Shown: one piece after another, positions 1-64,000 of the stretch | How positions within the stretch are numbered: the first letter of the stretch is position 1 | Layout: each line of letters starts with the position of its first letter | Sequence record: OZ335964.1 | Source: a phage | DNA length: 64,000 bases | Reading direction: 5' to 3' (one strand) | Notes under the pieces: generated by a model | The model's database searches: none | Seen by the model: only the letters and a program-made list of their open reading frames with translations | What the model was told of the DNA's origin: nothing | Position numbers and translations under genes: made by a program

Positions 1-239
1 CACTCCGCAATCACACATTCCATAATATTAAATGCTAACACATCTTCATCAATGTTGTAAACACTTGCTGCCTTCACTTTAACTAATGTGTCTCTGCGAT
101 CTGGCAGCATGATCACATAATCCAGTGTCGCCGGATCATATGTCATAAAGGGATCAATGTAAATCCCTTTATTCAATGCCAGATATTCGCGAAGACCTTC
201 TATAACCCTGTGTCTAAGGTAGGTCATCGATAGAATCAT
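1..239 (-). CDS. hypothetical protein, N-terminal fragment (gene continues beyond window start)
   Basis: ATG at 239 overlapping upstream stop in ATGA fashion; open frame runs to position 1 (MILSMTYLRHRVIEG...). Confidence 0.35.
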   Translation of the reverse strand, partial: MILSMTYLRHRVIEGLREYLALNKGIYIDPFMTYDPATLDYVIMLPDRRDTLVKVKAASVYNIDEDVLAFNIMECVIAE

Positions 240-808
240 TTTAGTTTATGTTCCTCTAAAAATTCTTCAATTTCACCTTGCAGGTCTTCCGCTTGTTGTT
301 CCAGAATATCGCGAAATTCACCTACAGTCAAGCGATAATCACACTTCACCAGTCGATGTGGGAGAATATACCCTTTATACATCGTCTCTGACGCTTCCAG
401 GAATACCCCACTATGCATGACAGAGATCCAACCTGTTAGCGTCAATGGAGTATTCGGAAAATAATACTTGCTGGATTGTTTCCACTGGACGAAAGCACCA
501 TATACAATCGGATTATATTCACCAACCACACTCTTAATAATGGCTTCTACTTTGTCTTTTACAAATACGCCAATGTCCATAGTTACCATCAAATCCTGTG
601 GATGAATCACTTTAAGGTAACGACGATAACCGTCATCATACCACATCTTAACCACTGGCTGACCCCACATTTTAGCAATACGCGCTTTCAGATAGCCATA
701 GATCGGATTCTTGCAATGTGATTGTTTTAGTGTGTATGTGTGCACCAATTCAATAAAATGTTCCATTACCAGCGAATCAGAATCAGCCGCGACCATAGTC
801 GTATTCAT
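236..808 (-). CDS. hypothetical protein
   Basis: ORF track 236..832; likely start ATG at 808 preceded by GAGGAA RBS. Confidence 0.5.
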   Translation of the reverse strand: MNTTMVAADSDSLVMEHFIELVHTYTLKQSHCKNPIYGYLKARIAKMWGQPVVKMWYDDGYRRYLKVIHPQDLMVTMDIGVFVKDKVEAIIKSVVGEYNPIVYGAFVQWKQSSKYYFPNTPLTLTGWISVMHSGVFLEASETMYKGYILPHRLVKCDYRLTVGEFRDILEQQAEDLQGEIEEFLEEHKLK

Positions 809-1100
809 AATATGTTCCTCGTTCAATTTCATATTGTTTCAGGTCTTCTAAAAGCTCATCCATTGCTTGTTTCAGCGTATGACGTAGCGTAAAGTAATAG
901 CTTTCATCAAATTCTATTTCTGCGCGAGGGATAGAGCGAAACTTACACTTAACGGTAGTATCAGTGAGTCGCTTTTCGACCATCATCCGAACTTCTTCAT
1001 GCTCTTTGGAATACCATACATCAACGGAGATCCCCTTACGTCGAGCAAACATAGGCAAAGCTGCATTAAATTCTACTACTTTTTGTGCAAGTGTTTTCAT
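783..1100 (-). CDS. hypothetical protein
   Basis: ORF track 783..1127; internal ATG at 1100 with GGAG RBS, directly after stop of upstream gene. Confidence 0.5.
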   Translation of the reverse strand: MKTLAQKVVEFNAALPMFARRKGISVDVWYSKEHEEVRMMVEKRLTDTTVKCKFRSIPRAEIEFDESYYFTLRHTLKQAMDELLEDLKQYEIERGTYYEYDYGRG

Positions 1101-1101
1101 T

Positions 1102-1347
1102 TTACATACTCCACGATTCACGGGCAATCACATTCTGGGTAATATCAGCAATCTTACGGGATACGATGTTTGTTAGCCCCTCTTTGGTGATATTTTCACG
1201 ATCAAATGGGATTTCGTCATGAGTCCATAACCCAGAGTTAGACCGAAATGATAGCATATACTGACCATCTCGCACAACCTCAAATACATGGATCTTTGTG
1301 AACTTCGCTAAACCTTCGTTGATTTCTTTCAGTGCATTAGTAATCAT
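1102..1347 (-). CDS. hypothetical protein
   Basis: ORF track 1102..1359 begins with TTG; ATG at 1347 preceded by GGAGG. Confidence 0.45.
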   Translation of the reverse strand: MITNALKEINEGLAKFTKIHVFEVVRDGQYMLSFRSNSGLWTHDEIPFDRENITKEGLTNIVSRKIADITQNVIARESWSM

Positions 1348-1402
1348 AACAACCTCCAATCAATTTTTTAGAGAGTATAACGGGGATTTCTCCCCGCGTC
1401 AA

Positions 1403-2428
1403 CTAACTTTTTGCGCTATTTACTTCGGCTAAAAGTTCATCAGAAATACGCTTGACCGCCGCAAGTTCTTCTGGTTCTAGGTTTTGTTCTTCCAGATATT
1501 CATAGACCATCTGAATAGTGCTTTTAACTTCAATAACACCTGTTTCCTGTGATGCGCTACTCTCCAGCTTATGGACCACTTTTAGCTTGTGCACAACGGC
1601 CTCTAACGCGCTTTCTAACTTAGTTAACCCATTATCAGCGACCGTTGCGATAAGACGCACACTAAGCCCCTTAAAGCGTTCTACATCGATTTTATCATCT
1701 GACGGGTAAGTAATACGCACATGATAAGTTTTGTCATTCTGAATAAACTCTTTTTTGTGTGTATCGGTATCGAATACCCAAAAACCACGCGGATCGTTTT
1801 CGTCACCCGCCGTTAGTGTGTATGGTGTACCAATATATGTTACGTTACCGCCATCGCTGATAGTATGAAAGTGACCGGAAAACACTTCACGGTATTTCTT
1901 GAGGAAGTCCGCGCTATAACCTTCGGATTTTAGCCCTTTATAGAAATAGTAACCGGACAATTCCCAATGGCCTACACAATATTCGCTGAATGAGTTTTGA
2001 ATAAACTCTAAAATCTCTGATTTATTGTCATCACAAAACCACGGGAACAGATCAAATGATACACCATCAAAGGTAACTGTTTCCGGCTTATCAATGACCT
2101 TAATGCAATCATACTGGCTTAACACTTCACGCGGTGCGTTAGGCTGGATCTTATTGCGCTTAAACATATCATGATTCCCGACCGTGATATAACAAGTAAT
2201 ACCAGCCTCTTCCAGTAACGGGATGACCTTAGTACGGTTAAATTTCATGGTTTCATGAGTAATTGCTTTTCGGCAATCAAACCAATCCCCTGTTTGAATC
2301 CATGTCTTAATATTATGCTCTTTGGAGTATTCAACCGCTTTCTTGATGGTATCAAGAATATACTCATGCACCCACGGATCATCGCCACCGATACCAGTAT
2401 GCAGATCACCTAAAAGCAAAATTTTCAT
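1403..2428 (-). CDS. 47: recombination endonuclease subunit gp47 (Mre11/SbcD-like phosphoesterase)
   Basis: 341 aa; MKILLLGDLHTG...GDWFD...GNHD...GHFH phosphoesterase motifs; near-colinear with remembered T4 gp47; RBS GAGGAAGAG. Confidence 0.9.
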   Translation of the reverse strand: MKILLLGDLHTGIGGDDPWVHEYILDTIKKAVEYSKEHNIKTWIQTGDWFDCRKAITHETMKFNRTKVIPLLEEAGITCYITVGNHDMFKRNKIQPNAPREVLSQYDCIKVIDKPETVTFDGVSFDLFPWFCDDNKSEILEFIQNSFSEYCVGHWELSGYYFYKGLKSEGYSADFLKKYREVFSGHFHTISDGGNVTYIGTPYTLTAGDENDPRGFWVFDTDTHKKEFIQNDKTYHVRITYPSDDKIDVERFKGLSVRLIATVADNGLTKLESALEAVVHKLKVVHKLESSASQETGVIEVKSTIQMVYEYLEEQNLEPEELAAVKRISDELLAEVNSAKS

Positions 2429-2470
2429 AGTCTCTTCCTCTCTTCGTTTTCGATGCTCTCACTATATCAC

Positions 2471-2508
2471 AGAAAAATAAAAAGGGAAACCCCTTTCGGA
2501 GTCTCCCT
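2471..2508 (-). terminator. intrinsic terminator
   Basis: minus-strand hairpin GGGAGAC..GUUUCCC followed by U-run. Confidence 0.55.
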
Positions 2509-2518
2509 TATAAAGCCA

Positions 2519-2806
2519 TTACAGCATACTTAATACCGTTTGCCGTGTACTGACCCACATAGCAGAAAGCAGTTCTGGCGTGTGTGGCTGTTTGTAGATA
2601 TCACGTAACTTTCCGATAGCGTAGATATACGCATCACGGTTATCATCGATGATAGCTTGTTCAGCCCACCGCTTAAGGCGTGCAATCTCTCGCGAGTTCT
2701 TACGCAAGATCTTTTCCGCTTTCTTAGCGGCTTTCGCCTCTAGTTCTGCTTGAACTTTGTCTACTTCATTCACTACAATCTGGTCATGTTGTTCATCGTA
2801 AGTCAT
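2519..2806 (-). CDS. hypothetical protein
   Basis: 95 aa ORF, ATG + AGAAGGAAA RBS; intrinsic terminator downstream. Confidence 0.5.
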   Translation of the reverse strand: MTYDEQHDQIVVNEVDKVQAELEAKAAKKAEKILRKNSREIARLKRWAEQAIIDDNRDAYIYAIGKLRDIYKQPHTPELLSAMWVSTRQTVLSML

Positions 2807-2807
2807 A

Positions 2808-3041
2808 TTATTTTCCTTCTGGGATATAGTCGATGATTAAAGAAAATTCATCTTCTGATACATTATAGCTATGTGAGATTGTACCCGTAAAGACCTCAAG
2901 ATCCGGTGACTTGATATTACACGGATCGATAATCACCGGAACGCCGCAATCTCTCAAAAATAATTTGGCGAAATACGGCACAAGGTCAGTTTCAAACTCT
3001 GCTTCTTCCAGCAAACGGGAAATGTTAATTTTCAATCTCAT
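2808..3041 (-). CDS. hypothetical protein
   Basis: 77 aa ORF with ATG start, tightly packed between gp55 and next gene. Confidence 0.45.
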
Positions 3042-3558
3042 AAAATTGGTCCAGGCTAGGCAATTCCTCGGTCAATACATCTTCAACCTTTGGCGCTTTC
3101 GGTTTATTGACCGATTCCTCGTAGTTGTTGATTTTATCGTAAATGTCCTGTATGAATGCCTCATCCGCAATCTGGCACATATCAGCGTCGCGTTCGTCAT
3201 ATACATGATGCACAAAATATTTGTATTTTGCGGCTGTCGCTGTTCTTTCTTTTTTAATGCGCTGCACAAAAGCATTAAAGCACGCTTGCGTAATGTAAGC
3301 ATGAGGATTTTTATACTTTGTCTCGTCAAAATTAATCAAACCCTTGACCGCCGCTTCGATTCCGTCGTCGATCATTTCTTCGCGCCATGTTTGACTATAG
3401 CCAGAAAAGTTAAAACGCCGTGATAGATTTTTAGAGATTTGCATAATTGCTAGACCGATTTGGTCGCTCATTGGCACTTGCCGACCTTCTGCTGCAATTC
3501 GTTGTTTCCAACGGCAAATTTCTTCGTAAAGCTCTTTATTGTTTACATAATCAGACAC
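3025..3558 (-). CDS. 55: late-transcription sigma factor gp55
   Basis: 177 aa; YVNNKEL...FNFSGY...[29 protein letters not shown] matches remembered T4 gp55; GTG start with GAGGGT RBS. Confidence 0.9.
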
Positions 3559-3598
3559 TTCGCACCCTCGCTATTATTTAGGAAATAACCCTTTCGGG

Positions 3599-5068
3599 CT
3601 ATTCCCCATTACCATTATACTTTCTTTGCTTAGTTATCCACACTCTAACCATTTCTACTGATTCGCCGTCAGACGGATCAAGAGTTTTTCCTTTTTTCTT
3701 CATGCGGTACTTAAATCCGTTAAATCTTGCATTCTCTTGCTCGTTAAAGTCGAACATCTTTTTAAATGATTTTCGCCCTTTACGCTCACCACATTCTAGC
3801 GGAATCATTCGGTCTGTTATTACATTGGCATTAGGTAGAAACGTTTTTAGATAATCCACCAACGCCCAATCAGGAACATATAGATTAACATTCTCCTTGC
3901 TCTCGTTGTCTCTCAGGTTACAACGCAAACATAATTGAAATGCTGGTTCCAGATAATCAGACACATGACGCGCTTTCAAAAACTCGTTTGTCGGGAGATC
4001 ACAACTATTAGCAAGACCTTTTAAAATATCAATCTCCCATCGTTGAGGGTTAAAGCTGAACATCACAGCAACATTTTTATGATGAATGTAAGAGTTAAGA
4101 CCATAAGATCCGTAAGGTATCCGCTCACCAATACCATTTGTGCACGCTTCTCGGTCCCGATTCACGGTATAAATGAAGTCATCACCACATTCATTTTTAA
4201 CCATATCAACAAGACGTTCAAAGGTATTGTTTGTTTCTGACTGGTGACGCGACCATCGTTCAGAGTCCGTCATAAGGATGATGTTAACTCTATCTGTATT
4301 TTTATACTCTTTGAAATATAGTCTGGATTCTAGCGCACTCGGAACAAAATCGCAATTTGCATAGTATCGTAGATACTTCCCACTATATGTATCAAAGAGA
4401 TTTGCACATGCTATCGTAACCTTTTTAAAGTCTCCCCACGTACCGTGTTTGTTATCGTTCAAGAAAACAATTTTCGACCCATTCTTCCGGTGTCCTTCGT
4501 TATGTTTTACCATAACGTTGATTTTCTTCTCTAATAACGCCTCATAAAGCCCTCTAAGCGAAGAATCGATCATATCAGTACCATCCTTCGCACTTTCTAT
4601 CTTTTCTTTGATAGCGGACTTCTCAGAGTCTTTTAGAACTAAGTTCTGTAGGCATTCCGATTCGTCGGCGATTGGTTCGCAATGCTTCGTGATAAGTTCA
4701 AGATTAGACTTAAACGGATACTCATTAAATTCAACCAGTTGAGGAACTTCATCAATGTAAAGAGCATAATCACCAAACATTTTTGAACGTTCCATATTAG
4801 ATAACGCTGTATGTGTAATGAATATCACATCAGCACCGTCTTTAACTGATTGCATTATCGACGCTTGCACTGTCTTAAGGCTTCTTAGTCGTGTGCTATC
4901 AATCAAGACAGCACGACCGCCCATTCTTTTAAACTTATTGTAAGATTGTTCACTTAAAACACGAGATGGCGAAGCAATAACCGCTTTTTCTTTTGTCTCT
5001 AGGACGTGGGAAAGTATAGCATCAGTTTTCCCCGCCGCTGGCAATGCGATTAATGTTTCAATCTTCAT
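3599..5068 (-). CDS. P-loop NTPase of unknown function (Walker A ALPAAGKT, Walker B ALYIDE)
   Basis: 489 aa; Walker A/B motifs read directly; sits after gp55, next to the slot where T4 has a-gt; no family assignment possible without search. Confidence 0.6.
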   Translation of the reverse strand: MKIETLIALPAAGKTDAILSHVLETKEKAVIASPSRVLSEQSYNKFKRMGGRAVLIDSTRLRSLKTVQASIMQSVKDGADVIFITHTALSNMERSKMFGDYALYIDEVPQLVEFNEYPFKSNLELITKHCEPIADESECLQNLVLKDSEKSAIKEKIESAKDGTDMIDSSLRGLYEALLEKKINVMVKHNEGHRKNGSKIVFLNDNKHGTWGDFKKVTIACANLFDTYSGKYLRYYANCDFVPSALESRLYFKEYKNTDRVNIILMTDSERWSRHQSETNNTFERLVDMVKNECGDDFIYTVNRDREACTNGIGERIPYGSYGLNSYIHHKNVAVMFSFNPQRWEIDILKGLANSCDLPTNEFLKARHVSDYLEPAFQLCLRCNLRDNESKENVNLYVPDWALVDYLKTFLPNANVITDRMIPLECGERKGRKSFKKMFDFNEQENARFNGFKYRMKKKGKTLDPSDGESVEMVRVWITKQRKYNGNGE

Positions 5069-5355
5069 TAGAAACCCTTACGTCGTGCTTTCTGGCATTT
5101 CTTGATCATTTTATCAGAAATTTCGCGCTTAGGTGCAATCTCTTTCACACCGAAAGCACTAATGCCAAATTCAGAGAGAATATATTCAACCAACAATTCA
5201 CGCACACGCGCTTTACCGATATTCACGCCGTTATTTTTCAGATATGTCTGGCCTTCGACTTGCATCAGATCTAAATCTGCGTCGGTAATATTGATTTCTT
5301 CCATGCGCCCAAATCGAGAATAAACCATGTGTGCGATTGCATTGTGTACTAACAT
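5068..5355 (-). CDS. hypothetical protein
   Basis: ORF track 5068..5373 begins with TTG; ATG at 5355 preceded by GAGGAA. Confidence 0.45.
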   Translation of the reverse strand: MLVHNAIAHMVYSRFGRMEEINITDADLDLMQVEGQTYLKNNGVNIGKARVRELLVEYILSEFGISAFGVKEIAPKREISDKMIKKCQKARRKGF

Positions 5356-5376
5356 AATATATTCCTCACTCAAGAA

Positions 5377-5535
5377 TTACTTAATGATACTTACTTTACC
5401 AGATCCATGACAATGAGCGCAACACCCATCACCACGCAATCCTGTTCCGTTACAGTGTTTACACTTCTTCAACGGTAAAGCCATTATAGCAAATAAAGCA
5501 ATAATGAATACCGAAACTAAATTCTCAATAATCAT
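5377..5535 (-). CDS. small membrane-anchored protein with two DnaJ-type CxxCxGxG zinc-finger repeats
   Basis: 52 aa not in ORF track: MIIENLVSVFIIALFAIMAL (TM) then CKHCNGTG...CAHCHGSG; start overlaps stop of upstream glutaredoxin. Confidence 0.4.
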   Translation of the reverse strand: MIIENLVSVFIIALFAIMALPLKKCKHCNGTGLRGDGCCAHCHGSGKVSIIK

Positions 5536-5794
5536 AAATCGCCCTCAGTTCTTTATAGCCTCCAATGTGCTCGTTGTCAATGAATATCTGGGGGTATACA
5601 AACCGGAGGCTCTTTGAGTTCAGCCTCCCCGCCAGTTCTTCAATCATATCACGGTCGGGAATAATGTCAACCCCGACCTGCTTGAATACTGGTTTAAGTG
5701 TATACGGAATACCCAGATCATCCAGTAGCTTCATTGCACTAATACAACCATAACAATGATAAGCCTCTTTCGGTATACCGTATATCTCGATCAT
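5525..5794 (-). CDS. nrdH: glutaredoxin-like protein (NrdH-like)
   Basis: 89 aa; CYGC redox motif, YPQIFIDNEHIGGY glutaredoxin signature; position between gp55 and nrdG as in T4. Confidence 0.8.
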   Translation of the reverse strand: MIEIYGIPKEAYHCYGCISAMKLLDDLGIPYTLKPVFKQVGVDIIPDRDMIEELAGRLNSKSLRFVYPQIFIDNEHIGGYKELRAIYDY

Positions 5795-6267
5795 TTCTCA
5801 GCCTTTAATCTTTCTAGTTCTTCTTCCAGTTCCTTGATCCGTTGGTCACGTTCAAAGTCACGCTGTAACTTAGTGGCGAATACTCGTTTAAACTGATTGT
5901 AATCATCGATTTTAAACACTTCTTCTTCGCCATAGCGACGCACAGAAACTTCGTAGTTATTGAAGAATTGTTGCATCATTGCTTCGGATGATAGCTCTGC
6001 TGATACCACTTTAAAATATTGATCTTCTGTAGGCGAAAACCAATTACAAGCATAAAGATAAACCTTTTCATTGTCTGGACACTGGTAAGCCTTACCATCG
6101 ATTTCAATCACAGAAACATATTCAGGTATACTAGATGAATCAATAGCTAAGACTTTAAACGCACGGTCCCCGATAAACTCGGAGATCACACGATTCGCAT
6201 CACTGGTTGCAAATGCTTTACGCGCTTGTTCGTTTTTCCACTGATAGGTCATACCAACAACAAACAT
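5791..6267 (-). CDS. paralog-family protein (GxTYxWK beta domain + C-terminal coiled coil)
   Basis: ATG at 6267 with GAGGA RBS; MFVVGMTYQWKNE...VIEIDGKAY... then EELERLKAEK-type coiled coil. Confidence 0.55.
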   Translation of the reverse strand: MFVVGMTYQWKNEQARKAFATSDANRVISEFIGDRAFKVLAIDSSSIPEYVSVIEIDGKAYQCPDNEKVYLYACNWFSPTEDQYFKVVSAELSSEAMMQQFFNNYEVSVRRYGEEEVFKIDDYNQFKRVFATKLQRDFERDQRIKELEEELERLKAEK

Positions 6268-6268
6268 A

Positions 6269-7093
6269 TTACCATCCTCGCTCTTTACCAATCAAAAATT
6301 CAACTTCACGACGTTTAATGTCTTCTTGAAGGTCTTTAATCTTCTGGCGATCTTGCATGATTTCATCCATCTTGTCAAGTGCCGCAATGAAATCATCGAA
6401 ACGTTCAAAGGTTTTACCTTCATTTGCTTCGCCAAATTTAACCATTGTCAGTCCGTAACGACTACTAAACAGACGTTTCAACTGTCCAACGATCTTAGAA
6501 TCAGTGGTTATAACTTCCAATTCTTCTACTTCACGAAAGAATTTTCTATCAGAATCAATAAACCAGCTAGTTCCTTTATGGTCTCTATCTTCGGTTGCGC
6601 TCATTAGAGTATGGTCTTTACCATCAATTTCAATTACATCAATTTGCCCACATGGACTAACATTTTTAACAGTAAAAGGTCTATAATTTATTGCTCGTGC
6701 AATAACATAATTAAGGTTAGATACGTTTTCAGCATAATGGCAGAAGTCGGTCATAGCATTCGCATCTTTCCAAGTATAAGTTTTACCAACTTCCCATTTC
6801 TGGGGAACTTCTTCAACTTCACGAAAGAATTTTCGATCGAATGGACTAAAGAAATATGTTGCAGTCCAAATGTCTTTTCCTGTAGCAGTTTTCGCCGTAT
6901 GATAAACACCGTCTAGCTCTATTGCATTAATCCAACCGTTACCCTCGATCTCGATGATGGTAAATGGCTTGTCACCAATAGCTGCACTAATATCGCTGTT
7001 AAGTGGAGAAAGAACACCTTCTCCGTTAGTAATAAACTCAGTTTTAGCGTTTTCATCTTTCCAAGTGTAAGTTTTACCAATTTCCCATTTCAT
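6269..7093 (-). CDS. paralog-family protein with two tandem KWEVGKTYTWKD...DRKFFREVEE domains
   Basis: 274 aa; the ~90 aa domain occurs twice in this one protein. Confidence 0.6.
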   Translation of the reverse strand: MKWEIGKTYTWKDENAKTEFITNGEGVLSPLNSDISAAIGDKPFTIIEIEGNGWINAIELDGVYHTAKTATGKDIWTATYFFSPFDRKFFREVEEVPQKWEVGKTYTWKDANAMTDFCHYAENVSNLNYVIARAINYRPFTVKNVSPCGQIDVIEIDGKDHTLMSATEDRDHKGTSWFIDSDRKFFREVEELEVITTDSKIVGQLKRLFSSRYGLTMVKFGEANEGKTFERFDDFIAALDKMDEIMQDRQKIKDLQEDIKRREVEFLIGKERGW

Positions 7094-7105
7094 AATATAT
7101 TCCCC

Positions 7106-7570
7106 TTAACCGATTTTATCAAGTTCGTTTAATGCTTTCTCTGCTTCCTGTATAGCTTGCACCCTTTCCGGCATTTTGTCAAGAAAATCTTTCAACTCTT
7201 CAAAACTGGAGATATGACGCAAGGCGTTAGCACCGATAGCCGCATGTGATTTGCATTCAAAGCGAATTTTATAATTATCCATCGCCAACTTGAGAAGATC
7301 AATTAGTTTAGATTCTTCTGGAATACTAATTTCTTCAAATCTGCTACGGTCGTGATCCAGAAACCAACAAGATAGACCTACATCGGTTGAACTCATATAA
7401 GTTCCATCATGAAGATATACAGATCGCACGTATCCTTTTTTCGCATCAACCGACGCAACTTTAAACGGTAATCGCAGATATTTCAAATAATCAACATCAT
7501 ACCATTTAAAAAATTGGTTTGCATCTTTTACATCTTTCCACGCATAGGTCTTACCAACTTCCCATTTCAT
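7106..7570 (-). CDS. paralog-family protein (single KWEVGKTY domain)
   Basis: ORF track 7106..7585; homologous start MKWEVGK at 7570. Confidence 0.55.
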   Translation of the reverse strand: MKWEVGKTYAWKDVKDANQFFKWYDVDYLKYLRLPFKVASVDAKKGYVRSVYLHDGTYMSSTDVGLSCWFLDHDRSRFEEISIPEESKLIDLLKLAMDNYKIRFECKSHAAIGANALRHISSFEELKDFLDKMPERVQAIQEAEKALNELDKIG

Positions 7571-7574
7571 AATA

Positions 7575-8099
7575 TCATCTCTCATTTTTGATACGTGATT
7601 CTAATTGGATCATACGGTCTCGCGTTTGCTTGTATTCACGGATATTGCCGATCCGGCTAGGCATACCATCAAGCACGCTCTTAATCCCTTCTAGGGTAGT
7701 GATTTTAGCAATGCTATTATGTAACCCCATCTTATCGATCAACTGAATGTCGTAGGCTTCCATAAGCAGACCCAGACGTTCTAAAGTTAGGTCTTCTTTT
7801 TCTTCCGATTCTGGAATCTTAGGTTCAATAGTAACTTCGGTAAAGAAACGACGCTCACCAGCCCAAAACCACACACCGGAAAAGCCAATAGGGGATTCTT
7901 TTAACGTCATAGAGTCGTAACCACTGCCGATAATAGTAATTTCTCTAACATCACCATCATCGTCAATGTCTTCTACCCTAAACGGGCGACCAGCCAACAA
8001 GTCCACAATACGTCTGTTAATAGACGACGAAAATTTAGTCAGTTCGGCTTTCGACGCTTCGCATTCAATCTTGTAAGTTTTACCAACTTCCCATTCCAT
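7575..8099 (-). CDS. paralog-family protein (MEWEVGKTY domain)
   Basis: ORF track starts with GTG at 8108; ATG at 8099 with GAGGTGA RBS. Confidence 0.55.
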   Translation of the reverse strand: MEWEVGKTYKIECEASKAELTKFSSSINRRIVDLLAGRPFRVEDIDDDGDVREITIIGSGYDSMTLKESPIGFSGVWFWAGERRFFTEVTIEPKIPESEEKEDLTLERLGLLMEAYDIQLIDKMGLHNSIAKITTLEGIKSVLDGMPSRIGNIREYKQTRDRMIQLESRIKNER

Positions 8100-8109
8100 A
8101 ATAATCACC

Positions 8110-8613
8110 TCAAATAATTTTCACTGGAATACTATTAACAATCTTGTATTGTACTTGATTGTCAGACCCCCGCCACGGCTTCTTCGTTGGCATATCTTTA
8201 ATATAACGCCCATCGATGAACATGTCAACTGATTCTACAATTTTTCTTTGCTCATCATTCAATTGGTCAAGGGTATAACCGGACCATAGCCAAATATCTT
8301 TATTTGGCATCCATGATTTTACCTCATCGATGATCCGCTGTACACCCTTTAAATTGCGTTTATACAGTGGATCACCACCTAAGAATGTTAGCCCCTGAAT
8401 AAAATCAGGTCTAAGCAGATCCAGAATCAATCCCATTGTATCATCGGTGAATGGTTCCCCGTTCTTAGGATTGAGTAGGCTAGCATTAAAGCAACCATCA
8501 CATGCGTGTGAACATCCGGTAACGTAAAGGGAGACTCTCACTCCCTCACCGTTAACCATATCACAATCTTTAATATCGGCATAGCGTAGTTTGCCGTATG
8601 TATCAGAACTCAT
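8110..8613 (-). CDS. nrdG: anaerobic ribonucleotide reductase activating protein NrdG (radical SAM)
   Basis: CSHACDGC radical-SAM cysteine motif; size and position as T4 NrdG. Confidence 0.85.
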   Translation of the reverse strand: MSSDTYGKLRYADIKDCDMVNGEGVRVSLYVTGCSHACDGCFNASLLNPKNGEPFTDDTMGLILDLLRPDFIQGLTFLGGDPLYKRNLKGVQRIIDEVKSWMPNKDIWLWSGYTLDQLNDEQRKIVESVDMFIDGRYIKDMPTKKPWRGSDNQVQYKIVNSIPVKII

Positions 8614-8755
8614 ATTCAATTACCCCGAACTCGTTTACAATCTGCGCTTTATAGTAACCACCGCGAGATGCCAATAGATAAGCTGGGCTTAGGTATTCGC
8701 ATTCACGGATTTCTACTTGTGCGTTTTCAGTTTCCCAAATCAGTAAAGTCCACAT
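8603..8755 (-). CDS. small hypothetical protein (promoter-stem-loop cassette ORF)
   Basis: ORF track 8603..8830 overlaps the promoter; ATG at 8755 with AGGAGAATCAAAT leader. Confidence 0.35.
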   Translation of the reverse strand: MWTLLIWETENAQVEIRECEYLSPAYLLASRGGYYKAQIVNEFGVIEYEF

Positions 8756-8797
8756 ATTTGATTCTCCTGTAAAGTTGTATCTCGTCTTGATGAATAT

Positions 8798-8826
8798 AGT
8801 ATAGGGGATCTCGCGATCCCCGTCAA
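8798..8826 (-). promoter_or_regulatory. sigma70-like early promoter with spacer stem-loop (TTGACG-N17-TATACT)
   Basis: minus strand; spacer is palindrome GGGGATC..GATCCCC; A-rich upstream tract. Confidence 0.5.
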
Positions 8827-8830
8827 GCAT

Positions 8831-9358
8831 TTATTTTAAATTTTTTCGAATGTATTCAGACCATTCTCTGCCAGTAAGTTCGGTCCCATTCTGGAAACTG
8901 AAATACTCATACGGCATCGAGTCAAGATAAAACAGGATCATACATCGCGCCATATAATACCAATCACGATTAAAGTAAACTACGTTATCACCAGTACCAT
9001 CAACCCCTTTATCATAACCATCGCGGGTACGGGCGACCCATTGAATAGTATCATTTTTCTCACGGATCGTAACAGGTTCCCAATATCCAGCACATCCAGC
9101 ATGACCACACGAACAAGTAAGGAAATATTGACCTTTTGCTTTGTTGTCATCCCATTCACGATGGATTGGTTCGATCTCGTGAAACAGTGCTAAGCAATCA
9201 TGATTATGCAACACTGGCTTACCATCAATCAATGCATGGAATGTATACAAACGACCAGTAGACAAATAGCTATCCTCACGCTCAACCAGTTCAATAGCAA
9301 TCTTTTTAGCTCGTTCTTTGTGTCGTTGTGCTTTACGCTTACGGTTTAATGATTTCAT
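8831..9358 (-). CDS. hypothetical protein
   Basis: ORF track 8831..9379 begins with TTG; ATG at 9358 with GAGGTGA RBS. Confidence 0.5.
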   Translation of the reverse strand: MKSLNRKRKAQRHKERAKKIAIELVEREDSYLSTGRLYTFHALIDGKPVLHNHDCLALFHEIEPIHREWDDNKAKGQYFLTCSCGHAGCAGYWEPVTIREKNDTIQWVARTRDGYDKGVDGTGDNVVYFNRDWYYMARCMILFYLDSMPYEYFSFQNGTELTGREWSEYIRKNLK

Positions 9359-9375
9359 ATTCACCTCACACATTA

Positions 9376-9918
9376 TCAAAGGTCGCGATATAGTACATTA
9401 TGAAAATGAGAACTTGCATTACCAATATTGTAGATAATAAATTCTTCATCCGGCGCTTGCGCTACAAATTGAGTATGAGCAACCGCCACAACCTTAAAAA
9501 TACGATCCGTGATCTTGTGTTTAATTTCGGCTCCTACTTCCATAGGAACATATTCATGTGTTTCTGTTTCAGTCGCAAAACAGCCATCTTCTTCATAAGC
9601 ACGAACAAATCGATCGCAATCAGTACGCTTAACAAATTCAAGAGTATACAATTCTCGTGAATTGTCGGTATAGACCAATACAGAATTATTATGATAGCGA
9701 ATCACATACAGGTTATTATCATCGTCAATTACGCAAAAGCTACGGATTCCTTCGCCTATACTCCAGCAGATATTAACCACCGTTCCTCTAATAAAAAAAC
9801 TTTCCTTTAAATTAAAACTAGTCAATGTGCTAGCGTGCATTTTAACAACAACACCATCGCCAATTTCCAGTTTACGAAGTTTAACTTCTTTGCTCAGTAC
9901 ACAAAACATCATCATCAT
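9376..9918 (-). CDS. hypothetical protein
   Basis: 180 aa; ATG run (MMMM) with GAGAGGA RBS; promoter-stem-loop element upstream. Confidence 0.5.
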   Translation of the reverse strand: MMMMFCVLSKEVKLRKLEIGDGVVVKMHASTLTSFNLKESFFIRGTVVNICWSIGEGIRSFCVIDDDNNLYVIRYHNNSVLVYTDNSRELYTLEFVKRTDCDRFVRAYEEDGCFATETETHEYVPMEVGAEIKHKITDRIFKVVAVAHTQFVAQAPDEEFIIYNIGNASSHFHNVLYRDL

Positions 9919-9937
9919 GTTGTCCTCTCGTTGTTTT

Positions 9938-9965
9938 CGATGTGAGCATTATACATTAGCTAATC
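9938..9965 (-). promoter_or_regulatory. sigma70-like early promoter (TTGACA-N16-TATAAT)
   Basis: minus strand, directly after nrdD terminator, upstream of gene 9376..9918. Confidence 0.55.
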
Positions 9966-9971
9966 ATGTTG

Positions 9972-10003
9972 TCAACACCCCAAAACGAAAAAGCCGACCC
10001 TTT
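9972..10003 (-). terminator. intrinsic terminator after nrdD
   Basis: GC hairpin with GAAA loop and U-run on minus strand. Confidence 0.6.
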
Positions 10004-10018
10004 CGGATCGGCTAAAAA

Positions 10019-11881
10019 TTACATGTGCTTAACGCGGTTTACCATCTCGGAGTGTTTCCCGTGGTTAAATGGACGCAGATCAACAGATCCAAGATATCCA
10101 CTAACGCGCCGGATAACATTCATCTTTTCCAGATTGTCATTGCCGCAATCAGGACAAACAAAACCAGACTCGGTCGCTCTCATTTCCTTAGTAGATCCGC
10201 ATACATGACATACATCAGAAGGAGTATTAACACCGAAGTAATGCAATTTATCCATTGCATAGTCTACTACAGTTTCAAGACCTTTCAGGTTGTTTTTCAT
10301 GTCTGGGAACTCAACATAAGAGATCATGCCACCGGACGCCAGCCAGTGATAATCTTTCTCAAAGTCGATTTTCTCAAACGGTGTGACTTTCCGGTCTACG
10401 TCAAGATGGAATGAGTTGGTGTACCAGTCTTTATCGGTAGCACCCTTAACAATACCAAATTGCTCTCGATCCAGTCGATTAAATCGATAGCAAAGGCTCT
10501 CGGCTGGCGTACCGTAAAGACTAAACCCAAGTCCGGTTTCGTCCTTCCATTTTTCAGTATAATGACGCAAGATCTTAAGAATATGTTTACCGTATCGCTG
10601 CGCATCTTCCGAATCAAACGGATGAACACCAAACAGGACGCTCAATACCTCATGTAAACCAATATATCCAAGAGAGATACTAGCGCGACCATCTTTCAAC
10701 ACTTCCAAAATTTCATCGTTTTGATGAATACGGAAAAATGCACCTTCTGTATACAGCACAGGAGCAACATTGGCTTTAGCCCCTTTTAAAGCGTCTACGC
10801 GACTCATCAGCGCATCAAAGCAAATAGGCATACGATTAGCTAGCTCTTGTTCGAATAGCTCAATTCTGCGCATTACAGACGCTTTACCAGCACGACGCGC
10901 GGCAATAAGAGCAATACGCGGAAGATTCAGAGTCACAACACCTAAGTTATTACGTCCGTCTAATACTTCTTCGCCTTTCTCATTATGCCACACACCCAGG
11001 AAGCTACGACAACCCATCGGGCTAACCGGAACACTAGATCCAGTGATACTACGGTTATTCTTCGCAGAGATATAATCAGGGTAAAGACGCTTACTAGAAC
11101 ATTCCAATGCAAGTTGCTTAATGTCGTAGTTCGGATCTTCCGGTTTAAGGTTTAATCCTTCTTCTAAGAACATCACCAGCTTAGGAAACACCGGAGTGAT
11201 ACCATCTTTACCTAAACCTTTAGTTCGAACGTTCAGGATCGCTTTCTGAATCAGTTTTTCTTCCCAGCTAGTACCCATACCAAAGGTTAAAGTCACAAAA
11301 GGCGTTTGACCGTTGGTAGAGAACAAAGTGTTGATCTCATATTCCAACGCCTGATATCCGTCTAACGTTTCTTTTTCTGTCTTCTCTTGTGCATAGAGAG
11401 TATCAGCTTTGATTCCGTAGGTTTCGGCATCAGCAAGGTGTTTATGATATGTTTTCTCAACATACGGTGCTAACACCTGATCGATGTTTGCAATTGTGGT
11501 CCCGCCATATTGATGACTTGCCACCTGTGCGATAATTTGAGCGGTTACAGCACAAGCAACGCCGATTGATTTCGGACTTTCGATTTGTGCACTACCCAAT
11601 TTAAAACCATTCTCTAACATGTCTTTGAGATTAACAAGACAGCAGTTAGTAAACGGCATAGCGGGTGCATAATCCATATCATGATAATGAATATCACCGT
11701 CTACATGCGCTTTATAGATGTGCTCAGGTAACACGGTTTTAGCAATCTGTTTAGACACAGCACCAGCAATCAGATCTCGACGTGTCGGGAATGTTCGCGC
11801 GTCTTTGTTCGCGTTCTCTTTGCTTACTTCGTTTTCTTTACCCGTTGCGATCTCTGTAATGTCTTTGATTAGTTTTTCCAT
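10019..11881 (-). CDS. nrdD: anaerobic ribonucleoside-triphosphate reductase NrdD (glycyl radical enzyme)
   Basis: 620 aa; C-terminal RVSGYLG glycyl radical motif and CPDCG zinc site. Confidence 0.9.
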   Translation of the reverse strand: MEKLIKDITEIATGKENEVSKENANKDARTFPTRRDLIAGAVSKQIAKTVLPEHIYKAHVDGDIHYHDMDYAPAMPFTNCCLVNLKDMLENGFKLGSAQIESPKSIGVACAVTAQIIAQVASHQYGGTTIANIDQVLAPYVEKTYHKHLADAETYGIKADTLYAQEKTEKETLDGYQALEYEINTLFSTNGQTPFVTLTFGMGTSWEEKLIQKAILNVRTKGLGKDGITPVFPKLVMFLEEGLNLKPEDPNYDIKQLALECSSKRLYPDYISAKNNRSITGSSVPVSPMGCRSFLGVWHNEKGEEVLDGRNNLGVVTLNLPRIALIAARRAGKASVMRRIELFEQELANRMPICFDALMSRVDALKGAKANVAPVLYTEGAFFRIHQNDEILEVLKDGRASISLGYIGLHEVLSVLFGVHPFDSEDAQRYGKHILKILRHYTEKWKDETGLGFSLYGTPAESLCYRFNRLDREQFGIVKGATDKDWYTNSFHLDVDRKVTPFEKIDFEKDYHWLASGGMISYVEFPDMKNNLKGLETVVDYAMDKLHYFGVNTPSDVCHVCGSTKEMRATESGFVCPDCGNDNLEKMNVIRRVSGYLGSVDLRPFNHGKHSEMVNRVKHM

Positions 11882-11925
11882 TGTATCACCTATGAAAAAG
11901 CGGGATTTCTCCCGCTCGTTGATAG

Positions 11926-12420
11926 TTATTTTACCAGTTCTGCTAATTCTTTTTCCGCCGCTTCCAGTTCAGCTTTCAGTTGTTTGATCTCTTGTCGCTT
12001 CTTATTAGCGGCTTCCTGCTTACTATTTCGGATAACCTGATCTAGATACAACTCCCAATCCTGAATATTTTTGATAATGTAGCCGTCAACGTTCAGAGCT
12101 TTAATATTAAGAACTTCTTCCAGCTTACTTAAAGAACGTTGTGTTTCTGGGAAGAAATAGTCATATTCACCTCGGTCAAACCAGTAGCTTATGCCAGCTT
12201 TATCTAAACGACGATGCAATTCATAAAAATCTCTACCATCTTCGACGATGAGTTTGTCTACATCGCCATTACAGTTAACAGAGACTTTGAATCTAATATT
12301 ATCAACCCCACCAAAAACATCAATAAGGATAGTTCCGATCGTGTTATCCGCGCTTCCAGTATCCATAAAAGATTCTAGTTTTTCTTGATTAGTAACGTAC
12401 CAAACATCTTGTTTCCACAT
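11926..12420 (-). CDS. hypothetical protein with C-terminal coiled coil (distant paralog-family member)
   Basis: 164 aa; beta-rich N-terminal part, KQLKAELEAAEKELAELVK tail. Confidence 0.5.
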   Translation of the reverse strand: MWKQDVWYVTNQEKLESFMDTGSADNTIGTILIDVFGGVDNIRFKVSVNCNGDVDKLIVEDGRDFYELHRRLDKAGISYWFDRGEYDYFFPETQRSLSKLEEVLNIKALNVDGYIIKNIQDWELYLDQVIRNSKQEAANKKRQEIKQLKAELEAAEKELAELVK

Positions 12421-12450
12421 AATATAATCCTCTCGTTGTTAAGTGGGAGT

Positions 12451-12478
12451 ATTATAGCATACTCCCTTCGCATGTCAA
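12451..12478 (-). promoter_or_regulatory. sigma70-like early promoter with stem-loop (TTGACA-N16-TATAAT)
   Basis: minus strand; hairpin GGGAGTAT..ATACTCCC overlaps spacer and -10. Confidence 0.55.
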
Positions 12479-13653
12479 GCACTAACTTTTTTCTTTACTG
12501 CTTTCACCTTCTGGCGAATTGCTCGAATCTCTTCGATCTCTTTTTCAGTCTCTTTAACAATTTCTTTGCGATTCTGAATATCTGTATCGAGATTATCATC
12601 AAGTTTAGGCAGCATGTCAATCAAGAACTTTTTAAAGTCTTTCAGGTTTCTGATAACAGCACCTTCACCCATTACCGCCACCCCTACACCATCCGGCAGA
12701 TCGCCAAACAGTTTAACCAGTTCAGACAGATGATCATGATCTTCTAGTGCTTCTTCCGGTTCAGATGGCAGTTCAACAAAGTTATAACGTTCATCATTGC
12801 TGATGATGTGATACCAGCAAAGCCCGAATGATTTCGGTGTATATTCTACACCATCAATTTCAACCGAGTCAACACTTCCATAATCATCTACTTTAGTTAC
12901 CTTAAATCCTTGTCCCAGCTTTTGAACAATTTCAACAACATGACTTGATACAGTTTCAGCGGTAAACCAATATGGCAAATTATGCTGATTTGGCTTGTAG
13001 CGTTCACCTACTTTAAATCTCTGACCAGCCGCTTGCATAGCATGAAATTGTTGTTTCGTGATTTCCGCGAAGTATTCAAATTCGCTACCATCAAACAAGC
13101 AATTCCATTGATCACAAAAACGATCCGCCTTGACGGTTTCACCTTTCGCGGTGATCACGGTAGCTGATCCGTGCAATTCTTCTTCAACTAAAAAGCCATA
13201 TTCGACAAAATCGACAAGTTTCATGGCTTCTTTGTGCTCTGGATCATTCTCTCCCCAGAATCGCTTAAATTCTTGCAAACCTTCCGGGGTAAACGAATAA
13301 CATTTACCTTTTTCAAAGTAAGTCGGCATTGCATCCTCTTTCTTGTTCATAGCTTCGTATGCCTCTTTTGAGATACGTTTAAAGTATTTGCGCTCATTGT
13401 GCATAATCATAGTAGCCCAATAATAAACGATATCCTCAGCGGAATAAACTACATCTCCAGCTTCAATAGTAATAACATGACCGTGGTCATCTTTTTCTAA
13501 TACTTTAAAGCCCTTTTCTACGATTTCAGCAACCCGAATATGACCACGGCGCGAAGCATCGGTCAGAATAATTGAATAGCGAGAAAAGTCTAGAAACTCA
13601 TCTTTACCGCCTTCACGGAATGCATAGTAATGACCTTCAAAGAATTTAGCCAT
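12475..13653 (-). CDS. paralog-family protein, multi-domain (ERKYFKRI and DERYNF repeats)
   Basis: 392 aa; repeated FKV..VD..G.V..IE.DG..Y units. Confidence 0.6.
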   Translation of the reverse strand: MAKFFEGHYYAFREGGKDEFLDFSRYSIILTDASRRGHIRVAEIVEKGFKVLEKDDHGHVITIEAGDVVYSAEDIVYYWATMIMHNERKYFKRISKEAYEAMNKKEDAMPTYFEKGKCYSFTPEGLQEFKRFWGENDPEHKEAMKLVDFVEYGFLVEEELHGSATVITAKGETVKADRFCDQWNCLFDGSEFEYFAEITKQQFHAMQAAGQRFKVGERYKPNQHNLPYWFTAETVSSHVVEIVQKLGQGFKVTKVDDYGSVDSVEIDGVEYTPKSFGLCWYHIISNDERYNFVELPSEPEEALEDHDHLSELVKLFGDLPDGVGVAVMGEGAVIRNLKDFKKFLIDMLPKLDDNLDTDIQNRKEIVKETEKEIEEIRAIRQKVKAVKKKVSA

Positions 13654-13684
13654 AATATAATCCTCTCGTTGTTTAGACGGGAGT

Positions 13685-13713
13685 ATCTTACTACTCCCGT
13701 TTCATCATGTCAA
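13685..13713 (-). promoter_or_regulatory. sigma70-like early promoter with stem-loop (TTGACA-N17-TAAGAT)
   Basis: minus strand; hairpin ACGGGAGTA..TACTCCCGT. Confidence 0.45.
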
Positions 13714-14276
13714 GCGTTAAATGACTTTTGGATCTCTTTCAGTTCAGCTACTTTATCGGCGCTGAATTTAGCGTAGGTATCATGTCGAATAATTTCACTT
13801 TCAAGAAAGGTTTCCAGCCGAGATCTATTTTCAATAAGGAACTCTTTCAGGTCTTCCGCGTTCTTGATAAAGATTTTATTGTCGGTAATGTCATCTTCAA
13901 TCGCAAAGGAGATAGAGCGAACTTTACCAAACAAGTTAATCAGATCTTCCAGAGATTCTTCTTTCTTAACTGGTTTCATTTCTTCAAACTGCTTTTTAGT
14001 GATGCGTTTAAAGTATTTGCGCTCGTTTGCAGCAATCAGAACAGATGCACCTTCATACTCATGAGTTTCTACCAGATACACACGACCCATCGCATCAACA
14101 GTGAGAACTTTAAAGCCGTTACAAAGCACGTCATACAAGAACTTATTATGTTGCGGACATCGTTTGATAAATTCCTCTGCGGACTCAGCATTACGGAAAG
14201 TGTAATAACGACCTCGTTCAAAAACAGCATCAGTTGAAGACTTAGCCGGATACAATTTATACGTTTTCTGTACCAT
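13710..14276 (-). CDS. paralog-family protein (ANERKYFKRI domain)
   Basis: ORF track 13710..14294; ATG at 14276 with GAGGATTATATT leader. Confidence 0.55.
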   Translation of the reverse strand: MVQKTYKLYPAKSSTDAVFERGRYYTFRNAESAEEFIKRCPQHNKFLYDVLCNGFKVLTVDAMGRVYLVETHEYEGASVLIAANERKYFKRITKKQFEEMKPVKKEESLEDLINLFGKVRSISFAIEDDITDNKIFIKNAEDLKEFLIENRSRLETFLESEIIRHDTYAKFSADKVAELKEIQKSFNA

Positions 14277-14290
14277 AATATAATCCTCTA

Positions 14291-14563
14291 TCATTTCACT
14301 AATTGAACAGCACGAAACAGAATGCGGTCACACGGAAGAAGCATAAATTCCCAACGCGGATCAAAGTCTTTAGCGGTATATGTTTTCCCATCAACCGAGA
14401 TTTCACTTACATAACCAATAGGTGACACTTTAAGAATAGTAAATCCATTCTTGATGACTTCGTAGGTATCTTTCAATCCTTCGTAGTCATCCTCTAGGAA
14501 GTCTTTACGTGCTTGCTCAGATTTAAAAACATAGGCCACACCGGATTTAAACATCTTACGCAT
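14291..14563 (-). CDS. paralog-family protein (single domain)
   Basis: 90 aa; FTILKVSPIGYVSEISVDGKTY; AGAAGGAGAATCAACA RBS. Confidence 0.5.
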   Translation of the reverse strand: MRKMFKSGVAYVFKSEQARKDFLEDDYEGLKDTYEVIKNGFTILKVSPIGYVSEISVDGKTYTAKDFDPRWEFMLLPCDRILFRAVQLVK

Positions 14564-14594
14564 TGTTGATTCTCCTTCTTGATTAGATGGGAGT

Positions 14595-14623
14595 ATTTTA
14601 CTACTCCCATTTCATGCTGTCAA
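14595..14623 (-). promoter_or_regulatory. sigma70-like early promoter with stem-loop (TTGACA-N17-TAAAAT)
   Basis: minus strand; hairpin ATGGGAGTA..TACTCCCAT; overlaps gp49 stop. Confidence 0.45.
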
Positions 14624-14626
14624 CTA

Positions 14627-15100
14627 CTATCTTAATCTTTGTATAAATTGTTTCTTATACTTCTTCGTGATCTCTTCTCTTGTATCCGCGTCACAATAAT
14701 CGAAACCTTCTGCGTCCATAATAGCAACCATCTCCGCGCGTGTCAAGCGTGAAAATCGTTTTACTTTATCAACAGCATATTGAGGATGTAAATGATTGTT
14801 GGTGTAGTCTCCTTTGATGTAATTAACATAGTTTGTAGCCCAAACAACGAAATCAGCACCTAAAGCACCAACACCAAACCGTTTAAAGTCTCCGGTCAAC
14901 GATCCTTCTAGGCGGTTGCAACACGAATGAAGCAATCCCCTTACGCGGCCTTGCCCTTTCCCATCTAGATCGTGGTCGTGGTCAAGATGGTTTTTGCTCA
15001 TATCCTCAAAAAGTGGCAATTGACAAAGGGGGCAAATGCCCCCCTGTTTTTCGAATAGTTCTTGTTTGTACTCTTTAGCACTCTTAGCAGTCAGTAACAT
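14627..15100 (-). CDS. 49: endonuclease VII (Holliday junction resolvase) gp49
   Basis: MLLTAK...CPLCQ...HLDHDHDLDG...GRVRGLLHSCCN matches remembered T4 EndoVII; ATG at 15100 after GGAGGG. Confidence 0.9.
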   Translation of the reverse strand: MLLTAKSAKEYKQELFEKQGGICPLCQLPLFEDMSKNHLDHDHDLDGKGQGRVRGLLHSCCNRLEGSLTGDFKRFGVGALGADFVVWATNYVNYIKGDYTNNHLHPQYAVDKVKRFSRLTRAEMVAIMDAEGFDYCDADTREEITKKYKKQFIQRLR

Positions 15101-15124
15101 AAATTCACCCTCCAAAGAAGGTAT

Positions 15125-15406
15125 TTAACCATTAATCTTGTTTTTGACTACAAAGGATCGGAACTCATCAAAGCCACCAATATAATCACCATTATAGAAA
15201 ATCTGCGGCATGGTGGCAATAACTTCTACCCCTGCGCGATCCTGAATATCGGCAATGATAGAATCAATCTTTACAGGGCGACCGTTTTCGTCAACACCAT
15301 CATTAACCGGAATGTAGATGTAAGGGATCTTACGCGATTCACAAAGGCGCTTTGCATTCTGGCAATACTTACAGTTGTAACCTTCAAAACCAAAAATTTC
15401 TACCAT
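15125..15406 (-). CDS. nrdC: glutaredoxin/thioredoxin NrdC-like
   Basis: CKYC active site, MPQIFYNGDYIGGFDEF; ATG at 15406 with GAGGT RBS. Confidence 0.8.
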   Translation of the reverse strand: MVEIFGFEGYNCKYCQNAKRLCESRKIPYIYIPVNDGVDENGRPVKIDSIIADIQDRAGVEVIATMPQIFYNGDYIGGFDEFRSFVVKNKING

Positions 15407-15414
15407 ATTATACC

Positions 15415-16227
15415 TCAATCTACGTTAGTTACATAAACTTCTTGTGTATCAGAAGACTTGCCTCCTGAACGATCTAGGCAATAGGTCTTATTCAACAGGA
15501 CGCAGTTTAGATCATTCCTCTTGATAAAGTCAAGAAGATGATCATTTACCTTTCCCTTATGATGCGTGACATTACTGATACCAAACTGAAAACCACGCAC
15601 CATAATAGATTCCACCCACTGATAGAATTTAATCTCTTCCTCGTCACTCCAGAACTTATTATATTCCGCAGAAGTGATAAGGTACGGCGGGTCCAAATAA
15701 ACGAAATCGCCTGGCAAGATCTCGATCTCGTCATATCGTCCAGAAGTAAAATTGATTCGACCGTCTTTGTTTTCTTCTTTAAAATTCAGGACACGCTCTA
15801 CCGCGTTTTCGTTAAAAGTCCGGCGACCAAAATTAGCATTAAATTCGCCCTTCCGGTTATGTCGGTTAATGTTGCTAAAACTATGCTGAATCAACACAAA
15901 CAGCGATAGCGGATCTGGATTCTCGTTATACTTCTTACGGAATGTCATGTAAGCGTCTTTATCTTCGCGAGACAAACCATTCTCGGCAATAATCCGCTTG
16001 ATCGTAGAAACCGGATCAGGACACTCGTCAATGGCCTTGTAAGCGTCAATTAAACGATGGTCGTAGTCATTAGCCAGCACATCACCTTCGACGTACAGAG
16101 ACACGCTCAAGCCACCACAAAAGGCATCGACAAAGCGGTTATAGTGCTTAGGGAAATACTTACTAACACCAGGCAATAACTTTTCCTTATTGCCCGTATA
16201 GGGAATTAAACCTAATGCTTTCTTCAT
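15415..16227 (-). CDS. dam: DNA adenine methyltransferase Dam (GATC-type N6-adenine MTase)
   Basis: FVDAFCGGLSVSL SAM motif, DFVYLDPPYLITSAEYNKFWSDEEE matches remembered T4 Dam. Confidence 0.9.
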   Translation of the reverse strand: MKKALGLIPYTGNKEKLLPGVSKYFPKHYNRFVDAFCGGLSVSLYVEGDVLANDYDHRLIDAYKAIDECPDPVSTIKRIIAENGLSREDKDAYMTFRKKYNENPDPLSLFVLIQHSFSNINRHNRKGEFNANFGRRTFNENAVERVLNFKEENKDGRINFTSGRYDEIEILPGDFVYLDPPYLITSAEYNKFWSDEEEIKFYQWVESIMVRGFQFGISNVTHHKGKVNDHLLDFIKRNDLNCVLLNKTYCLDRSGGKSSDTQEVYVTNVD

Positions 16228-16658
16228 TATCCCTTCCTCAAATACGTTCGCTCAATCTCTACCAGTTCGAAAAATTCTTGCCAACCGCAAGGAAAATTGC
16301 AGTTTCCAAAATGATCCTCTTTGTAAAGTTCTTTACCGGATGGCAGCTTAATATCTGTTACGCTGTAGTATCCGCAACAATCGCAATCACCCTCTGTATA
16401 TTCTGTTTTAGTCGGAATATCCATCATTGCCAGATACAAAGGTACATCGTCTTGCTCAAAGTTCATGTAACCTTCATGGTCAAACGAAACAAAATTGTCA
16501 TCACCGCCGAAAGGGATATAATGGTCATAATCGGTTACAGGTTGACCGTGTAATTCCCATTCTACAATTTTAACATTACCGCTAAAATTGATACCCATAA
16601 TTTCAACAAGAAAATGAGTATCGTCAATGTAAATCTTACTAGGAGTTGGATAAACCAT
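16227..16658 (-). CDS. hypothetical protein
   Basis: 143 aa; GAGGATTATATA leader. Confidence 0.5.
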   Translation of the reverse strand: MVYPTPSKIYIDDTHFLVEIMGINFSGNVKIVEWELHGQPVTDYDHYIPFGGDDNFVSFDHEGYMNFEQDDVPLYLAMMDIPTKTEYTEGDCDCCGYYSVTDIKLPSGKELYKEDHFGNCNFPCGWQEFFELVEIERTYLRKG

Positions 16659-16668
16659 TATATAATCC

Positions 16669-16962
16669 TCATATCTCAGAGAATAGAATCTCTGTTAATC
16701 GCACTGACTGCTCTCTGAATGTTAGCGTATACTCGAAAGGAAAGTCAACACCTAATTTCAGAAGAGAATAGCCTACCGCCTCTTTATGCTTATCTGTTAG
16801 GGCAATCCTAACCAATTCCCGTTGAATCTCTTTAGGCGGTGAATGGATAGTAACACGGGTATCATGTAATGTCCAGTCACCATTTCGAATTAAGATTAAC
16901 GGTTTATCATCATTGAAGATCACCGACCCCTTTCCGGTCGGTGAGTGTTTTATACTAATCAT
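16669..16962 (-). CDS. hypothetical protein
   Basis: ORF track starts with TTG at 16965; ATG at 16962. Confidence 0.45.
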   Translation of the reverse strand: MISIKHSPTGKGSVIFNDDKPLILIRNGDWTLHDTRVTIHSPPKEIQRELVRIALTDKHKEAVGYSLLKLGVDFPFEYTLTFREQSVRLTEILFSEI

Positions 16963-17176
16963 CAAATTCTAAGAAATATTCTGGAACGATATAACCGTTA
17001 AAGTCATTGCACTTATAAAAATGTGGTGCATTTAATGCTGGATGAGCATTAGTAAAGAGTTTACCCTCTAGAAACAGAATGTAATTAATAGGTCTAATAC
17101 CGACAGAATCAGGATCTAATCCCTTTTCTCTCAGTTCAGCCAGCGTTAAAACTCGTCCAGATCGTAACTTAGCCAT
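16955..17176 (-). CDS. hypothetical protein
   Basis: 73 aa ATG-initiated ORF. Confidence 0.45.
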   Translation of the reverse strand: MAKLRSGRVLTLAELREKGLDPDSVGIRPINYILFLEGKLFTNAHPALNAPHFYKCNDFNGYIVPEYFLEFDD

Positions 17177-17462
17177 GATTTACCCCAAATTCATCAAGAT
17201 TGTGTCGCAGCATTTCAGAGTATTTTTCTACTTCCTTGATCTTAGTGTGGATATCCACGATCTCATCTTCACTATCAGATAGTTTAATGGCAATCGCGAG
17301 CGTGCTTTTACCAGCTTTCATAGTCTCTTTCCGTTCAACCAATAGATCCGCGTGTTTCAATAGCAATTCTTCACGTCGAACATAAGCGACGGTCAAAGCC
17401 TCATCAGCAATTTCTAAAGCATTTTCAGCGACACCAACAACCATTTTACGAGTAGACAGCAT
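17169..17462 (-). CDS. hypothetical protein (predicted helical)
   Basis: 97 aa ATG-initiated ORF. Confidence 0.45.
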   Translation of the reverse strand: MLSTRKMVVGVAENALEIADEALTVAYVRREELLLKHADLLVERKETMKAGKSTLAIAIKLSDSEDEIVDIHTKIKEVEKYSEMLRHNLDEFGVNHG

Positions 17463-17476
17463 AAATTCACCTCACA

Positions 17477-17785
17477 TTATTTCACGTTAACGCCGTCATC
17501 AATCCAGCCGACGCTATTTGGTTTAACAGTTTTACCATAGGATGCATACTTAATCAAGCATGGTTTAACATCGTTATCAAATCTTCCTAAACGTACTCCA
17601 AAATCAGGAATATCCATGTATGCGGCTTTATATCCCCATGTGCCATATTCAGAATCAATCTCAACCGGACGGCCTTTAAAAGCATACACTACACCGTGAC
17701 GGTCAACGATAACATAGCAATAGCCAGCCGGAAGATACACAGTTTCGCCGTAAACTTTAACTGGAGTAGCAGAAGAGATAAACAT
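17477..17785 (-). CDS. hypothetical protein
   Basis: 102 aa; GAGGATTATATT leader; promoter-stem-loop upstream. Confidence 0.5.
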   Translation of the reverse strand: MFISSATPVKVYGETVYLPAGYCYVIVDRHGVVYAFKGRPVEIDSEYGTWGYKAAYMDIPDFGVRLGRFDNDVKPCLIKYASYGKTVKPNSVGWIDDGVNVK

Positions 17786-17819
17786 AATATAATCCTCACA
17801 TCGTTCATTTGATGCGGTT

Positions 17820-17848
17820 ATTATAGGATAACCGCATTTTCATGTCAA
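17820..17848 (-). promoter_or_regulatory. sigma70-like early promoter with stem-loop (TTGACA-N17-TATAAT)
   Basis: minus strand; hairpin GCGGTTAT..ATAACCGC in spacer. Confidence 0.55.
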
Positions 17849-17854
17849 CAGTTT

Positions 17855-18163
17855 TTAAAAATCTTCTTCCGGTTTATATCGACCGTCATCGACTGGTTTT
17901 GGACTGAATCCTGTATGTGTGCGCGGTTTAACTTCCGGTTTGCCAGCAATCATCAAACCAAAACATTTCAATCCTTTATAGCACATAACAATATTAACCA
18001 CTGTCCACGTTATAGGCCATACGATTGCAGCAATACAAAATGCTCCTGTATCGACCTCTTTGGTGTCCTTGTCGAATCTGGCGTACAAGCAGAATACTAG
18101 ATACGAGATCATTGCACCTGTAGGCCAGATATAAAGCACATTAACAATATCTTGTGTTGTCAC
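17855..18163 (-). CDS. small membrane protein
   Basis: ORF track 17855..18229; GTG start at 18163 preceded by GGAGGATAAC right after upstream stop; hydrophobic helices. Confidence 0.5.
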   Translation of the reverse strand: MTTQDIVNVLYIWPTGAMISYLVFCLYARFDKDTKEVDTGAFCIAAIVWPITWTVVNIVMCYKGLKCFGLMIAGKPEVKPRTHTGFSPKPVDDGRYKPEEDF

Positions 18164-18173
18164 GTTATCCTCC

Positions 18174-18452
18174 TTACATGTCTTGCAGTGCATAAAAGCA
18201 TTTTTCTTCGTAGTCATAGAAAATGTCAAAGTATGCTTTTTCTACATACTCGCCATTGATCCAAGCGGCAGTAACAATCAGAGTGGTCCAGTTAGATCCG
18301 CTCTCAACGGTAAAGGTTTTAATACCCAGCTTCGCTGCTAAGTCGAACGCAAACCGGACGCAACCACGGCAGGAAGTGATATTGGAAGTTTTGATTTTAA
18401 AGCCACCGCGAGTTTTAGAAATTTCTACTTTAGCGAAAGACAGGTTGCTCAT
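18174..18452 (-). CDS. hypothetical protein
   Basis: 92 aa; AAGGAGAATCAAA leader; promoter-stem-loop upstream. Confidence 0.5.
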   Translation of the reverse strand: MSNLSFAKVEISKTRGGFKIKTSNITSCRGCVRFAFDLAAKLGIKTFTVESGSNWTTLIVTAAWINGEYVEKAYFDIFYDYEEKCFYALQDM

Positions 18453-18494
18453 TTTGATTCTCCTTAAGAAAGTGTGTTTCGTTTTGATGTGTGT

Positions 18495-18523
18495 AGTATA
18501 GGGGATCGGTGATCCCCTGTCAA
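18495..18523 (-). promoter_or_regulatory. sigma70-like early promoter with stem-loop (TTGACA-N17-TATACT)
   Basis: minus strand; spacer is palindrome GGGGATCACCGATCCCC; conserved leader ...AAAACGAAACACAC...AAGGAGAATCAAA. Confidence 0.55.
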
Positions 18524-18532
18524 CAACTTTTT

Positions 18533-18862
18533 TTATGAGTTTAGTGAATTAACTACTACATCAAAATGATGTACAGAGTACACCTTATTAAACACATACT
18601 CATCGTGTTTAGGAATAGCCCCTAATCGCTCTATTTCGCTCGCTAACACGATAAACCGTTTATCCGGTGCATTTACCTTATATGCTTCAACAACGCACGG
18701 GAAACGCGTTTCAGAGAGTTCTGGATAGTTTTCTGAATCCATCAGGACAATGAATACCCTGTTACATTGATTGTAGAATCCTGTTTTTGATTTCATCAAG
18801 TTTTCTTCTCTGTACAATTCGTGCAATCTTCCTTTCATGATTTCGTTGGTTCTTGTCTTCAC
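18533..18862 (-). CDS. hypothetical protein (start uncertain; candidates 18838, 18796, 18742)
   Basis: ORF track coordinates; overlaps upstream gene, no unambiguous RBS. Confidence 0.35.
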   Translation of the reverse strand: MKTRTNEIMKGRLHELYREENLMKSKTGFYNQCNRVFIVLMDSENYPELSETRFPCVVEAYKVNAPDKRFIVLASEIERLGAIPKHDEYVFNKVYSVHHFDVVVNSLNS

Positions 18863-19100
18863 AGTTTACCCACTCAACAAGATCTTTACCTAACTCGAAA
18901 GCCCATTCTCGGTCTTGCTTTACGTTTTGTAGGTATGGACTTTCTGACACTCTACGAAGTGATGTTGTCGTAACAAGAATGATCCCAAGAATGGTCGGAT
19001 GTTCCTTTCCATATACAATAGGACGCGAGTCACTATCAATACCTTGTAAGAAGGTGTATCCTGAATCACTTAGAATCATATACTTTTTCATTTCACACAT
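18762..19100 (-). CDS. hypothetical protein
   Basis: ORF track starts with GTG at 19103; ATG at 19100. Confidence 0.45.
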   Translation of the reverse strand: MCEMKKYMILSDSGYTFLQGIDSDSRPIVYGKEHPTILGIILVTTTSLRRVSESPYLQNVKQDREWAFELGKDLVEWVNCEDKNQRNHERKIARIVQRRKLDEIKNRILQSM

Positions 19101-19357
19101 CACAGTTTCCTCAACCAGTTATTAAAGCGAGCAAACCATGATGCTTTTCGTGCTTCTTTTACTTTATGTGCACGAAAACCACTGAAACACCATTCATAAT
19201 CATCACCGAAACATGATTCAACAGGAACACCCGCATTTCGTAGTTCTCTGGTCTTTATCATAAATCCTTGACATAAGGGGCGACCTTCAACAATGATAGG
19301 AAGTTTAACTTTTTCCATGAAAGTATACCCAGCACGGTCAATAATTTCAATTTTCAT
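19100..19357 (-). CDS. hypothetical protein
   Basis: 85 aa ATG-initiated ORF. Confidence 0.5.
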   Translation of the reverse strand: MKIEIIDRAGYTFMEKVKLPIIVEGRPLCQGFMIKTRELRNAGVPVESCFGDDYEWCFSGFRAHKVKEARKASWFARFNNWLRKL

Positions 19358-19602
19358 TTTACATTGTCTCCATAGATCTTTCCATCAATATCAATTTCAC
19401 CAGCACGAACATCTAGGATAAGATGCGGTAGGTGTATGCAGTTTTCCCACCCTACGCGCTTCATTTCTTCTACGGTAACGTAAGCCCATCCGTTCGCTGT
19501 AATAAAGTCTACTTCAACCTTGAGAGGAAAGCAAGACTTTTTTATGTCTTCAAATCCGACAATGTGTTTTGTCGTTGAATATGGAATATATCCGGTGATC
19601 AT
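19354..19602 (-). CDS. hypothetical protein
   Basis: 82 aa; GGAGATCACAAA leader. Confidence 0.5.
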   Translation of the reverse strand: MITGYIPYSTTKHIVGFEDIKKSCFPLKVEVDFITANGWAYVTVEEMKRVGWENCIHLPHLILDVRAGEIDIDGKIYGDNVK

Positions 19603-20033
19603 TTTGTGATCTCCTTATACTCAACACACCATAAGCGGGTAGCCCATGATAAACGCTCATAACGCTGGCAGAAATCGGACCATAGATATTGTGTACCGTC
19701 TTGCATAGTTGAAATATGCGTTTTCTCTCCTACTTTCACGAATGAAGTATTCGATTTTGTGATCTCGACCGGAGTATATCCGAAAGCTGGTTCCAAGTCA
19801 ACATCTGAACTAAATGCTAATTTAACAGAATTTGTTTTTCTGACCGCTGTCCGGTTTCCTTCTGGGTACAGCACAGCAGGTTTAGCGCCTAAGCGGATAA
19901 ACTCAGTGTTTTTAATAAACAGAATATCATGATAACCGTCATATTCCGACACTTCCATAGTAACAGGAAAATCGACATGTTCTAAACCCGGTAGATCTCG
20001 CATATCATGAAATGTAGCCATCAACTTTTTCAT
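19599..20033 (-). CDS. hypothetical protein
   Basis: ORF track 19599..20060; ATG at 20033 with GAGGAA RBS, no overlap with upstream gene. Confidence 0.5.
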   Translation of the reverse strand: MKKLMATFHDMRDLPGLEHVDFPVTMEVSEYDGYHDILFIKNTEFIRLGAKPAVLYPEGNRTAVRKTNSVKLAFSSDVDLEPAFGYTPVEITKSNTSFVKVGEKTHISTMQDGTQYLWSDFCQRYERLSWATRLWCVEYKEITK

Positions 20034-20043
20034 TCTATATTCC

Positions 20044-20241
20044 TCACTCTTCTGTTTCATTTCTTTTATATGGTACTATAACAGGATTAATACAGCAAGC
20101 ACCAATTACGTTATGAGCACCACAATTTAAACATTTATAGTCATGGAACTTATTAAGGAATCGACCAAACTCATAACCGACTAGCGCCGCATGTACTTGA
20201 GTCTCGATCTCATCCATATCAGCCAATGTTTTAGCCTTCAT
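20044..20241 (-). CDS. small Cys-containing hypothetical protein
   Basis: ORF track 20044..20280; ATG at 20241 with GAGGATTATACT leader; CLNCGAHNVIGACC. Confidence 0.45.
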   Translation of the reverse strand: MKAKTLADMDEIETQVHAALVGYEFGRFLNKFHDYKCLNCGAHNVIGACCINPVIVPYKRNETEE

Positions 20242-20251
20242 AGTATAATCC

Positions 20252-20542
20252 TCAAACGGTAGTTTTGCGAAGATGGTCATTACATGCTTTTAATGCATCA
20301 GTCGCGGTGTCATAGCGAGTATTATCATAGCACCAGTAACCATCGGTCAACTGATAAATCAATCCATCCCTTTTAGCTTCGATGAAAGATAACTCTTTGA
20401 AAGTTTCTACTTTCTTTGCTGATACTCCACGGTCACGGCGCTTATAGAGTTTAGCTAAAATGCGTTCAGCTTGTTCCTCTTTATCACCAGACAGATCCCA
20501 AATAATGTTGCGGATATGTTTGATTAATTGTTCAGTGGTCAT
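20252..20542 (-). CDS. hypothetical protein
   Basis: 96 aa; AAGGAGAATCAAAG leader; promoter-stem-loop upstream. Confidence 0.5.
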   Translation of the reverse strand: MTTEQLIKHIRNIIWDLSGDKEEQAERILAKLYKRRDRGVSAKKVETFKELSFIEAKRDGLIYQLTDGYWCYDNTRYDTATDALKACNDHLRKTTV

Positions 20543-20571
20543 CTTTGATTCTCCTTAGTTGGTATGTGTGC

Positions 20572-20599
20572 ATTATAGCACTATGACTTTCATTGTCAA
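20572..20599 (-). promoter_or_regulatory. sigma70-like early promoter (TTGACA-N16-TATAAT)
   Basis: minus strand; preceded by intrinsic terminator and A-tract. Confidence 0.55.
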
Positions 20600-20602
20600 C
20601 AA

Positions 20603-20638
20603 CTAAAAACAAAAAAGGCTACCCCTAAGGATAGCCCA
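20603..20638 (-). terminator. intrinsic terminator after gp38-like gene
   Basis: GGCUAUCC..GGGUAGCC hairpin + U6 on minus strand. Confidence 0.65.
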
Positions 20639-20643
20639 TAAAA

Positions 20644-21444
20644 TTACACGCGAGCACCGTAGATCGTGCCTACTTTATCCCAGCGAGGGGCATTGCCAGT
20701 AACAGCCTTACCAGCTGCACCAGCACCACTGGCATTATAGTTTGATGTACGAACGGCAGCACCACCAGCCGCACCAACGTTACCACCAGCACCACTCATG
20801 TTATTACCATCAACGGTTACTTTACCACCTGCGGCGGTTAACGATGCATTACCACCATTACCACGACCACCACGACCACCTGTACCGAAAGGACGACCAC
20901 CACCGCCGCCTGCAACGCCAGCTAATGTGAAGTTATAGTCTATGGACCATCCGCCGCCGCCACCGCCACCGCCAGCAATTGCACCATTATTCGTAATACG
21001 TAAGCGTGTACCGATGCCATTATTGATCGCTGTACCCCCGGCGGTCGCACGAACTAAAGCATCTCCAGATCCACCACTAGACCCAGATCCGTTACCGCCA
21101 CGACCATATACAGTGACGCCGGAATTAATGATAAGAGTTACATATTCATTAGTTAATGAGCTAGGGAAATCCAGACACGGAACACCAGCAGAATTAGAAA
21201 CAAGATCCCCGGTAATAGTAACTACTACCGGAGTAGACCCCTGTGATTTTAGATAGTTAATCAGAGTATCTTTATTGTAGTTGTGGTTTGCACCAATGCT
21301 ATAATGAATCTCTTTAGAGCGTCCGACCATCGCCGACATATACGCCGGACGACCTAAGCGAACAGCTTGCATTGCGGCGCTCATCCACCGTTGACCAGTC
21401 TCAGCAACAGCCGATGATCCTACCCAACCTGCTTTAATTGCCAT
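20644..21444 (-). CDS. 38: gp38-like receptor-recognising adhesin with glycine-rich motifs (T2-type)
   Basis: 266 aa; N-terminus MAIKAGWVGSSAVAETGQRWMS resembles remembered T2-type gp38; C-terminal half has poly-Gly tracts (GGGGGGGG, GGGGGRPFGTGGRGG); GAGGAAACC RBS. Confidence 0.65.
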   Translation of the reverse strand: MAIKAGWVGSSAVAETGQRWMSAAMQAVRLGRPAYMSAMVGRSKEIHYSIGANHNYNKDTLINYLKSQGSTPVVVTITGDLVSNSAGVPCLDFPSSLTNEYVTLIINSGVTVYGRGGNGSGSSGGSGDALVRATAGGTAINNGIGTRLRITNNGAIAGGGGGGGGWSIDYNFTLAGVAGGGGGRPFGTGGRGGRGNGGNASLTAAGGKVTVDGNNMSGAGGNVGAAGGAAVRTSNYNASGAGAAGKAVTGNAPRWDKVGTIYGARV

Positions 21445-21457
21445 AAGGTTTCCTCAC

Positions 21458-21480
21458 AAGAAAAGCCCCATTTAAGGGGC
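21458..21480 (-). terminator. intrinsic terminator
   Basis: GCCCCUUAAAUGGGGC hairpin + U-run on minus strand, 14 nt before gp38-like RBS. Confidence 0.6.
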
Positions 21481-21498
21481 ATTGATTGATAATATTAC

Positions 21499-21720
21499 TT
21501 AGATGATCTCTGCTTCACCATTCAGGAAGAAAGACCATGTTTTGTTAGGATAGCGAAGCGCCCATGATTCAGCAGTTTTAACACCAGCTTCGAACAATTG
21601 ACGGCTGGTCACTTTAGCCATACCATCTTCGATGGCAACGTTTTCAATAATCATCGGGTACTTAGCTCCACGCATGAAACCGAAGCCAGCGGAAGATTTG
21701 ATAATTTTAACAGTTGCCAT
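21499..21720 (-). CDS. hypothetical protein
   Basis: 73 aa; promoter-stem-loop upstream, terminator downstream. Confidence 0.5.
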   Translation of the reverse strand: MATVKIIKSSAGFGFMRGAKYPMIIENVAIEDGMAKVTSRQLFEAGVKTAESWALRYPNKTWSFFLNGEAEII

Positions 21721-21761
21721 TTTTGATTCTCCTAGAAAGTGTATCTCGTTTCGATGGGTGT

Positions 21762-21790
21762 ATTATGCAATAACACCGGATCGCTGTCAA
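21762..21790 (-). promoter_or_regulatory. sigma70-like early promoter with stem-loop (TTGACA-N17-CATAAT)
   Basis: minus strand; conserved leader CATCGAAACGAGATACAC. Confidence 0.5.
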
Positions 21791-21808
21791 CACTTTCTAA
21801 GAAAAATT

Positions 21809-22093
21809 TTAAATTAATCGAATATAGCCCAGAATTTCAGCACTTTTAGCCAGTCCTAAAACTTCCCATTCAAGGTCGCCGTAGTCATAATTTGCAACCA
21901 TCAGTTCACCATTTTTCATGCAGCAATCATGAGAGAAAATTTGCCCCGCATAAACTACGATAGTGATAAACTTTCCTGATTCTGGCGGTGTGGAAGACAA
22001 AGCGACCATATGACCATTCAGCTTAGTCACCAGTGATGGAACAATAAAATTCGGGCTTACCTGAATACCGTTAAATTCGTTTGTGTCTTTCAT
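21809..22093 (-). CDS. hypothetical protein
   Basis: 94 aa ATG-initiated ORF. Confidence 0.5.
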   Translation of the reverse strand: MKDTNEFNGIQVSPNFIVPSLVTKLNGHMVALSSTPPESGKFITIVVYAGQIFSHDCCMKNGELMVANYDYGDLEWEVLGLAKSAEILGYIRLI

Positions 22094-22440
22094 GCCAGAC
22101 CTCGCAAAACACTAATAGCATAATCATGCTGGTTATTCATAATATCAATTGCATTGTGATAACGAGCTAAACCATCAAGAATAAATTCTTGTTTATCCTG
22201 TTTTAGCTTAGTATCACGCGCAGCCATAAGAGCATCAAGAACAGGTCCAAAGTGATTATCTAATTCATCTTCGGTTGCAATGTTTCCTATTGCCTCGTCG
22301 ATCCGTGATTCTAATTCTTGCTTTTCGTTGATCACTTGCTGGGTATATTCCAACACATCAAGAATATCGCGGGTAACGTCGCCATGATAAGGTATTCCCG
22401 CATGAAGGTGATCAATTAGTCGTTGAATGTCAATGTTCAT
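22090..22440 (-). CDS. hypothetical protein
   Basis: 116 aa; ATGA overlap with neighbour. Confidence 0.5.
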   Translation of the reverse strand: MNIDIQRLIDHLHAGIPYHGDVTRDILDVLEYTQQVINEKQELESRIDEAIGNIATEDELDNHFGPVLDALMAARDTKLKQDKQEFILDGLARYHNAIDIMNNQHDYAISVLRGLA

Positions 22441-22775
22441 TCGTAACCCTCCTCTGAAAGCACATCCCAGATCGTTGCGTCAAGGTGCATTAAATTCCAC
22501 ATAATAGAGTCATAACTACCGAAGCCAGAAGTAAAAATTACATCACACTGGCGATAGGTCTTATGAAAATCGGTGGCTGTCTCTGCATCAATCGGCATAT
22601 CGTCACCGGAAAGCACCAGACATTTAAGAATCATAACTCTGTTAGCCGTTGGCGCTTGCTTAGTCTTTTCAGCATATTTTTCGATGATCCGTTTTGCCTT
22701 TTCTTCTTTGATACGTCCAGAATAGACACGGTTTCGGTATTGATTCATAATAACTTCAATTACATCATTTTGCAT
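22437..22775 (-). CDS. hypothetical protein
   Basis: 112 aa; GGAGA RBS. Confidence 0.5.
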   Translation of the reverse strand: MQNDVIEVIMNQYRNRVYSGRIKEEKAKRIIEKYAEKTKQAPTANRVMILKCLVLSGDDMPIDAETATDFHKTYRQCDVIFTSGFGSYDSIMWNLMHLDATIWDVLSEEGYE

Positions 22776-22974
22776 TCTTCACGGTCTCCATAATTGTTTT
22801 GTAAGCCAGTTTAAGATGATCACCGAAAAACTTTGCAGTGTTACCCTTCGGATCGCGAAGCATGGTTTCTACGATCTCATCGGCAGTAACAATTTCACCT
22901 TTCTTTGCTGCGTGTTCTACCATATACTTCAAAGTTTCTTCGGAAGCAAGTGCTGCGGCTACTGGATTAATCAT
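22765..22974 (-). CDS. hypothetical protein
   Basis: 69 aa; GGAGAACCAAA leader; promoter-stem-loop upstream. Confidence 0.5.
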   Translation of the reverse strand: MINPVAAALASEETLKYMVEHAAKKGEIVTADEIVETMLRDPKGNTAKFFGDHLKLAYKTIMETVKNAK

Positions 22975-23003
22975 TTTGGTTCTCCTTTGTTGTCGATGTG
23001 TGC

Positions 23004-23032
23004 ATTATGCTATACCCTATTCTTGTTGTCAA
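23004..23032 (-). promoter_or_regulatory. sigma70-like early promoter (TTGACA-N17-CATAAT)
   Basis: minus strand; directly after terminator of the 712 aa gene. Confidence 0.5.
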
Positions 23033-23035
23033 CAC

Positions 23036-23069
23036 CTAAAAACGAAAAAAGCCACCCTTTCGGATGGCT
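23036..23069 (-). terminator. intrinsic terminator after 712 aa gene
   Basis: GCCAUCC-GAAA-GGGUGGC hairpin + U6 on minus strand. Confidence 0.65.
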
Positions 23070-23078
23070 TTTGATTAA

Positions 23079-25217
23079 TTAAGGATTTCGGCCAGGGTAA
23101 TGCTTAAATCGACCGTAACCAGTTTCAATGCTCATATCTCGTTGACGCACAATCGCCCAATAACCGTTGCAGGAATCTTGAAGATATAGATCCTTACCTT
23201 TTAGGAACTCATTAAAAATAGTGATCTGCCAATCATAATAGACCGCATCAGCAAGACTACCCATCCAACCGTGCGGATCTTCCATCAGTTCGACAAGTTC
23301 ATCAATTACCCAATATGGACAAGGGCTAAATTTACCCTTACTAAAATCGCTGAACATAGTAACGATCTTGACTTCCGGTCGAGGCTGATCGGGAATATCT
23401 GGACGTTTGTTAACTACGACTTGCACATATTTTGTGTAGCCTACAATTTCACCTTCATCTAAGTTAGTGTTATTGTTTTTGTCGGCAAATGCAACAAATT
23501 TGTAAACACCAGAATCATTTAATGTTGCATTAGCTTTACGATATACCGGAACACTGGAATCTGCAATAGGTAATTTAATACCACTTTTACTAAATTCATA
23601 GGTCGGCACATAGTTAGATGGCGGTTTAATCATGGTTGCTTCCAGCACCAACGGATCACCCTCAGTAATTTGCACCGGATGCGGACCGTCAAATTCCATA
23701 TTAGGAATTACTTCAACTTTATAGGTTGCACGTCCTGCAATATCATATCCGGTATGCGCACTATGAGGATCTCGGCTAGGACTATCGCGATATTCATGCG
23801 ACCAGATACCATTATGTTCTTTATCCGCCGCATCAGTGATCTTATATTCTTTCGTTTCAATCGGCAATTCTGTTACAAGAACATCGTTTTTCAAAATTGC
23901 TAACGAACGAGTTTGAGTCGGATCATTACTTGCTGGAGGTTCTGGATCAACAATTTTAATAACAATAGGTTCCCCAACCTCAATACCGCTATAATCATGC
24001 TCGACGTCATAGATATCTAACATACGGCGATCATAAAATAACGGGCGAGAAGTTGGAGTTCTCTGCGGATCATCATCACGCGCAGGAGCTACCAACAATT
24101 GCAGGGCTACACTATTATCATATTGCAATTTCTCAAGACTAATACGGTCATAACCAGGATCACCATATTTCTTGCTTTGTAATTGCGTACCACCTAACAT
24201 CCACGTAAAGTAGACATTATTTGTTAATAAACCATAATGTCGGTTCCATGAATTATCAACAGGGGAAACTGGCATATCAATACTAACAGAAGACCCAGAA
24301 GGATAACGAAATTCAATAGCAGAAAAATCTCGGCTAAAAAATTCGTTTTCCTTGACGTTAACGCGGAATCGATGGCGCTGACCTTCCAGATACGATTCAC
24401 TACTACCAGGACCATTTTCAACCTTATAGGAACGAATACAAGCGACATAATCACCTGCATCTGCTTCGGTAGCATGTTTCGTCACATATAAAGTTTTATT
24501 CTTTGATTCATAAACCAAAGTACCATCGCCACGTTCCAGACGATAACGAACTATGGTATGTTCAGCGTCATTTGGGGCATCGTCTTCTACAGTATAATAG
24601 GCAGGTGCATATTTTTGTACATTGAATACAGCTAAATTTTCTCGAATTGTTGCTGTAAACGGATATACAAATTTAACATCACCTGTTTCGTCGCTTAATT
24701 CCATTCGATAAAGACCGGAAAATTCAGGCCATGCGAATTTTGCAATTTTAAATTCACGATGGTCCAATCCCAAATCACCATCTACGGAATCAACTAGACC
24801 ATTATTATAATACAAGTCAACAGAGATATTAGCAGGAATATTACTACGAAAAACAATTTTCGCTTTAAGTTCATCACCAATATTAAATGATGTCGGAGGA
24901 TATACATGTTCAACATATGGATTATCAAATAACTTAAATGTAAAGTTTTCCGTGCCAATATCGATAGAATCACCACTAAATGATGTGTCGCCTAGCGCAT
25001 AACCTCGAACGTTTACAGACCATCCGGTAACATCGTCTTCTTTAACGGAATCCAATGTAAATGTCGGAGAGGCACTTGTTGCTATAATCTGGTCATTTTT
25101 CTTCCAGACATAACCTTTTTTCGGTTTTGTTGAATCAGGGCTTTCATCAACAATACAGCAGCTAAAATCGTGCGGCATCCAAATCATATTATTGACCGTG
25201 GTGTTTACTACTGCCAT
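23079..25217 (-). CDS. large protein with Ig-like domain signatures (possible virion decoration or adhesin)
   Basis: 712 aa; DxGxYxC-type Ig motifs (EADAGDYVACI, LNDSGVYKFVAF); strong AGGAGGATTC RBS; own terminator. Confidence 0.55.
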   Translation of the reverse strand: MAVVNTTVNNMIWMPHDFSCCIVDESPDSTKPKKGYVWKKNDQIIATSASPTFTLDSVKEDDVTGWSVNVRGYALGDTSFSGDSIDIGTENFTFKLFDNPYVEHVYPPTSFNIGDELKAKIVFRSNIPANISVDLYYNNGLVDSVDGDLGLDHREFKIAKFAWPEFSGLYRMELSDETGDVKFVYPFTATIRENLAVFNVQKYAPAYYTVEDDAPNDAEHTIVRYRLERGDGTLVYESKNKTLYVTKHATEADAGDYVACIRSYKVENGPGSSESYLEGQRHRFRVNVKENEFFSRDFSAIEFRYPSGSSVSIDMPVSPVDNSWNRHYGLLTNNVYFTWMLGGTQLQSKKYGDPGYDRISLEKLQYDNSVALQLLVAPARDDDPQRTPTSRPLFYDRRMLDIYDVEHDYSGIEVGEPIVIKIVDPEPPASNDPTQTRSLAILKNDVLVTELPIETKEYKITDAADKEHNGIWSHEYRDSPSRDPHSAHTGYDIAGRATYKVEVIPNMEFDGPHPVQITEGDPLVLEATMIKPPSNYVPTYEFSKSGIKLPIADSSVPVYRKANATLNDSGVYKFVAFADKNNNTNLDEGEIVGYTKYVQVVVNKRPDIPDQPRPEVKIVTMFSDFSKGKFSPCPYWVIDELVELMEDPHGWMGSLADAVYYDWQITIFNEFLKGKDLYLQDSCNGYWAIVRQRDMSIETGYGRFKHYPGRNP

Positions 25218-25238
25218 GAATCCTCCTTATAACTGACA

Positions 25239-25637
25239 TTAAGCCAGTCGAGTGAGTTTATAAATTGTTTTAAAGCATAAAACTTTAATATCGTCTAAAA
25301 CGCTCTGCAAAGAGCTATCAACATCATTATAAATCTCACTAGCCATTTGCGTTAATTCCTGCAAATAGGCAATTTCGTTAATCTCCTTACGGACGACCAA
25401 CGTTGGTTGATACCGACCAGTGATCCCAATATTGGTTTCTGTGAAATTATCAACCAATTCTTGCATTTCAAGATAGAACTCTTCTAGAGCCTTATGTTTT
25501 GAATAAGACCCAGGTCCAGTTACCCCAAAATGCGCAGAATGCATATAAGTAACGCTCATTAGGCATTCACCAATAAAGCGGTCTACTTTATTAGCTTTTC
25601 CTCCCTCGGAAGTCTGCCTAAATTCACTGAATTTCAT
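25239..25637 (-). CDS. ferritin/Dps-like protein (putative)
   Basis: 133 aa; HSAHFGVTGPGSYSKHKALEEFY resembles the Dps HxxHW.V.GP.F..LH..FEE.Y helix motif; GGAGAA RBS. Confidence 0.4.
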   Translation of the reverse strand: MKFSEFRQTSEGGKANKVDRFIGECLMSVTYMHSAHFGVTGPGSYSKHKALEEFYLEMQELVDNFTETNIGITGRYQPTLVVRKEINEIAYLQELTQMASEIYNDVDSSLQSVLDDIKVLCFKTIYKLTRLA

Positions 25638-25923
25638 TATATCGATTCTCCATTTTATTAAGCACAATAAATTGATTTGCGGCATACTCTCCCATCATGA
25701 AACAATGTTTAGCATCCATACATTTACTACGTGCGTATGTTTTCATTATGTGGTCATGAAATTTTTGACTTGTCTCCACCGATGGTTGTATTTTGTTTAT
25801 ATACACGATCATAGCACCGTCGAAGTAATCAGTAAAGTCACCAACAGGACACTGATCGGCACTTACGCTACCAACTGCCATAACGCATATACCCGCAACG
25901 AGTGTTTTACGAATAAATGACAT
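25624..25923 (-). CDS. secreted small protein, RI-like (candidate lysis-inhibition antiholin)
   Basis: 99 aa; N-terminal signal-anchor; size, Cys pair and position next to tk as T4 rI; MKTYARSKC...C resembles T4 RI MRTTYKNDPC...C. Confidence 0.45.
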   Translation of the reverse strand: MSFIRKTLVAGICVMAVGSVSADQCPVGDFTDYFDGAMIVYINKIQPSVETSQKFHDHIMKTYARSKCMDAKHCFMMGEYAANQFIVLNKMENRYNEIQ

Positions 25924-25984
25924 AAGTCATTCCCCCAGATTAAAAATTTCAAGTATATTTATAATCTGGGGATATATTTACGCC

Positions 25985-26581
25985 TTAGTGGGTAGATCCA
26001 TCAATAAAATGTTTACGACAAACAGAAATATATTTATCTTCCGCACCAATTTCGATTTGAGCACCATCGCGAATAACATTACCATCTTTATCTACGCGAA
26101 GGACCATAGTTGCTTTCTTTCCACAATGACAAATACCCTTCATTTCGACCAGTTTATCAGCAAATGCCATCAATGCCGCAGATCCTTCAAATAGATTGCC
26201 CTGAAAGTCGGTGCGAAGGCCATAGCACAGTACAGGGATATTTGCATCATCAACAAGCGCACACAAGCCTAAAACATGCTCTTTAGTCATAAATTGGGCT
26301 TCATCTACAAATACAGCATCAGGACGCCATCGATCCGATCTACGCTTACCTAGTGATTCACGATAAACTAAGTCGAAAAGATCATCCGATTTAGTGAACG
26401 TAATAGCCGGAGCACTTAGACCAATTCGGGAAACAACTTCACTATCTGAATCACGATTATCAATCGCTGGTTTAAGAATTAATACTCGCATATCACGTTC
26501 GGTATAGTTATAAGCACTTTGTAACAGGGAAGTTGATTTGCCAGCGTTCATAGATGCATAGTAGAAATATAGTTGCGCCAT
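25985..26581 (-). CDS. tk: thymidine kinase
   Basis: 198 aa; MNAGKST P-loop, CHCGKKAT zinc site. Confidence 0.9.
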   Translation of the reverse strand: MAQLYFYYASMNAGKSTSLLQSAYNYTERDMRVLILKPAIDNRDSDSEVVSRIGLSAPAITFTKSDDLFDLVYRESLGKRRSDRWRPDAVFVDEAQFMTKEHVLGLCALVDDANIPVLCYGLRTDFQGNLFEGSAALMAFADKLVEMKGICHCGKKATMVLRVDKDGNVIRDGAQIEIGAEDKYISVCRKHFIDGSTH

Positions 26582-26874
26582 TAATTAATCTCCAAAAATC
26601 CAGCAAGACCTAAACCAACATAAACCCAGATGCAAAGGAAAAAGAAGCAAACACCCATAGCAAAGATAAATCCGCGTAGTGTCTTTGGATAACCTACCCA
26701 ATATTCCCGACCATCTTCTAACCGGATCAGTTTATTGCCTTGAGAGTCCATGTCAATCACAACATGCTTATTTCGAGATTGCAATAGATATTGTTTTACA
26801 ATCTCTACACCCGCCATAATAACAATAACGAAATTAAAAGTCCACATAACAAGGTTAATGATAGTCTCAAGCAT
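26581..26874 (-). CDS. small membrane protein
   Basis: 97 aa with two hydrophobic helices. Confidence 0.5.
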   Translation of the reverse strand: MLETIINLVMWTFNFVIVIMAGVEIVKQYLLQSRNKHVVIDMDSQGNKLIRLEDGREYWVGYPKTLRGFIFAMGVCFFFLCIWVYVGLGLAGFLEIN

Positions 26875-27085
26875 TTTCTATCACCTCCACCCAATCAGGC
26901 GTTTCCTGAAATACTCCTTCGCCTTCGTGGTGGATGCATCCTTTATTGCTACAATACATCCACCAATCCCACATTCCCCACGGTAAACGCTGCATATCGT
27001 CGTTACAGCAAGTGAAGATGATAGGCCAACCACATCTAACACATCGGCAGTTTTCTTTCATGTGAGCGGTATTAGGCTTCTTCAT
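26867..27085 (-). CDS. Cys/Trp-rich small protein (putative zinc binding)
   Basis: ATG at 27085 with GGAG RBS; CRCVRCGW...CC...C. Confidence 0.45.
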   Translation of the reverse strand: MKKPNTAHMKENCRCVRCGWPIIFTCCNDDMQRLPWGMWDWWMYCSNKGCIHHEGEGVFQETPDWVEVIENA

Positions 27086-27276
27086 AGATGACTCCAATAT
27101 AATCGACATTTACATTTAGGGCAATGCGGTTCTTTAATATAATACCCGTCTGTCTTTGGAACACTAACAGGAGCGGTTTTTATATTGTATTCAGTGAAAC
27201 AACGAAAACAAGTTACGTTTTCTACAGACTGACGTTTCACCCAATCACCGGAATAGAGATCATTTTTATTTGTCAT
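27082..27276 (-). CDS. Cys-rich small protein (zinc-ribbon-like)
   Basis: ATG at 27276; CFRCF...HCPKCKC. Confidence 0.45.
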   Translation of the reverse strand: MTNKNDLYSGDWVKRQSVENVTCFRCFTEYNIKTAPVSVPKTDGYYIKEPHCPKCKCRLYWSHL

Positions 27277-27721
27277 ATTCAACCACCACAATGTTAATGT
27301 CTGGAGTAGCAATATTAATGATCTCTTCTACACATTCCCACTCAAGGCCACCGATACCGCAACCGATTTTAGGAATATAGAAAGGCTGTATAGCACCTTC
27401 AAAAACATCATTGATAGTCTCAAATCCTTTCAGGATAGCACCATATTCAGCATTTGGACCCGGTCGGAATTGGGTATAGAGATTCACCCCGCACCAGTTA
27501 TAACCATTAACTTGATGCGTCCAGACACTAAACCCACCCAGCTTTTCTACCTTACCGCGAGAAGTTTGCTTGTCAATTTCTAACGCTTGCGGGAACTCTT
27601 TCGCGATATCCGCAGCAATACCAGCGCCCATAGTATGAAAACAATTACAACCATGAATTAAATGACCGTTTCCTTGTTTAAACAGGGCGATGAGATCGCC
27701 CTTTACAGTATCAATAATCAT
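27266..27721 (-). CDS. macro-domain-like protein (putative ADP-ribose binding/processing)
   Basis: 151 aa; HGCNCFHTMGAGIAADI resembles the macro-domain N..N...G.G(V/I) loop. Confidence 0.55.
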   Translation of the reverse strand: MIIDTVKGDLIALFKQGNGHLIHGCNCFHTMGAGIAADIAKEFPQALEIDKQTSRGKVEKLGGFSVWTHQVNGYNWCGVNLYTQFRPGPNAEYGAILKGFETINDVFEGAIQPFYIPKIGCGIGGLEWECVEEIINIATPDINIVVVEYDK

Positions 27722-27736
27722 AATATAAACCTCTCA

Positions 27737-28096
27737 TTAGTCACGGGAAGACAACCCAGCCATAAAACGGCTTAAAAGCGTGTCACGATAAGCAAAGCAT
27801 AATTGCTTATCAGGGGCAGTATCACACAGGTTGCGTTTTGTTTTAGCAAAGCTGGCAATACTCAGATCCCACGCTCGATTTTTTCGTTTTTCATCTCGAC
27901 CTTGTTTGTATGCCTCGTCAAGTTCAAGTGCGATAAAATCGCTACACATGTTATCATCATCACAGAAGGTTTTAATGATCTTTTTGTTGATCTCAAATCC
28001 TTTGTATTCGACCTTTGGATAAGGGCGCTCATTACTAGCAAGCGCACCAGCCGAGAACATCATAGCAATCATAGCAATTATTGTCAACTTTTTCAT
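27737..28096 (-). CDS. secreted protein of unknown function
   Basis: 119 aa; signal peptide MKKLTIIAMIAMMFSAGALA. Confidence 0.5.
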   Translation of the reverse strand: MKKLTIIAMIAMMFSAGALASNERPYPKVEYKGFEINKKIIKTFCDDDNMCSDFIALELDEAYKQGRDEKRKNRAWDLSIASFAKTKRNLCDTAPDKQLCFAYRDTLLSRFMAGLSSRD

Positions 28097-28103
28097 ATAT
28101 TCC

Positions 28104-28694
28104 TCAATAGCGTTTAGTTTTAAGAATGCCTTTACTCTTTAGATGGTTAGCCTTTTTTAGTACGTCATCAGCATAACCCAATCCGGCTTTATAGTTCCAT
28201 CCAGCATTGTAAGAAGCTAGCGCGAGTCGGATATTACCGTTTCGAACATCCAGCCAGTATGCTAACTCATCCATCGCGTAGAATGCAGAAACCTCGCGAT
28301 TCATGATAAATTTGATAGTCTGGCGATCACTCATTTTAACACCGCGCTTTGCATTTTTCGCTTTCACCGTTTTAAGGTAATTTTGAAATAATCCATAAGC
28401 ATGATGATTTTTCTTTGGTGCTAAGTTTGCACCCGCGCTTGATTCTTGCCATGCTATACCCGCCAGGATGTGGCCTAAACCCTTTCCGTCATAGCGAATA
28501 TTCGGATGGTCATTTTTCAACTTACCGCTTTTCTCGAATTGTTCGCCATATTGATAGGCGAAATGTAAATTATCTAGTTGGTGTGCTGTAAAGTTGTCTA
28601 TCGGCGCTTTTTTGATCGGTGCGCTAGTCGATGCGTGTGTAGCACCAACGGCTAGTGACAGACTCAATACTATCGCTTTTAGAACTTTTAACAT
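28104..28694 (-). CDS. secreted lytic transglycosylase (SLT domain)
   Basis: 196 aa; signal peptide; SLT motifs GIAWQESS, AYGLFQ, ALASYNAG. Confidence 0.75.
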   Translation of the reverse strand: MLKVLKAIVLSLSLAVGATHASTSAPIKKAPIDNFTAHQLDNLHFAYQYGEQFEKSGKLKNDHPNIRYDGKGLGHILAGIAWQESSAGANLAPKKNHHAYGLFQNYLKTVKAKNAKRGVKMSDRQTIKFIMNREVSAFYAMDELAYWLDVRNGNIRLALASYNAGWNYKAGLGYADDVLKKANHLKSKGILKTKRY

Positions 28695-28779
28695 TAATTT
28701 CTCCTGTTTGGCTTAACTTTCTGATTCCATAATATAGCCCTATCACCAGAAAGTCAAGCATTATTTTAACCAATCTCCA

Positions 28780-29202
28780 TTATTGGTCCACTTTCAAAAC
28801 AACAGCCGACATTTTACCCGCCAGTCGTTTTGGATTCTCTATAATCATTCGACAGCATAGACCGTGATATGGCTTGCCGTCTTCAATTAGGTCTACTGTC
28901 ATCCCGATCCACATGTTACCGTCAGTAATTTCTAATCGATTAGGTCGGTCTTCCATTTTCAGGAAGTCGAAGATCTCCGGCAAACGAGTTTCTACCTTAT
29001 TGAATAGTTCCATTGTCTTATGTTCATCGATATGACGATCGGTTAGACGGTCGATCATATGCGGACTAAAGCGAATGAAAATATACTCACCGTAACCATC
29101 ATTCAAGCACTTTTCTTTGATCTGCGCATTGGTTTTGCGCATTTCGGTTTCGAAGAATCTACGCAGCTTACTACGGCGAACGTGTACATTAATTGTTTCC
29201 AT
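28780..29202 (-). CDS. regB: site-specific endoribonuclease RegB
   Basis: METINVHVRRSKLRRFFETE...NRLEITDGNMW matches remembered T4 RegB; ATG at 29202 after AAGGAGAATAAA. Confidence 0.85.
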   Translation of the reverse strand: METINVHVRRSKLRRFFETEMRKTNAQIKEKCLNDGYGEYIFIRFSPHMIDRLTDRHIDEHKTMELFNKVETRLPEIFDFLKMEDRPNRLEITDGNMWIGMTVDLIEDGKPYHGLCCRMIIENPKRLAGKMSAVVLKVDQ

Positions 29203-29203
29203 T

Positions 29204-29542
29204 TTATTCTCCTTTCTTAAACAAATTGCGAAGCCAGTATACAAACGGGATTTCTTTAAACTTGAACTTGTCAATAGTTAATTCTTTAGTAGCAAGATGA
29301 ATACCATAAGCATCATGTGTCACGATATGCCATTTTCTATAGCCCAAATGTGAACAACCGTCTGAATCTAGGTTAATAAGAGTTTCTCGCTCACTAGGAT
29401 TATTTTTCCACAATTTTGTAACCGGGTCGCACATAATTCGACCTAGCGTACCATGAATAATCTCACAACGGTAAAGTTTTCCAGCAGTGAGATAGGCGCA
29501 CCCGTCATAGTCGGTATAAACAAACACTTCTTTAACACTCAT
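29204..29542 (-). CDS. small paralog (C.HL.G..W family), double-domain member
   Basis: ATG at 29542; DYDGCAYLTAGKLY and DSDGCSHLGYRKWHIV. Confidence 0.5.
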   Translation of the reverse strand: MSVKEVFVYTDYDGCAYLTAGKLYRCEIIHGTLGRIMCDPVTKLWKNNPSERETLINLDSDGCSHLGYRKWHIVTHDAYGIHLATKELTIDKFKFKEIPFVYWLRNLFKKGE

Positions 29543-29573
29543 TTTAATACTCCTTTGTTGTTTCGATGGGGGT

Positions 29574-29602
29574 ATATTACTACCCCCGATCATGTGTGTC
29601 AA
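29574..29602 (-). promoter_or_regulatory. sigma70-like early promoter with stem-loop (TTGACA-N17-TAATAT)
   Basis: minus strand; hairpin GGGGGTA..TACCCCC. Confidence 0.45.
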
Positions 29603-29848
29603 CTACTTTTTCAAGAATTTTTTAATTGCGTTCCAAAGACCTTTATTCTCAGGTTGTTTTGGTTCTTCGATCAGCGTCCATGTTCGACCGTCTAAGTGTG
29701 CACAATTTTTAAGGCAAATAAAAATCTGGTGTCCCTTATCATCACGGATATAACCACTATTCGCAAATCTTTCATGTGGTGTATATTCATACAGTGTATT
29801 TGGTGTAATATACTTGCGGTTACTATAAGGTGTCATCACATACATCAT
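29603..29848 (-). CDS. small paralog (C.HL.G..W family)
   Basis: ATG at 29848 (ATGA overlap), GGGAG RBS; CAHLDGRTWTLI. Confidence 0.5.
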   Translation of the reverse strand: MMYVMTPYSNRKYITPNTLYEYTPHERFANSGYIRDDKGHQIFICLKNCAHLDGRTWTLIEEPKQPENKGLWNAIKKFLKK

Positions 29849-30039
29849 GGTACTAACTCCCAACGATCACCGCGAAGATGAGAACATCCACCATCAAGAA
29901 GGATCGTAATACGAAACCCCGCATCATCTTCAATATACCCGATAGTCGGTGGATGTTCGTCGTCTCGTGCCGGGGTAAAATCATACATCTTTCCGGGCGT
30001 AATATCTTGTCCTTTATTGCTATTGGTATAAACTTGCAT
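29845..30039 (-). CDS. small paralog (C.HL.G..W family)
   Basis: 64 aa; CSHLRGDRWELV. Confidence 0.5.
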   Translation of the reverse strand: MQVYTNSNKGQDITPGKMYDFTPARDDEHPPTIGYIEDDAGFRITILLDGGCSHLRGDRWELVP

Positions 30040-30060
30040 TTTCTTAATCTCCTATATTAA

Positions 30061-30759
30061 CTAACCACGGGTATAGTGTTCCAGAACAACGGTCAGATGA
30101 ATATATTCTAATAAATCTTTCCAAAAGTCAACATCTGGTTCTTCCGGCATACCGTTTTTCTTTGCCTCTTCACGCGCGAGTTTAACACGCTCGTAGAGAT
30201 CTTTCAATTCTTCCCGCACATTATCAAAGGTTCTTTCTCCTAACTTACACGCTAAAATAGAAGAACGTCGCGCGAGTGGGAATTGTAGATCACCTGTCTG
30301 ATAGATTTCAAGTAGCTGATAACCAACACGCAGAGCATGAGAAAGATCTTTCCAGTTACTGAAATACTTTTCAGATTTTGCTACCTGCTTTTTGAGATAA
30401 CCAGACAAACCCCACATCCCAACATGATAGAATTTATCGCGATGTGTTCGGATGTATTCCCATTCTCTGGAGGATTCAATCAACATGTTACTAGGCGCGT
30501 GCACCATGTCAATAGCGCCAATATCACCTTTACATGCCAGATTGATAAACCGTTTTAGACTGAACATATTAACGTCAATATCGTCTTTGGTGTTCTTGAT
30601 ACCTTGACCGCTAGTGCTTTGGTCATAGTGTTCTTTCATCGTTCCTAAGATAATTTCTTTCGCAGTCGGAACAAAGATACCACGATAATCTTTATCGGAA
30701 TTTTCAGTATCAAGACCGTATAAGTGAGATCCGAAGACCATTTTAACCATTGTATGCAT
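30061..30759 (-). CDS. Pol-beta-superfamily nucleotidyltransferase (putative)
   Basis: 232 aa; FGSHLYGLDTENSDKDYRGIF = GS...G...SD.D nucleotidyltransferase motif near N-terminus. Confidence 0.6.
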   Translation of the reverse strand: MHTMVKMVFGSHLYGLDTENSDKDYRGIFVPTAKEIILGTMKEHYDQSTSGQGIKNTKDDIDVNMFSLKRFINLACKGDIGAIDMVHAPSNMLIESSREWEYIRTHRDKFYHVGMWGLSGYLKKQVAKSEKYFSNWKDLSHALRVGYQLLEIYQTGDLQFPLARRSSILACKLGERTFDNVREELKDLYERVKLAREEAKKNGMPEEPDVDFWKDLLEYIHLTVVLEHYTRG

Positions 30760-30801
30760 AATTAAACCCTCAGTTGATTAAGAGATTGCATCATATCATC
30801 A

Positions 30802-30835
30802 TAAAACGAAAAAGCCAACCCTTTTCGGATTGGCT
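30802..30835 (-). terminator. intrinsic terminator after GrcA-like gene
   Basis: AGCCAAUCC..GGGUUGGCU hairpin + U-run on minus strand. Confidence 0.65.
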
Positions 30836-30845
30836 TGATGAAAAA

Positions 30846-31262
30846 TTAGAGAGATTCGGTAAAGGTGCGCGAAATAACATCACGTTGTTGGTCTGGAGTC
30901 AGACTATTGAATCTTACGGCATATCCGCTAACGCGAATGGTTAGTTGCGGATACTTATCAGGATTAGCAACCGCATCAAGAAGAAGATCGCGACTCATCA
31001 CATTGATATTCGCGTGCTGACCTCCTTCGACAACCGGAGCACCAGTATCTACAATAACAGGACGGAAGCTAGTTGTGTGCAGTGCCAGCGAATCGACGTC
31101 TTCTGCGGTGATCACATGGTCTTCTGCGAAAGTTTTACTAACAATTACTTTAGCGCCGATCAGTGCTTTCGGTTCGGATACCAGAATCATAGGCGCGAAA
31201 TGTCCACCAATAATAGTACCTTTATGCTCACCTTTCATGATTTGAATTGCTTTAAATTCCAT
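30846..31262 (-). CDS. grcA: autonomous glycyl radical cofactor GrcA/YfiD-like protein
   Basis: 138 aa; C-terminus [33 protein letters not shown] matches remembered E. coli GrcA/PflB glycyl radical domain. Confidence 0.85.
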
Positions 31263-31397
31263 AATTCACCTCTTATAGATCAGGACGTTCGTCATTAATT
31301 TTACCAACCAAAACACCATAGAGTTTATCAGGTTGGACTTTACGATTCTTATTGATTGTAGCACGAAATCGACGAGCTACGCTATCTTTATTTTTCA

Positions 31398-31883
31398 TCA
31401 GTTGATACCTAAGCCAATGAAAATAGGTTGGTCTTCTACATTACCCATTCCAACACTACGTCGATTTAATTCTAAAAACTGCAATACGCTGTCAGTAAAT
31501 CCGCGCATGGTAGTATCTAGGATAAAAATTGTTTTGTCAAGACTACGACCTCGCCAAGTGATCGGATTCAGGAAAGTTCGGATCGACGTGCAATCTACAT
31601 TTGAAATGTTGACATTTTCACCGCGACCGCGATCTCGGATCGTTTTGGCATGTTCCCGCGTCGTTGAAACGATAAAGACACTATAGCCCTTTCGCGTATA
31701 ATGGTCATATAACTTGATTGTAGCGTCTGTATGCCCTGTCTGACGGCCTAAATTGATTGAGACAATGGAATCTAGGTCATCAGCAAAATTGCGTCGCTTA
31801 CGACGTTCTATGATGTCATTTACGGCAGATACACACGCAGCATAAATCAAATCTTTACTTTCTAATTTTACATCAATATTCAT
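31398..31883 (-). CDS. hypothetical protein
   Basis: 161 aa ATG-initiated ORF. Confidence 0.5.
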   Translation of the reverse strand: MNIDVKLESKDLIYAACVSAVNDIIERRKRRNFADDLDSIVSINLGRQTGHTDATIKLYDHYTRKGYSVFIVSTTREHAKTIRDRGRGENVNISNVDCTSIRTFLNPITWRGRSLDKTIFILDTTMRGFTDSVLQFLELNRRSVGMGNVEDQPIFIGLGIN

Positions 31884-31945
31884 GGTAAAGTCTCCAGTGA
31901 ACGGGGAGAGATCCTTAGATTGTCTCCCCGTTGATGGTTAATATT

Positions 31946-32335
31946 TTATTTTGGATCTGGGTATTTGCTGTGTGGCAATTGTAGATGAGGACCATCTTTA
32001 AACGATACCCAATCCCCACCCCATTCAACAGGAACACCCAATTCTCGACCAGCTTGTTTAAATGCATCAGCGATCATGCGGTAATATTTCATGTTCCATG
32101 TATCCTTATCTTTCGGATACGCTACAACGTCAACCGCGAAACCGTGAAGATGACGAGATTTCATAGTCTTAGATTTACCTTCCGCAACATATTTCTTTTG
32201 CGTTTCTAGACTACGCACACCTTCCGTAATACCAAAATCGACCGGAGTCAGTTCTAATGCACGATGAACGACTTTTACCAGGTCTGGATGTACACCAACA
32301 AGCCGATCTTTGCTTCTTTGAGATAATTTAAACAT
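31946..32335 (-). CDS. peptidase M15 (LAS metallopeptidase, VanY-like) - probable endolysin
   Basis: 129 aa; SRHLHGFAVDV...DGPHLQL zinc ligands; occupies the position of T4 e. Confidence 0.7.
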   Translation of the reverse strand: MFKLSQRSKDRLVGVHPDLVKVVHRALELTPVDFGITEGVRSLETQKKYVAEGKSKTMKSRHLHGFAVDVVAYPKDKDTWNMKYYRMIADAFKQAGRELGVPVEWGGDWVSFKDGPHLQLPHSKYPDPK

Positions 32336-32363
32336 TATTCACCCCCTTTGTGAGTGATAATAT

Positions 32364-32555
32364 TTAGATTCCAGTGATCCTGCATAGAGTTCTTGTATTA
32401 GCACCAATCAGGATCGCATTAACGACAACCATTCCCCAATCAACCCACTGATTATTATAAATGCTAAACCCGTTTGCAAGACCAAATACAAGCATTCCGG
32501 TACACATACTCAGAGCAATAATCAACATCACGGTAAAACCAAATGCAAATCTCAT
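32364..32555 (-). CDS. small hydrophobic membrane protein
   Basis: 63 aa, hydrophobic throughout. Confidence 0.45.
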   Translation of the reverse strand: MRFAFGFTVMLIIALSMCTGMLVFGLANGFSIYNNQWVDWGMVVVNAILIGANTRTLCRITGI

Positions 32556-32556
32556 A

Positions 32557-32772
32557 TTATTTTCCTTTTCTCTGTTTACGTTTATAAAAGTAATACATTA
32601 CCTCATCGCGTCCGGTGATCCAACATGCTAGGGCGGTAAACAGGTTTACAATTCCCAACACACCTACGGATGCGGCGCTGTCAACAGACATAGGAACAGT
32701 AAAGGCCATAGCTAACATAGCAACGCCACAAATGACATTAAGCACCATTATAATAAGACCGAAGAAAACCAT
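32557..32772 (-). CDS. small hydrophobic membrane protein
   Basis: ATG at 32772 with GGGAGGA RBS. Confidence 0.45.
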   Translation of the reverse strand: MVFFGLIIMVLNVICGVAMLAMAFTVPMSVDSAASVGVLGIVNLFTALACWITGRDEVMYYFYKRKQRKGK

Positions 32773-32774
32773 TG

Positions 32775-32954
32775 TCAATCCTCCCAAATAAGAAAACCAA
32801 CAATCACGCCAGTGATAAGACATGATGCGCCGCTAATCAGACAACCCGCGCCAAGTGATTCCCACCAGATCAGAGAAGCGACAATAACGCAAATTCCCCA
32901 GACTACCGCAATCACAACATAGGCAATGGTCGCCAAAAACATATATTTGTTCAT
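32775..32954 (-). CDS. small hydrophobic membrane protein
   Basis: ATG at 32954 directly after upstream stop. Confidence 0.4.
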   Translation of the reverse strand: MNKYMFLATIAYVVIAVVWGICVIVASLIWWESLGAGCLISGASCLITGVIVGFLIWED

Positions 32955-33139
32955 AATAAATCCCATTCACCAAACAAATAAGAAAAAAGCCATATCAACA
33001 GAAACGAGGCAATTGATCCGGCAAGCAAAATGATATTAGAGAATCCACCGTTTATCCAGTTGACAAAACAGAATACGCCAGTATAGAAGCATAAACCCAT
33101 TACAAAGCATACTATAAGCAACCATAGATAAAACGCCAT
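32951..33139 (-). CDS. small hydrophobic membrane protein
   Basis: 62 aa; GGAGGG RBS. Confidence 0.45.
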   Translation of the reverse strand: MAFYLWLLIVCFVMGLCFYTGVFCFVNWINGGFSNIILLAGSIASFLLIWLFSYLFGEWDLL

Positions 33140-33200
33140 AGAAAGCCCTCCAGCGAGATAAATTAGTGCGGGTAGGGGAATGTACTACCCGCTTTGTTAA

Positions 33201-33359
33201 TCAACGCAGGGCTTGTTCTAGCGCGATCCCAAACCATCCACAAACAACGCCCATACAGACAGCTACAAGAAGATTCATTCTCTCTTTAGGGATCATTGCA
33301 ATCATAACAACAACCATACAGAAAGCCATTACCATTGAAGTTAACATTTGTTCAACCAT
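33201..33359 (-). CDS. small hydrophobic membrane protein (not in ORF track)
   Basis: 52 aa MVEQMLTSMVMAFCMVVVMIAMIPKE... with AAGGTG RBS. Confidence 0.4.
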   Translation of the reverse strand: MVEQMLTSMVMAFCMVVVMIAMIPKERMNLLVAVCMGVVCGWFGIALEQALR

Positions 33360-33361
33360 TA

Positions 33362-33694
33362 TCACACCTTTAAAGTCATAGACGCATAAACATTAACACC
33401 AGGCCAGTTAGGATCGCAATTATACTCAACATCCCACAAATAAAGCGGTTTAGATGTATCAGCCAAGTTTTTAAAATCTTCTACCCACATTTCAATGCTA
33501 TATGATGGATAAACTAGGCTGTCATATCCTCCGTAACGTTGGCCTACTGGTCGGTCAGTAAAAACTACCTCAAGATCCGGTAATTCTTTTTCAAGGATAA
33601 CCGCCAGCGCATAAATCAGACGGTCTTCCTTGTTACGCTGCCGAAGGACCGTTGTCAGTTGGCTTTTCTGGTTCACTAGCAAGCACCTCCACAT
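33362..33694 (-). CDS. hypothetical protein (start uncertain)
   Basis: ORF track 33362..33700 (GTG); overlaps upstream gene by about 60 nt. Confidence 0.35.
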   Translation of the reverse strand: MWRCLLVNQKSQLTTVLRQRNKEDRLIYALAVILEKELPDLEVVFTDRPVGQRYGGYDSLVYPSYSIEMWVEDFKNLADTSKPLYLWDVEYNCDPNWPGVNVYASMTLKV

Positions 33695-33953
33695 TTTCAC
33701 AGAATGAAATTTTCACAGACACAATTTTACCATAAGTGAAGAATGAATATACATTATCGAGATATTCAACGTCACCTACAATCACATCAAACTGCGGATC
33801 AGCAACCGCCGCAACATATTCTACCAGTTCATCAAGAGAATGCAACTTAATTTCATCAATTCGGCTGTATTTGGTTGCATCTTTGATTTTAAAACCACGT
33901 TCTTTCAGCTTATCAATTAGAATTTCACGCGGAGTTTCAAACAGTTTGCTCAT
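33633..33953 (-). CDS. hypothetical protein
   Basis: 106 aa; GAGGATTATACT leader. Confidence 0.5.
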   Translation of the reverse strand: MSKLFETPREILIDKLKERGFKIKDATKYSRIDEIKLHSLDELVEYVAAVADPQFDVIVGDVEYLDNVYSFFTYGKIVSVKISFCENVEVLASEPEKPTDNGPSAA

Positions 33954-33975
33954 AGTATAATCCTCACATAGTTAA

Positions 33976-34170
33976 TCAATGGTCAATAATCTTGCACATT
34001 ATAACAGAAAGAACAAAGACCGCAACCCACATATAGATCCCAGCAATCAATGCAATTTCAATATCACAATATCCAAGATATACAACAGGAATAAAAACAA
34101 ACATACAGACCAGCGCAAAGAAACTAGCAAAGGCGCTAGAAAATCCGATAGCAGTATTAGTAATATTCAT
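33976..34170 (-). CDS. small hydrophobic membrane protein
   Basis: 64 aa, two predicted TM helices. Confidence 0.45.
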   Translation of the reverse strand: MNITNTAIGFSSAFASFFALVCMFVFIPVVYLGYCDIEIALIAGIYMWVAVFVLSVIMCKIIDH

Positions 34171-34171
34171 A

Positions 34172-34354
34172 TTAACAATCCTCGCGGCTTAAGTCAACAG
34201 CAATTGCATACAGCATAATGAATATGCTAGCCGATCCGAGAATCAATACACCCTCACATTTTGAAACTCGCTCATCAAAATGTAACATTATCCAACCGAG
34301 GATGTTAAAGGCGCAGACCGCGCCTATGTTCGCTAACCAATTAATCTTTTTCAT
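34172..34354 (-). CDS. small hydrophobic membrane protein
   Basis: 60 aa. Confidence 0.45.
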   Translation of the reverse strand: MKKINWLANIGAVCAFNILGWIMLHFDERVSKCEGVLILGSASIFIMLYAIAVDLSREDC

Positions 34355-34362
34355 AATATACC

Positions 34363-34689
34363 TTAGAAAGAAACAGTTTTCAAGAAATCCAGATTTTTAG
34401 TACCGAAAACAGAAAAGTAGTGTTTTCCTTTTTCGGTTTTAGAGAAAGCGATTGTCTTCTCTACATGGTGACGGAAGCCAGACAGACGATCACCCAGGTC
34501 AAGGCGGCAAGCGTAAGTAGTGCCGTTTTCGAAAGTAACCTCGATTTGAGTTTTGTCATATTCGCTTTCATAGGCTTTTGCTGCCGCGTCCTGTGCTTTA
34601 CGCTCGAAGTCTTCGAAGTGGAATACTTCGTTTGCGTTAGCGAATACAGAAGATTCAGAGAAGATAACTTTAACAGATACTGGTTTCAT
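34363..34689 (-). CDS. hypothetical protein
   Basis: 108 aa; promoter-stem-loop upstream. Confidence 0.5.
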   Translation of the reverse strand: MKPVSVKVIFSESSVFANANEVFHFEDFERKAQDAAAKAYESEYDKTQIEVTFENGTTYACRLDLGDRLSGFRHHVEKTIAFSKTEKGKHYFSVFGTKNLDFLKTVSF

Positions 34690-34731
34690 TTTGATACTCC
34701 TTAGTAGTTCGTGTTTCGTTTCGATGGGTGT

Positions 34732-34760
34732 ATTATGCTATACACCCTCTCGCGTGTCAA
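34732..34760 (-). promoter_or_regulatory. sigma70-like early promoter with stem-loop (TTGACA-N17-CATAAT)
   Basis: minus strand; hairpin GGGTGTAT..ATACACCC; leader CATCGAAACGAAACACG. Confidence 0.5.
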
Positions 34761-34768
34761 CAACTTTT

Positions 34769-34957
34769 TTAGTCTTTTTTCATAATTTCTAGAGCAGTTT
34801 CTACAGCACCTTTCCAACCTTCCCACATAATGGACATAGTAAGGAAGTTAAAGCACCCGCAGGAATCAACCTTTTTAGAGATAAACCATTCTACAAACGC
34901 TTCGCTCATACCATGCTCTTTAGCGGATTCGCGTAATTGTTCAATTTGGTCTTCCAT
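34769..34957 (-). CDS. hypothetical protein
   Basis: 62 aa; GAGGTGATACT leader. Confidence 0.45.
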   Translation of the reverse strand: MEDQIEQLRESAKEHGMSEAFVEWFISKKVDSCGCFNFLTMSIMWEGWKGAVETALEIMKKD

Positions 34958-34979
34958 AGTATCACCTCAACACTTAACG

Positions 34980-35174
34980 TTATTCAAACTCAAACGGTCT
35001 ATTCAACCTATTGTAAAAGTACATATAACAAGCAAAATTATGCTTTGGCTGTACCGTATCAGATAGACACGCTTTTACAGCCTCGCGGTCCGATGGGTCT
35101 ACACCCTCAGCTTTAAGTAATGCTAAAATCTGGTTATAGCGTACTCTTAGTTGTACTAATGGTTTATCCCCCAT
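34980..35174 (-). CDS. hypothetical protein
   Basis: 64 aa; AAGGGGG RBS. Confidence 0.45.
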   Translation of the reverse strand: MGDKPLVQLRVRYNQILALLKAEGVDPSDREAVKACLSDTVQPKHNFACYMYFYNRLNRPFEFE

Positions 35175-35183
35175 ATTACCCCC

Positions 35184-35411
35184 TTATAGTTGATCAGCAA
35201 TGTATGCGGTGCATTTGCGGAGTTTAGCCATAGCACCACCTTTCATGTCGCTTGCGCCTACAATGTTCATGATCTCTAAGCGATCAGCCGGATTCAGTCT
35301 AGTAGCCCAGATCTGGTTAGCCAGTTCCATTTTACCCATCTGCGGTTCCATCTCAAACATTTCACGCTCAAAGTCGATAATTTCTTTTGCTGCGTCTTTA
35401 AAGTTAATCAT
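35184..35411 (-). CDS. hypothetical protein
   Basis: 75 aa; GGGAGGACCAAA leader; promoter-stem-loop upstream. Confidence 0.5.
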   Translation of the reverse strand: MINFKDAAKEIIDFEREMFEMEPQMGKMELANQIWATRLNPADRLEIMNIVGASDMKGGAMAKLRKCTAYIADQL

Positions 35412-35440
35412 TTTGGTCCTCCCGTTTCGTTGATGGTTGT

Positions 35441-35469
35441 ATTGTAGGGGAGTTATCCTCCCCTGTCAA
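35441..35469 (-). promoter_or_regulatory. sigma70-like early promoter with stem-loop (TTGACA-N17-TACAAT)
   Basis: minus strand; hairpin AGGGGAG..CTCCCCT in spacer. Confidence 0.5.
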
Positions 35470-35477
35470 CACTTTTA

Positions 35478-35663
35478 TCAGAAATATGCAATATAGTTTG
35501 CCAGTCCTACAGAGTCATCATTCGGCATTGCTTTTACCGCCAGTTCAAACCCTGCTTCAACTTTCTGTTTAGCGGATTCTTCGTTATAACCCCAGATGAC
35601 CAGAATAGCTACTACGTTTTCTTTGCTTACTGCTTTCAGTGCTTTAGTGATGCGACGTGCCAT
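35478..35663 (-). CDS. hypothetical protein
   Basis: 61 aa; GGAGAATCAAATT leader; promoter-stem-loop upstream. Confidence 0.45.
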   Translation of the reverse strand: MARRITKALKAVSKENVVAILVIWGYNEESAKQKVEAGFELAVKAMPNDDSVGLANYIAYF

Positions 35664-35709
35664 AATTTGATTCTCCGTTTAAGAAAGTGTGTTTCGTTTC
35701 GATGGGTGT

Positions 35710-35738
35710 ATTATGCTATAGGCGTGATCTGGTGTCAA
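35710..35738 (-). promoter_or_regulatory. sigma70-like early promoter (TTGACA-N17-CATAAT)
   Basis: minus strand; leader CATCGAAACGAAACACAC; directly after terminator 35765..35793. Confidence 0.5.
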
Positions 35739-35764
35739 CAACTTTTTTAAAAAATTTTAGGCAA

Positions 35765-35793
35765 TAAAAAAGCCACTCCGAAGAGTGGCTTAT
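35765..35793 (-). terminator. intrinsic terminator
   Basis: AGCCACUC-UUCG-GAGUGGCU hairpin + U6 on minus strand. Confidence 0.65.
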
Positions 35794-35935
35794 AGGGAAG
35801 GTAGCGAATCTTCCTTGTCTCCAACCTGCTAGCGGCCTAGCAAGTGAATGCTTTAGCGTACCGGATCACCCCATACGCTGCAATAAATGCGGCTAGGTGA
35901 CGTCCAAATCATTCTAACCGCGCTGTCTTTAGTTC
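35794..35935 (-). ncRNA. candidate small non-coding RNA or structured 3' UTR (between a late-promoter motif and an intrinsic terminator)
   Basis: about 140 nt with no ORF; TATAAATA on minus strand at 35948..35941; three stem-loops (GCGUA..UACGC, GCUAG..CUAGC, GGAAG..CUUCC) then terminator; T4 carries small RNAs (rnaC/rnaD) in the equivalent neighbourhood. Confidence 0.3.
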
Positions 35936-35939
35936 ACTA

Positions 35940-36158
35940 TTATTTATATCGCTTTCTCTCGCGACGTTTTTGATCTTCTTCCTTGATAGAGTTAAATGCA
36001 TCAAAAAGACACATGACACTGATAATGAACATAACCGTATTTTCTACGATATCCCACGGCTTCGCATCAGTACAGATCCCCCAAACGGTAAGAAATGCAA
36101 ATAGTGCAGAAGAGATCACAAGCATGATACTTGCTAAGATATAAAAAGTCATTTTCAT
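35940..36158 (-). CDS. small hydrophobic membrane protein
   Basis: 72 aa, TM helices, basic C-terminus. Confidence 0.45.
   Translation of the reverse strand: MKMTFYILASIMLVISSALFAFLTVWGICTDAKPWDIVENTVMFIISVMCLFDAFNSIKEEDQKRRERKRYK
35941..35948 (-). promoter_or_regulatory. T4-type late promoter motif TATAAATA on minus strand
   Basis: plus-strand TATTTATA; precedes the ORF-free 140 nt stretch ending at a terminator. Confidence 0.4.
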
Positions 36159-36337
36159 GGTTTTACCTCAATTCTTCGATATTCATCACACATCCACGCA
36201 GTAAGCAAGAATCCCAGCACATAAGCAACAAAATACGTTAATGCTTCTTCTGGTTCTGTGCTGTGTATCATCATTAAACCAGCTAGAACGGTCTTAACAA
36301 TTACATTTAAAATAATTAGCCACGCAAATAATTTCAT
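36155..36337 (-). CDS. small hydrophobic membrane protein
   Basis: ATG at 36337 in ATGA overlap with upstream gene. Confidence 0.45.
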   Translation of the reverse strand: MKLFAWLIILNVIVKTVLAGLMMIHSTEPEEALTYFVAYVLGFLLTAWMCDEYRRIEVKP

Positions 36338-36558
36338 CGTTTGCCCCATTTCGGTCGAGTCTTTTCAAACTTATACATTCCGTAACAATCTCGAATCATC
36401 CACGTAACAAGAGCACCAGTCAACACAGACAATACACAGAAGAAGTAAAACGGTCCGGTTGCATTATCAACATGAGCAAGCCAGGTAAAGAAAACACATG
36501 CTAAGAATGTGAAGAACATCATAAAACACAAGAAAGCAAAATATTTTATGCTACTCAT
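36334..36558 (-). CDS. small hydrophobic membrane protein
   Basis: ORF track starts with TTG; ATG at 36558 with GGTGG RBS. Confidence 0.45.
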   Translation of the reverse strand: MSSIKYFAFLCFMMFFTFLACVFFTWLAHVDNATGPFYFFCVLSVLTGALVTWMIRDCYGMYKFEKTRPKWGKR

Positions 36559-36661
36559 AGCGCCACCATACAACAGATCATAAGAAACCCCAACGCAATA
36601 AGAATTGCATCAAATTTAGTGAACTCAGGTCCACCTATCAACATCATTCGTTCCTGTTCAT

Positions 36662-36859
36662 TCATAGATCACAGAGCCATCTTAAAGCACCACATAAAGC
36701 GAGCAGAATACTAGGTATAAAAGAGACCAAAACAAGTTCGCAAAAATCATCTAAGGTAACACCGGAATAGCTACCTACTGTAACAACACCGATCATCAGA
36801 CACAGAAAGAAAACAAATGCAATCAGAAACAAAGTATTGCTAAACAGTTTAGTGATCAT
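36662..36859 (-). CDS. small hydrophobic membrane protein
   Basis: ATG at 36859 with GGGGTG RBS; longer track ORF would overlap upstream gene. Confidence 0.4.
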   Translation of the reverse strand: MITKLFSNTLFLIAFVFFLCLMIGVVTVGSYSGVTLDDFCELVLVSFIPSILLALCGALRWLCDL

Positions 36860-37052
36860 TAGACACCCCACGACGATCAATTTCAAAAACTTTTTTATCA
36901 TCAACGAAGCATGTCACAACTGCCTCGTTGACTTCCGCAAATTGTTGTGTTACCCACTTAAGGTCAGATCGAAACAATGTTTTGTTAATAACAAATGTTT
37001 TACCGCTCTTATCCTTACCCATAAATTTTGCTTTAACCATATCCAATTCCAT
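36849..37052 (-). CDS. hypothetical protein
   Basis: 67 aa soluble; AAGGTGATAAT leader. Confidence 0.45.
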   Translation of the reverse strand: MELDMVKAKFMGKDKSGKTFVINKTLFRSDLKWVTQQFAEVNEAVVTCFVDDKKVFEIDRRGVSNDH

Positions 37053-37061
37053 ATTATCACC

Positions 37062-37220
37062 TTATTTGCTAATCGCTAAACCCAATCCGAAGAGAGCACC
37101 CGATGCTACAGTATACCCGAAAGTTTCAAATGCAGTAAAGATATCTAAGCCACCAGCTAACAGAGTTGCAGTAAACAGAGTACCAGCTACGAACATAAAA
37201 GTTTTACCGATAAATTTCAT
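37062..37220 (-). CDS. small hydrophobic membrane protein (not in ORF track)
   Basis: 52 aa MKFIGKTFMFVAGTLFTATLLAGG...; GGAGAATCAAAATG leader; promoter-stem-loop upstream. Confidence 0.4.
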   Translation of the reverse strand: MKFIGKTFMFVAGTLFTATLLAGGLDIFTAFETFGYTVASGALFGLGLAISK

Positions 37221-37251
37221 TTTGATTCTCCTTTCGTTTGTTTGTGGGGGT

Positions 37252-37280
37252 ATCTTACTACCCCCGTTTCATGTTGTCAA
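37252..37280 (-). promoter_or_regulatory. sigma70-like early promoter with stem-loop (TTGACA-N17-TAAGAT)
   Basis: minus strand; hairpin GGGGGTA..TACCCCC. Confidence 0.45.
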
Positions 37281-37286
37281 CTGTTT

Positions 37287-37661
37287 TTAAGAAAATTTTA
37301 CTTCGTCTACAATGTCTTTCATGACATTGATTTCCATTCCGGTCAGAACACGTTGGAACATGTGCTGCACATACGCTTTCAGATATTCATTTGATGGCTT
37401 GCTATCAAAAGTCTTTTTAGTATAGTAGTCATCACCGAAAGCTACTGTAATTACATTTTCGTCGTCGTTCCAAGCGATATAAGCAAATTTGCCGTTATCC
37501 CAGAAGCGAGCACTAATTGCTACTTTTGTTGAATCGAATCCTACTTCGCTGTGAGATTCAAGAACTACTTGCGTGCCAGTTTCTTTATGAATGTAGTAGC
37601 GGGATACTAAGTCAAAGTTACGAGTGTAGTGACATTCGAATTTATCTTTAAACATCATCAT
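37287..37661 (-). CDS. hypothetical protein
   Basis: ORF track 37287..37730 overlaps promoter; ATG run at 37661 after GGAGAATCAAAA leader. Confidence 0.5.
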   Translation of the reverse strand: MMMFKDKFECHYTRNFDLVSRYYIHKETGTQVVLESHSEVGFDSTKVAISARFWDNGKFAYIAWNDDENVITVAFGDDYYTKKTFDSKPSNEYLKAYVQHMFQRVLTGMEINVMKDIVDEVKFS

Positions 37662-37698
37662 TTTTGATTCTCCTAGTGTGTTTCGTTTCGATATGTGC

Positions 37699-37728
37699 AT
37701 TATGATATAGTCGTTTATGGTTGTCAAC
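37699..37728 (-). promoter_or_regulatory. sigma70-like early promoter (TTGACA-N18-CATAAT)
   Basis: minus strand; directly after terminator of the Acb1-like gene. Confidence 0.45.
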
Positions 37729-37734
37729 ACCTAA

Positions 37735-37763
37735 AAACAAAAAACCCCGAAAAATTTTCGGGG
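37735..37763 (-). terminator. intrinsic terminator after Acb1-like gene
   Basis: CCCCGAAAAUUUUCGGGG hairpin + U-run on minus strand. Confidence 0.6.
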
Positions 37764-37770
37764 TATAAAA

Positions 37771-38235
37771 TTACAGTTTGGTCGTCCACTCCAGGTCTAG
37801 ATCTTCGACATACTCATGAGATCGGACAATCTCTAAATCGAACTCTAGGTCAGTGCCAAATTTACGCGCACCAACATCATAAGAAAGCGTGATATGCGGT
37901 ACATATTCAGGATAATCCCACGTCGCGCCTAAAGCAGTTCCGATATCGTGTCTGAATTGCATGTAGTCGCTTTCAAATGCCAGCACAAGTGCATTAGTAC
38001 CGGATTGAGTTTCAAACACTTTCAGATGACACAGAGAGCCTAAGAACTTTTCCCCTTCTTCTGGGATAAACGGAACATAGACACGAGAATATAAGATAGT
38101 GCTATGAAGTTTATCACGAGGAACGGCATTAGGCAGATCGTAGAACTCCTGCAATTTTTCAATGCGGTCTAGTGTATCCTCAGTGAATTTAACCGCCGCA
38201 TATGTACCTTTAACGGATTCTCGAAACGGGGTCAT
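37771..38235 (-). CDS. 57B: 2H-phosphoesterase-fold protein, Acb1 (gene 57B)-like cyclic-oligonucleotide phosphodiesterase
   Basis: two H-x-T/S motifs (KLHSTIL, VPHITLS); position immediately before 57A and gp1 as T4 57B; ATG at 38235 after GGAGG. Confidence 0.65.
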   Translation of the reverse strand: MTPFRESVKGTYAAVKFTEDTLDRIEKLQEFYDLPNAVPRDKLHSTILYSRVYVPFIPEEGEKFLGSLCHLKVFETQSGTNALVLAFESDYMQFRHDIGTALGATWDYPEYVPHITLSYDVGARKFGTDLEFDLEIVRSHEYVEDLDLEWTTKL

Positions 38236-38237
38236 AA

Positions 38238-38489
38238 TCAAGCCTCCGTGATCAGTTCTACTTCCTCTTCTGCGTCTTCGCCTTTAGGGAGAAGTGATTT
38301 CACTTCTTCGACAATAGCATCAAGGGAAACAGTGCCGTTTTCGTCTGGCTGAATACCCAGAATGCGTACCAGTTCCATCAATACACGCTCACGATCTTTC
38401 AGTTGGCCTTCTAAGAATGCGGCCTTTTCTTGAGTGTCAAACAGACGGACTTTCAGGACATTAATCATTTGTTCATGCTGATTGGACAT
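38238..38489 (-). CDS. 57A: tail fibre assembly chaperone gp57A-like
   Basis: 83 aa acidic coiled-coil protein directly before gp1, as T4 57A. Confidence 0.55.
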   Translation of the reverse strand: MSNQHEQMINVLKVRLFDTQEKAAFLEGQLKDRERVLMELVRILGIQPDENGTVSLDAIVEEVKSLLPKGEDAEEEVELITEA

Positions 38490-38522
38490 ATTCACATCTC
38501 CTACTTGTTGATAACTTTTTTA

Positions 38523-39179
38523 TTAAATGTTCGCGAGAATCGCGCTTTCAAATTCTTCTAATGTACCATTATTTATGATAATTGTTTCACCGTCAATAGG
38601 CACAATTCCTTTTTCGGTGGAGTGAGTAGATACAATACCAGTATCACGCTGAATATGCAACACCTTAGCACCCATAGAACGCATGAGAGCAATTTCAATA
38701 GGCTGGCGCACATCAACCACTACAAAATACCCTTCTTCATTTTTGCGCTTCATAAACTCATTCACGAAGAGATTACACCAATAAAGCGGATTGATCAAGT
38801 TAACCATTATATCAGTACCGAGAGTGGTTAACATGAGACGAATAGACCAGACGTTATTATGTTTTTCGCCGATCTCATTAACGACCTTGTAAATCTCAGC
38901 CAGACGATCACAAGTAAAGGAACTACCGCCATACTTCGAATCTAGCATAAGCAGACACTGAATAAACCACTTATGCGCGGTGTAGGTATCAATACCTAGA
39001 TCGGCTTCTCTGTCACGCCCTAACCCGTCAAAGTCAAGATAAGTCAGACCTAAGTCTGGTTGACATTCGCACAATATTTCTTTGATCGGTGCTGCCAGTT
39101 GATAACTATGTCCATCAATGATTAACGCGGCAGTGTCTTTTCCTACTCGCTTTTTACCACAAAGTGCAATCAATTTCAT
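38523..39179 (-). CDS. 1: deoxynucleoside monophosphate kinase gp1
   Basis: 218 aa; P-loop GKKRVGKDT; synteny 57A-1-3-2-4. Confidence 0.85.
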   Translation of the reverse strand: MKLIALCGKKRVGKDTAALIIDGHSYQLAAPIKEILCECQPDLGLTYLDFDGLGRDREADLGIDTYTAHKWFIQCLLMLDSKYGGSSFTCDRLAEIYKVVNEIGEKHNNVWSIRLMLTTLGTDIMVNLINPLYWCNLFVNEFMKRKNEEGYFVVVDVRQPIEIALMRSMGAKVLHIQRDTGIVSTHSTEKGIVPIDGETIIINNGTLEEFESAILANI

Positions 39180-39194
39180 TATATAAGCCTCTTA

Positions 39195-39785
39195 TTACTT
39201 TCTAAAAGCAGGGTGCATAGCTTTAATACCTTCCACCCGCTGACGATCCGCCGCCTGAATTGCAGGGCGAGGAACGATCAGTTGACCATCACGTTCAATG
39301 CTCATTGTTTTAAAGGGAAGAATTGCAGTACACACCAGAGATTCATGCATATCATCGGTGTATGTTAACTCAAGTTCCCCCAATTGTGAACACCAACAAC
39401 CATAAAAGTTAAAAGTGCACACAATGTTACGGCGTTCGTTGTCCATCATGTGAACTTGAACGGCTTCCGGCATTGAATCCTTCCACGCAGTGGAGTTACC
39501 GTTATTGTAGTCTACTATAGAAAGCATCCATGTGTAAAGGTTTAGATAGCTTTCTAGATGTTCATCGACAATAAACCGAACGACCAACGGGTCAAACTCC
39601 ACATGACTAGACGGATAATCAGCGACCGCCAAACCATATTGACCAGCAACTTGCTTAGTCGGTGGAATGGTTATAGCCGGAAGTGTAACACCTTGACAGT
39701 TTAAAGTAAAGCCTTTTGTTAGCTGTCCATCTGGAATATTGATCTGCCAGTTGCTAGGGTTAGCATAGTTAAAGAGATTAGACAT
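39195..39785 (-). CDS. 3: tail completion / sheath stabiliser gp3
   Basis: 196 aa; position between gp1 and gp2 as in T4. Confidence 0.7.
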   Translation of the reverse strand: MSNLFNYANPSNWQINIPDGQLTKGFTLNCQGVTLPAITIPPTKQVAGQYGLAVADYPSSHVEFDPLVVRFIVDEHLESYLNLYTWMLSIVDYNNGNSTAWKDSMPEAVQVHMMDNERRNIVCTFNFYGCWCSQLGELELTYTDDMHESLVCTAILPFKTMSIERDGQLIVPRPAIQAADRQRVEGIKAMHPAFRK

Positions 39786-39974
39786 TACTGATTCCTCAAA
39801 TGAAAATATTTATTAACAATTGTCGCTTCGCGACGTGCCGTAGGCACTGACTACTTTTTAACCGAAACAAATTTTTATTATTCTAAAGATCTTTCTTCGT
39901 TTTGGTTATGTTTTAACCAATAACTATATTTTTATACAGTAATAAATAAAACGGGTACTATACGAGGACTTCTT

Positions 39975-40229
39975 ATGACAGAAGACATTTTGTTAAAACT
40001 CTATGATCGTTTGGATAACGAATTAGCAACATTGCGGGGTGAAGTTCTCTATTTGTCTAAATGCAATACAGATCTGCTTAAGCAGATTGCAGAAAGGGAT
40101 GATCAAATAAAATCCCTTTCAGGTGCATTACGTGATCGCGACAAGGCATTAGAGATTTTACAGCGTGTTACCAATAAGGAAGAATTAAAAGACTTCTTAC
40201 ATGGTTATGCTCATGCTATCGATCTATAA
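39975..40229 (+). CDS. hypothetical coiled-coil protein
   Basis: 84 aa plus-strand ORF with ACGAGGAC RBS, convergent with the Zn-ribbon nuclease gene; shared terminator hairpin. Confidence 0.45.
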   Translation: MTEDILLKLYDRLDNELATLRGEVLYLSKCNTDLLKQIAERDDQIKSLSGALRDRDKALEILQRVTNKEELKDFLHGYAHAIDL

Positions 40230-40258
40230 TAAAAAAGCCCGTCAATGACGGGCTTAAT
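40229..40258. terminator. bidirectional terminator hairpin between convergent genes
   Basis: AGCCCGUCA..ACGGGCU hairpin; strong U-run on minus side, weaker on plus side. Confidence 0.55.
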
Positions 40259-40259
40259 G

Positions 40260-41402
40260 TTAACTATTGATCATATCAATGACGTTTTGTAGCTCTGATA
40301 TGGATAGCGTTTCTGTATATCCATCGGGCATATCTTCTTTACTAACATAGAAACCTTTATACTTTTTCTTTATTGCACATTCCATAGAAAGAGCATCATC
40401 ACCGTTATCGTATTTTTTATAAAATGTCAACTCATGACGAAATATAGATTTTGAAGATTGGTTTTGTATTCTTTTTATTAATCTGTTGTTGGTTATACCA
40501 AATTTTATAGCAACCGCAACATCTTCTTTGTATAAAGTTTGTACATAAATGTATGCAGGTTTATTCCTCTTAAATCCATGATTGCTACACATAGGGCAAC
40601 CGCTATTTTTTGATACGTAGTCTCCTAAGTTTGGCGTAAATTCATGTCCGCTACTACAACGCATTACCAATTTTGTTTTTAGCATTCCTCTATACTCACC
40701 GCCAACAAAATCAACAAATGTATCACCTTTATCAATCGCCTTATCTGTTATTTCCTTTACTACTTGCTCAGTTGACTTCTTGTTTTTACCTGAACATAGT
40801 TTACATCTAGATCCATTAACTAAAAACGAGTGACCAGATGCAGTATATTCATGTCCATTAGGACATTTAACTAAGATATTTCTTTCATAAAAATCTTTAT
40901 AATCAGACACATAGCCAATAACTTCGTGGTCTTTTTGGGCATTCCTCATCTCTGTTAGCAACTCTTCGCTATTCCAGCGTTTACCCTTAACGCAGAGACA
41001 ACCATGACCTTGATAAAGATATATAAATTTCTTAGTAAAGTTTTTGTTACAGTCAGGGCAGTGCATTAGTAATTCTGTCATTTGACCTGTATACCCTTTA
41101 GGAATATCGATCAATGTGTATTTTCCGCATATTGTCTTTAATGCATCATCTATTCTTTCTTTGGTCCAGCGTAAGCGACCAGTGCATTCATGACATTTTA
41201 CACCCAGTCTAAGAGTATCTAAACTAAATATAGTTGACGTATGTCCTTTATCACATTTTAACTTAAATCTAGTATCCTTTGCGTTGGTGTATTCTCCAAC
41301 TAGACCATACCATTCATAACCACATGGGATATGTTCTTTTACCTTCTCTAGATATACACCGAACGGTCTAGGAACTGAATTAGGTTTTCTTTCTTTAGTC
41401 AT
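40260..41402 (-). CDS. multi-zinc-ribbon protein with C-terminal GIY-YIG-like (T5orf172-type) nuclease domain; probable free-standing homing-endonuclease-like gene
   Basis: 380 aa; four about 45 aa Cys modules (CDKGH..CHEC, CPDC, CPNGH..CKLC, CSSGH..CPMC) then KPAYIYVQ...KFGITNNRLIKR; inserted between gp3 and gp2. Confidence 0.5.
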   Translation of the reverse strand: MTKERKPNSVPRPFGVYLEKVKEHIPCGYEWYGLVGEYTNAKDTRFKLKCDKGHTSTIFSLDTLRLGVKCHECTGRLRWTKERIDDALKTICGKYTLIDIPKGYTGQMTELLMHCPDCNKNFTKKFIYLYQGHGCLCVKGKRWNSEELLTEMRNAQKDHEVIGYVSDYKDFYERNILVKCPNGHEYTASGHSFLVNGSRCKLCSGKNKKSTEQVVKEITDKAIDKGDTFVDFVGGEYRGMLKTKLVMRCSSGHEFTPNLGDYVSKNSGCPMCSNHGFKRNKPAYIYVQTLYKEDVAVAIKFGITNNRLIKRIQNQSSKSIFRHELTFYKKYDNGDDALSMECAIKKKYKGFYVSKEDMPDGYTETLSISELQNVIDMINS

Positions 41403-41457
41403 ATTTTATATCCTGTAAATTAAAGCGCCGTCACCAGCGGCGCTATTTTTATAATCA

Positions 41458-42279
41458 TTAAAACAATTTCCACACCTTACGAGCATCATATTTCTTGTCT
41501 TTGCTCATAAACTGGTAGGTCGGAAGATACACGACCGTGCTCCAATCTTTTGGTGCGATCTCAATCAGTTTTGTTTGGATGTGTCCAGGCAAATATGCTT
41601 TGATCATGTGGTCTGCGCCTCTCATACCTTTAACATCACTCCATTTAATTTTTAAACGAGTTTTATTACTAAGAGTAGGTGTACTCGCGTATTGTCGCAA
41701 CAACGCTTCTAAGAACTGCTGGCGAGCTTTAGGTGGCGCATAGTGCAAGTTCAAACCTAGCATAATCTCGTTTCCCGCTTTAGATGTACCAAATCCTAGA
41801 CAGATAATCAAGGGGTATCGGTCAAAGAATGGCAAAGAATCCCGATATTTTGGGTTATACGCATAAGTATAGATCCGTCCCACTTGTGGTTTTACTACCT
41901 GATGACCTTTTACACCCGCCTTGATAGTCTTCATAAACCATTCTTGCGACTTCTCTTTAGGGCGACTCTTTGATACAGCACGCATAGACGCACGAAAATC
42001 ATTAATCATCATCATTGCGCGTTGCTGCTTATTGAGACCCTTTGCGCCTTTCCCTTTTAGTTTTTCAACTTCTATTGCTGTTTTAATTTCGCTGGCATAA
42101 CGAGACATACTTTTAGTGAAAGTTGCATAGGCTATTCCCTTAGAATCTGCAAATGCTTTAGCTGTCATGCCTTTGGCTTTTGCTTTCGCAAATTCTACAC
42201 CCAATTCGACCCACTGTTTAGACTTTCGTTTTTGGGGAGACGGCTTTTCGTCTTCTGTGATTATTTCAAATACGCTCAT
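41458..42279 (-). CDS. 2: DNA end protector protein gp2
   Basis: 273 aa; size and position match T4 gp2. Confidence 0.8.
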   Translation of the reverse strand: MSVFEIITEDEKPSPQKRKSKQWVELGVEFAKAKAKGMTAKAFADSKGIAYATFTKSMSRYASEIKTAIEVEKLKGKGAKGLNKQQRAMMMINDFRASMRAVSKSRPKEKSQEWFMKTIKAGVKGHQVVKPQVGRIYTYAYNPKYRDSLPFFDRYPLIICLGFGTSKAGNEIMLGLNLHYAPPKARQQFLEALLRQYASTPTLSNKTRLKIKWSDVKGMRGADHMIKAYLPGHIQTKLIEIAPKDWSTVVYLPTYQFMSKDKKYDARKVWKLF

Positions 42280-42290
42280 AATATTATCCT

Positions 42291-42764
42291 CTATTTGTTA
42301 AGCCCTTTAAAGCCAAATACTTTCTTTAATGCATGTTCGGTGATGATCTTAAACTCCATGTTATGCTTTTGGCATAATTTCACGGCAGCTAACCATTTTT
42401 CAGTATTTTTTGTGTACGTCCATACTTCATGCATATATCGTTGCTTTGTCTTTGCGGTCATTCTTTTTGGCTTTTCCGGTGGCCTTGTCTCTTTAGCTGG
42501 TTTAACTTCCCATAAATGCTCCTTGCCATCATCAAACTTAACGTAAAAATCCATAAAGTATCTGTGTCTTTTTCCGTCTGTTGATGACTCATAAGGAATT
42601 ACTACGGTCTCAGATCCCCATTTTGCAACTCTAGGATTGCGGTCTAGCCACTGCATGATCCATCTTTCCCAGCTTGAACGGTATGTGATCTTACGTATAT
42701 CCCCTTTATACTTTTCCTTATTCTCAGGAACATACTTACCCTTATAAGTGTTAGATCCTCCCAT
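42291..42764 (-). CDS. 4: head completion protein gp4
   Basis: 157 aa; divergent from gp53 as in T4. Confidence 0.8.
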   Translation of the reverse strand: MGGSNTYKGKYVPENKEKYKGDIRKITYRSSWERWIMQWLDRNPRVAKWGSETVVIPYESSTDGKRHRYFMDFYVKFDDGKEHLWEVKPAKETRPPEKPKRMTAKTKQRYMHEVWTYTKNTEKWLAAVKLCQKHNMEFKIITEHALKKVFGFKGLNK

Positions 42765-42779
42765 TTTAGCACCCTTTAT

Positions 42780-42787
42780 TATAAATA
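42780..42787 (+). promoter_or_regulatory. T4-type late promoter TATAAATA (upstream of gp53)
   Basis: exact TATAAATA 33 nt upstream of gp53 ATG. Confidence 0.6.
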
Positions 42788-42819
42788 CATAATACTATTT
42801 ATCAATTGAGGGTGCTAAA

Positions 42820-43374
42820 ATGCTCTTTTCTTTCTTCCCTGCCATTGAATACAACGGCAAGATGATTACTGACATTGTGCGCAATTACCGCGCATATTTC
42901 AACGCAATAATTTCTGATTATAACATACAAACATATTACATTCAAGGTAGTCCACGACCGGAACAAGTTGCATATGAAGTATACGGAAACCAACAACTTT
43001 ATTGGATCTTGCTGATGCTTAATGACGTATACGATCCGTTCCATGACTGGATCACCGATCAAGAGACAGCATATGAATCAGCCGAACAACGATATGCAAA
43101 CGTAGGAGGAAATCAAGTATTATACCACGTTGATATTGACGGAAACAAGTATTGGAATCTTACCGAATATCCGAAAGGATCAAGCAATTGGTATGATAAA
43201 GGGGATATTCATCACCGTTATTTGCAGTTTCATGGTGCATTATCGGCGGTAGACACACTGGAAGATGCGATCCTCCGCAATGAGGAACGACGCAAGATCA
43301 AGATCATAGATCCTACACAAATTAAACAATTTATTAACGCATTCATTCGAGAAATGGAAAAGGCTGATGTGTAA
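42820..43374 (+). CDS. 53: baseplate wedge protein gp53
   Basis: 184 aa; first gene of the plus-strand late module; TATAAATA upstream. Confidence 0.75.
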   Translation: MLFSFFPAIEYNGKMITDIVRNYRAYFNAIISDYNIQTYYIQGSPRPEQVAYEVYGNQQLYWILLMLNDVYDPFHDWITDQETAYESAEQRYANVGGNQVLYHVDIDGNKYWNLTEYPKGSSNWYDKGDIHHRYLQFHGALSAVDTLEDAILRNEERRKIKIIDPTQIKQFINAFIREMEKADV

Positions 43375-43385
43375 GGTGATTAATT

Positions 43386-45185
43386 ATGCTAATGTTTAAT
43401 AACTCCGTTAAATGGTTTACCGGAATTGTAGAAAACAGGGAAGACCCATTAATGCTGGGGCGCGTTCAGGTTAGGATTCATGGTATACATCCTTCGCTAT
43501 CCGCACACGGTGACATTCAAGGTCTTCCAACCGAAGATCTATTATGGATTACGCCAGTACAAGATATTACAAGTGCGGCGATCTCCGGTATAGGTCAAAG
43601 CCCTACTGGTATTGTTGAAGGTTCAATGGTATTTGGTTTGGCTTTAGATGAACGTTATTTAAACTGCGTTATTCTTGGTACTATTGCCGGACAATATACA
43701 GAGAAACCACTCACGACAGAAGGTTTTTGTGACCCTTCTGGTGCATATCCTCGTTATATTGGTAATGATGTTAATATTCTTGCTCGTGGCGGTATTAACC
43801 CAGAAACCGGACAAACAACAAAACCTGATAGTGTCTATATTCGAGATGAAAACACTGGAGTTGCCGTAAATCCAGACGACGAGCCATTAGACCAAATTCC
43901 GGTTGATGATAATCCTGATTTTACAATAGAAAAAATGCTGCGGGGCGATGAGGGATATCGCGAGAAATGGTATCTTGATTCAGAAGGATATCCGACAATA
44001 GGCATCGGGCATTTGATCATTTATAAGAAAACCAGTGATCTTGGTATTATCAATAATGAACTTTCTAAGCTGGTAGGGCGTGAAGTTACAAACGGAAGAC
44101 TTACAGCCGAAGAAGTTAGTAAAGTATTTGCTGACGATATAGAAAAGACTCGTCGTGATATGCGCAAACATCCACGAATTGCACCTGTCTATAATAAATG
44201 TAATGCCTCACGTCGTATGGCATTAGAAAATATGGCGTTTCAAATGGGTGTTGGTGGATTGGGTAAATTTAAGAATAGTCTTGCTGCGATGTTAGCGGAA
44301 GAATGGAAACAAGCCTATGATGGATTACGTCAATCTGTATGGGCTAATCAAACTCCAGGACGCTCCAGCCGTGTTTCTAAAATTATTTTAACTGGTAACT
44401 TAGAATCATATGGCGTAATTGCTCCAAAGAAAGAGGAATCAATTTCGGATGATCCGCGAGCACGTTTAAGAAATGCCCGTATTGCTGCCTATAAGACACA
44501 GAGAGCAGAAGAAGACCCAGAAGCACCGTTTACCCCACAAGACACACGAATCATGTTTAAAGAGCCTAAGAGTTCGTATTCTGCAAGGTATCCTTATAAC
44601 CATGTGTACGAGTCAGAGAGCGGTCATATTATCGAGATTGATGATACTCCTTCTCATGAGCGATATCATCGTAAACATCCTTCTGGTACATTTGAAGAAA
44701 CCAGACCGGACGGAACGAGGGTAGAAAAGATTGAAGGTGATGATTATCTAATCGTTAAACAAGGCCGTAAAGTAAACGTTAAGGGTAATTTGCAAGTTGT
44801 TGTTGAAGGTGACGCGCAAGTTTATTATATGGGTAATGTGATGCAAACCGTTGATGGTAACGTCACTGAATTTATTCGTGGCAATGTTAATCAGACCGTT
44901 GAAGGTACTGCTAACATGCATGTTGTCGGTGATGTTATCGCACAGCTTGACGCTAATTTGACGGCTAATGTCAAGGGTAATGCTGAATTAATGATCGAGG
45001 GTAACACTACAGAGACAATTAAAGGTAACTATGATTTAACCGTTGAGGGTAATTTTAATATGACCGTCAATGGCACTAAATCAGATCAGGTTAATGGTGA
45101 CTGGTCCCGTAATTGTGGTGCAAGCGTTAAAGATATTGCATCTGGTACAGTTAAAATTGATGGTAGCCGTATTGATCTTGGGTGA
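43386..45185 (+). CDS. 5: baseplate hub + tail lysozyme gp5 (cell-puncturing device)
   Basis: 599 aa; N-terminal OB-fold, central lysozyme domain (GYREKWYLDSEGYPTIGIGHL), C-terminal beta-helix V.G repeats. Confidence 0.9.
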   Translation: MLMFNNSVKWFTGIVENREDPLMLGRVQVRIHGIHPSLSAHGDIQGLPTEDLLWITPVQDITSAAISGIGQSPTGIVEGSMVFGLALDERYLNCVILGTIAGQYTEKPLTTEGFCDPSGAYPRYIGNDVNILARGGINPETGQTTKPDSVYIRDENTGVAVNPDDEPLDQIPVDDNPDFTIEKMLRGDEGYREKWYLDSEGYPTIGIGHLIIYKKTSDLGIINNELSKLVGREVTNGRLTAEEVSKVFADDIEKTRRDMRKHPRIAPVYNKCNASRRMALENMAFQMGVGGLGKFKNSLAAMLAEEWKQAYDGLRQSVWANQTPGRSSRVSKIILTGNLESYGVIAPKKEESISDDPRARLRNARIAAYKTQRAEEDPEAPFTPQDTRIMFKEPKSSYSARYPYNHVYESESGHIIEIDDTPSHERYHRKHPSGTFEETRPDGTRVEKIEGDDYLIVKQGRKVNVKGNLQVVVEGDAQVYYMGNVMQTVDGNVTEFIRGNVNQTVEGTANMHVVGDVIAQLDANLTANVKGNAELMIEGNTTETIKGNYDLTVEGNFNMTVNGTKSDQVNGDWSRNCGASVKDIASGTVKIDGSRIDLG

Positions 45186-45193
45186 GGTAACTA

Positions 45194-45760
45194 ATGGTTG
45201 AAATTCTTCCGATGAGTTCAAAATTGGAGGATATCAGCGAGCGAGAAATCTTTGAGGTGGTGTTCTCTTATAAAGCAACGCCACCGGATGCAAATACCAC
45301 ATACACGATTAAAGAGTTTAAGATCAGCGAGTATCGCCCTAATAAGGGCGTTACCGTTGAAGAAACTAAAATATCTGGTGAGTATCGGGATAGTTTTTCG
45401 CTTGGCGCGGATTCTCTTAAATATATAACGAAAGATCGAATTAAAAAATCTGCCGGAAGTTTTGATGATTTACCAGATCCAACTACCGCAGATCTATATT
45501 ATTTTAACGCTCCTACACGTCTACAGGAGGTGTATACTTATAAAGTAACCCTAACCTATATCCAATCTGTTTCAGAGTCTTCTGGTGGTTCCGGTGAAGG
45601 AAATAGTGGTGGTTCCAATAGCCGAGAGGGTGCTGGTGAAACTAATCCGCCTCCGGTAGTAACCGAGCACACAATAGAGAAAGTTTATACTCAAACCGTT
45701 TTTGGAAATTGGGATGTGTGGGCGCAGCAACTAAGAGATTATGTACATAGGGGTGTTTAA
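45194..45760 (+). CDS. hypothetical baseplate-region protein (gp5.1 position)
   Basis: 188 aa with Ser/Gly-rich segment; between gp5 and the PAAR gene. Confidence 0.5.
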
Positions 45761-46053
45761 TGGCTGGATTATCCTACGATAAAGCTAAAACTACAGGGCA
45801 CGGAAACTACCCACCTACGGTAATTAATGCAACTCAATCTAAGGTATTTGTTGAGGGTATCCCTGTATTAGTCGAAGGAGACCCAATTACACCACATACA
45901 AAAACAACGAAGCCTTATGATACACACGGGGGAACTACGGTCGCCAGTACCCCGAAAGTATTTGTTACCGGAAAGAAAGCAATTCAAATGGCAGATCGTA
46001 TTAGCTGTGGCGATACCGTCGCTGTGGCATCACCGAAGGTATTCATAAAATGA
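45760..46053 (+). CDS. 5.4: PAAR-repeat spike tip protein gp5.4
   Basis: 97 aa; size and position match T4 gp5.4; ATGA overlaps. Confidence 0.75.
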
Positions 46054-47954
46054 CAAAGCAAAAGATTACACAAATTCCTGATATTTTTAATGCTGCTACA
46101 TTCGATGAAATTAAAAGCGCATTAACAGACTGGATGAGAAACCAGGAAGAATTTAAAGATTTTGATTTTAATGGTGCTGGTATTAACGTATTGATGGACT
46201 TGCTCGCATATAATACCCTTTATATTCAGCAATTCGCCAACGCCGCGCTATATGAATCTTTTATCAGAACAGCAATTAAGCGTAGTTCCGTTGTTCAAGC
46301 CGCGCAAGATTTAGGATATTTGCCAGCGAGTAAAACTAGTGCATCAACTACTATTATGTTGCACGTATCACATCCGCGAAATCCGGCAAGTATTCGAATC
46401 CCACGAGGAACTAAATTTATTGCAAGTGTGGATCGCCAGACGTCTTATCCGTTTGTGACTACAGAAGACGTTGTGAGCGTTTTAGGTTCAAATGGTTTAT
46501 ATACGCCTATGCTTAAAGTCGCACAAGGTCGTATTGTTCGTACAGAAATGTTATTTGATCCGAAGAAACAAATTCTGATCCGTGATCCTGATATTGACCG
46601 CGCTCAGGTTAAATTGTGGGTGGATGGTGCTGAATGGAAAGACTGGACACGAGAAAGCATTGTTAATGCAACTGGTGCAAGCAATATTTTCTATATGCGT
46701 GAAACCGTAGACGGTCATACAGAAATTTTCTTTGGTGAAGGTGAATCAACTTTATCTGCTGCTGGCGGTGCACTGGAAGCAAATTATATTGGTGGACTTA
46801 AACCGTCAACTGGTGCTAATATTGTTATCGAATATATCAGCACTAAAGGCGCGGAAGCTAACGGATCTGTCAATTTCACATACGCGGATACCCTTGCATC
46901 CATCTCTATTGTTAAAATTATTGAGAATCCGACAAATGACCGTGATTATGTAGGTGCTGATGGTGGCGGTGATCCTGAATCAATCGAACGTATTCGTGAA
47001 CTTGCTCCGGTAATGCGTGAATCTCAGCGTCGTTGTGTAACTGCTTCCGACTACGAGGCTTTTGTGTCTAGCCGTTTTGGTAGTATTGTTCAGGCGGTAC
47101 AATGTTTCACCGACCGAGAAAAACCGGGTTATGCTTTTGTTGCTGTTAAGCCTAAATCTGGCTTGCGCTTGACAACTGTTCAAAAAGAAGATATGCGGGA
47201 TTATCTGGCAAAATATAATCTTGCTCCTATCACGCCGAGCATCATTGACCCTAACTATCTGTATATTAAACAGAATATTAAAGTTTCCTATTCAATCAAT
47301 GACTTGTCAGAATCAGAGCAGTGGTTGCGCGGTGCGGTTATTGATCAGATTGATGCATATTATACCGACGAAGTGGAAATTTTTAACCAGACCTTTAGTA
47401 AGTCTAAAATGCTTGCGCGTATTGACAAAGCTGATGTATCTGTGATAGGTTCTAGTGCAGAAATCGAGATGGTGCGAGAGATCGACAACTTCTATAAAGC
47501 ACCGATGGCTGGAATCAAGTTTTTAAACCAGTATAAGAGCGGAATCAAGTCTAGTTCATTCAACTTCGAAAAGGACGACAAGCAATATCCGATCCATTAT
47601 GTAAGTACAGAAATGAACAAAGAATCCGGTTTAGCTAAATTGCTGGTTGGACCTTTCCCTGTTGGTTCTACAATCGCTTTACCGCACTATTCCGGCACTG
47701 ATTTTGATAAAGAGGTTATCGACGGTGCGGACCTATACTTTGAGGTTGGAGAGGTTCAGCATTATGAAGACCTTATTTCATGGGATCTGGGTAAACTGAA
47801 TATCAATAGCGATCGCTTTACTGGTTCATATATTGAGTTGACAGCTAAACCGATTGCTGATAACATCTTTACTAAAGACGGTTCTTTGATCGTGTTTGAA
47901 AACGATCTCCGTCCTCAGTACACAACTATTAGTCTGGAGGCAATTGCTCAATGA
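46050..47954 (+). CDS. 6: baseplate wedge protein gp6
   Basis: 634 aa; synteny 5-6-7-8. Confidence 0.85.
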
Positions 47955-50900
47955 TTAAAGCGCCTAGTGTAACTAGCTTGACAATAGAAAAATTGTCTGC
48001 TAATCAGGCGTATATCACATGGGATGACGTAGGCGAAAACTTCTTTTATTTTGTGGAGTTAGCCGAAACCAGAACACGAGACGGGGAGATCATCCCCGTC
48101 GATGAGTTAAGCTGGGTAAACCTGGGATATACTGCCGACCAAAACTGGTTTGAGGATAAAAACCTTTTTCCAGAATATTATTACAAGTTTCGTGTAGCAG
48201 TAGCCGCAGAAGGATTTGAACAAAGTAAATGGGTTGAGACAGAAGAGTTTCAGACATTTAAAACAAACGCATATAATTTTTCTATGATGCGAGAGTTCAA
48301 CCTTGCAAACGAGTTTATAAAGGAAAAATTTACATACGATAATAGAGAGTATGTCAAGTTTAATACCGACCTTATTCAAGCATCATTGATGAAGGAAGAT
48401 TTTGTCTTTAGTCCTGAATATGCAAACATGACAAATATCTCAAACTACATTGTAGTTGATGAGAACTTTCATGAAATACAGGACCACATAGAAAAAGTTT
48501 GTACTGATATAAACCGCACAATGTTAGCGGAAATGAACGGTGTTTTGTACCTTTTCGAACGGTTCCAGCCGATCGTGAAAGTGTCAAATGATAAAGGTCA
48601 ATCATGGAAAGCATACAAGGCTTTTAATGATCGTGTAGGCAATCCGGTTTCCCGTACATGCGTTTATCAGTCTAAAACCACTACTTACGTTTTAGGATAT
48701 GACCGAATCTTTTACGGACGACAAGCTAGCGATACTCGATGGAGCGCGGACGATGTTCGATTTAGTGATGATACGATCACTTTTGCAAAGGTTGGTGACG
48801 AGAACGATTTAGGCTTTGATGTTGAGGTATTTGGCGTATTTTCCAGATTAACAGGTGATACCACAAAATACGCCGAAGCTATGGCGTGTAGCGATGACTA
48901 TTTGTGGGTTGGTGCTAAAGATGTTATTCGCCGGATTCGTCTTAAGAATACTCCGGTTGATACCGTTCAGGGTTCGCCTACGTTTGGCGAAAAAATATTC
49001 GATCCTGATGTTATCCGAGTAACAGGAAATGATAAAGCTGTCATTCAGAAAATGGATGTAATCGACGGTAAATTGCTTGTATTTGTTACTGGTGAAGTTA
49101 AACAGCGTTATCAAGATCCAACTAAACCGGAAAACGTTGTTCCGTCAGATGATGCGGGTGTATACTTAATCGGGAGTGATGGTCTGTCTTTTCAGAGAGT
49201 ATTTGGCAACACTCCGCAGGAAAGGGAATATATTCAGCATGGGTTCAGTAATATGTCAACCAATGGTGATGAGGTGTTCATAAGCCATTATAATCATCAC
49301 TTCGAAAGCATTTTACCTGATCCAGAAACTGCCGCGAAATATGAATTGGGCGAAGCTGTAAAATATTCTCAGGAGCCAACTTATCTAACTGATAAGAAAA
49401 TACATCAAACTACTTTCAGAGCAAGTTATGATGATTTGCGTATTTGGGAGCTAGGTCCACAAGCATATTATAACGAGGCTGATTATACATGGATGCGTCG
49501 AAACGGTGTCCGTGTGTGGATCACAAATGATAATCGCCCGTTGGTTGTTTATCCAGAGGTTATCTATACTCAAGAAGTTGATACGTCTGGCATTCTTGAC
49601 CAAAATAGGGTTAACCGAGAAGTTTATGATAAAGGGACCGTGACCTGTTATCTTAACAATGTTAAATTTGAAGGATTCAAACAATATGCATCCGGTGTAA
49701 TGTTCCATAAAAACACGGGAGAGATCATAGGATTCTATCAATTTAATTATCGTGTTCGTGATCAGGTTGGTGTATATTGGAAACCTACAAATGTAGCATT
49801 TGTTGCTGAATTGCAAAATCAAGTTAGAGAGGTTCCCTGGGTTCCGGTTCACTACGATCGAGAGCAAGATCCAGATTTGCGACCTTTACTGAATAAGATG
49901 ACACCGGATAGCTTTTTACTTGAGAACGAAAATTTCAGAAAATTCTCTGAATATTATCTGCAATTCTTAAGTGATGGTTCAGGAACATATTATAATAAAC
50001 TAAAAAATCTGATTAAAAACAAATATCCACGCGAGCAAGATGCATATGAGTATCTTTGGTCAGAGATGAACAAACGAAACATCTATGCAGATAAAAACAA
50101 GCGAGATGCGGTAGTAAGATTCTTTGAATCCCGCAAATCAGATTTTTATTCCACTAAGGGCGTGGAGGCTTCTTATAAGTTCTTGTTTAAGTTACTTTAT
50201 AATGAAGATGTGGAAATTGAGGTTGAATCACAAGCCGGACTAGAGTATGATATTGTTGTTAGTTCAACGAACATTGACGAGGATATCGTAGGTCGCACGA
50301 TTTATACTCCGACCGGACGGGCTAACGTGACGTATCTTGAAAGGGAATATGAAGGTGGTCGCCTACGCTGGCGAGTAACCATTCATAACCTGATCGGGCG
50401 GTTCGAAGAAGGTCAAGTGATCAAATCAGAGAAAACAGCGTTTGAAGGGATGATCCTTGTTGGTGTACGTGGTAAAGAGTTGTTGAGTAGTTCAATCGAC
50501 TATATCAACCGCTCACGAAGCCAATACACCATGAAGATTAAAAGTGCATTGCCAGTTTCGCGCTATGCAAATGATGTAATGCGATTTGTTCATCCTGTCG
50601 GCTTTGGGTTTATCGGTGTTACCCTGCTTACGATGTTCATTAACAGCGGGTTGAGCATGAAGCACACCGAGACTATAATTCAATCTCTGAAAAATTATAA
50701 GTTTGACAGCGGATTGCCTAGCGTGTATCCTGATCGGGTGGCAGACCTTGACGTTGACGGAAACATTAAGAAAGACCCGCTTACCGGAAAAGCATTATAT
50801 TTGACTTCACCTTTAATTGGTGATGAATTTCCGGTTCCTCCTGAATATGACCAGGAGAACAGCGAATTGTTCCACGGACTTAAAGCAAGCGAACGAAGAT

Positions 50901-51037
50901 TTGCAATGAGTCCACTGTTTGACCAGTCGGCGGTAACATTCTCTATGTTCCGTGAACTTGTAGATAAACGGTTGAAGGACAATGTAGGGAATCCACGAGA
51001 TCCGAAGAATCCGACACAGAGGAAAATTAATGGCTAA
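47951..51037 (+). CDS. 7: baseplate wedge initiator gp7
   Basis: 1028 aa (T4 gp7 about 1032 aa); synteny. Confidence 0.85.
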   Translation: MIKAPSVTSLTIEKLSANQAYITWDDVGENFFYFVELAETRTRDGEIIPVDELSWVNLGYTADQNWFEDKNLFPEYYYKFRVAVAAEGFEQSKWVETEEFQTFKTNAYNFSMMREFNLANEFIKEKFTYDNREYVKFNTDLIQASLMKEDFVFSPEYANMTNISNYIVVDENFHEIQDHIEKVCTDINRTMLAEMNGVLYLFERFQPIVKVSNDKGQSWKAYKAFNDRVGNPVSRTCVYQSKTTTYVLGYDRIFYGRQASDTRWSADDVRFSDDTITFAKVGDENDLGFDVEVFGVFSRLTGDTTKYAEAMACSDDYLWVGAKDVIRRIRLKNTPVDTVQGSPTFGEKIFDPDVIRVTGNDKAVIQKMDVIDGKLLVFVTGEVKQRYQDPTKPENVVPSDDAGVYLIGSDGLSFQRVFGNTPQEREYIQHGFSNMSTNGDEVFISHYNHHFESILPDPETAAKYELGEAVKYSQEPTYLTDKKIHQTTFRASYDDLRIWELGPQAYYNEADYTWMRRNGVRVWITNDNRPLVVYPEVIYTQEVDTSGILDQNRVNREVYDKGTVTCYLNNVKFEGFKQYASGVMFHKNTGEIIGFYQFNYRVRDQVGVYWKPTNVAFVAELQNQVREVPWVPVHYDREQDPDLRPLLNKMTPDSFLLENENFRKFSEYYLQFLSDGSGTYYNKLKNLIKNKYPREQDAYEYLWSEMNKRNIYADKNKRDAVVRFFESRKSDFYSTKGVEASYKFLFKLLYNEDVEIEVESQAGLEYDIVVSSTNIDEDIVGRTIYTPTGRANVTYLEREYEGGRLRWRVTIHNLIGRFEEGQVIKSEKTAFEGMILVGVRGKELLSSSIDYINRSRSQYTMKIKSALPVSRYANDVMRFVHPVGFGFIGVTLLTMFINSGLSMKHTETIIQSLKNYKFDSGLPSVYPDRVADLDVDGNIKKDPLTGKALYLTSPLIGDEFPVPPEYDQENSELFHGLKASERRFAMSPLFDQSAVTFSMFRELVDKRLKDNVGNPRDPKNPTQRKING

Positions 51038-52025
51038 TGAAAATAGTGTGATCTATCGCTCAATCATTACTAGCAAATTCAGGACAGAGAAACTTCTGAA
51101 TTTCTATAATTCTGTAGGCGATGGGGCAAATCAAATTACAATTTATGGAACGTTTGGACGTTCGGAGCCGTGGTCAGAAAACGAAAAAGAGGTGGGCTTT
51201 GCCCCACCTTATCCGACCGATTCAACGGCTGGCGTTGTTGATATGTGGACCCATATGATGGGGGCGGTTAAGATTAACAAATCACTTCTTGATGCGGTTA
51301 TCCCTCGTAAAGATTGGGGTGATACCGGACAGGATAACCCGCGCACATTCTTTATCAATGATATTGTTGTTGTTAACTCAGCACCATATAACCGAACTGA
51401 TGTTGGTAGCGGCTGGATGGTGTATCGCGTAACCGATGTTCCTGATCGCGGTTACTGCTCGATTTCAAGCATTGACGCTAAAGTAGAGTGTTTGAAGCTG
51501 GGCGGAAAGTGGACACCTACCCATGAATCAATTGCGCCACCTGTAGGAAAGGGCGATTCTATTGATATGGGTGATGGGTATCGTTGGGAATATCTGTACA
51601 CAATTCCACCTGATGCGGCGATCAACCGTTGCACCAATGAACATATTGTTGTACCGTTCCCCGATGAACTGCGACAAGATCCGGCGCGTTGGGGCTATGA
51701 CAATGTGATCACCTGGTATAATGACTATAATCTGCTTTATCGGCTGAAAGTAGTAACTTTGCGTTTTCAGGCTTATATGGACTCTGCGCAATTCCCAACT
51801 ACCGCGTTAGTGGGTAATACTGGTTTCCGTCAGTTAAGCATTATCCTTAACCCATTGGAAAAGAAAGCACGCCCTAGCGATCCAGACGTTAAAGCGGTTA
51901 AAGATAAGTACCGACCGCAAGACTTAGAGCCACACTCAGGCGAAATGATCTACATGGAAAACCGACAACCTATCGTTCGGTCATTAGATCAAACAGAACT
52001 TGTTTCTGTATTGTTTGAGTTCTAA
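51030..52025 (+). CDS. 8: baseplate wedge protein gp8
   Basis: 331 aa; synteny; terminator follows. Confidence 0.85.
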   Translation: MANENSVIYRSIITSKFRTEKLLNFYNSVGDGANQITIYGTFGRSEPWSENEKEVGFAPPYPTDSTAGVVDMWTHMMGAVKINKSLLDAVIPRKDWGDTGQDNPRTFFINDIVVVNSAPYNRTDVGSGWMVYRVTDVPDRGYCSISSIDAKVECLKLGGKWTPTHESIAPPVGKGDSIDMGDGYRWEYLYTIPPDAAINRCTNEHIVVPFPDELRQDPARWGYDNVITWYNDYNLLYRLKVVTLRFQAYMDSAQFPTTALVGNTGFRQLSIILNPLEKKARPSDPDVKAVKDKYRPQDLEPHSGEMIYMENRQPIVRSLDQTELVSVLFEF

Positions 52026-52040
52026 GTGTATGATTTAAAA

Positions 52041-52066
52041 GCCAATTCGAGAGAGTTGGCTTTTTC
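52041..52066 (+). terminator. intrinsic terminator after gp8
   Basis: GCCAA..UUGGC hairpin + UUUUU. Confidence 0.6.
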
Positions 52067-52077
52067 TATTTTGGGTG

Positions 52078-52106
52078 TTGACAGTCTTGTCTGGTAAAGG
52101 TATAAT
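52078..52106 (+). promoter_or_regulatory. consensus sigma70 promoter (TTGACA-N17-TATAAT) driving the methyltransferase moron
   Basis: exact consensus hexamers with 17 nt spacer, 30 nt upstream of ATG 52136, right after gp8 terminator. Confidence 0.7.
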
Positions 52107-52135
52107 GTTCACATCTAAACAACGGAGGATAAATT

Positions 52136-52393
52136 ATGGCACGTCGTAAATTTACAGATAATTGTGAAGCAATTCAGGTATCCCCTTGCGGTTGGGATGT
52201 GATCGCGAACGGTGAAAAGATCGGAGAGATCATCGATCATACTCATTCATCACTAGCCGATTACACCGATGAACTGTGGGAGGGTATCAACTTCATGAAT
52301 GACACTAAACGATTCAAGACTATCGACGAAGCTATCTATTTTGTGTATAATCCAACTTTCGGTATGTGGGGAACTAGAAAATGGCACGCGTAA
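52136..52393 (+). CDS. hypothetical protein (moron gene 1)
   Basis: 85 aa; GGAGG RBS; downstream of consensus sigma70 promoter. Confidence 0.5.
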   Translation: MARRKFTDNCEAIQVSPCGWDVIANGEKIGEIIDHTHSSLADYTDELWEGINFMNDTKRFKTIDEAIYFVYNPTFGMWGTRKWHA

Positions 52394-52713
52394 ATATTAA
52401 ATTGCATTACACAATGAATAAAGCTAAGTTCCCAATGCAAAAGCATTACTATGGTCTACGTGCACAAGATCCAAAACTCTATGGTACTCATTGGTTTTGT
52501 AAACATGATAACCAATGGCACACATACGAAGAAATGCACGAGATGATGAAACAGGGTATTGAATTTAGTTATTCTAATTATGACCATCGTATAACTTGCA
52601 TTCGAAAATTGAAACGATGGATTCGTAAGAATCCGCAATTTAAAAACTTTGTGTTCTTTATGTCTCATGTTTATTTGGGGCATAGCGTTACCGTAACAGC
52701 AAAGGTTAAATAA
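52381..52713 (+). CDS. hypothetical protein (moron gene 2)
   Basis: 110 aa; overlaps gene 1 stop; same ATGGCACG start context. Confidence 0.5.
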   Translation: MARVNIKLHYTMNKAKFPMQKHYYGLRAQDPKLYGTHWFCKHDNQWHTYEEMHEMMKQGIEFSYSNYDHRITCIRKLKRWIRKNPQFKNFVFFMSHVYLGHSVTVTAKVK

Positions 52714-53552
52714 TGGCACGACTTTCTAAACAAGAACAAAAATTACACGATCGAGCAATGGAGTTGATTAATTCAGATCGTCCATTGACATATGAAGAAA
52801 AAGAATTTTGCTATAATAACTATCATGGCGATGGGCTAGGTGGTTCCGGTGCATTCTTTACACCAGAAGGTCTTGCATGGGATTTTACCATCGATGCACA
52901 TTGCACAGGAAAAGTATTAGATCTTTGTGCTGGGATCGGTCGCTTATCTTTTTGTATGTTACATCGTTGTAAGCCAGAAAAGATCGTATGCGTCGAACTC
53001 AATCCAGAATTTGCGCGTATAGGTAAACGACTATTACCGGAAGCAGAATGGATCACCAGCGATGTATTCGAATTTGAGTCAAACGAAAAATTCGATGTGG
53101 TGATCAGCAATCCACCTTTCGGGAAAATCAATACAACCGACACAAAGGATGTATTTGAGTACACTGGCGGCGAATTTGAATTTAAGGTTATGACATTAGG
53201 CCAGAAGTTTGCCGATGTAGGTTATTTTATTGTTCCTACTGGTTCCGCTGGTTTTGCCTATTCTGGTAGACCTTATTATGACGGGACCATGAAGTCTAAT
53301 AAATATCTAAAATGGAGCAAACAAACTGGTTTGGTGACTTATGCCGGATGTGGGATCGATACATCAATCTATCGCGATGAATGGCATAGTACCAACGTTT
53401 TAACAGAAGTGGTTGAGGTTCGGTATTACGAGAAAGAAGCCGTAGAAGCGCCTAAATCACGTCCTAACGAACAAATAGAAGAAAGTAAGGAGATTACCTT
53501 ACCGAAACAGGAAAGCGAGTCTGGGACGCTCTCAGATTTGTTTGACATTTAA
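52713..53552 (+). CDS. gamma-class N6-adenine methyltransferase (putative DNA MTase)
   Basis: 279 aa; motif order FFTP, then VLDLCAGIGRL (SAM binding), then NPPFG (catalytic). Confidence 0.7.
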   Translation: MARLSKQEQKLHDRAMELINSDRPLTYEEKEFCYNNYHGDGLGGSGAFFTPEGLAWDFTIDAHCTGKVLDLCAGIGRLSFCMLHRCKPEKIVCVELNPEFARIGKRLLPEAEWITSDVFEFESNEKFDVVISNPPFGKINTTDTKDVFEYTGGEFEFKVMTLGQKFADVGYFIVPTGSAGFAYSGRPYYDGTMKSNKYLKWSKQTGLVTYAGCGIDTSIYRDEWHSTNVLTEVVEVRYYEKEAVEAPKSRPNEQIEESKEITLPKQESESGTLSDLFDI

Positions 53553-53556
53553 TTAT

Positions 53557-53583
53557 AAGCCGTCCTTGTGGGCGGCTTTTTTG
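53557..53583 (+). terminator. intrinsic terminator after methyltransferase moron
   Basis: GCCGUCC..GGCGGC hairpin + UUUUUU. Confidence 0.6.
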
Positions 53584-53592
53584 TATGTATTT

Positions 53593-53600
53593 TATAAATA
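53593..53600 (+). promoter_or_regulatory. T4-type late promoter TATAAATA (upstream of gp9)
   Basis: exact TATAAATA 28 nt upstream of gp9 ATG, after the moron terminator. Confidence 0.6.
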
Positions 53601-53627
53601 ATACATCATAACATGAGGAATTAAACA

Positions 53628-54482
53628 ATGGCACAAGTTCCAAAGAAAAGAATAGACACAGGTACTGTCGGCAATCCATCGACTGGCGATATCTTATATG
53701 ATGGCGGTAATAAAATTAACGATAACTTTGATTCAATATATGACGCATTTGCTGATCAGCGGTTTAAAGACGTAGACCACGGCGTGGGAAGAATGGTTAT
53801 TCATGCAACCGGATACTATCAGAAGCATCCACGTCAAAGCTACGCTGGTTCCGCTGTTGAGATTGGGAGTCTACACGATATCGATACAACTCAAGGCGCA
53901 CTTATTGCTATTCTACCTAAAGCAAAGGTTGGCGAGGGTGTTGTATTCATAAATAGTAACGGTAGCCTTTCAACGACGACACCGCTCAATATTCGAACTC
54001 AAGCAGGTGATTCTATTAGCGGTTATTCCGGTGATGCTACAATAACACAACCATTTTCAAAAGTCACTGTTTGGTGTACTGCCGTTGAAGGTAGTCGCGT
54101 AACATGGCGATTGGGTATCGAAAGTATGTTTACCGATACAACGACGCCATTAGATAAAACAGTTAACGTAACTGGAGTAGCAACAAACGTTGCTATTGCC
54201 GCAAAAACAGAATACGTTTCCATCAAATTATTAACTACCGCTAGCAATACATCCGGTTCAAAAATGCGTTCAAGTGAAACGCTACTGATGATTGATTCTA
54301 AAGCCGGAAAAGTTTATGCGACGGAATATGCAGTTTTGCAGAAGACAGAAGATGAACTATACACGGTTCGTTATTTCATCGGTTCCGGCGATAAAGTATA
54401 TGCAGAGTATAAGGCTACTGGCGAAAATATTCGTTTAGCAGTTAAAGCCGTAGACACTATTAAAATCGGGGTTGCTACATGA
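53628..54482 (+). CDS. 9: baseplate wedge / long-tail-fibre socket protein gp9
   Basis: PKKRIDTGTVGNPSTGDILYDGGNKINDNFDSIYDAF...HATGYYQK matches remembered T4 gp9 N-terminus. Confidence 0.9.
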   Translation: MAQVPKKRIDTGTVGNPSTGDILYDGGNKINDNFDSIYDAFADQRFKDVDHGVGRMVIHATGYYQKHPRQSYAGSAVEIGSLHDIDTTQGALIAILPKAKVGEGVVFINSNGSLSTTTPLNIRTQAGDSISGYSGDATITQPFSKVTVWCTAVEGSRVTWRLGIESMFTDTTTPLDKTVNVTGVATNVAIAAKTEYVSIKLLTTASNTSGSKMRSSETLLMIDSKAGKVYATEYAVLQKTEDELYTVRYFIGSGDKVYAEYKATGENIRLAVKAVDTIKIGVAT

Positions 54483-56281
54483 AACAATTAATTAATATCG
54501 GTAACGTTGTTGATGACGGTACAGGTGATTATCTAAGAAAAGGTGGTCAAAAGATTAATGACAACTTTTCTGAACTTTACACTAAGCTGGGGGATGGTGA
54601 TATCCCTCATGCATCCGGCGCGTGGAAAACTCACACACAACCAGTATTAAAACCAAATTTTGGTGATGCATGGGCGATTAATACAACGAACAACGCTGTT
54701 TCTGTTGAATTGCCTAAAGGAAGCGCGAGTGATTATAATAAAACAATTAAACTTCGTGATGTTTGGCGCTCATGGGCTGCACATAACGTAACGTTGAAGC
54801 CAGCACAAGGTGATACCATTAAGGGATCTCCAATCGACCGTGAGTTGTATAAAGATTTCATGGATGTTGAATTGGTTTATTGTGCGCCTGGACGTTGGGA
54901 ATATGTCGAAAATAAACGAGTAGATACTATCACCACTTCCGATTTAAGCACAGTCGCTAAGGAAGTTTATATTGCAACCGAAGGACAAACAGACTTCCCC
55001 AATGTGTTTGGTTCCAATACTTACAATATTCGAAATGTTGAAGTTTATTATCGCGGTAACTTGCTTTATTATGGCAAGGATTTAACCGATGATTCTAACT
55101 ATGGTTCAATCGGTGAAAACGGTGATATTGTTCCTCTGGACGGTAAAAGTATTAAATTGCGCTTCCCTTGTTCGGCGGGTGATACCATTCAAATCATCAC
55201 TTATATGGACGGTATCGCATCCTTCCGGTCAAGCTATATTACTCATACAATCCGCGTTTATGAAACAGGAATGACAACTTTGGAATCCATCCCCGGTGAA
55301 GTTTGGGTTGGTGAACTAGCTAATAAGAAAGAATTTACTAATGCTGAATTAGGCGTAAGTAAGCGAGATCTTATTAATCCAAATTCATTTGAATTGCTGA
55401 TCAACGGCACACAAATGATTAAAGCGGGTGATGCGGATTTACCTTCCTTTATTTGTGAAGGTGCTGACGGTGAAACAGAAGAAACCTGCGTACTTGCTGG
55501 CGGTCAATGGGTAGAATCTGGGGAAGATTATTCATTGATGTTCGACGAAAACAGCGTGGTGACTGGTATTAAATTATCTAAAGCACTAGATAACCGAGAT
55601 ACTATCACAATTCGCTGGTTTAATAATGATATCGGAACATTAATGGAATGGGACGGTGTAGGCGGTATTAAAGAAAAAGCAGATCAATTTTATCTTAATA
55701 ACGAAGATGAAGTTACTCTGACAAATCGAATTGAATATACTGACTTCCAGAATCCAAGTCAAGCAACTAAACGCCCGATGGAAGATTATACAGGTCGTGT
55801 GATGGATATCTATGCCATCTTTGACATTTTCCATCCTATAGGCACAATTTATGAAAATGCGCATAACCCAGCCAACCCAGCGACCTATATGGGAATTGGT
55901 ACATGGGTACGTTATGCGGAAGGTGAATTTCTGGCTGGTTGGTCATCTGACGCAAGTGACCAGAATTTTGCATTAAACAATAATGATCTTGATAGTCATG
56001 GTCAACCTACACATACCGCAGGTGGTAAAGGTGGTGATGTTGCATACCAGATCAAGAAAAACATGATTCCTGAATTACAGAGCAACGATCGAGTTCTTGT
56101 AAAAGATGATAACGGAAATATTATTATCGGTGGTTGTCAGGTAGACCCTGATGCAGTAGGTCCAGCATTTACCAAATACCGCGAGGATACTGTAAAAGTT
56201 AATCAGGGGAATACAGACCCATCAATGATGGGTATTCTTCCTCCATACAGAACTGTCTATCGTTGGCTAAGGGTAGGTTAA
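54479..56281 (+). CDS. 10: baseplate wedge / tail pin protein gp10
   Basis: MKQLINIGNVVDDGTGDYLRKGGQKINDNFSELYTKLGDGD matches remembered T4 gp10. Confidence 0.9.
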   Translation: MKQLINIGNVVDDGTGDYLRKGGQKINDNFSELYTKLGDGDIPHASGAWKTHTQPVLKPNFGDAWAINTTNNAVSVELPKGSASDYNKTIKLRDVWRSWAAHNVTLKPAQGDTIKGSPIDRELYKDFMDVELVYCAPGRWEYVENKRVDTITTSDLSTVAKEVYIATEGQTDFPNVFGSNTYNIRNVEVYYRGNLLYYGKDLTDDSNYGSIGENGDIVPLDGKSIKLRFPCSAGDTIQIITYMDGIASFRSSYITHTIRVYETGMTTLESIPGEVWVGELANKKEFTNAELGVSKRDLINPNSFELLINGTQMIKAGDADLPSFICEGADGETEETCVLAGGQWVESGEDYSLMFDENSVVTGIKLSKALDNRDTITIRWFNNDIGTLMEWDGVGGIKEKADQFYLNNEDEVTLTNRIEYTDFQNPSQATKRPMEDYTGRVMDIYAIFDIFHPIGTIYENAHNPANPATYMGIGTWVRYAEGEFLAGWSSDASDQNFALNNNDLDSHGQPTHTAGGKGGDVAYQIKKNMIPELQSNDRVLVKDDNGNIIIGGCQVDPDAVGPAFTKYREDTVKVNQGNTDPSMMGILPPYRTVYRWLRVG

Positions 56282-56282
56282 T

Positions 56283-56927
56283 ATGATTTCTAAAACACGT
56301 TCAAAAGCTAGTGCATTTTCCAGCGATGCGGCGTTTATTTCATACGATCCAGGATCGAAAGATCCTGTTATCGGTGGTTCTCGTCCTATTGGTGGTGTTA
56401 ATGTCGATCAATCAAGAAAAGGTTCCTATGTAAACAACGTTCAATCTGCAATTGATGACCTTTATTCGTTGTCAATGATCCGAATTGGTGACGTTTTAGT
56501 AACAACAAATTCAACTGCACCACAATCGGCAGGGCAAATTGAAACATTAACATTTGCAGGAAGTGTTAATAATCAACATAACCCAGAAGCAAAGAAAGTA
56601 TTAATTGATGTTTTGGGTTATCCATTTATTGTTGATGTTGGGTCTTCCGGCGTTTCTCTATGTGAGAAAGTAACGGAAAAATTTACCGAACTAATGAATA
56701 AAAACATTATGTTCAAAGAAGTAAAAAGAAAAGGAAGTAGCAACGACCAATTAGAAATTCATTATATCGATTCTCTTGAACATCCACCAACCGATATTAA
56801 CAAGTACGGAATTACAATCACAGGAAATGTTGATTCCCCTGCCCGTGTTGGTTATGGTTCATGGTCTCGCATGGGAACAGAAGAAAAATTTAATACAACT
56901 TTATACTATTTCAAACGTATTGCATAA
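56283..56927 (+). CDS. 11: baseplate wedge / short-tail-fibre connector gp11
   Basis: 214 aa; synteny 10-11-12. Confidence 0.85.
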   Translation: MISKTRSKASAFSSDAAFISYDPGSKDPVIGGSRPIGGVNVDQSRKGSYVNNVQSAIDDLYSLSMIRIGDVLVTTNSTAPQSAGQIETLTFAGSVNNQHNPEAKKVLIDVLGYPFIVDVGSSGVSLCEKVTEKFTELMNKNIMFKEVKRKGSSNDQLEIHYIDSLEHPPTDINKYGITITGNVDSPARVGYGSWSRMGTEEKFNTTLYYFKRIA

Positions 56928-56938
56928 GGTGATGTATA

Positions 56939-58339
56939 ATGGCAAACAATACTATTAACCATGTAAAAGACGATGCTCAATACGTCAAGTTTAACCCTGT
57001 AAATGATTGGCCTCAAAGCATTACCAACGTACAAGCGGCTTTAGCCGCTATTAACGGCTTTGCCGTAAATGGATTACCGGACGCTACGGAAGATACAGCC
57101 GGGATCGCTGCAATCGCAACTCAGGAAGAAGTAAACGACGGTACAGTAGACAATAAGATCGTGACTCCAAAAACACTGGCTGTTAAAATGTCACGTCCAG
57201 ATGCCACAAAAGAAGTAAAGGGTATCACCCGATTTGCCACGATGGAAGAATCGCTGCAAGAGAGCAACGAGAACATGGCAATCGGTCCAGACACACTAAA
57301 CCATTACTTCACCACTAAAAAGGCGTCAGAGAGCGTTCAGGGGACTATTAAGATATGTTCTCTTGAGGCAGCAAAGATTGGCAGTGATGACACAATGGCA
57401 GTAACACCGAAAAAGATGCACACTGCTATTGCACAGATTGTACCGGGATTAATTCCAGATCAAAACACAGCAACCGAAAGCGCACAAGGTTTAGTTCAGT
57501 TAGCAACCAATGCGCAAGTTTTACAAGGCCAGATTCGAGAAGGTTTTGCAATTAGCCCTTATGCATTTGCAAATGCTCGCGCCAATGAGAATCAGGCGGG
57601 TACTGTTAAGATCGCCAACCAGTCACAGATGAATGCTGGTTCAGATGATACTGTAGTTGTTTCTGCTAAGAAGTTTGCAAGCACTAAGGCAACAACGTCT
57701 CAATACGGTATTGTTAAACTACGAGACACCGTAGGAAGTGAGGCTAACGCTGCACTATCAGCAAATGCTAAGGTTCTTCCTAGCACTGGCGGTACGGTAA
57801 GCGGAAACGTCTATAAAGGTTCTAACTCAGACGGCAACCAGTTTGTTACTAAAAATGAATTAGCGAATCACGCAATGCCAATTGGTGGTATTATCCTTTC
57901 TGGATTCAATGCTGATCGCGGTGACTTTCTGATCTGTAATGGTCGTTCACTGAATAAAAATCAATATCCGCAATTATTTTCTGCGATTGGTTATACCTTT
58001 GGTGGTTCAGGTAACAATTTTAACCTTCCTGATATGCGTGGTTTAGTTGCTCGTGGTTGCGATCATGGAAGAAACTTTGATCCAGGCCGTCGATTTGGTT
58101 CTTATCAAGAAGACGCAATGCAGAGAATTACTGGTAAATTCCCTGTAGCTGACCGCTGGCGCGGTTGGTATGGTGGCGCATTTACTGCACAGCGCGGTCA
58201 ATGGAGCACGAACTATAAAAACGGTGGGGGTGATGATTGGGGTTCTACTGTTAACTTTGACTCAGGAAGATCCGTAAGAACGGCTAACGAGACTCGCGTC
58301 AAGAGTCTGGCATTAAACTACATCATAAGGGTGCGCTAA
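56939..58339 (+). CDS. 12: short tail fibre protein gp12
   Basis: MANNTINHV...YVKF...VQAALAAIN..VNGLPDA and C-terminal LPDMRGLVARG...LNYIIRV match remembered T4 gp12. Confidence 0.9.
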   Translation: MANNTINHVKDDAQYVKFNPVNDWPQSITNVQAALAAINGFAVNGLPDATEDTAGIAAIATQEEVNDGTVDNKIVTPKTLAVKMSRPDATKEVKGITRFATMEESLQESNENMAIGPDTLNHYFTTKKASESVQGTIKICSLEAAKIGSDDTMAVTPKKMHTAIAQIVPGLIPDQNTATESAQGLVQLATNAQVLQGQIREGFAISPYAFANARANENQAGTVKIANQSQMNAGSDDTVVVSAKKFASTKATTSQYGIVKLRDTVGSEANAALSANAKVLPSTGGTVSGNVYKGSNSDGNQFVTKNELANHAMPIGGIILSGFNADRGDFLICNGRSLNKNQYPQLFSAIGYTFGGSGNNFNLPDMRGLVARGCDHGRNFDPGRRFGSYQEDAMQRITGKFPVADRWRGWYGGAFTAQRGQWSTNYKNGGGDDWGSTVNFDSGRSVRTANETRVKSLALNYIIRVR

Positions 58340-60108
58340 TGATCGAACAATTAAACATTCGTAACATTCCTAACGTTGATGGTGTACCGGGCGAAGGCCA
58401 ACACTCAATCATGTGGATGAAAAATGGTGAATGTTTAAGCGCAGCAACTACCCAGACTGGTCATGACGGTACGCTTAACCGCGTACCTTATGCTATTCAG
58501 GAAAACGTTGTTCGCTTAGACGAAAACGCTAAAACAACTAAGACAAAAATTAATGAGATCGTAACTGCCGTTAATGACATTAAAACGACTTTAGGTGCAA
58601 TCGGTGACGGTAGCGTTATTGATATTGTAAACCAAACAATCGAACATGTCAATGCAGTCGAGGAAAACTTAGGAGAAACCGCAAGAACTCTCCAGACTGC
58701 CGTAACTGGTCTGGAAGGTGTTCAAATCAAGATCGGTGTTCGTCCAGCAGCAGATCCGAGCACACGAACGATCTATGATGATATTTCCTTCATTAAACAG
58801 GAGATGGGTGCATATCCGGGATTTAACATCAACGGACAGCCGGAAGCAGATAACTCCGGTTCTGGTATGAAATATCGTTTAATGCAGAATACAGCAGCAT
58901 TAAACAACCACGGTCAACGAATCTCCCAATTAGAAAGCGATTGGCAAGATTCTGATGTGGGCGATCTGACCGAGAAGGTAAACAAATTTCGTAGCGAACT
59001 AGGCGACACTTCCCTAGCCACACAGGATAATGTTTATCTTCGCTTGCGTACCAATACCCGCAATATTGCTAACTTATCAAATGAAGTCTTAGAAGTCAAG
59101 AAAGCAATTTTATTCGATGCGGTTCCTGATATCGGGACGAAAGTAACAAACCTTACTGCAAACTTTGACCGTTTAGACAGTGAAGTCAACGGCGTAGATT
59201 CTGGTATTCGTCCGCGACTGACGGCAATCGAAAATAAAATTGGCAATCCTCAAGCCGCAGGAAGTCTTGATTATCGTTTAACTAATCAGGAACGAGAATT
59301 TAATGACCTGAAAGTTACAGTTGGTGTTAGTGGCGCAGATGGCCTACGCGGTGAAGTTGCACGGTTGACTAACCAGATCGGGACCGACGTTGATCGTCAT
59401 ACTATCGCCGGACGAATCAAGATTATCGAAAACACACAAGGCCGTTTAGAAGCAAGTGTCCAGGACATTGAGCAAATGGTAGGCAATGCGCAATCCGGTA
59501 TTGTCGCTGGTGTGATGAAACTGTCAACTGATATGTATGGTGATCCACAAGGCGCTGATCAGTTTACTCAAGATGGTATTGTGAAAACTGTCAAGGCGAT
59601 CCAAAAATCTGATGCTGGTAAAGTCTCCGATGTTCCTGATGATGGGTATCATTATCTGCGTAAACACGGTGAATGGGTACAAGTGGCATATGCGGCGGGG
59701 GCATTCAAAAACACTACCGATATTACACTAGAACTTGATGCACAAGACACATACAAGGGTATTCCTTTGACGGACATGACCGCAGAAGTTCCGGTACGTC
59801 AGATGGTTAAAAGCGATTCGCTGGTTACTGTACAGGATAAAGGTTTATTCCGTTGTGTATTCCGCACATCGATTCACGCACAGCATAATGCTACCTTCGT
59901 GGTCGGTATTTTCAAAAACGGGCAAATTGTGCACGAGGTAAGAAATGGTCATTATGGCACTGATGAATTGACCAGCTATTCCACCAGTGCATTCCTAAAT
60001 ATTGAAAATGGCGATAATATAGATATTCGTATTAAGGGTGTATCTGCCGAGGCAGTAGCACAACCAGCACAAATTAAAGAGTTCCTCTTTGGGATTTCTC
60101 CGGTATAA
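58339..60108 (+). CDS. wac: fibritin (whisker, wac) with additional C-terminal domain after the foldon
   Basis: N-terminus VDGVPGEGQHSIMWMKNGE as T4 wac; foldon-like DGYHYLRKHGEWVQV followed by about 125 extra residues. Confidence 0.8.
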   Translation: MIEQLNIRNIPNVDGVPGEGQHSIMWMKNGECLSAATTQTGHDGTLNRVPYAIQENVVRLDENAKTTKTKINEIVTAVNDIKTTLGAIGDGSVIDIVNQTIEHVNAVEENLGETARTLQTAVTGLEGVQIKIGVRPAADPSTRTIYDDISFIKQEMGAYPGFNINGQPEADNSGSGMKYRLMQNTAALNNHGQRISQLESDWQDSDVGDLTEKVNKFRSELGDTSLATQDNVYLRLRTNTRNIANLSNEVLEVKKAILFDAVPDIGTKVTNLTANFDRLDSEVNGVDSGIRPRLTAIENKIGNPQAAGSLDYRLTNQEREFNDLKVTVGVSGADGLRGEVARLTNQIGTDVDRHTIAGRIKIIENTQGRLEASVQDIEQMVGNAQSGIVAGVMKLSTDMYGDPQGADQFTQDGIVKTVKAIQKSDAGKVSDVPDDGYHYLRKHGEWVQVAYAAGAFKNTTDITLELDAQDTYKGIPLTDMTAEVPVRQMVKSDSLVTVQDKGLFRCVFRTSIHAQHNATFVVGIFKNGQIVHEVRNGHYGTDELTSYSTSAFLNIENGDNIDIRIKGVSAEAVAQPAQIKEFLFGISPV

Positions 60109-60114
60109 GAAATT

Positions 60115-60139
60115 AAAGGGGCGTTAAGCCCCTTTTTCG
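60115..60139 (+). terminator. intrinsic terminator after fibritin
   Basis: GGGGC-GUUAA-GCCCC hairpin + UUUUU. Confidence 0.6.
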
Positions 60140-60154
60140 TTTATAGGTGATATT

Positions 60155-61087
60155 ATGTCAGGATATGTAACCAATAACCCTAGAGAATTAAAAGACGCTA
60201 TTCTACGTCGTTTAGGTGCACCAGTAATTAACATCGAGGTGACAGAAGACCAGATTTATGATTGTATTCAACGGGCATTAGAACTCTATGGAGAATATCA
60301 TTTTGATGGCGTGAATAAAGGTTATAAGGTATTTCATGTTAGCGCAGAACAAGCACAACACGGGGTATTTGATTTAAGCGATTCCGGCGTGTATGCGGTA
60401 ACTAAAATAATTCGAACAAACGTAGGAAGTGCTGCCACGATGGATGGTACTGCCGTTTATCCGTGGTTTACTGACTTTCTGTTAGGTTTAGCGGGTGTAA
60501 ACGGTGGATTGGGATCTGGTTGCAGTAAATTCTATGGTCCAAATGCAATGGGTGGTGATTTGGGTTATTTCGCCCAGCTTATGAGCTATCGTGCTACTAT
60601 GCAAAATATGCTTAATCCGCTTCCTGATTACTGGTATAATAGCGCAAACGGACAATTAAAAATTACGGGTAACTTCCGTGCTGGTGATATTATTGTCGCG
60701 GAGGTTTACGTGAAAAGCTATGTGGATGTTCCTGATATGATCGGGGCGGTTGCTGGTTATGCTCACGCTGGCGGGTGCGCTACTATCGGTGGAATCGATG
60801 CAATTTATGATAATCCTACCGCTGGATTAAATGGCATTGTTGCTGGTATGGGTTCTTCTCGTGAAAATAGTCAAGGCGCATATAATAACCGTTGGGTTAA
60901 AGATATGGCGGTTGCATTTACGCGTGAACTTTGGGGACAGATTCTGGCTAAACATCAAGGTCTGCAATTACCCGGTGGTATCACGGTCGATGGGGTTCGA
61001 ATCATCGAAGAAGCACGCGTCGAAATTGAAAGACTACGTGAAGAATTGGAATTGCTCGATCCGCCAGCAGGGATCATTATGGTATGA
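60155..61087 (+). CDS. 13: neck protein gp13
   Basis: 310 aa; synteny wac-13-14-15. Confidence 0.85.
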
Positions 61088-61123
61088 TTAATTGGGGGAA
61101 TATTCCCCCATTTGGAGTAACAC

Positions 61124-61864
61124 ATGTTCAATAATACTCTTTTTGCTCGCTTAGAATCCCAGAAAGACTACGAGAATACACGACAAACCGAGATTCTCAA
61201 TCCCTATGTAAACTTCAACGGTCATACTAATACCCAGACACTGGCTGATGTAATGGTTGCTGAATCTATCCAGATGCGCGGTGTAGAATTGTATTATATC
61301 CCTAGAGAATTTGTCAAACCGGATATGATCTTTGGTGAAGATGTTCAGAGCAAATTTACTAAAGCATGGAAGTTTGCTGCATATATCAATTCATTTGAGG
61401 GATATGAAGGTGCTGGTAATTTCTTCTCTAGTTTCGGGTATCAAGCTAATGATGAATTAACTTTTACGGTGAATCCGAATCTATTCAAACATCAAGTAGA
61501 CGGAAACGAGCCGAAAGCGGGGGATTTGATTTATATTCCTATGAGTAATGATTTATTTGAAATCAACTACTTAGAGCCGTATCAACCGTGGTTCCAGAAT
61601 GGCGCTAATGCTATGCGTAAAATCACAGCAGAGAAATTTGTGTATAGTGGCGAAGAACTTCGACCAGAATTACAGCGTAATGATGGAATTAATGTTGATG
61701 AGTTCGCGGATCTGGATCTTGCACCAATTACCAATCTTGATGGGCTGACAGATATTAACCTTGATCAATATAAAGAAGATAAGCAATTCAGAGACGAAGG
61801 TCGAGACTATATTCAACCGTTTGATCCGATTAATGGCACTGGTTCTCCTTTCGCCGATTTTTGA
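61124..61864 (+). CDS. 14: neck protein gp14
   Basis: 246 aa; synteny. Confidence 0.85.
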
Positions 61865-61904
61865 TAAATACTTGTATTGATATAATATAAGGATCTAATG
61901 ACTT

Positions 61905-62660
61905 ATGAAAAACTATTATCTATACGAAATAAAGAACAATATAAATGGTAAGATATATGTTGGCATTCGTGGGTATGATGGTGACATAAGTCAAGATCCT
62001 TATATGGGTAGTGGATTGACTCTTAAGAGGTCTATTAAAAAGAACGGGATAGAAAACTTCACAAAAACAATTCTCAAAACGTTTGACTCATGGAAAGAGG
62101 CAAGGAAAGCAGAAAGAGAAATAGTTACAGAGGAATTTGTAAAAAGAGAAGATACCTATAATGTTTCGGTTGGTGGACAAGGTGGAAATACTCACGCCGG
62201 GATGAGCGAAGAACGAAGAAAACTTGCAAGCGAAAGACACGCAGAAGCAAACCGAAATAGAGTATGGAAGCAAGAATCTAGAGATAAGGTTAGCGCAAGA
62301 TTCAAAGGTCATAAGCTATCACAGAAGCAGATAGACGCGCTAAAGAAGGCAAACACAGGAAGAAAGTTCACAGAAGAACACAAGTTCAAAATAGGTAAAA
62401 CGTGGCGAGGAAAGAAACGACCAGATATAGGAGAGAAGGTTGCGGCAAAATTAACAGGGAGAAAACTACCCCCAGAACATGTGGCAGCAATAACGCAAAA
62501 TACACCGAGAGGAAAACAACACTTTAGGGCAAAAAGATTCTTCATCGACGATATGGAATTTTATATTTTGAGTGATGCAGCTAAAATGTTTGGTATAAGT
62601 TATAAAACGGTTAAAGCTAGACTTCTCTCAGATAAGTTTCCTACATGGAGATATGAATAA
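61905..62660 (+). CDS. GIY-YIG homing endonuclease (Seg-like, free-standing)
   Basis: N-terminal YLYEIKNNINGKIYVGI GIY-YIG motif; Lys/Arg-rich DNA-binding C-terminus; inserted between gp14 and gp15; visibly AGA/AAA-rich codon usage. Confidence 0.8.
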   Translation: MKNYYLYEIKNNINGKIYVGIRGYDGDISQDPYMGSGLTLKRSIKKNGIENFTKTILKTFDSWKEARKAEREIVTEEFVKREDTYNVSVGGQGGNTHAGMSEERRKLASERHAEANRNRVWKQESRDKVSARFKGHKLSQKQIDALKKANTGRKFTEEHKFKIGKTWRGKKRPDIGEKVAAKLTGRKLPPEHVAAITQNTPRGKQHFRAKRFFIDDMEFYILSDAAKMFGISYKTVKARLLSDKFPTWRYE

Positions 62661-63494
62661 ATGTTTTCACATTTTTACAATTCGTCAATTAGACGGTATA
62701 TTGTATTGCTGGGTAATCTATTCTCCGGTGTACAGATTAAAAGGGTGCGTAGCGATGGTGATCGATTCATTAAAGTTCCTATTACCTACGCAAAGAAAGA
62801 AAAATTTATGATGAGTCTGGACAAGTATAATAATATTTCAAGTGAAGAAGATGTAGCAAAGGTAGAAACTATTCTACCGCGTATGTGTCTTTCTTTGATT
62901 GATATGACATACGCCCAGAACTTTAAAACCAATATTGCTAATAAAACAACTCCGAGATATACAGAAAACGGGATAAGAAGTATTACACAATATAATCCGG
63001 TTCCGTATAAATTTACGTTTGAATTGGGGATTTATACGCGTAACGAAGATGATATGTTTCAGATCGTCGAACAAATCCTCCCGTATTTTCAACCACATTT
63101 TAACTGCAAGATAAAAGAATTGCATGGTAATGATGTATGGATTGACCGAGATATTCAGGTTACTATTAGTTCAATCACTCCCGACGAACAGGTAGGCGAA
63201 GATAAGTTTTCTCGTCGCCGTCTGGAATGGACTATTATGTTTGAGTTCATTGGGTTTATCTATCCTCCAGCTACAGACGTTAGAGGTGAAATTAGAACGG
63301 TATATCTAGATTTTCATGCTAATTCTCGTGAATTGAATCCTAGCGGTAATTTTGAATCTGTGGATCATGAGGTGGTAAGTCGAAATGTAGATCAAAGCAA
63401 ATGGGATGGAAATAGTAAAGAATCATATTCTAGTGATATTCCTGTACCAGTTGCACCAACTCCACCGGGTCCACGTATTGTAAGAGAATTTTAA
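62661..63494 (+). CDS. 15: tail sheath stabiliser / completion protein gp15
   Basis: MFSHFYNSSIRRY...KVPITYA...DMFQIVEQILPYFQPHFN...FHAN matches remembered T4 gp15. Confidence 0.9.
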   Translation: MFSHFYNSSIRRYIVLLGNLFSGVQIKRVRSDGDRFIKVPITYAKKEKFMMSLDKYNNISSEEDVAKVETILPRMCLSLIDMTYAQNFKTNIANKTTPRYTENGIRSITQYNPVPYKFTFELGIYTRNEDDMFQIVEQILPYFQPHFNCKIKELHGNDVWIDRDIQVTISSITPDEQVGEDKFSRRRLEWTIMFEFIGFIYPPATDVRGEIRTVYLDFHANSRELNPSGNFESVDHEVVSRNVDQSKWDGNSKESYSSDIPVPVAPTPPGPRIVREF

Positions 63495-63516
63495 GAGGTA
63501 ATTATTATGTCAGATC

Positions 63517-64000
63517 TAGGCTTAGATATGAAGCAATTAATGAATTTCGAAAGTCTAGGTCTTCCGGGGTCATTCGACGCGGAAGAAGATCGAGTGAGTT
63601 ATGATCCGCTCGTCTTGACTCCGGTCGAAAGTCACCCAGAAGATCGTAATATTGACTTACAACGAGATTATAATGAGGCACGTCAGAATATTCATTTTCA
63701 GAATCAGATGATGATGGACGCAGCAAAGATTTATCTTGAACTTGCAAAAAATAGTGAGTCTCCGAGGTTCCTACAAGCGTTTAATGGCCTCATGCAGCAA
63801 ATGAGTAATAACAATAAAGAATTACTGAATATCCATAAGGATATGAAGAAAATCACCGAGCAAGCTGGAGAGAAAAAGAAAGATAATACCCCAGCCGCAC
63901 CAGTTAATATCCAGAATGCGACCGTCTTTATGGGTTCTCCTAGTGATTTAATGGATGAAATCGAAGACGAGGAAGCGCGAGTTATTGAAGGTGAGACAGT
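63517..64000 (+). CDS. 16: terminase small subunit gp16 (partial, continues past window end)
   Basis: Own translation: MSDLGLDMKQL...HFQNQMMMDAAKIYLELAKNSESPRF...NIQNATVFMGSPSDLMDEI matches remembered T4 gp16; absent from ORF track because no stop in window. Confidence 0.85.

Follow-up and report, generated by a model that had tools for sequence, protein, structure and literature searches.

The gp8-gp9 junction

The window, by which we mean the whole 64-kb stretch of phage DNA analyzed here (OZ335964.1), comes from a Krischvirus of the RB49/phi1 type (~98% identity). Between gp8 and gp9, where 1.6 kb has been inserted, it carries a hairpin terminator, a perfect sigma-70 promoter, three ORFs, a second terminator, and a TATAAATA late promoter. 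An earlier note made from the sequence had described each of these elements and, elsewhere in the window, a second adenine methyltransferase (Dam); all were found where it had placed them, Dam as a minus-strand ORF with a DPPY motif. The features considered below are:

3025-3471, minus strand: 3' part of gene 55 (late sigma factor), with a C-terminus as in annotated phi1 gp55; comparator clamp-binding end
15415-16227, minus strand: Dam-type DNA adenine methyltransferase, 270 aa, with DPPY motif and a C-terminus identical to that of annotated phi1 Dam
51030-52025, plus strand: gp8 baseplate wedge subunit, 5' flank (Pfam Phage-Gp8, 1e-143; PHROG 977)
52037-52074, plus strand: PeSL stem-loop and T-run, making up the 5' half of the PeSL (hairpin 52037-52064, 12-bp stem), from alignment to other PeSLs
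52078-52106, plus strand: predicted sigma-70 early promoter (-35 TTGACA, 52078-52083; -10 TATAAT, 52101-52106; 17-bp spacer)
52136-52393, plus strand: ORF85 (phi1 ORF140), 85 aa, variable cargo (phrog_16603)
52381-52713, plus strand: ORF110 (phi1 ORF142), 110 aa, variable cargo (phrog_12630; two alleles in the genus)
52713-53552, plus strand: methyltransferase ORF, 279 aa, with FFTP, VLDLCAGIGRL, and NPPFG in that order
52713-53432, plus strand: methyltransferase catalytic core, residues 1-240 (FFTP, 48-51; motif I VLDLCAGIGRL, 68-78; motif IV NPPF, 133-136)
53433-53525, plus strand: methyltransferase linker, residues 241-271, acidic and Pro/Ser-rich, disordered (low pLDDT)
53526-53549, plus strand: TLSDLFDI, methyltransferase C-terminus, predicted gp45 sliding-clamp-binding epitope from its likeness to the gp43 tail
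53557-53578, plus strand: terminator hairpin, ancestral gp8/gp9 element that now also ends the cassette (folding energy; equivalents in T2 and CC31)
53593-53600, plus strand: predicted T4-type late promoter TATAAATA for gp9, ancestral (motif match)
53628-54482, plus strand: gp9 baseplate wedge tail-fibre connector, 3' flank (Pfam T4_gp9_10_N, 1e-40)

As the earlier note had assumed, gp8 and gp9 are otherwise neighbours: in the four T4-like genera compared (T2, CC31, a Tulanevirus, and a Slopekvirus) they are 9-63 bp apart, with no insert. This adjacency implies that the insert is specific to the Krischvirus lineage, where megablast found it in 59 of 59 near-identical records. The cassette architecture is retained in the divergent relatives L033 and L035, whose methyltransferases are ~58-60% identical to that of the window in global alignments. 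No foreign base composition was seen, the GC content being 36-41% in the cassette and ~40% in the genome. The cassette itself is ordinary, and most of it has already been published and annotated. The terminators and both promoters were listed in a 2006 supplement and also appear in a GenBank record, and RB49 ORF143w was earlier marked as an ORF with a methyltransferase domain.

The 5' hairpin (52037-52064) folds at -15.6 kcal/mol (z = -3.7), a value that none of 200 shuffles reached, and the 3' hairpin (53557-53578) at -15.9 kcal/mol (z = -3.8). The TTGACA-17-TATAAT at 52078-52106 is the sole 12/12 consensus match between 50.5 and 55 kb; five such matches occur in the 64-kb window on both strands combined, where ~0.02 would be expected by chance according to our own estimate, which assumes uniform base composition. 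The 5' hairpin and promoter align with five PeSLs on the minus strand of the window through the stem-loop, T-run, GGTGTTGACA, -10 element, and leader, and the GGTG that precedes the promoter and the CACATC leader downstream of it are common to other PeSLs. PeSLs are defined by a stem-loop, an AT/T-rich tract, sigma-70 -35/-10 elements, a Shine-Dalgarno sequence, and a downstream ATG (PMC2839356; PMC4122927), and positions 52037-52135 hold every one of these components. The terminator and perfect promoter pointed out previously are thus both present, but they belong to a repeated PeSL family of RB49/phi1 rather than being a one-off. Both GEC-3S and the RB49 supplement list the stem-loop (52037-52074) as a terminator, and the supplement also predicts the cassette promoter as Pe:73830 and the gp9 late promoter as Pl:75319. 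Among relatives, the promoter varies in GEC-3S (16-bp spacer) and phi1 (TTTACA). Promoter and terminator activity in vivo has been shown for PeSL193/192, 206/205, and 211/210 only, and a few PeSLs have been reported within virion modules, where they adjoin genes without known function (PMC2839356; PMC4122927).

The 3' boundary has a different history. The TATAAATA motif at 53593-53600 is the only plus-strand copy between 47 and 56.5 kb, and a late promoter with this motif stands at the same place in T2, CC31, L033, and L035. The gp8/gp9 gap of T2 and CC31 contains the same hairpin, T-run, and TATAAATA without the insert, which identifies both the 3' terminator and the late promoter as belonging to the ancestral T-even gp8/gp9 junction. 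The description of the region as a self-contained module with its own promoter and terminator, set between genes that are neighbours elsewhere, is supported, with the correction that the 3' terminator and late promoter do not belong to the insert. A further RB49 late promoter, Pl:74451 (GTTAAATAATG; window ~52690-52712, at the ORF110/methyltransferase junction), is a weak published prediction that overlaps the start codon and was not considered functional.

The region is best explained as an early-gene cassette that is driven by a PeSL and was inserted where gp8 and gp9 meet at a natural operon boundary. Host sigma-70 RNA polymerase would start at 52078-52106 soon after infection, transcribe ORF85, ORF110, and the methyltransferase gene, and end at the 53557-53578 hairpin. 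The 52037-52064 hairpin would halt late transcripts from gp6-8, and gp9 would restart from its own TATAAATA. We infer this scheme from the sequence and from experiments on other PeSLs; a literature search found no transcript data for the methyltransferase gene or the cassette.

The methyltransferase and the two small ORFs

What lies between the PeSL and the methyltransferase gene varies among relatives: no ORF, one unrelated 154-aa ORF, or the ORF85/ORF110 pair. ORF85 occurs in 59 Krischvirus-type records and in three rV5-like phages, is absent from L033 and L035, and has no Pfam or NCBIfam match. ORF110 falls into alleles of ~100% and ~72% identity among Krischviruses, is 58-60% identical in rV5-like phages, and forms only five clusters in a database of 5.8 billion proteins. 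Its AlphaFold2 model (pLDDT 63.8) gave no significant fold match (best Foldseek PDB hit, E = 1.4), and Pfam, NCBIfam, and PHROGs were uninformative about the function of both ORFs. We also considered and rejected ORF85 and ORF110 as necessary methyltransferase subunits. L033 and L035 keep the methyltransferase gene with neither ORF or with the unrelated 154-aa ORF in their place, and in the loci examined elsewhere the genes are separate: methyltransferase homologues lack the pair, and the pair in the rV5-like phage HMD-6 (one locus examined) has no methyltransferase gene downstream. The small ORFs are thus unlikely to be the regulators or specificity factors suggested in the earlier note; instead, they appear to be swappable passengers.

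By contrast, the methyltransferase gene is constrained. Its catalytic motifs (FFTP, VLDLCAGIGRL, and NPPF) are all invariant in 32 homologues and its dN/dS is 0.04, which together imply a functional enzyme. The AdoMet motifs X and I precede catalytic motif IV in the 279-aa protein, the order that characterizes the gamma class. Its proposed assignment as a gamma-class adenine methyltransferase was supported by this gamma-like motif order, by its N6-adenine type, and by best fold matches that are all adenine-N6 enzymes, but not by its domain content, as a C-terminal target-recognition domain is missing. In the structure model, the 240-residue core shows no distinct domain for target recognition or DNA binding, and none lies C-terminal to the core, because residues 140-240 finish the Rossmann fold and residues 241-279 are disordered. 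The enzyme belongs to phrog_3820, an uncharacterized family.

Database annotation of the enzyme conflicts. Some GenBank records call it a 'release factor glutamine methyltransferase', and NCBIfam PrmC is its best match by E-value (1.7e-9); both speak for a PrmC/HemK-like glutamine methyltransferase of release factors or ribosomal proteins. We regard this reading as scarcely credible and reject PrmC, since the TIGR03534 match reaches 37.6 bits, where the cut-off is 199.1, and is confined to residues 64-137. The sequence scores under all curated family cut-offs except those of Pfam MTS, Methyltransf_25, and Eco57I. The model resembles the core of HsdM or of METTL5, and an RNA adenine methyltransferase of the METTL5, Erm, or KsgA type might target host rRNA, tRNA, or phage mRNA at an early stage of infection and so reprogram translation. 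This possibility seems to us decidedly unlikely. The longest structural alignments, with nearly equal Z, are to the DNA gamma-class enzymes HsdM and lmo1582 (207-213 residues); homologues are found beside replication genes, on plasmids, and in prophages rather than in settings related to translation; and clamp-binding tails such as the one predicted below make sense only on DNA.

Our literature search found no methylome or biochemistry for the methyltransferase gene. HPLC-MS of nucleosides reported no detectable modified DNA in Krischvirus TB34, which carries the gene. This result argues against dense methylation; low-level m6dA may have gone unscored.

A C-terminal tail resembling clamp-binding epitopes

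What is new in this cassette, the rest of which is largely published, is the C-terminal tail of the methyltransferase, which the earlier note had passed over and which on sequence grounds we predict to be clamp-binding. The last residues of the enzyme are GTLSDLFDI, and those of Krischvirus gp43 (from phi1) are ASLTDLFDI. The phi1 gp43 tail aligns in register with the clamp-binding tail of RB69 gp43, SLFDMFD(F), the last 11 residues of which have been co-crystallized with RB69 gp45. In a set of 357 ORFs, the methyltransferase matches the last nine residues of gp43 in register at 6 positions, compared to at most 3 of 9 for 355 other ORFs. The tails of gp43, gp55, and gp33, which can stand in for one another, are both hydrophobic and acidic and are borne on variable linkers, and the gp55 C-terminus in particular is a published gp45-binding epitope on a variable linker; gp45 itself maps outside the window. 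The methyltransferase tail has the same makeup, a hydrophobic/acidic C-terminal motif on a variable, flexible linker. In the model, pLDDT is mostly below 50 from residue 245 to 273 and the tail is disordered except for a short terminal helix; the linker sequence diverges across the homologues P0001, P0002, and P0004 (it is unrelated between P0001 and P0002) while the terminal motif is kept. As for gene conversion as a possible origin of the tail, gene 43 and the methyltransferase gene are identical only over their last 14 nt (TGTTTGACATTTAA), a stretch too short to distinguish copying from convergence. The tail is the strongest available evidence, drawn from sequence comparison, for a DNA substrate.

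Tails of this kind recur in the wider family, for which every context examined is a phage, prophage, or plasmid. Among 142 proteins that each represent a cluster formed at 50% identity, 23 have the motif Q[LFIMV]x[LMF][FL] in their last 12 residues, compared to 0 of 437 control ORFs and a rate of 0.0003 per 12 residues in protein bodies. Relatives on plasmids and in phages without a T4-type clamp often end in QLSLF or QLDLF, the bacterial beta-clamp motif (published consensus, QL[SD]LF); another family terminus of the beta-clamp type is QLTLF. The C-terminus is QQLDLFGEAA in a lambdoid-phage homologue encoded directly behind replication genes O and P, GQLSLFGDAA in a homologue from a Rhizobium phage, and AQLSLFDAA in both of the Pseudomonas megaplasmid homologues that were examined, where it follows an Ala/Pro linker of 80 residues; homologues were found in 115 Pseudomonas plasmid records. 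Phages with their own gp45 carry gp43-like tails on the methyltransferase instead of the beta-clamp motif. The homologues of RB16 and of Slopekvirus lie between helicase gene 41 and primase gene 61, and the RB16 and Miro methyltransferase tails (NLFTFTIE and DLFTFTIE) have only an (N/D)LF core in common with the corresponding gp43 tails (SLNTLFGDDW and SLNDLFGDW). The tail motif is missing from several T4-like homologues (Aeromonas Ceceduovirus and Ishigurovirus, phiM7, and a Yersinia jumbo phage), and ~63% of the tail-bearing family members have no recognizable motif. There is perhaps an even chance that phrog_3820 is a new class of sliding-clamp-tethered DNA adenine methyltransferases on mobile elements, in which the C-terminal motif is swapped to match the replicating clamp. 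T4-like phages would use a copy of the gp45-binding tail of their own polymerase, and plasmids, lambdoid phages, and the Rhizobium phage would use the host beta-clamp motif QLSLF.

The enzyme could instead be, in line with the earlier note, a free orphan DNA methyltransferase that methylates phage DNA distributively against restriction, its likeness to gp43 being due to chance or serving stability or a different partner. The gamma-like N6-adenine motifs and fold and the carriage of the family by mobile DNA elements fit this reading, and many homologues work without a tail, including 236-242-aa prophage forms and Aeromonas phage forms. We consider it rather unlikely, given the excess of identities to the cognate clamp tail over those in the other ORFs, the retention of the terminal motif while the linker diverges, and the independent appearance of beta-clamp motifs in plasmid, lambdoid-phage, and Rhizobium-phage homologues. 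The same tail matches those of both gp43 and gp55, rivals for the same gp45 sites, and the gene sits inside a late operon, so that the protein might occupy gp45 as a competitor or regulator that tunes either replication or the turn to late transcription that depends on gp45, catalysis being secondary. This idea is highly improbable: the catalytic motifs are invariant under strong purifying selection, homologues without a tail are common, and a decoy would need no 240-residue enzyme.

Proposed replication-coupled methylation and comparison with known systems

Taken together, we favor, with some reservation, the interpretation that the DNA adenine methyltransferase of the cassette is expressed early and tethered to the replication clamp, and that it probably methylates phage DNA while this DNA is replicated. 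The methyltransferase is the conserved payload, with a ~240-residue core, a ~30-residue flexible linker, and a TLSDLFDI peptide that would copy the gp45-binding tail of gp43. Made before the onset of replication, the enzyme would dock on gp45 clamps loaded on replicating phage DNA and methylate adenines in the nascent strands, so that progeny genomes would be modified despite very fast replication. The likely benefit would be protection from restriction in the next host, and the methylation-based evasion of restriction put forward in the earlier note is in this sense plausible.

If the tail binds the clamp, phages and plasmids would possess a simple, portable coupling of protective DNA methylation to their own replication fork, and the gp45 and beta-clamp "tool belt" would gain a new kind of client beyond the known gp45 ligands, which are the polymerase, the clamp loader, the late-transcription factors, and, by a different mode, ligase. 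The sequence rule that the motif matches the clamp would be testable over hundreds of mobile elements, and the conflicting annotation (PrmC, RNA methylase, or DNA methylase) would be settled in favor of DNA. The coupling would also explain full methylation of progeny DNA in a fast-replicating phage with unmodified cytosines, and it would supply an overlooked candidate behind the unexplained restriction resistance of cytosine-unmodified T4-like therapy phages (Krischvirus, Slopekvirus, and RB43-like).

The concept of phage morons reportedly arose from the work of Juhala and Hendrix in 2000 on HK97 and HK022. Like morons, the cassette consists of extra genes with a promoter and a terminator between genes that are adjacent in related phages. 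It has its own promoter, but its terminator is the ancestral junction hairpin and its composition is not foreign. Unlike for classic morons, expression from a repressed prophage does not apply, because the host phage is a strictly lytic T4-like phage. As a separate observation, tail-less bacterial methyltransferase homologues occupy classic moron positions at prophage ends.

Another comparison is to PeSL cassettes, which put the same parts in front of ORFs that have no assigned function (Arbiol et al., 2010, PMC2839356; Comeau et al., 2014, PMC4122927). The SL-Pe-ORFs-SL topology found here is the expected product of a PeSL mini-circle recombining with a resident stem-loop. Known PeSLs typically lie in hyperplastic regions and vary between strains, whereas this cassette lies in the virion module, and its site and methyltransferase are fixed in all Krischvirus-type genomes examined and in the divergent relatives. 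Moreover, its 3' boundary is the ancestral gp8/gp9 terminator and late promoter instead of a second full PeSL.

Other related systems are the gamma-class N6-adenine DNA methyltransferases (M.TaqI, type I HsdM, and the Eco57I family) and the METTL5/PH1948 RNA m6A methyltransferases. Among the DNA enzymes, M.TaqI has an appended target-recognition domain and type I HsdM has an HsdS partner; the enzyme described here has neither. T4 Dam and the orphan adenine methyltransferases of phages are likewise phage-encoded with a presumed anti-restriction role. However, Dam is an alpha-class enzyme with DPPY and a differently arranged motif I and lacks a clamp tail (the window Dam ends ...EVYVTNVD), whereas the cassette enzyme is gamma-like and has a tail. 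That tail is an extreme C-terminal peptide of the same type as the gp43, gp55, and gp33 epitopes and is nearly identical to the cognate gp43 tail, but it is attached to a methyltransferase and its binding is predicted. Our literature search, the coverage of which was incomplete, turned up no prokaryotic or phage methyltransferase described as having a clamp-binding motif. The principle has a parallel in DNMT1, which is also recruited to newly replicated DNA by a short sliding-clamp-binding motif, as predicted here. DNMT1 is a eukaryotic cytosine-C5 maintenance enzyme with a PCNA-binding motif, whereas the proteins considered here are small phage and plasmid N6-adenine enzymes with a C-terminal motif of the gp45 or beta type. 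If this parallel holds, the replication-coupled methylation of DNMT1 and PCNA would have in phrog_3820 its first counterpart among prokaryotes or viruses.

The predicted early cassette between gp8 and gp9

An earlier note had described two terminators, a TTGACA-N17-TATAAT promoter, three ORFs, and a late promoter between gp8 and gp9, together with a distant dam gene, and each of these elements is present where it was reported:

51030-52025: gp8
52037-52064: 12-bp hairpin with T-run (-15.6 kcal/mol, z = -3.7)
52078-52106: sigma-70 promoter TTGACA-17-TATAAT, 12/12 consensus
52136-, 52381-, and 52713- (starts): ORFs of 85, 110, and 279 aa (ORF85, ORF110, and the methyltransferase, MTase), whose stops and starts overlap or abut
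53557-53578: second hairpin (-15.9 kcal/mol, z = -3.8)
53593-53600, plus strand: TATAAATA late promoter, the sole plus-strand copy within 47-56.5 kb
53628-54482: gp9
15415-16227, minus strand: Dam

Identity of the region to the best 40 of 59 Krischvirus-type records (RB49, phi1, JSE, GEC-3S, and others) is 95.9-98.7%, and 58 of the 59 match across ≥80% of the 2.6-kb query. Loose matches to a promoter show no excess here over shuffled sequence (13 compared to 13.1). Perfect 12/12 matches occur five times in the 64-kb window, each upstream of an ORF, compared to a chance expectation that we estimate at ≈0.02.

The hairpin and sigma-70 promoter of the cassette are not unique; they constitute a promoter-early stem-loop (PeSL) of Arbiol et al. 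(PMC2839356), who demonstrated promoter and terminator activity for other PeSL copies. On the minus strand between 9948 and 37727 are twelve or more early promoters of PeSL type, matching 11-12/12 consensus positions (-35 hexamers starting, for example, at 37727, 35738, 23032, 20599, and 9975; perfect 12/12 promoters at 20599, 17848, 12478, and 9975). They are built as stem-loop, T-run, GGTGTTGACA, -10, and CACATCGAAAC leader; several have the same upstream hairpin and T-run, and the element at 52030-52140 can be aligned with five of them. For RB49, the supplement to Nolan et al. (2006) already lists terminators "8-->RB49ORF140w" and "RB49ORF143w-->9", early promoter Pe:73830 (+), and late promoter Pl:75319, and their Table 3 gives RB49ORF143w as a "Methyltransferase small domain" match. 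In the GenBank record of GEC-3S, too, the promoter and the two terminators are annotated. The moron-like early cassette with an adenine MTase proposed in the earlier note is confirmed, but had largely been annotated before, and the note's reading of the small ORFs and 3' signals is revised below.

A further late promoter of Nolan et al. (2006), the weak prediction Pl:74451 (score 9.4), falls at the ORF110/MTase junction (RB49 74451-74493) and would be relevant if the MTase were also made late. At this site, window 52690-52712 reads GTTAAATAATG, overlapping the MTase start codon, and such a promoter is probably non-functional here. The three cassette ORFs and gp9 share an ATGGCAC start (MAR.../MAQ...; 52136, 52381, 52713, and 53628), and ATGGCACG is common to the three cassette ORFs (52136, 52381, and 52713). 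This sharing could come from selection on translation initiation or from recombination joints close to the ATG, the location to which PeSL crossovers have been mapped. The match of ORF85 to the original RB49 record (AY343333.1, 73902-74145) is broken into two pieces over 95% of the query, suggesting a frameshift or sequencing error; the cassette aligns over its full length with the newer RB49 assembly (OZ035808).

Origin of the insert and status of the small ORFs

In T2 and CC31 the gp8-gp9 gap measures 63 and 60 bp, and in a Tulanevirus and a Slopekvirus 9 bp each; the 1.6-kb insert is therefore derived and lineage-specific. The T2 and CC31 gaps already hold a GC-rich hairpin, a T-run, and TATAAATA. 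The 3' hairpin of the window aligns with the stem-loop part of PeSLs; it is followed by no -35 or spacer, and TATAAATA occupies the -10 position. The 3' boundary of the cassette is ancestral. Of the self-contained module claimed earlier, the insert and its own promoter stand, but the 3' terminator and late promoter, being already in the T2 and CC31 gaps, do not belong to it. The simplest history is recombination between a stem-loop-promoter-ORF unit and the hairpin already present at the junction, giving the order gp8, stem-loop, early promoter, ORFs, stem-loop, late promoter, gp9. The same topology is predicted by the model of Arbiol et al. (PMC2839356), in which PeSL-PeSL recombination shuffles ORFs via mini-circles.

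Two divergent metagenomic relatives (L033 and L035) encode MTases that are 58-60% identical to the window MTase in global alignment (BLASTP, 65% over 87-88% of the query). The order in L033 is gp8, hairpin, TTGACA-17-TATAAT, MTase, hairpin, TATAAATA, and gp9, with the small ORFs absent; L035 is the same except for a GATACT -10 and one unrelated 154-aa ORF 5' of the MTase gene. The overlapping ORF85/ORF110 pair also occurs in the same order in rV5-like Vequintavirus coliphages (58-70% aa identity), and in the one rV5-like locus examined, that of phage HMD-6 (L003 2256-2830), the pair is followed by unrelated ORFs. These occurrences indicate that ORF85/ORF110 have been exchanged between unrelated E. 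coli myovirus lineages. ORF110 is far commoner than ORF85 in rV5-like phages.

Among Krischviruses that are otherwise 96-99% identical, ORF110 (52381-52713) exists as two alleles, a ≈98-100% group and a ≈72% group that includes RB49. Beside it, ORF85 stays above 90% and the MTase above 96% identity, and the allele split looks like localized gene replacement within the cassette. ORF85/ORF110 neighbors are absent at MTase homologue loci elsewhere (RB16, Slopekvirus, and prophages), and MTase dN/dS is 0.04 compared to GEC-3S and likewise to phi1. The retention of the MTase in L033 and L035, its occurrence elsewhere without ORF85/ORF110, and its low dN/dS imply that it is the selected payload. As judged from these comparisons, the small ORFs are passengers and not specificity subunits. 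Their suggested role as regulators or specificity factors is made unlikely by their absence or replacement in L033 and L035 and by their presence without the MTase at the HMD-6 locus.

The methyltransferase and its C-terminal tail

The MTase belongs to phrog_3820 (1e-117) and scores above the cut-offs of Pfam MTS, Methyltransf_25, and Eco57I; no NCBIfam model came near its cut-off. The PrmC label carried by several records was rejected (37.6 bits compared to the required 199.1). The catalytic motifs are intact and under purifying selection. In an AlphaFold2 model (mean pLDDT 84.8), residues 1-240 comprise an N-terminal helical segment and a Rossmann fold, and residues 241-279 form a disordered tail.

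In an alignment of homologues, prophage forms end at ≈236-242 aa, and the Krischvirus, RB16, and Slopekvirus MTases continue beyond the core through a linker rich in proline and acidic residues to a conserved terminus. The Krischvirus terminus (...ESGTLSDLFDI) resembles that of the DNA polymerase gp43 of phi1, from the same lineage (...KVASLTDLFDI). The phi1 gp43 tail (...YEKKASLFDMFD) aligns residue for residue with that of RB69 gp43 (...YEKVASLTDLFD), whose last 11 residues were co-crystallized on the RB69 sliding clamp gp45. The C-termini of gp43 and the late-transcription factors gp55 and gp33 have been described as "highly similar hydrophobic and acidic" clamp-binding epitopes that follow variable linkers and are interchangeable. 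In an in-register comparison of 357 ORFs of ≥50 aa (the window and phi1 1-50 kb) to the last nine gp43 residues, the MTase showed 6/9 identities and all other ORFs ≤3. The motif persists in close relatives whose linkers are unrelated (TLTDLFDI, SLSMFDI, and TLDFVDFSEI). A looser likeness is seen in RB16 and Klebsiella phage Miro, where the MTases end in NLFTFTIE and DLFTFTIE, gp43 in SLNTLFGDDW and SLNDLFGDW, and gp33 and gp55 in TLDDFM and TLEMFL. We found no mention in the literature of a clamp-binding tail on this MTase, and papers on Slopekvirus DNA modification do not include its gene among the methyltransferases that they list.

The only other candidate in a C-terminus scan of window ORFs was a 97-aa ORF (17169-17462, minus strand) ending in ...HNLDEFGVNHG, weakly like the gp55/gp33-type epitope (LDxF). 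A 162-aa ORF (14627-15115, minus strand), which we take from its position next to dam to be a candidate endonuclease VII (gp49), has an internal CPLCQLPLFED that fits the beta-clamp pentapeptide QLxLF; a CxxC pair adjoins this motif, which could be coincidental.

Scanning 1.84 billion cluster representatives without a profile returned 731 MTase relatives at E-values ≤0.001 and 187 at ≤1e-30. C-terminal motifs matching the published bacterial beta-clamp consensus QL[SD]LF were counted among them.

Motif occurrence in the MTase family and controls (Q[LFIMV]x[LMF][FL]; looser [SDTAEGNQ][LM]F)
Near-full-length family representatives, last 12 residues: 23/142; 42/142
Control ORFs, last 12 residues: 0/437; 15/437
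Short forms (≤248 aa), last 12 residues: 0/30; 1/30
Family protein bodies, per 12 residues: 0.0003; 0.012

Examples of family C-termini are QLSLFDAA*, QLTLF*, and QLALF*. A lambdoid-phage gene directly 3' of replication genes O and P and 5' of ninB ends in QQLDLFGEAA, a 52-kb Rhizobium phage homologue in GQLSLFGDAA, and two translated Pseudomonas megaplasmid homologues in an 80-residue Ala/Pro linker followed by AQLSLFDAA; 115 Pseudomonas plasmid records contain a homologue. Polymerase-like tails are found on MTases of elements encoding their own gp45, and some T4-like homologues (Aeromonas phages, phiM7, and a Yersinia jumbo phage) have no tail. Tail type follows genomic context, and this variation, together with the tailless homologues, implies that the clamp motif is an optional, repeatedly gained module. 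The Dickeya phage JA11 gene (L029; annotated as ≈389 aa) extends at least 140 residues beyond the MTase core; it and family proteins P0124, P0126, P0132, and P0167 (370-556 aa) are MTases fused to further domains, with the core of P0167 beginning at residue 277.

A predicted clamp-tethered methyltransferase

In RB16 and Slopekvirus, the MTase homologue is flanked by genes 41 (helicase) and 61 (primase), prophage homologues form the terminal gene of the prophage, and all family contexts examined are mobile DNA elements. These replication-gene neighbors, like those of the lambdoid-phage homologue, and the restriction to mobile elements support a DNA-directed role. Just 3' of the Miro MTase gene, a 162-aa gene (L005 3283-3771) in the gp61.1 position of RB16 is annotated 'major capsid protein, T4 gp23/gp24-like', which is probably a mis-annotation.

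The cassette architecture, intact motifs, disordered linker, polymerase-like terminus, and family-wide clamp-motif enrichment can be read directly from the sequences. The mechanism that we predict, with moderate confidence, is that of an orphan phage DNA methyltransferase recruited by clamp tethering. Host RNA polymerase would transcribe the cassette early from the PeSL, the tail would dock on gp45 clamps that are loaded onto replicating DNA, adenine would be methylated in nascent phage DNA, and progeny would be protected from restriction. Two features of the enzyme count against this mechanism: the MTase contains no target-recognition domain, and rRNA m6A enzymes are among its closest solved folds. 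HPLC-MS of Krischvirus TB34 DNA was reported to show no detectable modification, which argues against dense methylation. Glucosylated methyl-deoxycytidines were reported in DNA of Krischvirus SAP, compared to canonical DNA in the 99.96%-identical TB34, and no pathway genes were identified for the SAP modification (PMC13390438, 2026); both phages carry the cassette. The manner of recruitment proposed here for the phage MTase resembles the clamp-tethered recruitment of DNMT1 by PCNA.

Follow-up and report, generated by a model that had tools for sequence, protein, structure and literature searches.

Introduction

Fibritin of phage T4 (gpwac, 487 aa; PDB entries 1aa0, 1avy, 2bsg and 3j2o) is composed of an N-terminal domain, a segmented coiled coil and a foldon hairpin, and it ends a few residues past the foldon. 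Eight types of fibritin C-termini have been distinguished, and phage RB49 represents one of them (Letarov & Krisch 2013, PMC3797505, summarising Letarov et al. 2005). The extra C-terminal domain of the RB49-type fibritins is thus already known, with a literature that dates back to 2005, and it is annotated in hundreds of phage genomes. Other C-terminal variants are the two foldons of JS98, the Ig-like domains of RB43/KP15, and the long fibre plus chaperone of Aeh1 (PMC3797505). According to the same source, which is review-style and therefore second-hand, the small foldon alone suffices for trimerisation only in the case of T4 and JS98; RB49 and other fibritins need additional sequence in an expanded C-terminal domain. 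Attachment to the neck is described there as the role of the N-terminal domain (PMC3797505).

In the papers covered, the C-terminus of RB49 Wac is called 'alien' or 'unrelated to T4', and neither a foldon hairpin nor a TNF/C1q fold is mentioned there. Likewise, the literature covered, to which the primary paper of 2005 does not belong, yielded no report that assigns a TNF/C1q fold to RB49 Wac or that notes a kept foldon hairpin. Here, a Wac protein is described that has the same 589 aa, the same gene position and the same three-part layout as RB49 Wac (AAP04366.2). It is only an allele of the latter and belongs to the RB49 type. Two modest refinements are added, i.e., a fold assignment for the C-terminal head and the observation that the foldon hairpin was kept underneath the added domain and was not replaced by it.

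Identification of the wac gene and its neighbourhood

The window, i.e., the whole stretch of 64,000 nucleotides of phage DNA that was analysed (sequence record OZ335964.1), contains an ORF that matched PHROG 1056 ('fibritin neck whisker') with an E value of 1.6e-177. Megablast analysis revealed that its DNA is 98.8% identical to a gene of the Shigella phage JK32 (Krischvirus) that is annotated as fibritin, and about 75% identical to the respective genes of RB49, Phi1, JSE and other RB49-like phages, and the entire 1770 nt were aligned in each case. At the sequence level, these DNA matches identify the source as an RB49-like phage (Krischvirus) and the ORF at 58339-60108 as its wac gene. The coordinates of the gene, of the parts of its product and of additional features are summarized in Table 1.

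As expected for a T4-type fibritin, wac is located between the genes for the short tail fibre (gp12) and for the neck protein gp13, and its start overlaps the gp12 stop codon. The order gp12-wac-gp13 was also found in L001, another T4-like contig, which stems from a distant relative. A search for terminators between 59900 and 60300 led to four sites, in comparison to 0.3 expected from shuffled sequences, and three of the four were overlapping readings of the same hairpin directly after wac.

Table 1. Coordinates of wac, of the parts of Wac and of the genes and elements discussed in the text. Positions refer to the window unless another record is given.
Feature	Position	Strand	Remarks
wac (fibritin, neck whisker)	58339..60108	+	589 aa plus stop codon; single uninterrupted ORF
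N-terminal neck-attachment domain (aa 1-50)	58339..58488	+	aligns to T4 fibritin N-terminus in 1ox3/2ibl
Segmented alpha-helical shaft (aa 51-426)	58489..59616	+	collinear with T4 fibritin shaft
Foldon-like beta-hairpin (aa 427-449)	59617..59685	+	Smith-Waterman, Pfam Fibritin_C, AF2 strands
Predicted TNF/C1q-like jelly-roll head (aa 450-589)	59686..60105	+	140 residues after the hairpin
gp12 (short tail fibre)	56939-58339		upstream of wac; Pfam Collar domain, E 2e-17
gp13	60155-61087		downstream of wac; gp14 comes after
Terminator-like stem-loop	60115..60135	+	after wac stop; 8-bp stem, 5 GC pairs, then T-run
RB49 gp36	L002 12157-13647		496 aa
Jiaodavirus 311F gp36	L004 22802-23464		219 aa

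The N-terminal domain, the shaft and the foldon hairpin

A phmmer search against the PDB sequences aligned Wac aa 7-83 to the N-terminus of T4 fibritin (1ox3, 2ibl) with an E value of about 1e-15, and Wac aa 7-428 to T4 fibritin aa 5-432 (chains 3j2o/2bsg) with an E value of 7e-52. The N-terminal domain is the best-conserved region of Wac in distant relatives (46-54% identity). For the shaft, an AlphaFold2 (AF2) model of the full-length monomer contained 14 helices between aa 49 and 425, with short loops between them. As a single chain of a trimer was modelled, the shaft was of low confidence (pTM 0.32), and the model was used for secondary structure only. Wac aa 354-382 (nt about 59398-59484) align to helix alpha11 of the T4 whisker, with which the T4 protein binds to the gp35 kneecap. 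Of the four residues that make this contact in T4, Q380 is unchanged in the phmmer alignment, and A, D and E are found in place of N377, N381 and Q383; the chemistry of the contact would be more acidic here, if the contact exists in this phage.

The end of the shaft is followed by the foldon hairpin. GKVSDVPDDGYHYLRKHGEWV at aa 427-447 could be aligned without gaps to the 27-residue T4 foldon using the Smith-Waterman algorithm. The score was 65, while 5000 shuffles of the Wac protein gave 23.6 +/- 3.6 with a maximum of 47, and thus none of the 5000 reached the observed value. Pfam Fibritin_C covered Wac aa 368-451 (profile positions 2-92 of 93, E = 1e-25), and the hairpin forms the end of this match. 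In addition, phmmer aligned Wac aa 418-449, as a separate collinear piece, to positions 450-479 of the 486/487-aa chains of T4 fibritin, and AF2 placed the two strands of the hairpin at aa 438-442 and 445-449. Eleven of the 27 foldon positions are identical between Wac and T4. W446, Y439 and R441 were retained, and T4 Glu461 is replaced by D431; these four sites are presumably key positions of the T4 foldon structure. The last residues of the T4 foldon, STFL, are AYAA in Wac. Across the Krischvirus-level relatives P0004-P0018 the hairpin is conserved to 70-96%. In contrast to T4 fibritin, in which the chain ends soon after the foldon, the hairpin of Wac is internal, and the protein runs on into the head of 140 aa.

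The C-terminal head

For structure prediction of the foldon together with the tail, an alignment of the last 172 residues from 13 homologues was used as AF2 input. The resulting model had a mean pLDDT of 89.6 and a pTM of 0.82, and most blocks of ten residues in the tail reached pLDDT values of 90-97. The head was predicted to be an independent all-beta domain that starts three residues after the hairpin. It is a compact beta jelly-roll of about 130 aa, as is typical for the C1q/TNF-like superfamily. In the head fold comparison the scores were 16.1 for ectodysplasin A (EDA-A1), 15.7 for the C1q domain of Caprin-2, 15.6 for ExsFA, 15.4 for the tail fibre of cyanophage A4, 15.1 for the C-terminal domain of BclA, 14.9 for the short tail fibre CBD of cyanophage A-1(L), and 13.1 for PRD1 P5. 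A Foldseek search against the PDB resulted in 312 matches at E <= 1e-3, with BxpB/ExsF, C1QL, EDA and collagen X NC1 near the top. In a library of viral structures, 548 proteins matched at the same threshold, and many of them are annotated as phage fibres with collagen repeats or C1q domains.

The signal at the sequence level was marginal. The head remained below the Pfam gathering scores of C1q (PF00386, 14.5 versus 23.7 bits) and of BclA_C (PF18573, 20 versus 38 bits). Five of ten members of the head family matched BclA_C, with a best E value of 2.7e-7, and P0018 has a precomputed PF18573 annotation. When a profile of the head family was compared with the PDB, cerebellin-4 (E 0.13) and collagen X (E 1.6) were found at sub-significant levels. 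A designed 'Pizza' beta-propeller at the top of this search was spurious and due to summed repeats. A phmmer search of the PDB with the head alone gave chance-level matches to Lin0431 only. The sequence identity between the head and its fold matches was 8-17%. Several C1q-like signatures are conserved in the head family, i.e., AF in the first strand, G-x-F before the third strand, KNG, GD, and a hydrophobic C-terminal strand. Because the sequence signal is marginal, the head is called TNF/C1q-like on the basis of its predicted fold only, and membership in Pfam C1q or BclA_C is not claimed.

An earlier note on this DNA, which let the region of interest begin at position 59620 (codon 428 of wac), had proposed that a foldon is followed by an extra, independent and beta-rich C-terminal domain. 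Both parts were borne out, the former by Fibritin_C, the Smith-Waterman score and the phmmer alignment to T4 450-479, the latter by the all-beta fold with its mostly high block pLDDT values. The existence of an extra tail was right, its length was not: it comprises 140 residues (aa 450-589) instead of about 125. The proposed position of the added domain at the whisker tip of a T4-type fibritin is supported by Pfam, phmmer, AF2 and the fold comparison.

Distribution and conservation

The same 1770-nt gene was present without frameshift in 40 records found by megablast and in 58 found by tblastn. With the head as tblastn query, matches were confined to wac of 58 genomes of the Krischvirus type (78-96% identity), and the identity to RB49 wac was 82% over all 140 aa (E 4e-74). 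The layout is also shared by more divergent fibritins with lengths of 587-598 aa and overall identities of 31-65%. The C-terminal parts of these divergent fibritins matched wac in 172 further phage records, 159 of which are from Klebsiella phages and the others from phages of Raoultella, Serratia, Yersinia, Cronobacter, Erwinia and Salmonella. The one record that was examined, Klebsiella phage 311F, is classified as Jiaodavirus. The divergent fibritin P0024, used as a query, reached two Serratia records beyond Krischvirus. The 'foldon-like hairpin plus TNF-like head' thus represents, as judged from these sequence matches, a widespread fibritin type that is common to hundreds of sequenced T4-like phages.

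An exhaustive HMMER search with the tail among 1.84 billion representative proteins led to three matches. One of them, the eukaryotic Ig-repeat protein P0023, was spurious; only the other two were true, and both are fibritins. Therefore, the head family is confined to fibritins at the sequence level. A word-indexed homologue search with the tail alone retrieved two 110-aa fragments only, and the full-length protein was needed as query. The Ig-domain fibritin P0022 was also among the homologues found. BFVD entry A0A1J0MHA5, an 'uncharacterized protein' of 159 aa from Klebsiella phage KPV15, matched the model of the foldon plus head (TM 0.75, 24% identity); this entry might reflect a wac gene that was annotated in split or truncated form, or else the module existing on its own. 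PF28231.1 is precomputed on the Krischvirus fibritins P0003 and P0010-P0012 and may be a new family for the N-terminus or for the head.

It was considered whether a frameshift, a read-through or a mis-assembly had fused an unrelated ORF to a fibritin that truly ends with its foldon, which would have overturned the earlier note. No point in favor of such an artefact was found. The continuous 1770-nt ORF exists in 58 independent phage genomes, and therefore it is not the product of a frameshift or an assembly error. Furthermore, the layout recurs in the divergent relatives of 587-598 aa, the tail folds confidently, and a terminator follows the stop codon. This explanation was rejected as practically inconceivable.

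The degree of conservation is not uniform along the protein. For the closer Krischvirus relatives P0004-P0015 the identity was 81-92% in the head and 78-96% in the hairpin, in contrast to 44-78% in the last coiled-coil segment. These alignments indicate that constraint within Krischvirus is stronger on the head and the hairpin than on the coiled coil next to them. In P0019, another relative, decay of the foldon motif has left 13% identity, but as judged by length and sequence (16% identity) a C-terminal region as long as the head was kept. The variation within the head at the Krischvirus level is concentrated in aa 459-495, i.e., in early strands and loops. In contrast, hardly any variation was seen in NGHYGTDEL-x-SYSTSAFLNI (aa 536-555) and in the C-terminal strand. 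The invariance or near-invariance of NGHYGTDEL (aa 536-544), an exposed loop, within Krischvirus hints at a function beyond folding.

Divergence from phage JK32 around the locus

A side observation concerns the comparison with JK32, the closest relative. Before nt 59958 the two wac genes differ by a single mismatch (58344), whereas from 59958 onwards the final 150 nt that encode the head contain 22 mismatches. All six amino acid differences between the two Wac proteins are located within the last ~50 residues of the head. A divergence of roughly 10-25% extends through gp13 and gp14 up to an endonuclease gene (59958-61900). The latter is a 251-aa ORF between gp14 and gp15 (61905-62660, + strand). 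Matches to the Pfam I-TevI DNA-binding domain (E 1.4e-7) and to SegE GIY-YIG (E 7.8e-4) suggest that it encodes a GIY-YIG homing endonuclease of the seg type. The ORF is absent in JK32, in which the gap between gp14 and gp15 is 26 nt. The pattern looks like a mosaic breakpoint inside the head, and it is possibly the co-conversion tract of the neighbouring homing endonuclease. Another patch was seen in the C-terminal part of gp10 (55600-56200), where successive bins of 200 nt have 8, 25 and 10 mismatches to JK32 and the surroundings are near-identical.

Discussion

The earlier note had regarded the architecture of this Wac as unusual, but it is that of the long-described RB49-type fibritin. Homology to T4 fibritin comprises the N-terminal domain, the segmented coiled coil and the foldon hairpin. 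In the fibritins of JS98, RB43/KP15 and Aeh1 the N-terminus and the shaft are likewise conserved, and the C-terminal module is exchangeable. The module differs, and the present Wac keeps the foldon upstream of the added module. Trimeric virion fibres that carry the same fold at their distal end are the cyanophage A-1(L) gp33 CBD, the cyanophage A4 tail fibre, PRD1 P5, the Sf6 needle knob and the central spike knob of phi812. In contrast to these TNF-like heads, which are located on host-contacting tail or vertex fibres, the Wac head is on a neck whisker, which is not a host-binding organ in T4. C1q/TNF heads on trimeric stalks are also known from BclA, BxpB/ExsFA, gC1q, collagen VIII/X NC1 and EDA; the stalk of Wac differs in being an alpha-helical coiled coil with a foldon and not collagen.

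TNF/C1q heads are obligate trimers that are found at the C-terminal end of trimeric stalks, the folding of which they nucleate, e.g., in C1q, collagen VIII/X NC1 and BclA. The termini in TNF/C1q trimers are close to the threefold axis, an arrangement that would fit a trimeric stalk. The head of Wac, at the tip of the whisker, is probably the C-terminal nucleus for trimerisation and folding in this RB49-type allele. The whisker would be a trimer that consists of the neck-binding N-terminal domain, the segmented coiled-coil shaft, the foldon-like hairpin and the jelly-roll head, and the head, which is joined to the hairpin by only three residues, would form the distal tip. As an obligate trimer it would nucleate and register the folding of the shaft from the C-terminus, a task that is performed by the 27-residue foldon alone in T4. 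The head would thus take over or reinforce trimerisation and registration by the foldon, and the weakened foldon would now form a neck beneath the head. A trimeric head is suggested by its fold family, by its fusion to a trimeric shaft, and by the report on trimeric RB49 fibritin (PMC3797505). The role as folding nucleus is proposed because RB49 fibritin needs its expanded C-terminus to trimerise (PMC3797505), and because the hairpin and the head of P0004-P0015 are more conserved than the coiled coil that precedes them. The case of P0019, with a decayed foldon and a kept region of head length, suggests that the head can carry the folding role.

A folding nucleus and a binding tip are not mutually exclusive, and the head may secondarily help to handle the long tail fibres. 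A different explanation would make this contact the primary function, i.e., the head would be a docking site for the knee of the long tail fibre, particularly for the enlarged gp36 of RB49-like phages, which would hold the fibres 'up' and aid their attachment during assembly, as in the wac/gp36 covariation model of Letarov. Binding of the fibres has indeed been attributed to the C-terminal part of fibritin (PMC3797505). RB49 gp36 comprises 496 aa. The extra part at its C-terminus shows 79-100% conservation within Krischvirus and was also detected in T4-like phages of Serratia, and two of those Serratia lineages carry a Wac with a head. T4 gp36 has 221 aa. The covariation holds in Krischvirus and in the Serratia phages, but it fails in Jiaodavirus: 311F has a Wac with a foldon-like hairpin plus head, yet its gp36 of 219 aa does not contain the RB49 insertion. 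The gp36 proteins of RB49 and 311F share only the first ~135 aa (40% identity) and a terminal IDFGT(F/Y), and the rest is an insertion of ~275 aa. Therefore, the head does not require an enlarged gp36 as partner. In T4, furthermore, the whisker contacts the fibre not with the foldon but with the shaft helix alpha11 (fibritin 361-386), which is bound in a groove of the gp35 kneecap (2026 cryo-EM preprint, 10.64898/2026.03.06.709160). Fibre docking as the function of the head is therefore rather unlikely, albeit clearly conceivable.

The earlier note had suggested a sensor or an adhesin, and in that case the whiskers would be an extra host-sensing organ, the head of which would recognise a glycan on the host surface or some other ligand from the environment. 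The same fold occurs in receptor- or carbohydrate-binding heads, i.e., in the RBP of the lactococcal phage 1358 with GlcNAc, the RBD of TM4 gp23, PRD1 P5, the short-fibre CBD of cyanophage A-1(L), and the TNF-like lectins of Photorhabdus and Burkholderia (BC2L-C). Such a head forms the end of hundreds of fibre proteins in the library of viral structures, and for Aeh1 fibritin host recognition has been raised as a possibility (PMC3797505). However, fold similarity at an identity of 8-17% says nothing about a ligand, and no binding to cells was observed for the isolated A-1(L) CBD (PMC10966104). The Wac head is conserved to 78-96% in 58 Krischvirus genomes, the hosts of which have different O antigens. 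It does not exhibit the hypervariability of the gp37/gp38 tips and is more conserved than the adjacent shaft. Host-range differences among RB49-like phages map to gp38, and host-range mutants of RB49 had changes only in gp38 (PMC9569957). The conservation of the head, together with the localization of host range in gp38, argues against a host-range adhesin, and the proposed role is neither shown nor favored. An adhesin or sensor appears improbable, and the same low probability is given to a ligand-binding module in the form of a lectin for a conserved enterobacterial glycan or an ion- or pH-sensitive clamp, for which NGHYGTDEL would be the candidate site. If it were true, RB49-like, Jiaodavirus-like and related phages would own a neck-borne sensor or pre-adsorption organ that is absent in T4.

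Taken together, the results carry little weight as a discovery and may be of modest help to phage structural biologists. The fold assignment links fibritin to the general rule that TNF/C1q heads nucleate trimeric stalks, and the natural unit of a foldon plus a TNF-like head could be of interest in protein engineering, where the foldon is employed as a trimerisation tag.

Follow-up and report, generated by a model that had tools for sequence, protein, structure and literature searches.

A Seg-like GIY-YIG homing endonuclease gene at the gp14/gp15 junction of a phage related to RB49

The gp14/gp15 locus and its expression signals

The stretch of phage DNA analyzed here (the window; 64,000 nucleotides of record OZ335964.1) contains, on its + strand, a T4-type run of late genes in the order gp12, wac, gp13, gp14, a homing endonuclease gene (HEG), gp15, and gp16 (Table 1). 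A preliminary description had placed a Seg-like GIY-YIG homing endonuclease between gp14 and gp15, and this position was borne out by the Pfam matches of the two neighbors (PF11649 and PF16724); the flanking genes are named 14 and 15 in the RB49 record. The HEG encodes 251 aa, begins with ATG, and is given here with its stop codon included. Both neighbors are complete ORFs, and the gp15 ATG directly abuts the TAA stop of the HEG. The gene had originally been given a start at 61865; this is the first base past the gp14 stop codon, and its use adds the 40-nt upstream spacer. The gp13-gp14 gap in the window is 36 nt and holds no HEG, and no further GIY-YIG genes were found within the 64-kb window. 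The window also holds CapR/Zn-finger and TnsA-like ORFs.

Table 1. Features at and around the gp14/gp15 junction, in coordinates of the window
Feature	Coordinates	Strand	Evidence
gp14 neck protein (head closure), left flank	61124..61864	+	PF11649 E=8e-105; phrog_679
Promoter-like TTGATA (61861-61866), 14-nt spacer, TATAAT (61881-61886)	61861..61886	+	Read from sequence
Minimal mobile cassette, 806 bp, replacing 36 bp (CATAAACAAGGGGGTCAAATGTTCGGTTGGCACTAT) of the empty site	61873..62678	+	Junction alignments
Homing endonuclease CDS, 251 aa	61905..62660	+	phrog_314 'homing endonuclease' E=1e-46
GIY-YIG nuclease domain, aa 1-97	61905..62195	+	pLDDT >90; Foldseek; hhalign; BLASTP vs T4 SegD/E/A
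Five tandem ~17-aa NUMOD3-like basic repeats, aa 122-206	62268..62522	+	Repeat register, predicted helices
C-terminal I-TevI-type helix-turn-helix DNA-binding domain, aa 203-250	62511..62654	+	PF20987
gp15 tail sheath stabilizer/completion protein, right flank	62661..63494	+	PF16724 E=3e-95
Recoded gp15 start, six codons MFSHFY (ATGTTTTCACATTTTTAC), carried by the cassette	62661..62678	+	Junction alignments

The region of the window from 38000 to 61900 is ~92-96% identical to genomes of the RB49 group (Krischvirus, RB49-like coliphage). Against the same group, the genes from wac to gp15 form a diverged patch, with identities of 73-75% for wac, ~82% for gp13, 82-85% for gp14, and ~87% for gp15; identity returns to ~98% at gp16.

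The HEG had been described as visibly rich in AGA and AAA codons relative to its neighbors. A distinct codon usage was confirmed with respect to AGA, which accounts for 13 of the 21 Arg codons compared with a mean of 14% (z=3.7), the highest share among the 55 ORFs of at least 120 aa; the synonymous-codon log-likelihood of the gene is also the lowest in this set (z=-2.96), a signature of foreign origin. The abundance of AAA is explained by a high Lys content (13.5%, z=2.3) and does not reflect codon preference, as AAA makes up 0.56 of the Lys codons, under the typical ~0.7. GC content was not distinctive as a signal of foreign DNA (0.377 vs 0.404, z=-1.0).

The TTGATA and TATAAT elements reported upstream of the gene are present with the 14-nt spacing described, and their function as a promoter is doubtful. 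The usual spacer between -35 and -10 elements is 16-18 nt. A scan with the sigma-70 consensus gave only a 9/12 alternative and a total of 13 matches compared with 12.9 in shuffled sequence, which is not above chance. The sequence TGATATAAT at 61878-61886 is a perfect extended -10, and TGNTATAAT is enriched in the window (13 occurrences vs 4.9±2.1 expected, with 0/100 shuffles reaching 13). A transcript starting ~7 nt past TGATATAAT would fall within or after AAGGA, a weak Shine-Dalgarno sequence located ~10 nt from the ATG and the only one of its kind for this gene, and would have practically no leader, so promoter function is unproven. The late promoter motif TATAAATA occurs at four sites in the 64 kb, none of them close to the HEG. 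In I-TevI and some seg genes, the ribosome-binding site is sequestered in a hairpin; there was no sign of such a structure here, as 61850-61950 folded no better than shuffled sequences did (z=0.40). The HEG is predicted to be expressed, probably at a low level, via late read-through transcripts of the gp13-gp14 operon, the low level being expected from the poor Shine-Dalgarno sequence, its ~10-nt spacing, and the atypical codons. Seven free-standing endonucleases of T4, including segC, segF, and segG, have been described as 'promoter-less cassettes' (PMC2988022).

Domain architecture and family placement

The N-terminal GIY-YIG peptide noted at the outset, YLYEIKNNINGKIYVGI, is present at residues 5-21, and the Tyr motifs of the family are represented by LYEI (Y7) and IYVG (Y18). 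An AlphaFold (AF2) model built on 46 homologs predicted residues 1-97 with pLDDT values >90, and the top three solved structures identified with this model in Foldseek were those of the I-TevI catalytic domain (1mk0/1ln0; probability 1.0, TM 0.65-0.67, rmsd 3.3 Å). Comparison of the family alignment with I-TevI in hhalign gave a probability of 96% and E=5e-9. BLASTP searches against the T4 proteins (NC_000866) returned SegD as the best match (41% identity over residues 4-143, E=2e-26), followed by SegE (45%, E=6e-20), SegA (34%, E=1e-15), and SegF (33%, E=3e-5); SegG gave no BLASTP match. The matches to SegD, SegE, and SegA settle the placement of the protein in the Seg family. The alignment with I-TevI was collinear over almost the entire protein (residues 6-250 vs 5-242; 23% identity, E=1e-4).

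As a single sequence, the protein scores under the curated thresholds of the GIY-YIG models PF19835 (20.1 vs 25) and PF01541 (9.7 vs 22.6), which are matched (E<=1e-3) by 28/46 and 30/46 homologs, respectively. The low scores are attributed to divergence of this one sequence and not to a different fold. A single-sequence search of the PDB found no match at E<=1, and a profile search recovered only the 18-residue GIY-YIG motif (E=0.04), so that the structural assignment required the comparison of folds. The best NCBIfam match, TIGR01453, covers residues 7-246 with E=3.7e-10 and a score of 40.2 vs a cutoff of 56.05. Among ~5.8 billion non-redundant proteins, the HEG product forms one cluster of 100% identity, and its next relative is 43% identical.

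A Lys/Arg-rich DNA-binding region had been proposed at the C-terminus. In agreement with this, residues 98-205 contain 27.8% K+R (pI 10.9) and residues 206-251 contain 19.6%. The first of these segments includes the NUMOD3-like repeats, each of which closes with G[RHK][KQ]; the array is presumed to be a DNA-tracking linker. The NUMOD3 model itself scores 18.0 bits vs a gathering threshold of 20.4 in the HEG and matches 27/46 homologs. The C-terminal domain was identified with PF20987 at 31.7 bits vs a gathering threshold of 27 (E=1.4e-7, residues 203-250). Among the 46 closest GIY-YIG homologs, the query itself is the only one with PF20987 (1/46), and the other C-termini in the alignment differ.

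The overall arrangement resembles that of I-TevI, in which a GIY-YIG domain is followed by an extended linker with a NUMOD3-type helix and a C-terminal helix-turn-helix. Unlike I-TevI, the HEG product is not intron-encoded and has neither a counterpart of the Arg27/His31 helix nor a zinc finger, and I-TevI is not known to have a tandem array of NUMOD3-like repeats such as the five found here. T4 SegE, SegA, and SegF have in common with the HEG product the layout of the GIY-YIG N-terminal domain, YxGxH/R...YMGSG...E.E...YN..GG. Inspection by eye suggests a similar helix-turn-helix-like motif at the C-terminus of SegD, which BLASTP left unaligned. In a later study, SegD reportedly did not promote homing of its own gene. 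Both genes lie between late structural genes, segD between genes 23 and 24 and the HEG between 14 and 15; T4 segD is antisense to its neighbors (PMC2988022), unlike the HEG, which is co-oriented with them. Full-length relatives (36% identity, 98% coverage) are found among 'Seg-like/segD' proteins of RB16, Cronobacter, and Klebsiella phages, whose genes adjoin the capsid genes and thus also lie between late structural genes.

The empty site and lateral transfer of the cassette

Comparison of the junction across relatives revealed a sporadic distribution and not the universal presence that would have spoken against a mobile gene. The HEG was found in 9/58 related phage records with a matching gp14-gp15 region, comprising JSE (two records), FL20, TB34, SAP, G2494, AV108, MIZ4, and MIZ5, and is absent from RB49, GEC-3S, kaaroe, FL38, the Makalu phages, and three IMG/VR contigs. 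The window protein is 100% identical to JSE ACL78103.1 and six others and 99.6% identical to the MIZ4/5 proteins, and no other copies >60% identical occur among the 58 records. The exact protein was also located in 66 blocks of public assemblies; in 10/10 of the contexts listed (10 of the 66), the order is gp14, HEG, gp15. In IMG/VR, there were no other close copies, the best being 48-61% identical over the nuclease domain only, and a scan with the gp14 protein returned only HEG-minus contigs (80-88% identical). An exact 43-mer from the gp14 patch of the window had 0 matches in IMG/VR, as did a gp15 starting with MFSHFYNSS but lacking the HEG, which might represent a donor lineage. One diverged HEG-minus contig, L011, was used as a proxy for the pre-insertion allele of the window lineage.

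In HEG-minus phages, the empty site consists of TGA-TAAATACT, followed by the 36 nt CATAAACAAGGGGGTCAAATGTTCGGTTGGCACTAT and then by AATTCG. The 36 nt in the middle are swapped for the cassette in carriers, with identical breakpoints in all of them. The largest block common to the window and the JSE-type phages at ~99.7% identity extends over 61847..62717. Besides the HEG, the cassette brings its own start for gp15: MFSHFY is present in all HEG+ copies, and MFGWHY (ATGTTCGGTTGGCACTAT) in all HEG-minus copies, the two forms differing at 8/18 nt. The strong AAGGGGG ribosome-binding site of gp15 is removed in the exchange. L011, despite its divergence, retains ATGTTCGGTTGGCACTA. This segment, preserved in the empty sites and changed in all of the occupied ones, behaves as expected of part of a recognition or cleavage site, and we infer that it may serve as such.

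The cassette of the window was compared with 16 other copies and showed 99.6-99.9% nucleotide identity (1-3 differences in 796 nt), whereas the identities in the same comparisons were 82.5-84.8% for gp14 and 87.1-88.1% for gp15. The flanks of the other carriers are of RB49-group type and are 92-100% identical to one another, making the window the only sampled case of the cassette in a clearly different backbone. The presence of a near-identical cassette between diverged flanks shows that the transfer was lateral and recent. The window phage thus constitutes a natural experiment, in which the same cassette sits between gp14 and gp15 genes that are ~15% diverged and the co-converted flanks are bounded to a few tens of base pairs.

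The extent of these flanks was estimated from individual polymorphisms. On the left, alleles specific to the window lineage, most of them also present in L011, reach to 27-34 bp from the cassette, and the alleles at 21 and 18 bp are of RB49 type. On the right, RB49-type alleles are found at 3-18 bp, and those of the window lineage begin again at 40 bp; a C/A site located 16 bp beyond the right end of the cassette is polymorphic among carriers and non-carriers alike. The donor-derived block would therefore measure ~0.85 kb, and the conversion tracts would not exceed ~26 bp on the left and ~39 bp on the right. With tracts this short, the double-strand-break repair model would place the break within the block, close to the insertion point, and the predicted location of the cut is the gp14/gp15 intergenic region together with the gp15 start of RB49-type phages. 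The position of the cut near the insertion point remains a prediction, given that later recombination could have trimmed the tracts.

The 17 copies of the HEG differ by five synonymous changes vs one non-synonymous change. Under neutrality, approximately three quarters of the changes would be expected to be non-synonymous, and the probability of one or fewer among six is P≈0.005, a value that rests on few events. One of the synonymous changes, at 62198, is private to the window copy.

Proposed homing and alternative explanations

Collectively, sequence, fold, insertion site, and distribution support the initial reading of the gene as a free-standing, Seg-like GIY-YIG HEG. We consider it highly probable that it is active, or was until very recently, and that it homes into the empty gp14/gp15 junction. 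The cleavage activity, the position of the target site, the immunity of carriers, and expression of the HEG are what we infer from the comparisons above. In the proposed pathway, a carrier and a non-carrier Krischvirus would co-infect one cell, and the enzyme would bind the empty gp14/gp15 junction via its C-terminal helix-turn-helix and the five NUMOD3-like repeats, allowing the N-terminal GIY-YIG domain to cut close to the bound junction. Recombination-dependent repair would then use the carrier genome as a template and fill the break with the ~0.8-kb cassette. Carriers would be immune because their target is split, the 36-bp segment (the gp15 ribosome-binding site and six codons) is replaced, and the gp15 start is recoded.

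A more specific proposal, offered tentatively, is that this free-standing Seg enzyme acts like an intron endonuclease without an intron, cutting within ~25-40 bp of the insertion and moving in a minimal ~0.85-kb cassette with a recoded start of gp15, an essential gene. T4 SegE, SegA, SegF, and SegG are active, free-standing intergenic enzymes with a patchy distribution among close relatives (PMC2988022). For SegF and SegG, the cut lies hundreds of base pairs or more away from the respective gene, and the co-converted tracts are long (PMC2988022), unlike those found here, which do not exceed ~26 and ~39 bp. The cuts made by intron-encoded enzymes are within 25 bp of where the intron is inserted (PMC2988022); the cut suggested for the HEG, near its insertion point, resembles theirs and fits the I-TevI-like architecture. 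If the proposal is true, the cassette can invade backbones that are ~15% diverged and leave almost no co-conversion scar.

The gene might instead be a genuine former HEG whose product has lost catalysis or been domesticated, for instance as a DNA-binding regulator of the gp15 region, and which spreads only by ordinary homologous recombination when phages co-infect a cell. The catalytic residues were examined by comparison with the I-TevI set Y6, Y17, R27, E75, and N90. The helix bearing Arg27 has no aligned counterpart in the HEG product (hhalign), and a near-invariant His, kept in at least 90% of the homologs, is replaced at R22 (Arg or Tyr in the HEG). Together with the sub-threshold GIY-YIG Pfam scores, these substitutions are compatible with loss of activity; in addition, I-TevI doubles as an autorepressor (PMC2988022), and the activity of SegD, the closest T4 relative, is given as 'ND' (PMC2988022). 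However, Y7, Y18, E70, and N86 are intact in the HEG and invariant across the 46 homologs, and E72 is present as well. The Arg27-bearing helix likewise has no counterpart in T4 SegA, SegD, and SegE; since SegA and SegE are listed as active endonucleases (PMC2988022) while lacking the same helix and having the same 'YxGxH...YMGSG' layout, its absence from the HEG product need not mean inactivity. Passive recombination also poorly explains a 99.9%-identical block of 0.8 kb with breakpoints within ~25-40 bp of the same insertion point and flanks that are ~15% diverged. A dead or domesticated gene is therefore unlikely.

An intact HEG in a mobile cassette could also have been moved in trans, by another HEG of the donor phage or following general DNA breaks, and for this there is precedent in I-TevIII, which is moved by MobE. 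Candidates exist: Krischvirus genomes hold several further HEG-like genes, seven of them in JSE (Petrov et al. 2010, PMC2993671), and the CapR/Zn-finger and TnsA-like ORFs lie in the window itself. A related seg-like gene occupies the neighboring intergenic site of the same neck-gene cluster, between gp13 and gp14, in MIZ4 (CDS0263), Makalu_001 (gp147), L015, and L038. Its product is the closest paralog found (33% identity over residues 4-243, E=9e-36) and has the same GIY-YIG/NUMOD3/helix-turn-helix build and the same 'G(V/I)R..DG' variant of the His motif, with a different sequence. This gene is missing, however, from the window and from most carriers of the gp14/gp15 HEG. Moreover, the ORF of the latter is intact and its changes are mainly synonymous, and the short tracts point to a break at the gp14/gp15 junction, matching the I-TevI-like architecture of its own product. 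Mobilization in trans is thus very unlikely, and homing by the gp14/gp15 HEG itself is preferred.

The identity of the HEG was already known, as the same protein has been deposited under the name 'Homing endonuclease' for JSE (EpJSE_00154, ACL78103.1) and for no fewer than six further phages; the copies in JSE, FL20, TB34, SAP, G2494, AV108, and MIZ4/5 lie at the same gene 14/15 insertion point, and only the genomic background of the window HEG differs from theirs. A survey of T4-like genomes listed one seg-like GIY-YIG HEG in JSE and none in RB49 (Petrov et al. 2010, Table 5; PMC2993671), and no paper characterizing this HEG or its target was found in the literature. Free-standing GIY-YIG HEGs are a well-known and patchy part of T4-like genomes, and the present analysis is of value mainly for correct annotation. 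Only mildly new are the transfer of the cassette into a background that is ~15% diverged and the prediction that the cut lies close to the insertion. In phages now used in therapy (JSE, GEC-3S, and the FL/AV collections), cassettes of this kind mark hot spots of recombination.

Annotation is also where the gene has been read as an intron-encoded endonuclease, given the label 'group I intron endonuclease' in the G2494 record, the TIGR01453 match (E=3.7e-10), and the I-TevI-like architecture; this reading is effectively refuted, as the HEG follows the gp14 stop codon and precedes the gp15 start codon, each of these genes being separate and complete, the TIGR01453 score of 40.2 is under the cutoff of 56, the 5' junction has no significant RNA structure (z=0.4), and a comparison of 60000-64000 with Rfam (E<=1) detected no family, group I introns included. 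The label in the G2494 record is a naming artefact.

Sequence mosaicism around the HEG

The genes flanking the homing endonuclease gene (HEG) lie in a mosaic patch that extends from wac to gp15 (see table). Within it, nucleotide identity to the RB49 group is 73-75% for wac, ~82% for gp13, 82-85% for gp14, and ~87% for gp15; the values are ~98% for gp16, beyond the patch, and ~92-96% for 38000-61900 overall. The right edge of the patch is the gp15/gp16 boundary, not the HEG. The nearest source found was L011, an HEG-minus IMG/VR contig (88-91% identity). Its gp14-gp15 spacer differs (CATAAAAGGAGGTTCCCG versus CATAAACAAGGGGGTCAA) and codons 6-12 of gp15 contain several synonymous differences; ATGTTCGGTTGGCACTA is retained. 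The L011 junction could be a natural, possibly resistant, variant of the predicted HEG target site. A separate observation concerns gp15 of phage G2494, where a perfect 55-bp tandem duplication (~3545-3600 of the compared sequence L003) splits the gene into two annotated CDSs, reflecting either a frameshifted essential gene or an assembly artefact.

The adjacent gp13-gp14 intergenic site is occupied in some Krischvirus phages by a related second seg-like HEG, whose 271-aa product is 33% identical to that of the window HEG (E=9e-36). MIZ4/5 and the compared sequence L038 have HEGs at both gp13-gp14 and gp14-gp15, and the window has no seg-like HEG at gp13-gp14.

Features identified in the window and in compared sequences
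Feature	Sequence	Position	Strand	Details
Mosaic patch	window	~58339-63494		wac to gp15; defined by identity to RB49 group
Variant gp14-gp15 junction	L011	3738-3790		HEG-minus; UViG_3300005711_000020
gp13-gp14 seg-like HEG	L004 (MIZ4)	686-1501
gp13-gp14 seg-like HEG	L010 (Makalu_001)	686-1501
gp13-gp14 seg-like HEG	L038	1368-2183
gp13-gp14 seg-like HEG	L015	~2430-2700
Extended -10 sites (examples)	window	5483, 12451, 20572, 38806, 61878		TGNTATAAT
Terminator-like hairpin	window	60115-60135	both	strong, bidirectional; AAAGGGGCGTTAAGCCCCTTT then T run
380-aa ORF	window	40260-41402	-	CapR homology and DUF4379 domains
157-aa ORF	window	42291-42764	-	TnsA-like endonuclease N-terminal domain (PF08722)

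Expression signals

The extended -10 motif TGNTATAAT is enriched across the window, with 13 sites (7 on the - strand) against 4.9±2.1 expected, a count reached in 0/100 shuffles. Exact TATAAATA occurs only 4 times in the window and is not enriched. The hairpin lies between wac and gp13, and the G2494 and TB34 records annotate a terminator at the matching position. A terminator predicted there suggests that gp13-gp14-HEG-gp15 may require a separate promoter; none of their own was identified in the window.

Other AGA-rich ORFs

Codon usage was compared among the 55 window ORFs of at least 120 aa. AGA accounts for 0.59 of Arg codons in the 380-aa ORF, the second-highest value, and its GC content (0.34) is the minimum of the set. 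Its Pfam matches are a CapR homology domain (E=6e-13) and a treble-clef zinc finger, DUF4379 (E=4e-8). By appearance, this ORF is one more mobile or endonuclease-derived gene. The 157-aa ORF matches PF08722 with E=4e-21; its AGA richness (share, 0.50) and poor codon fit in the same comparison suggest that it is possibly a further free-standing nuclease gene.
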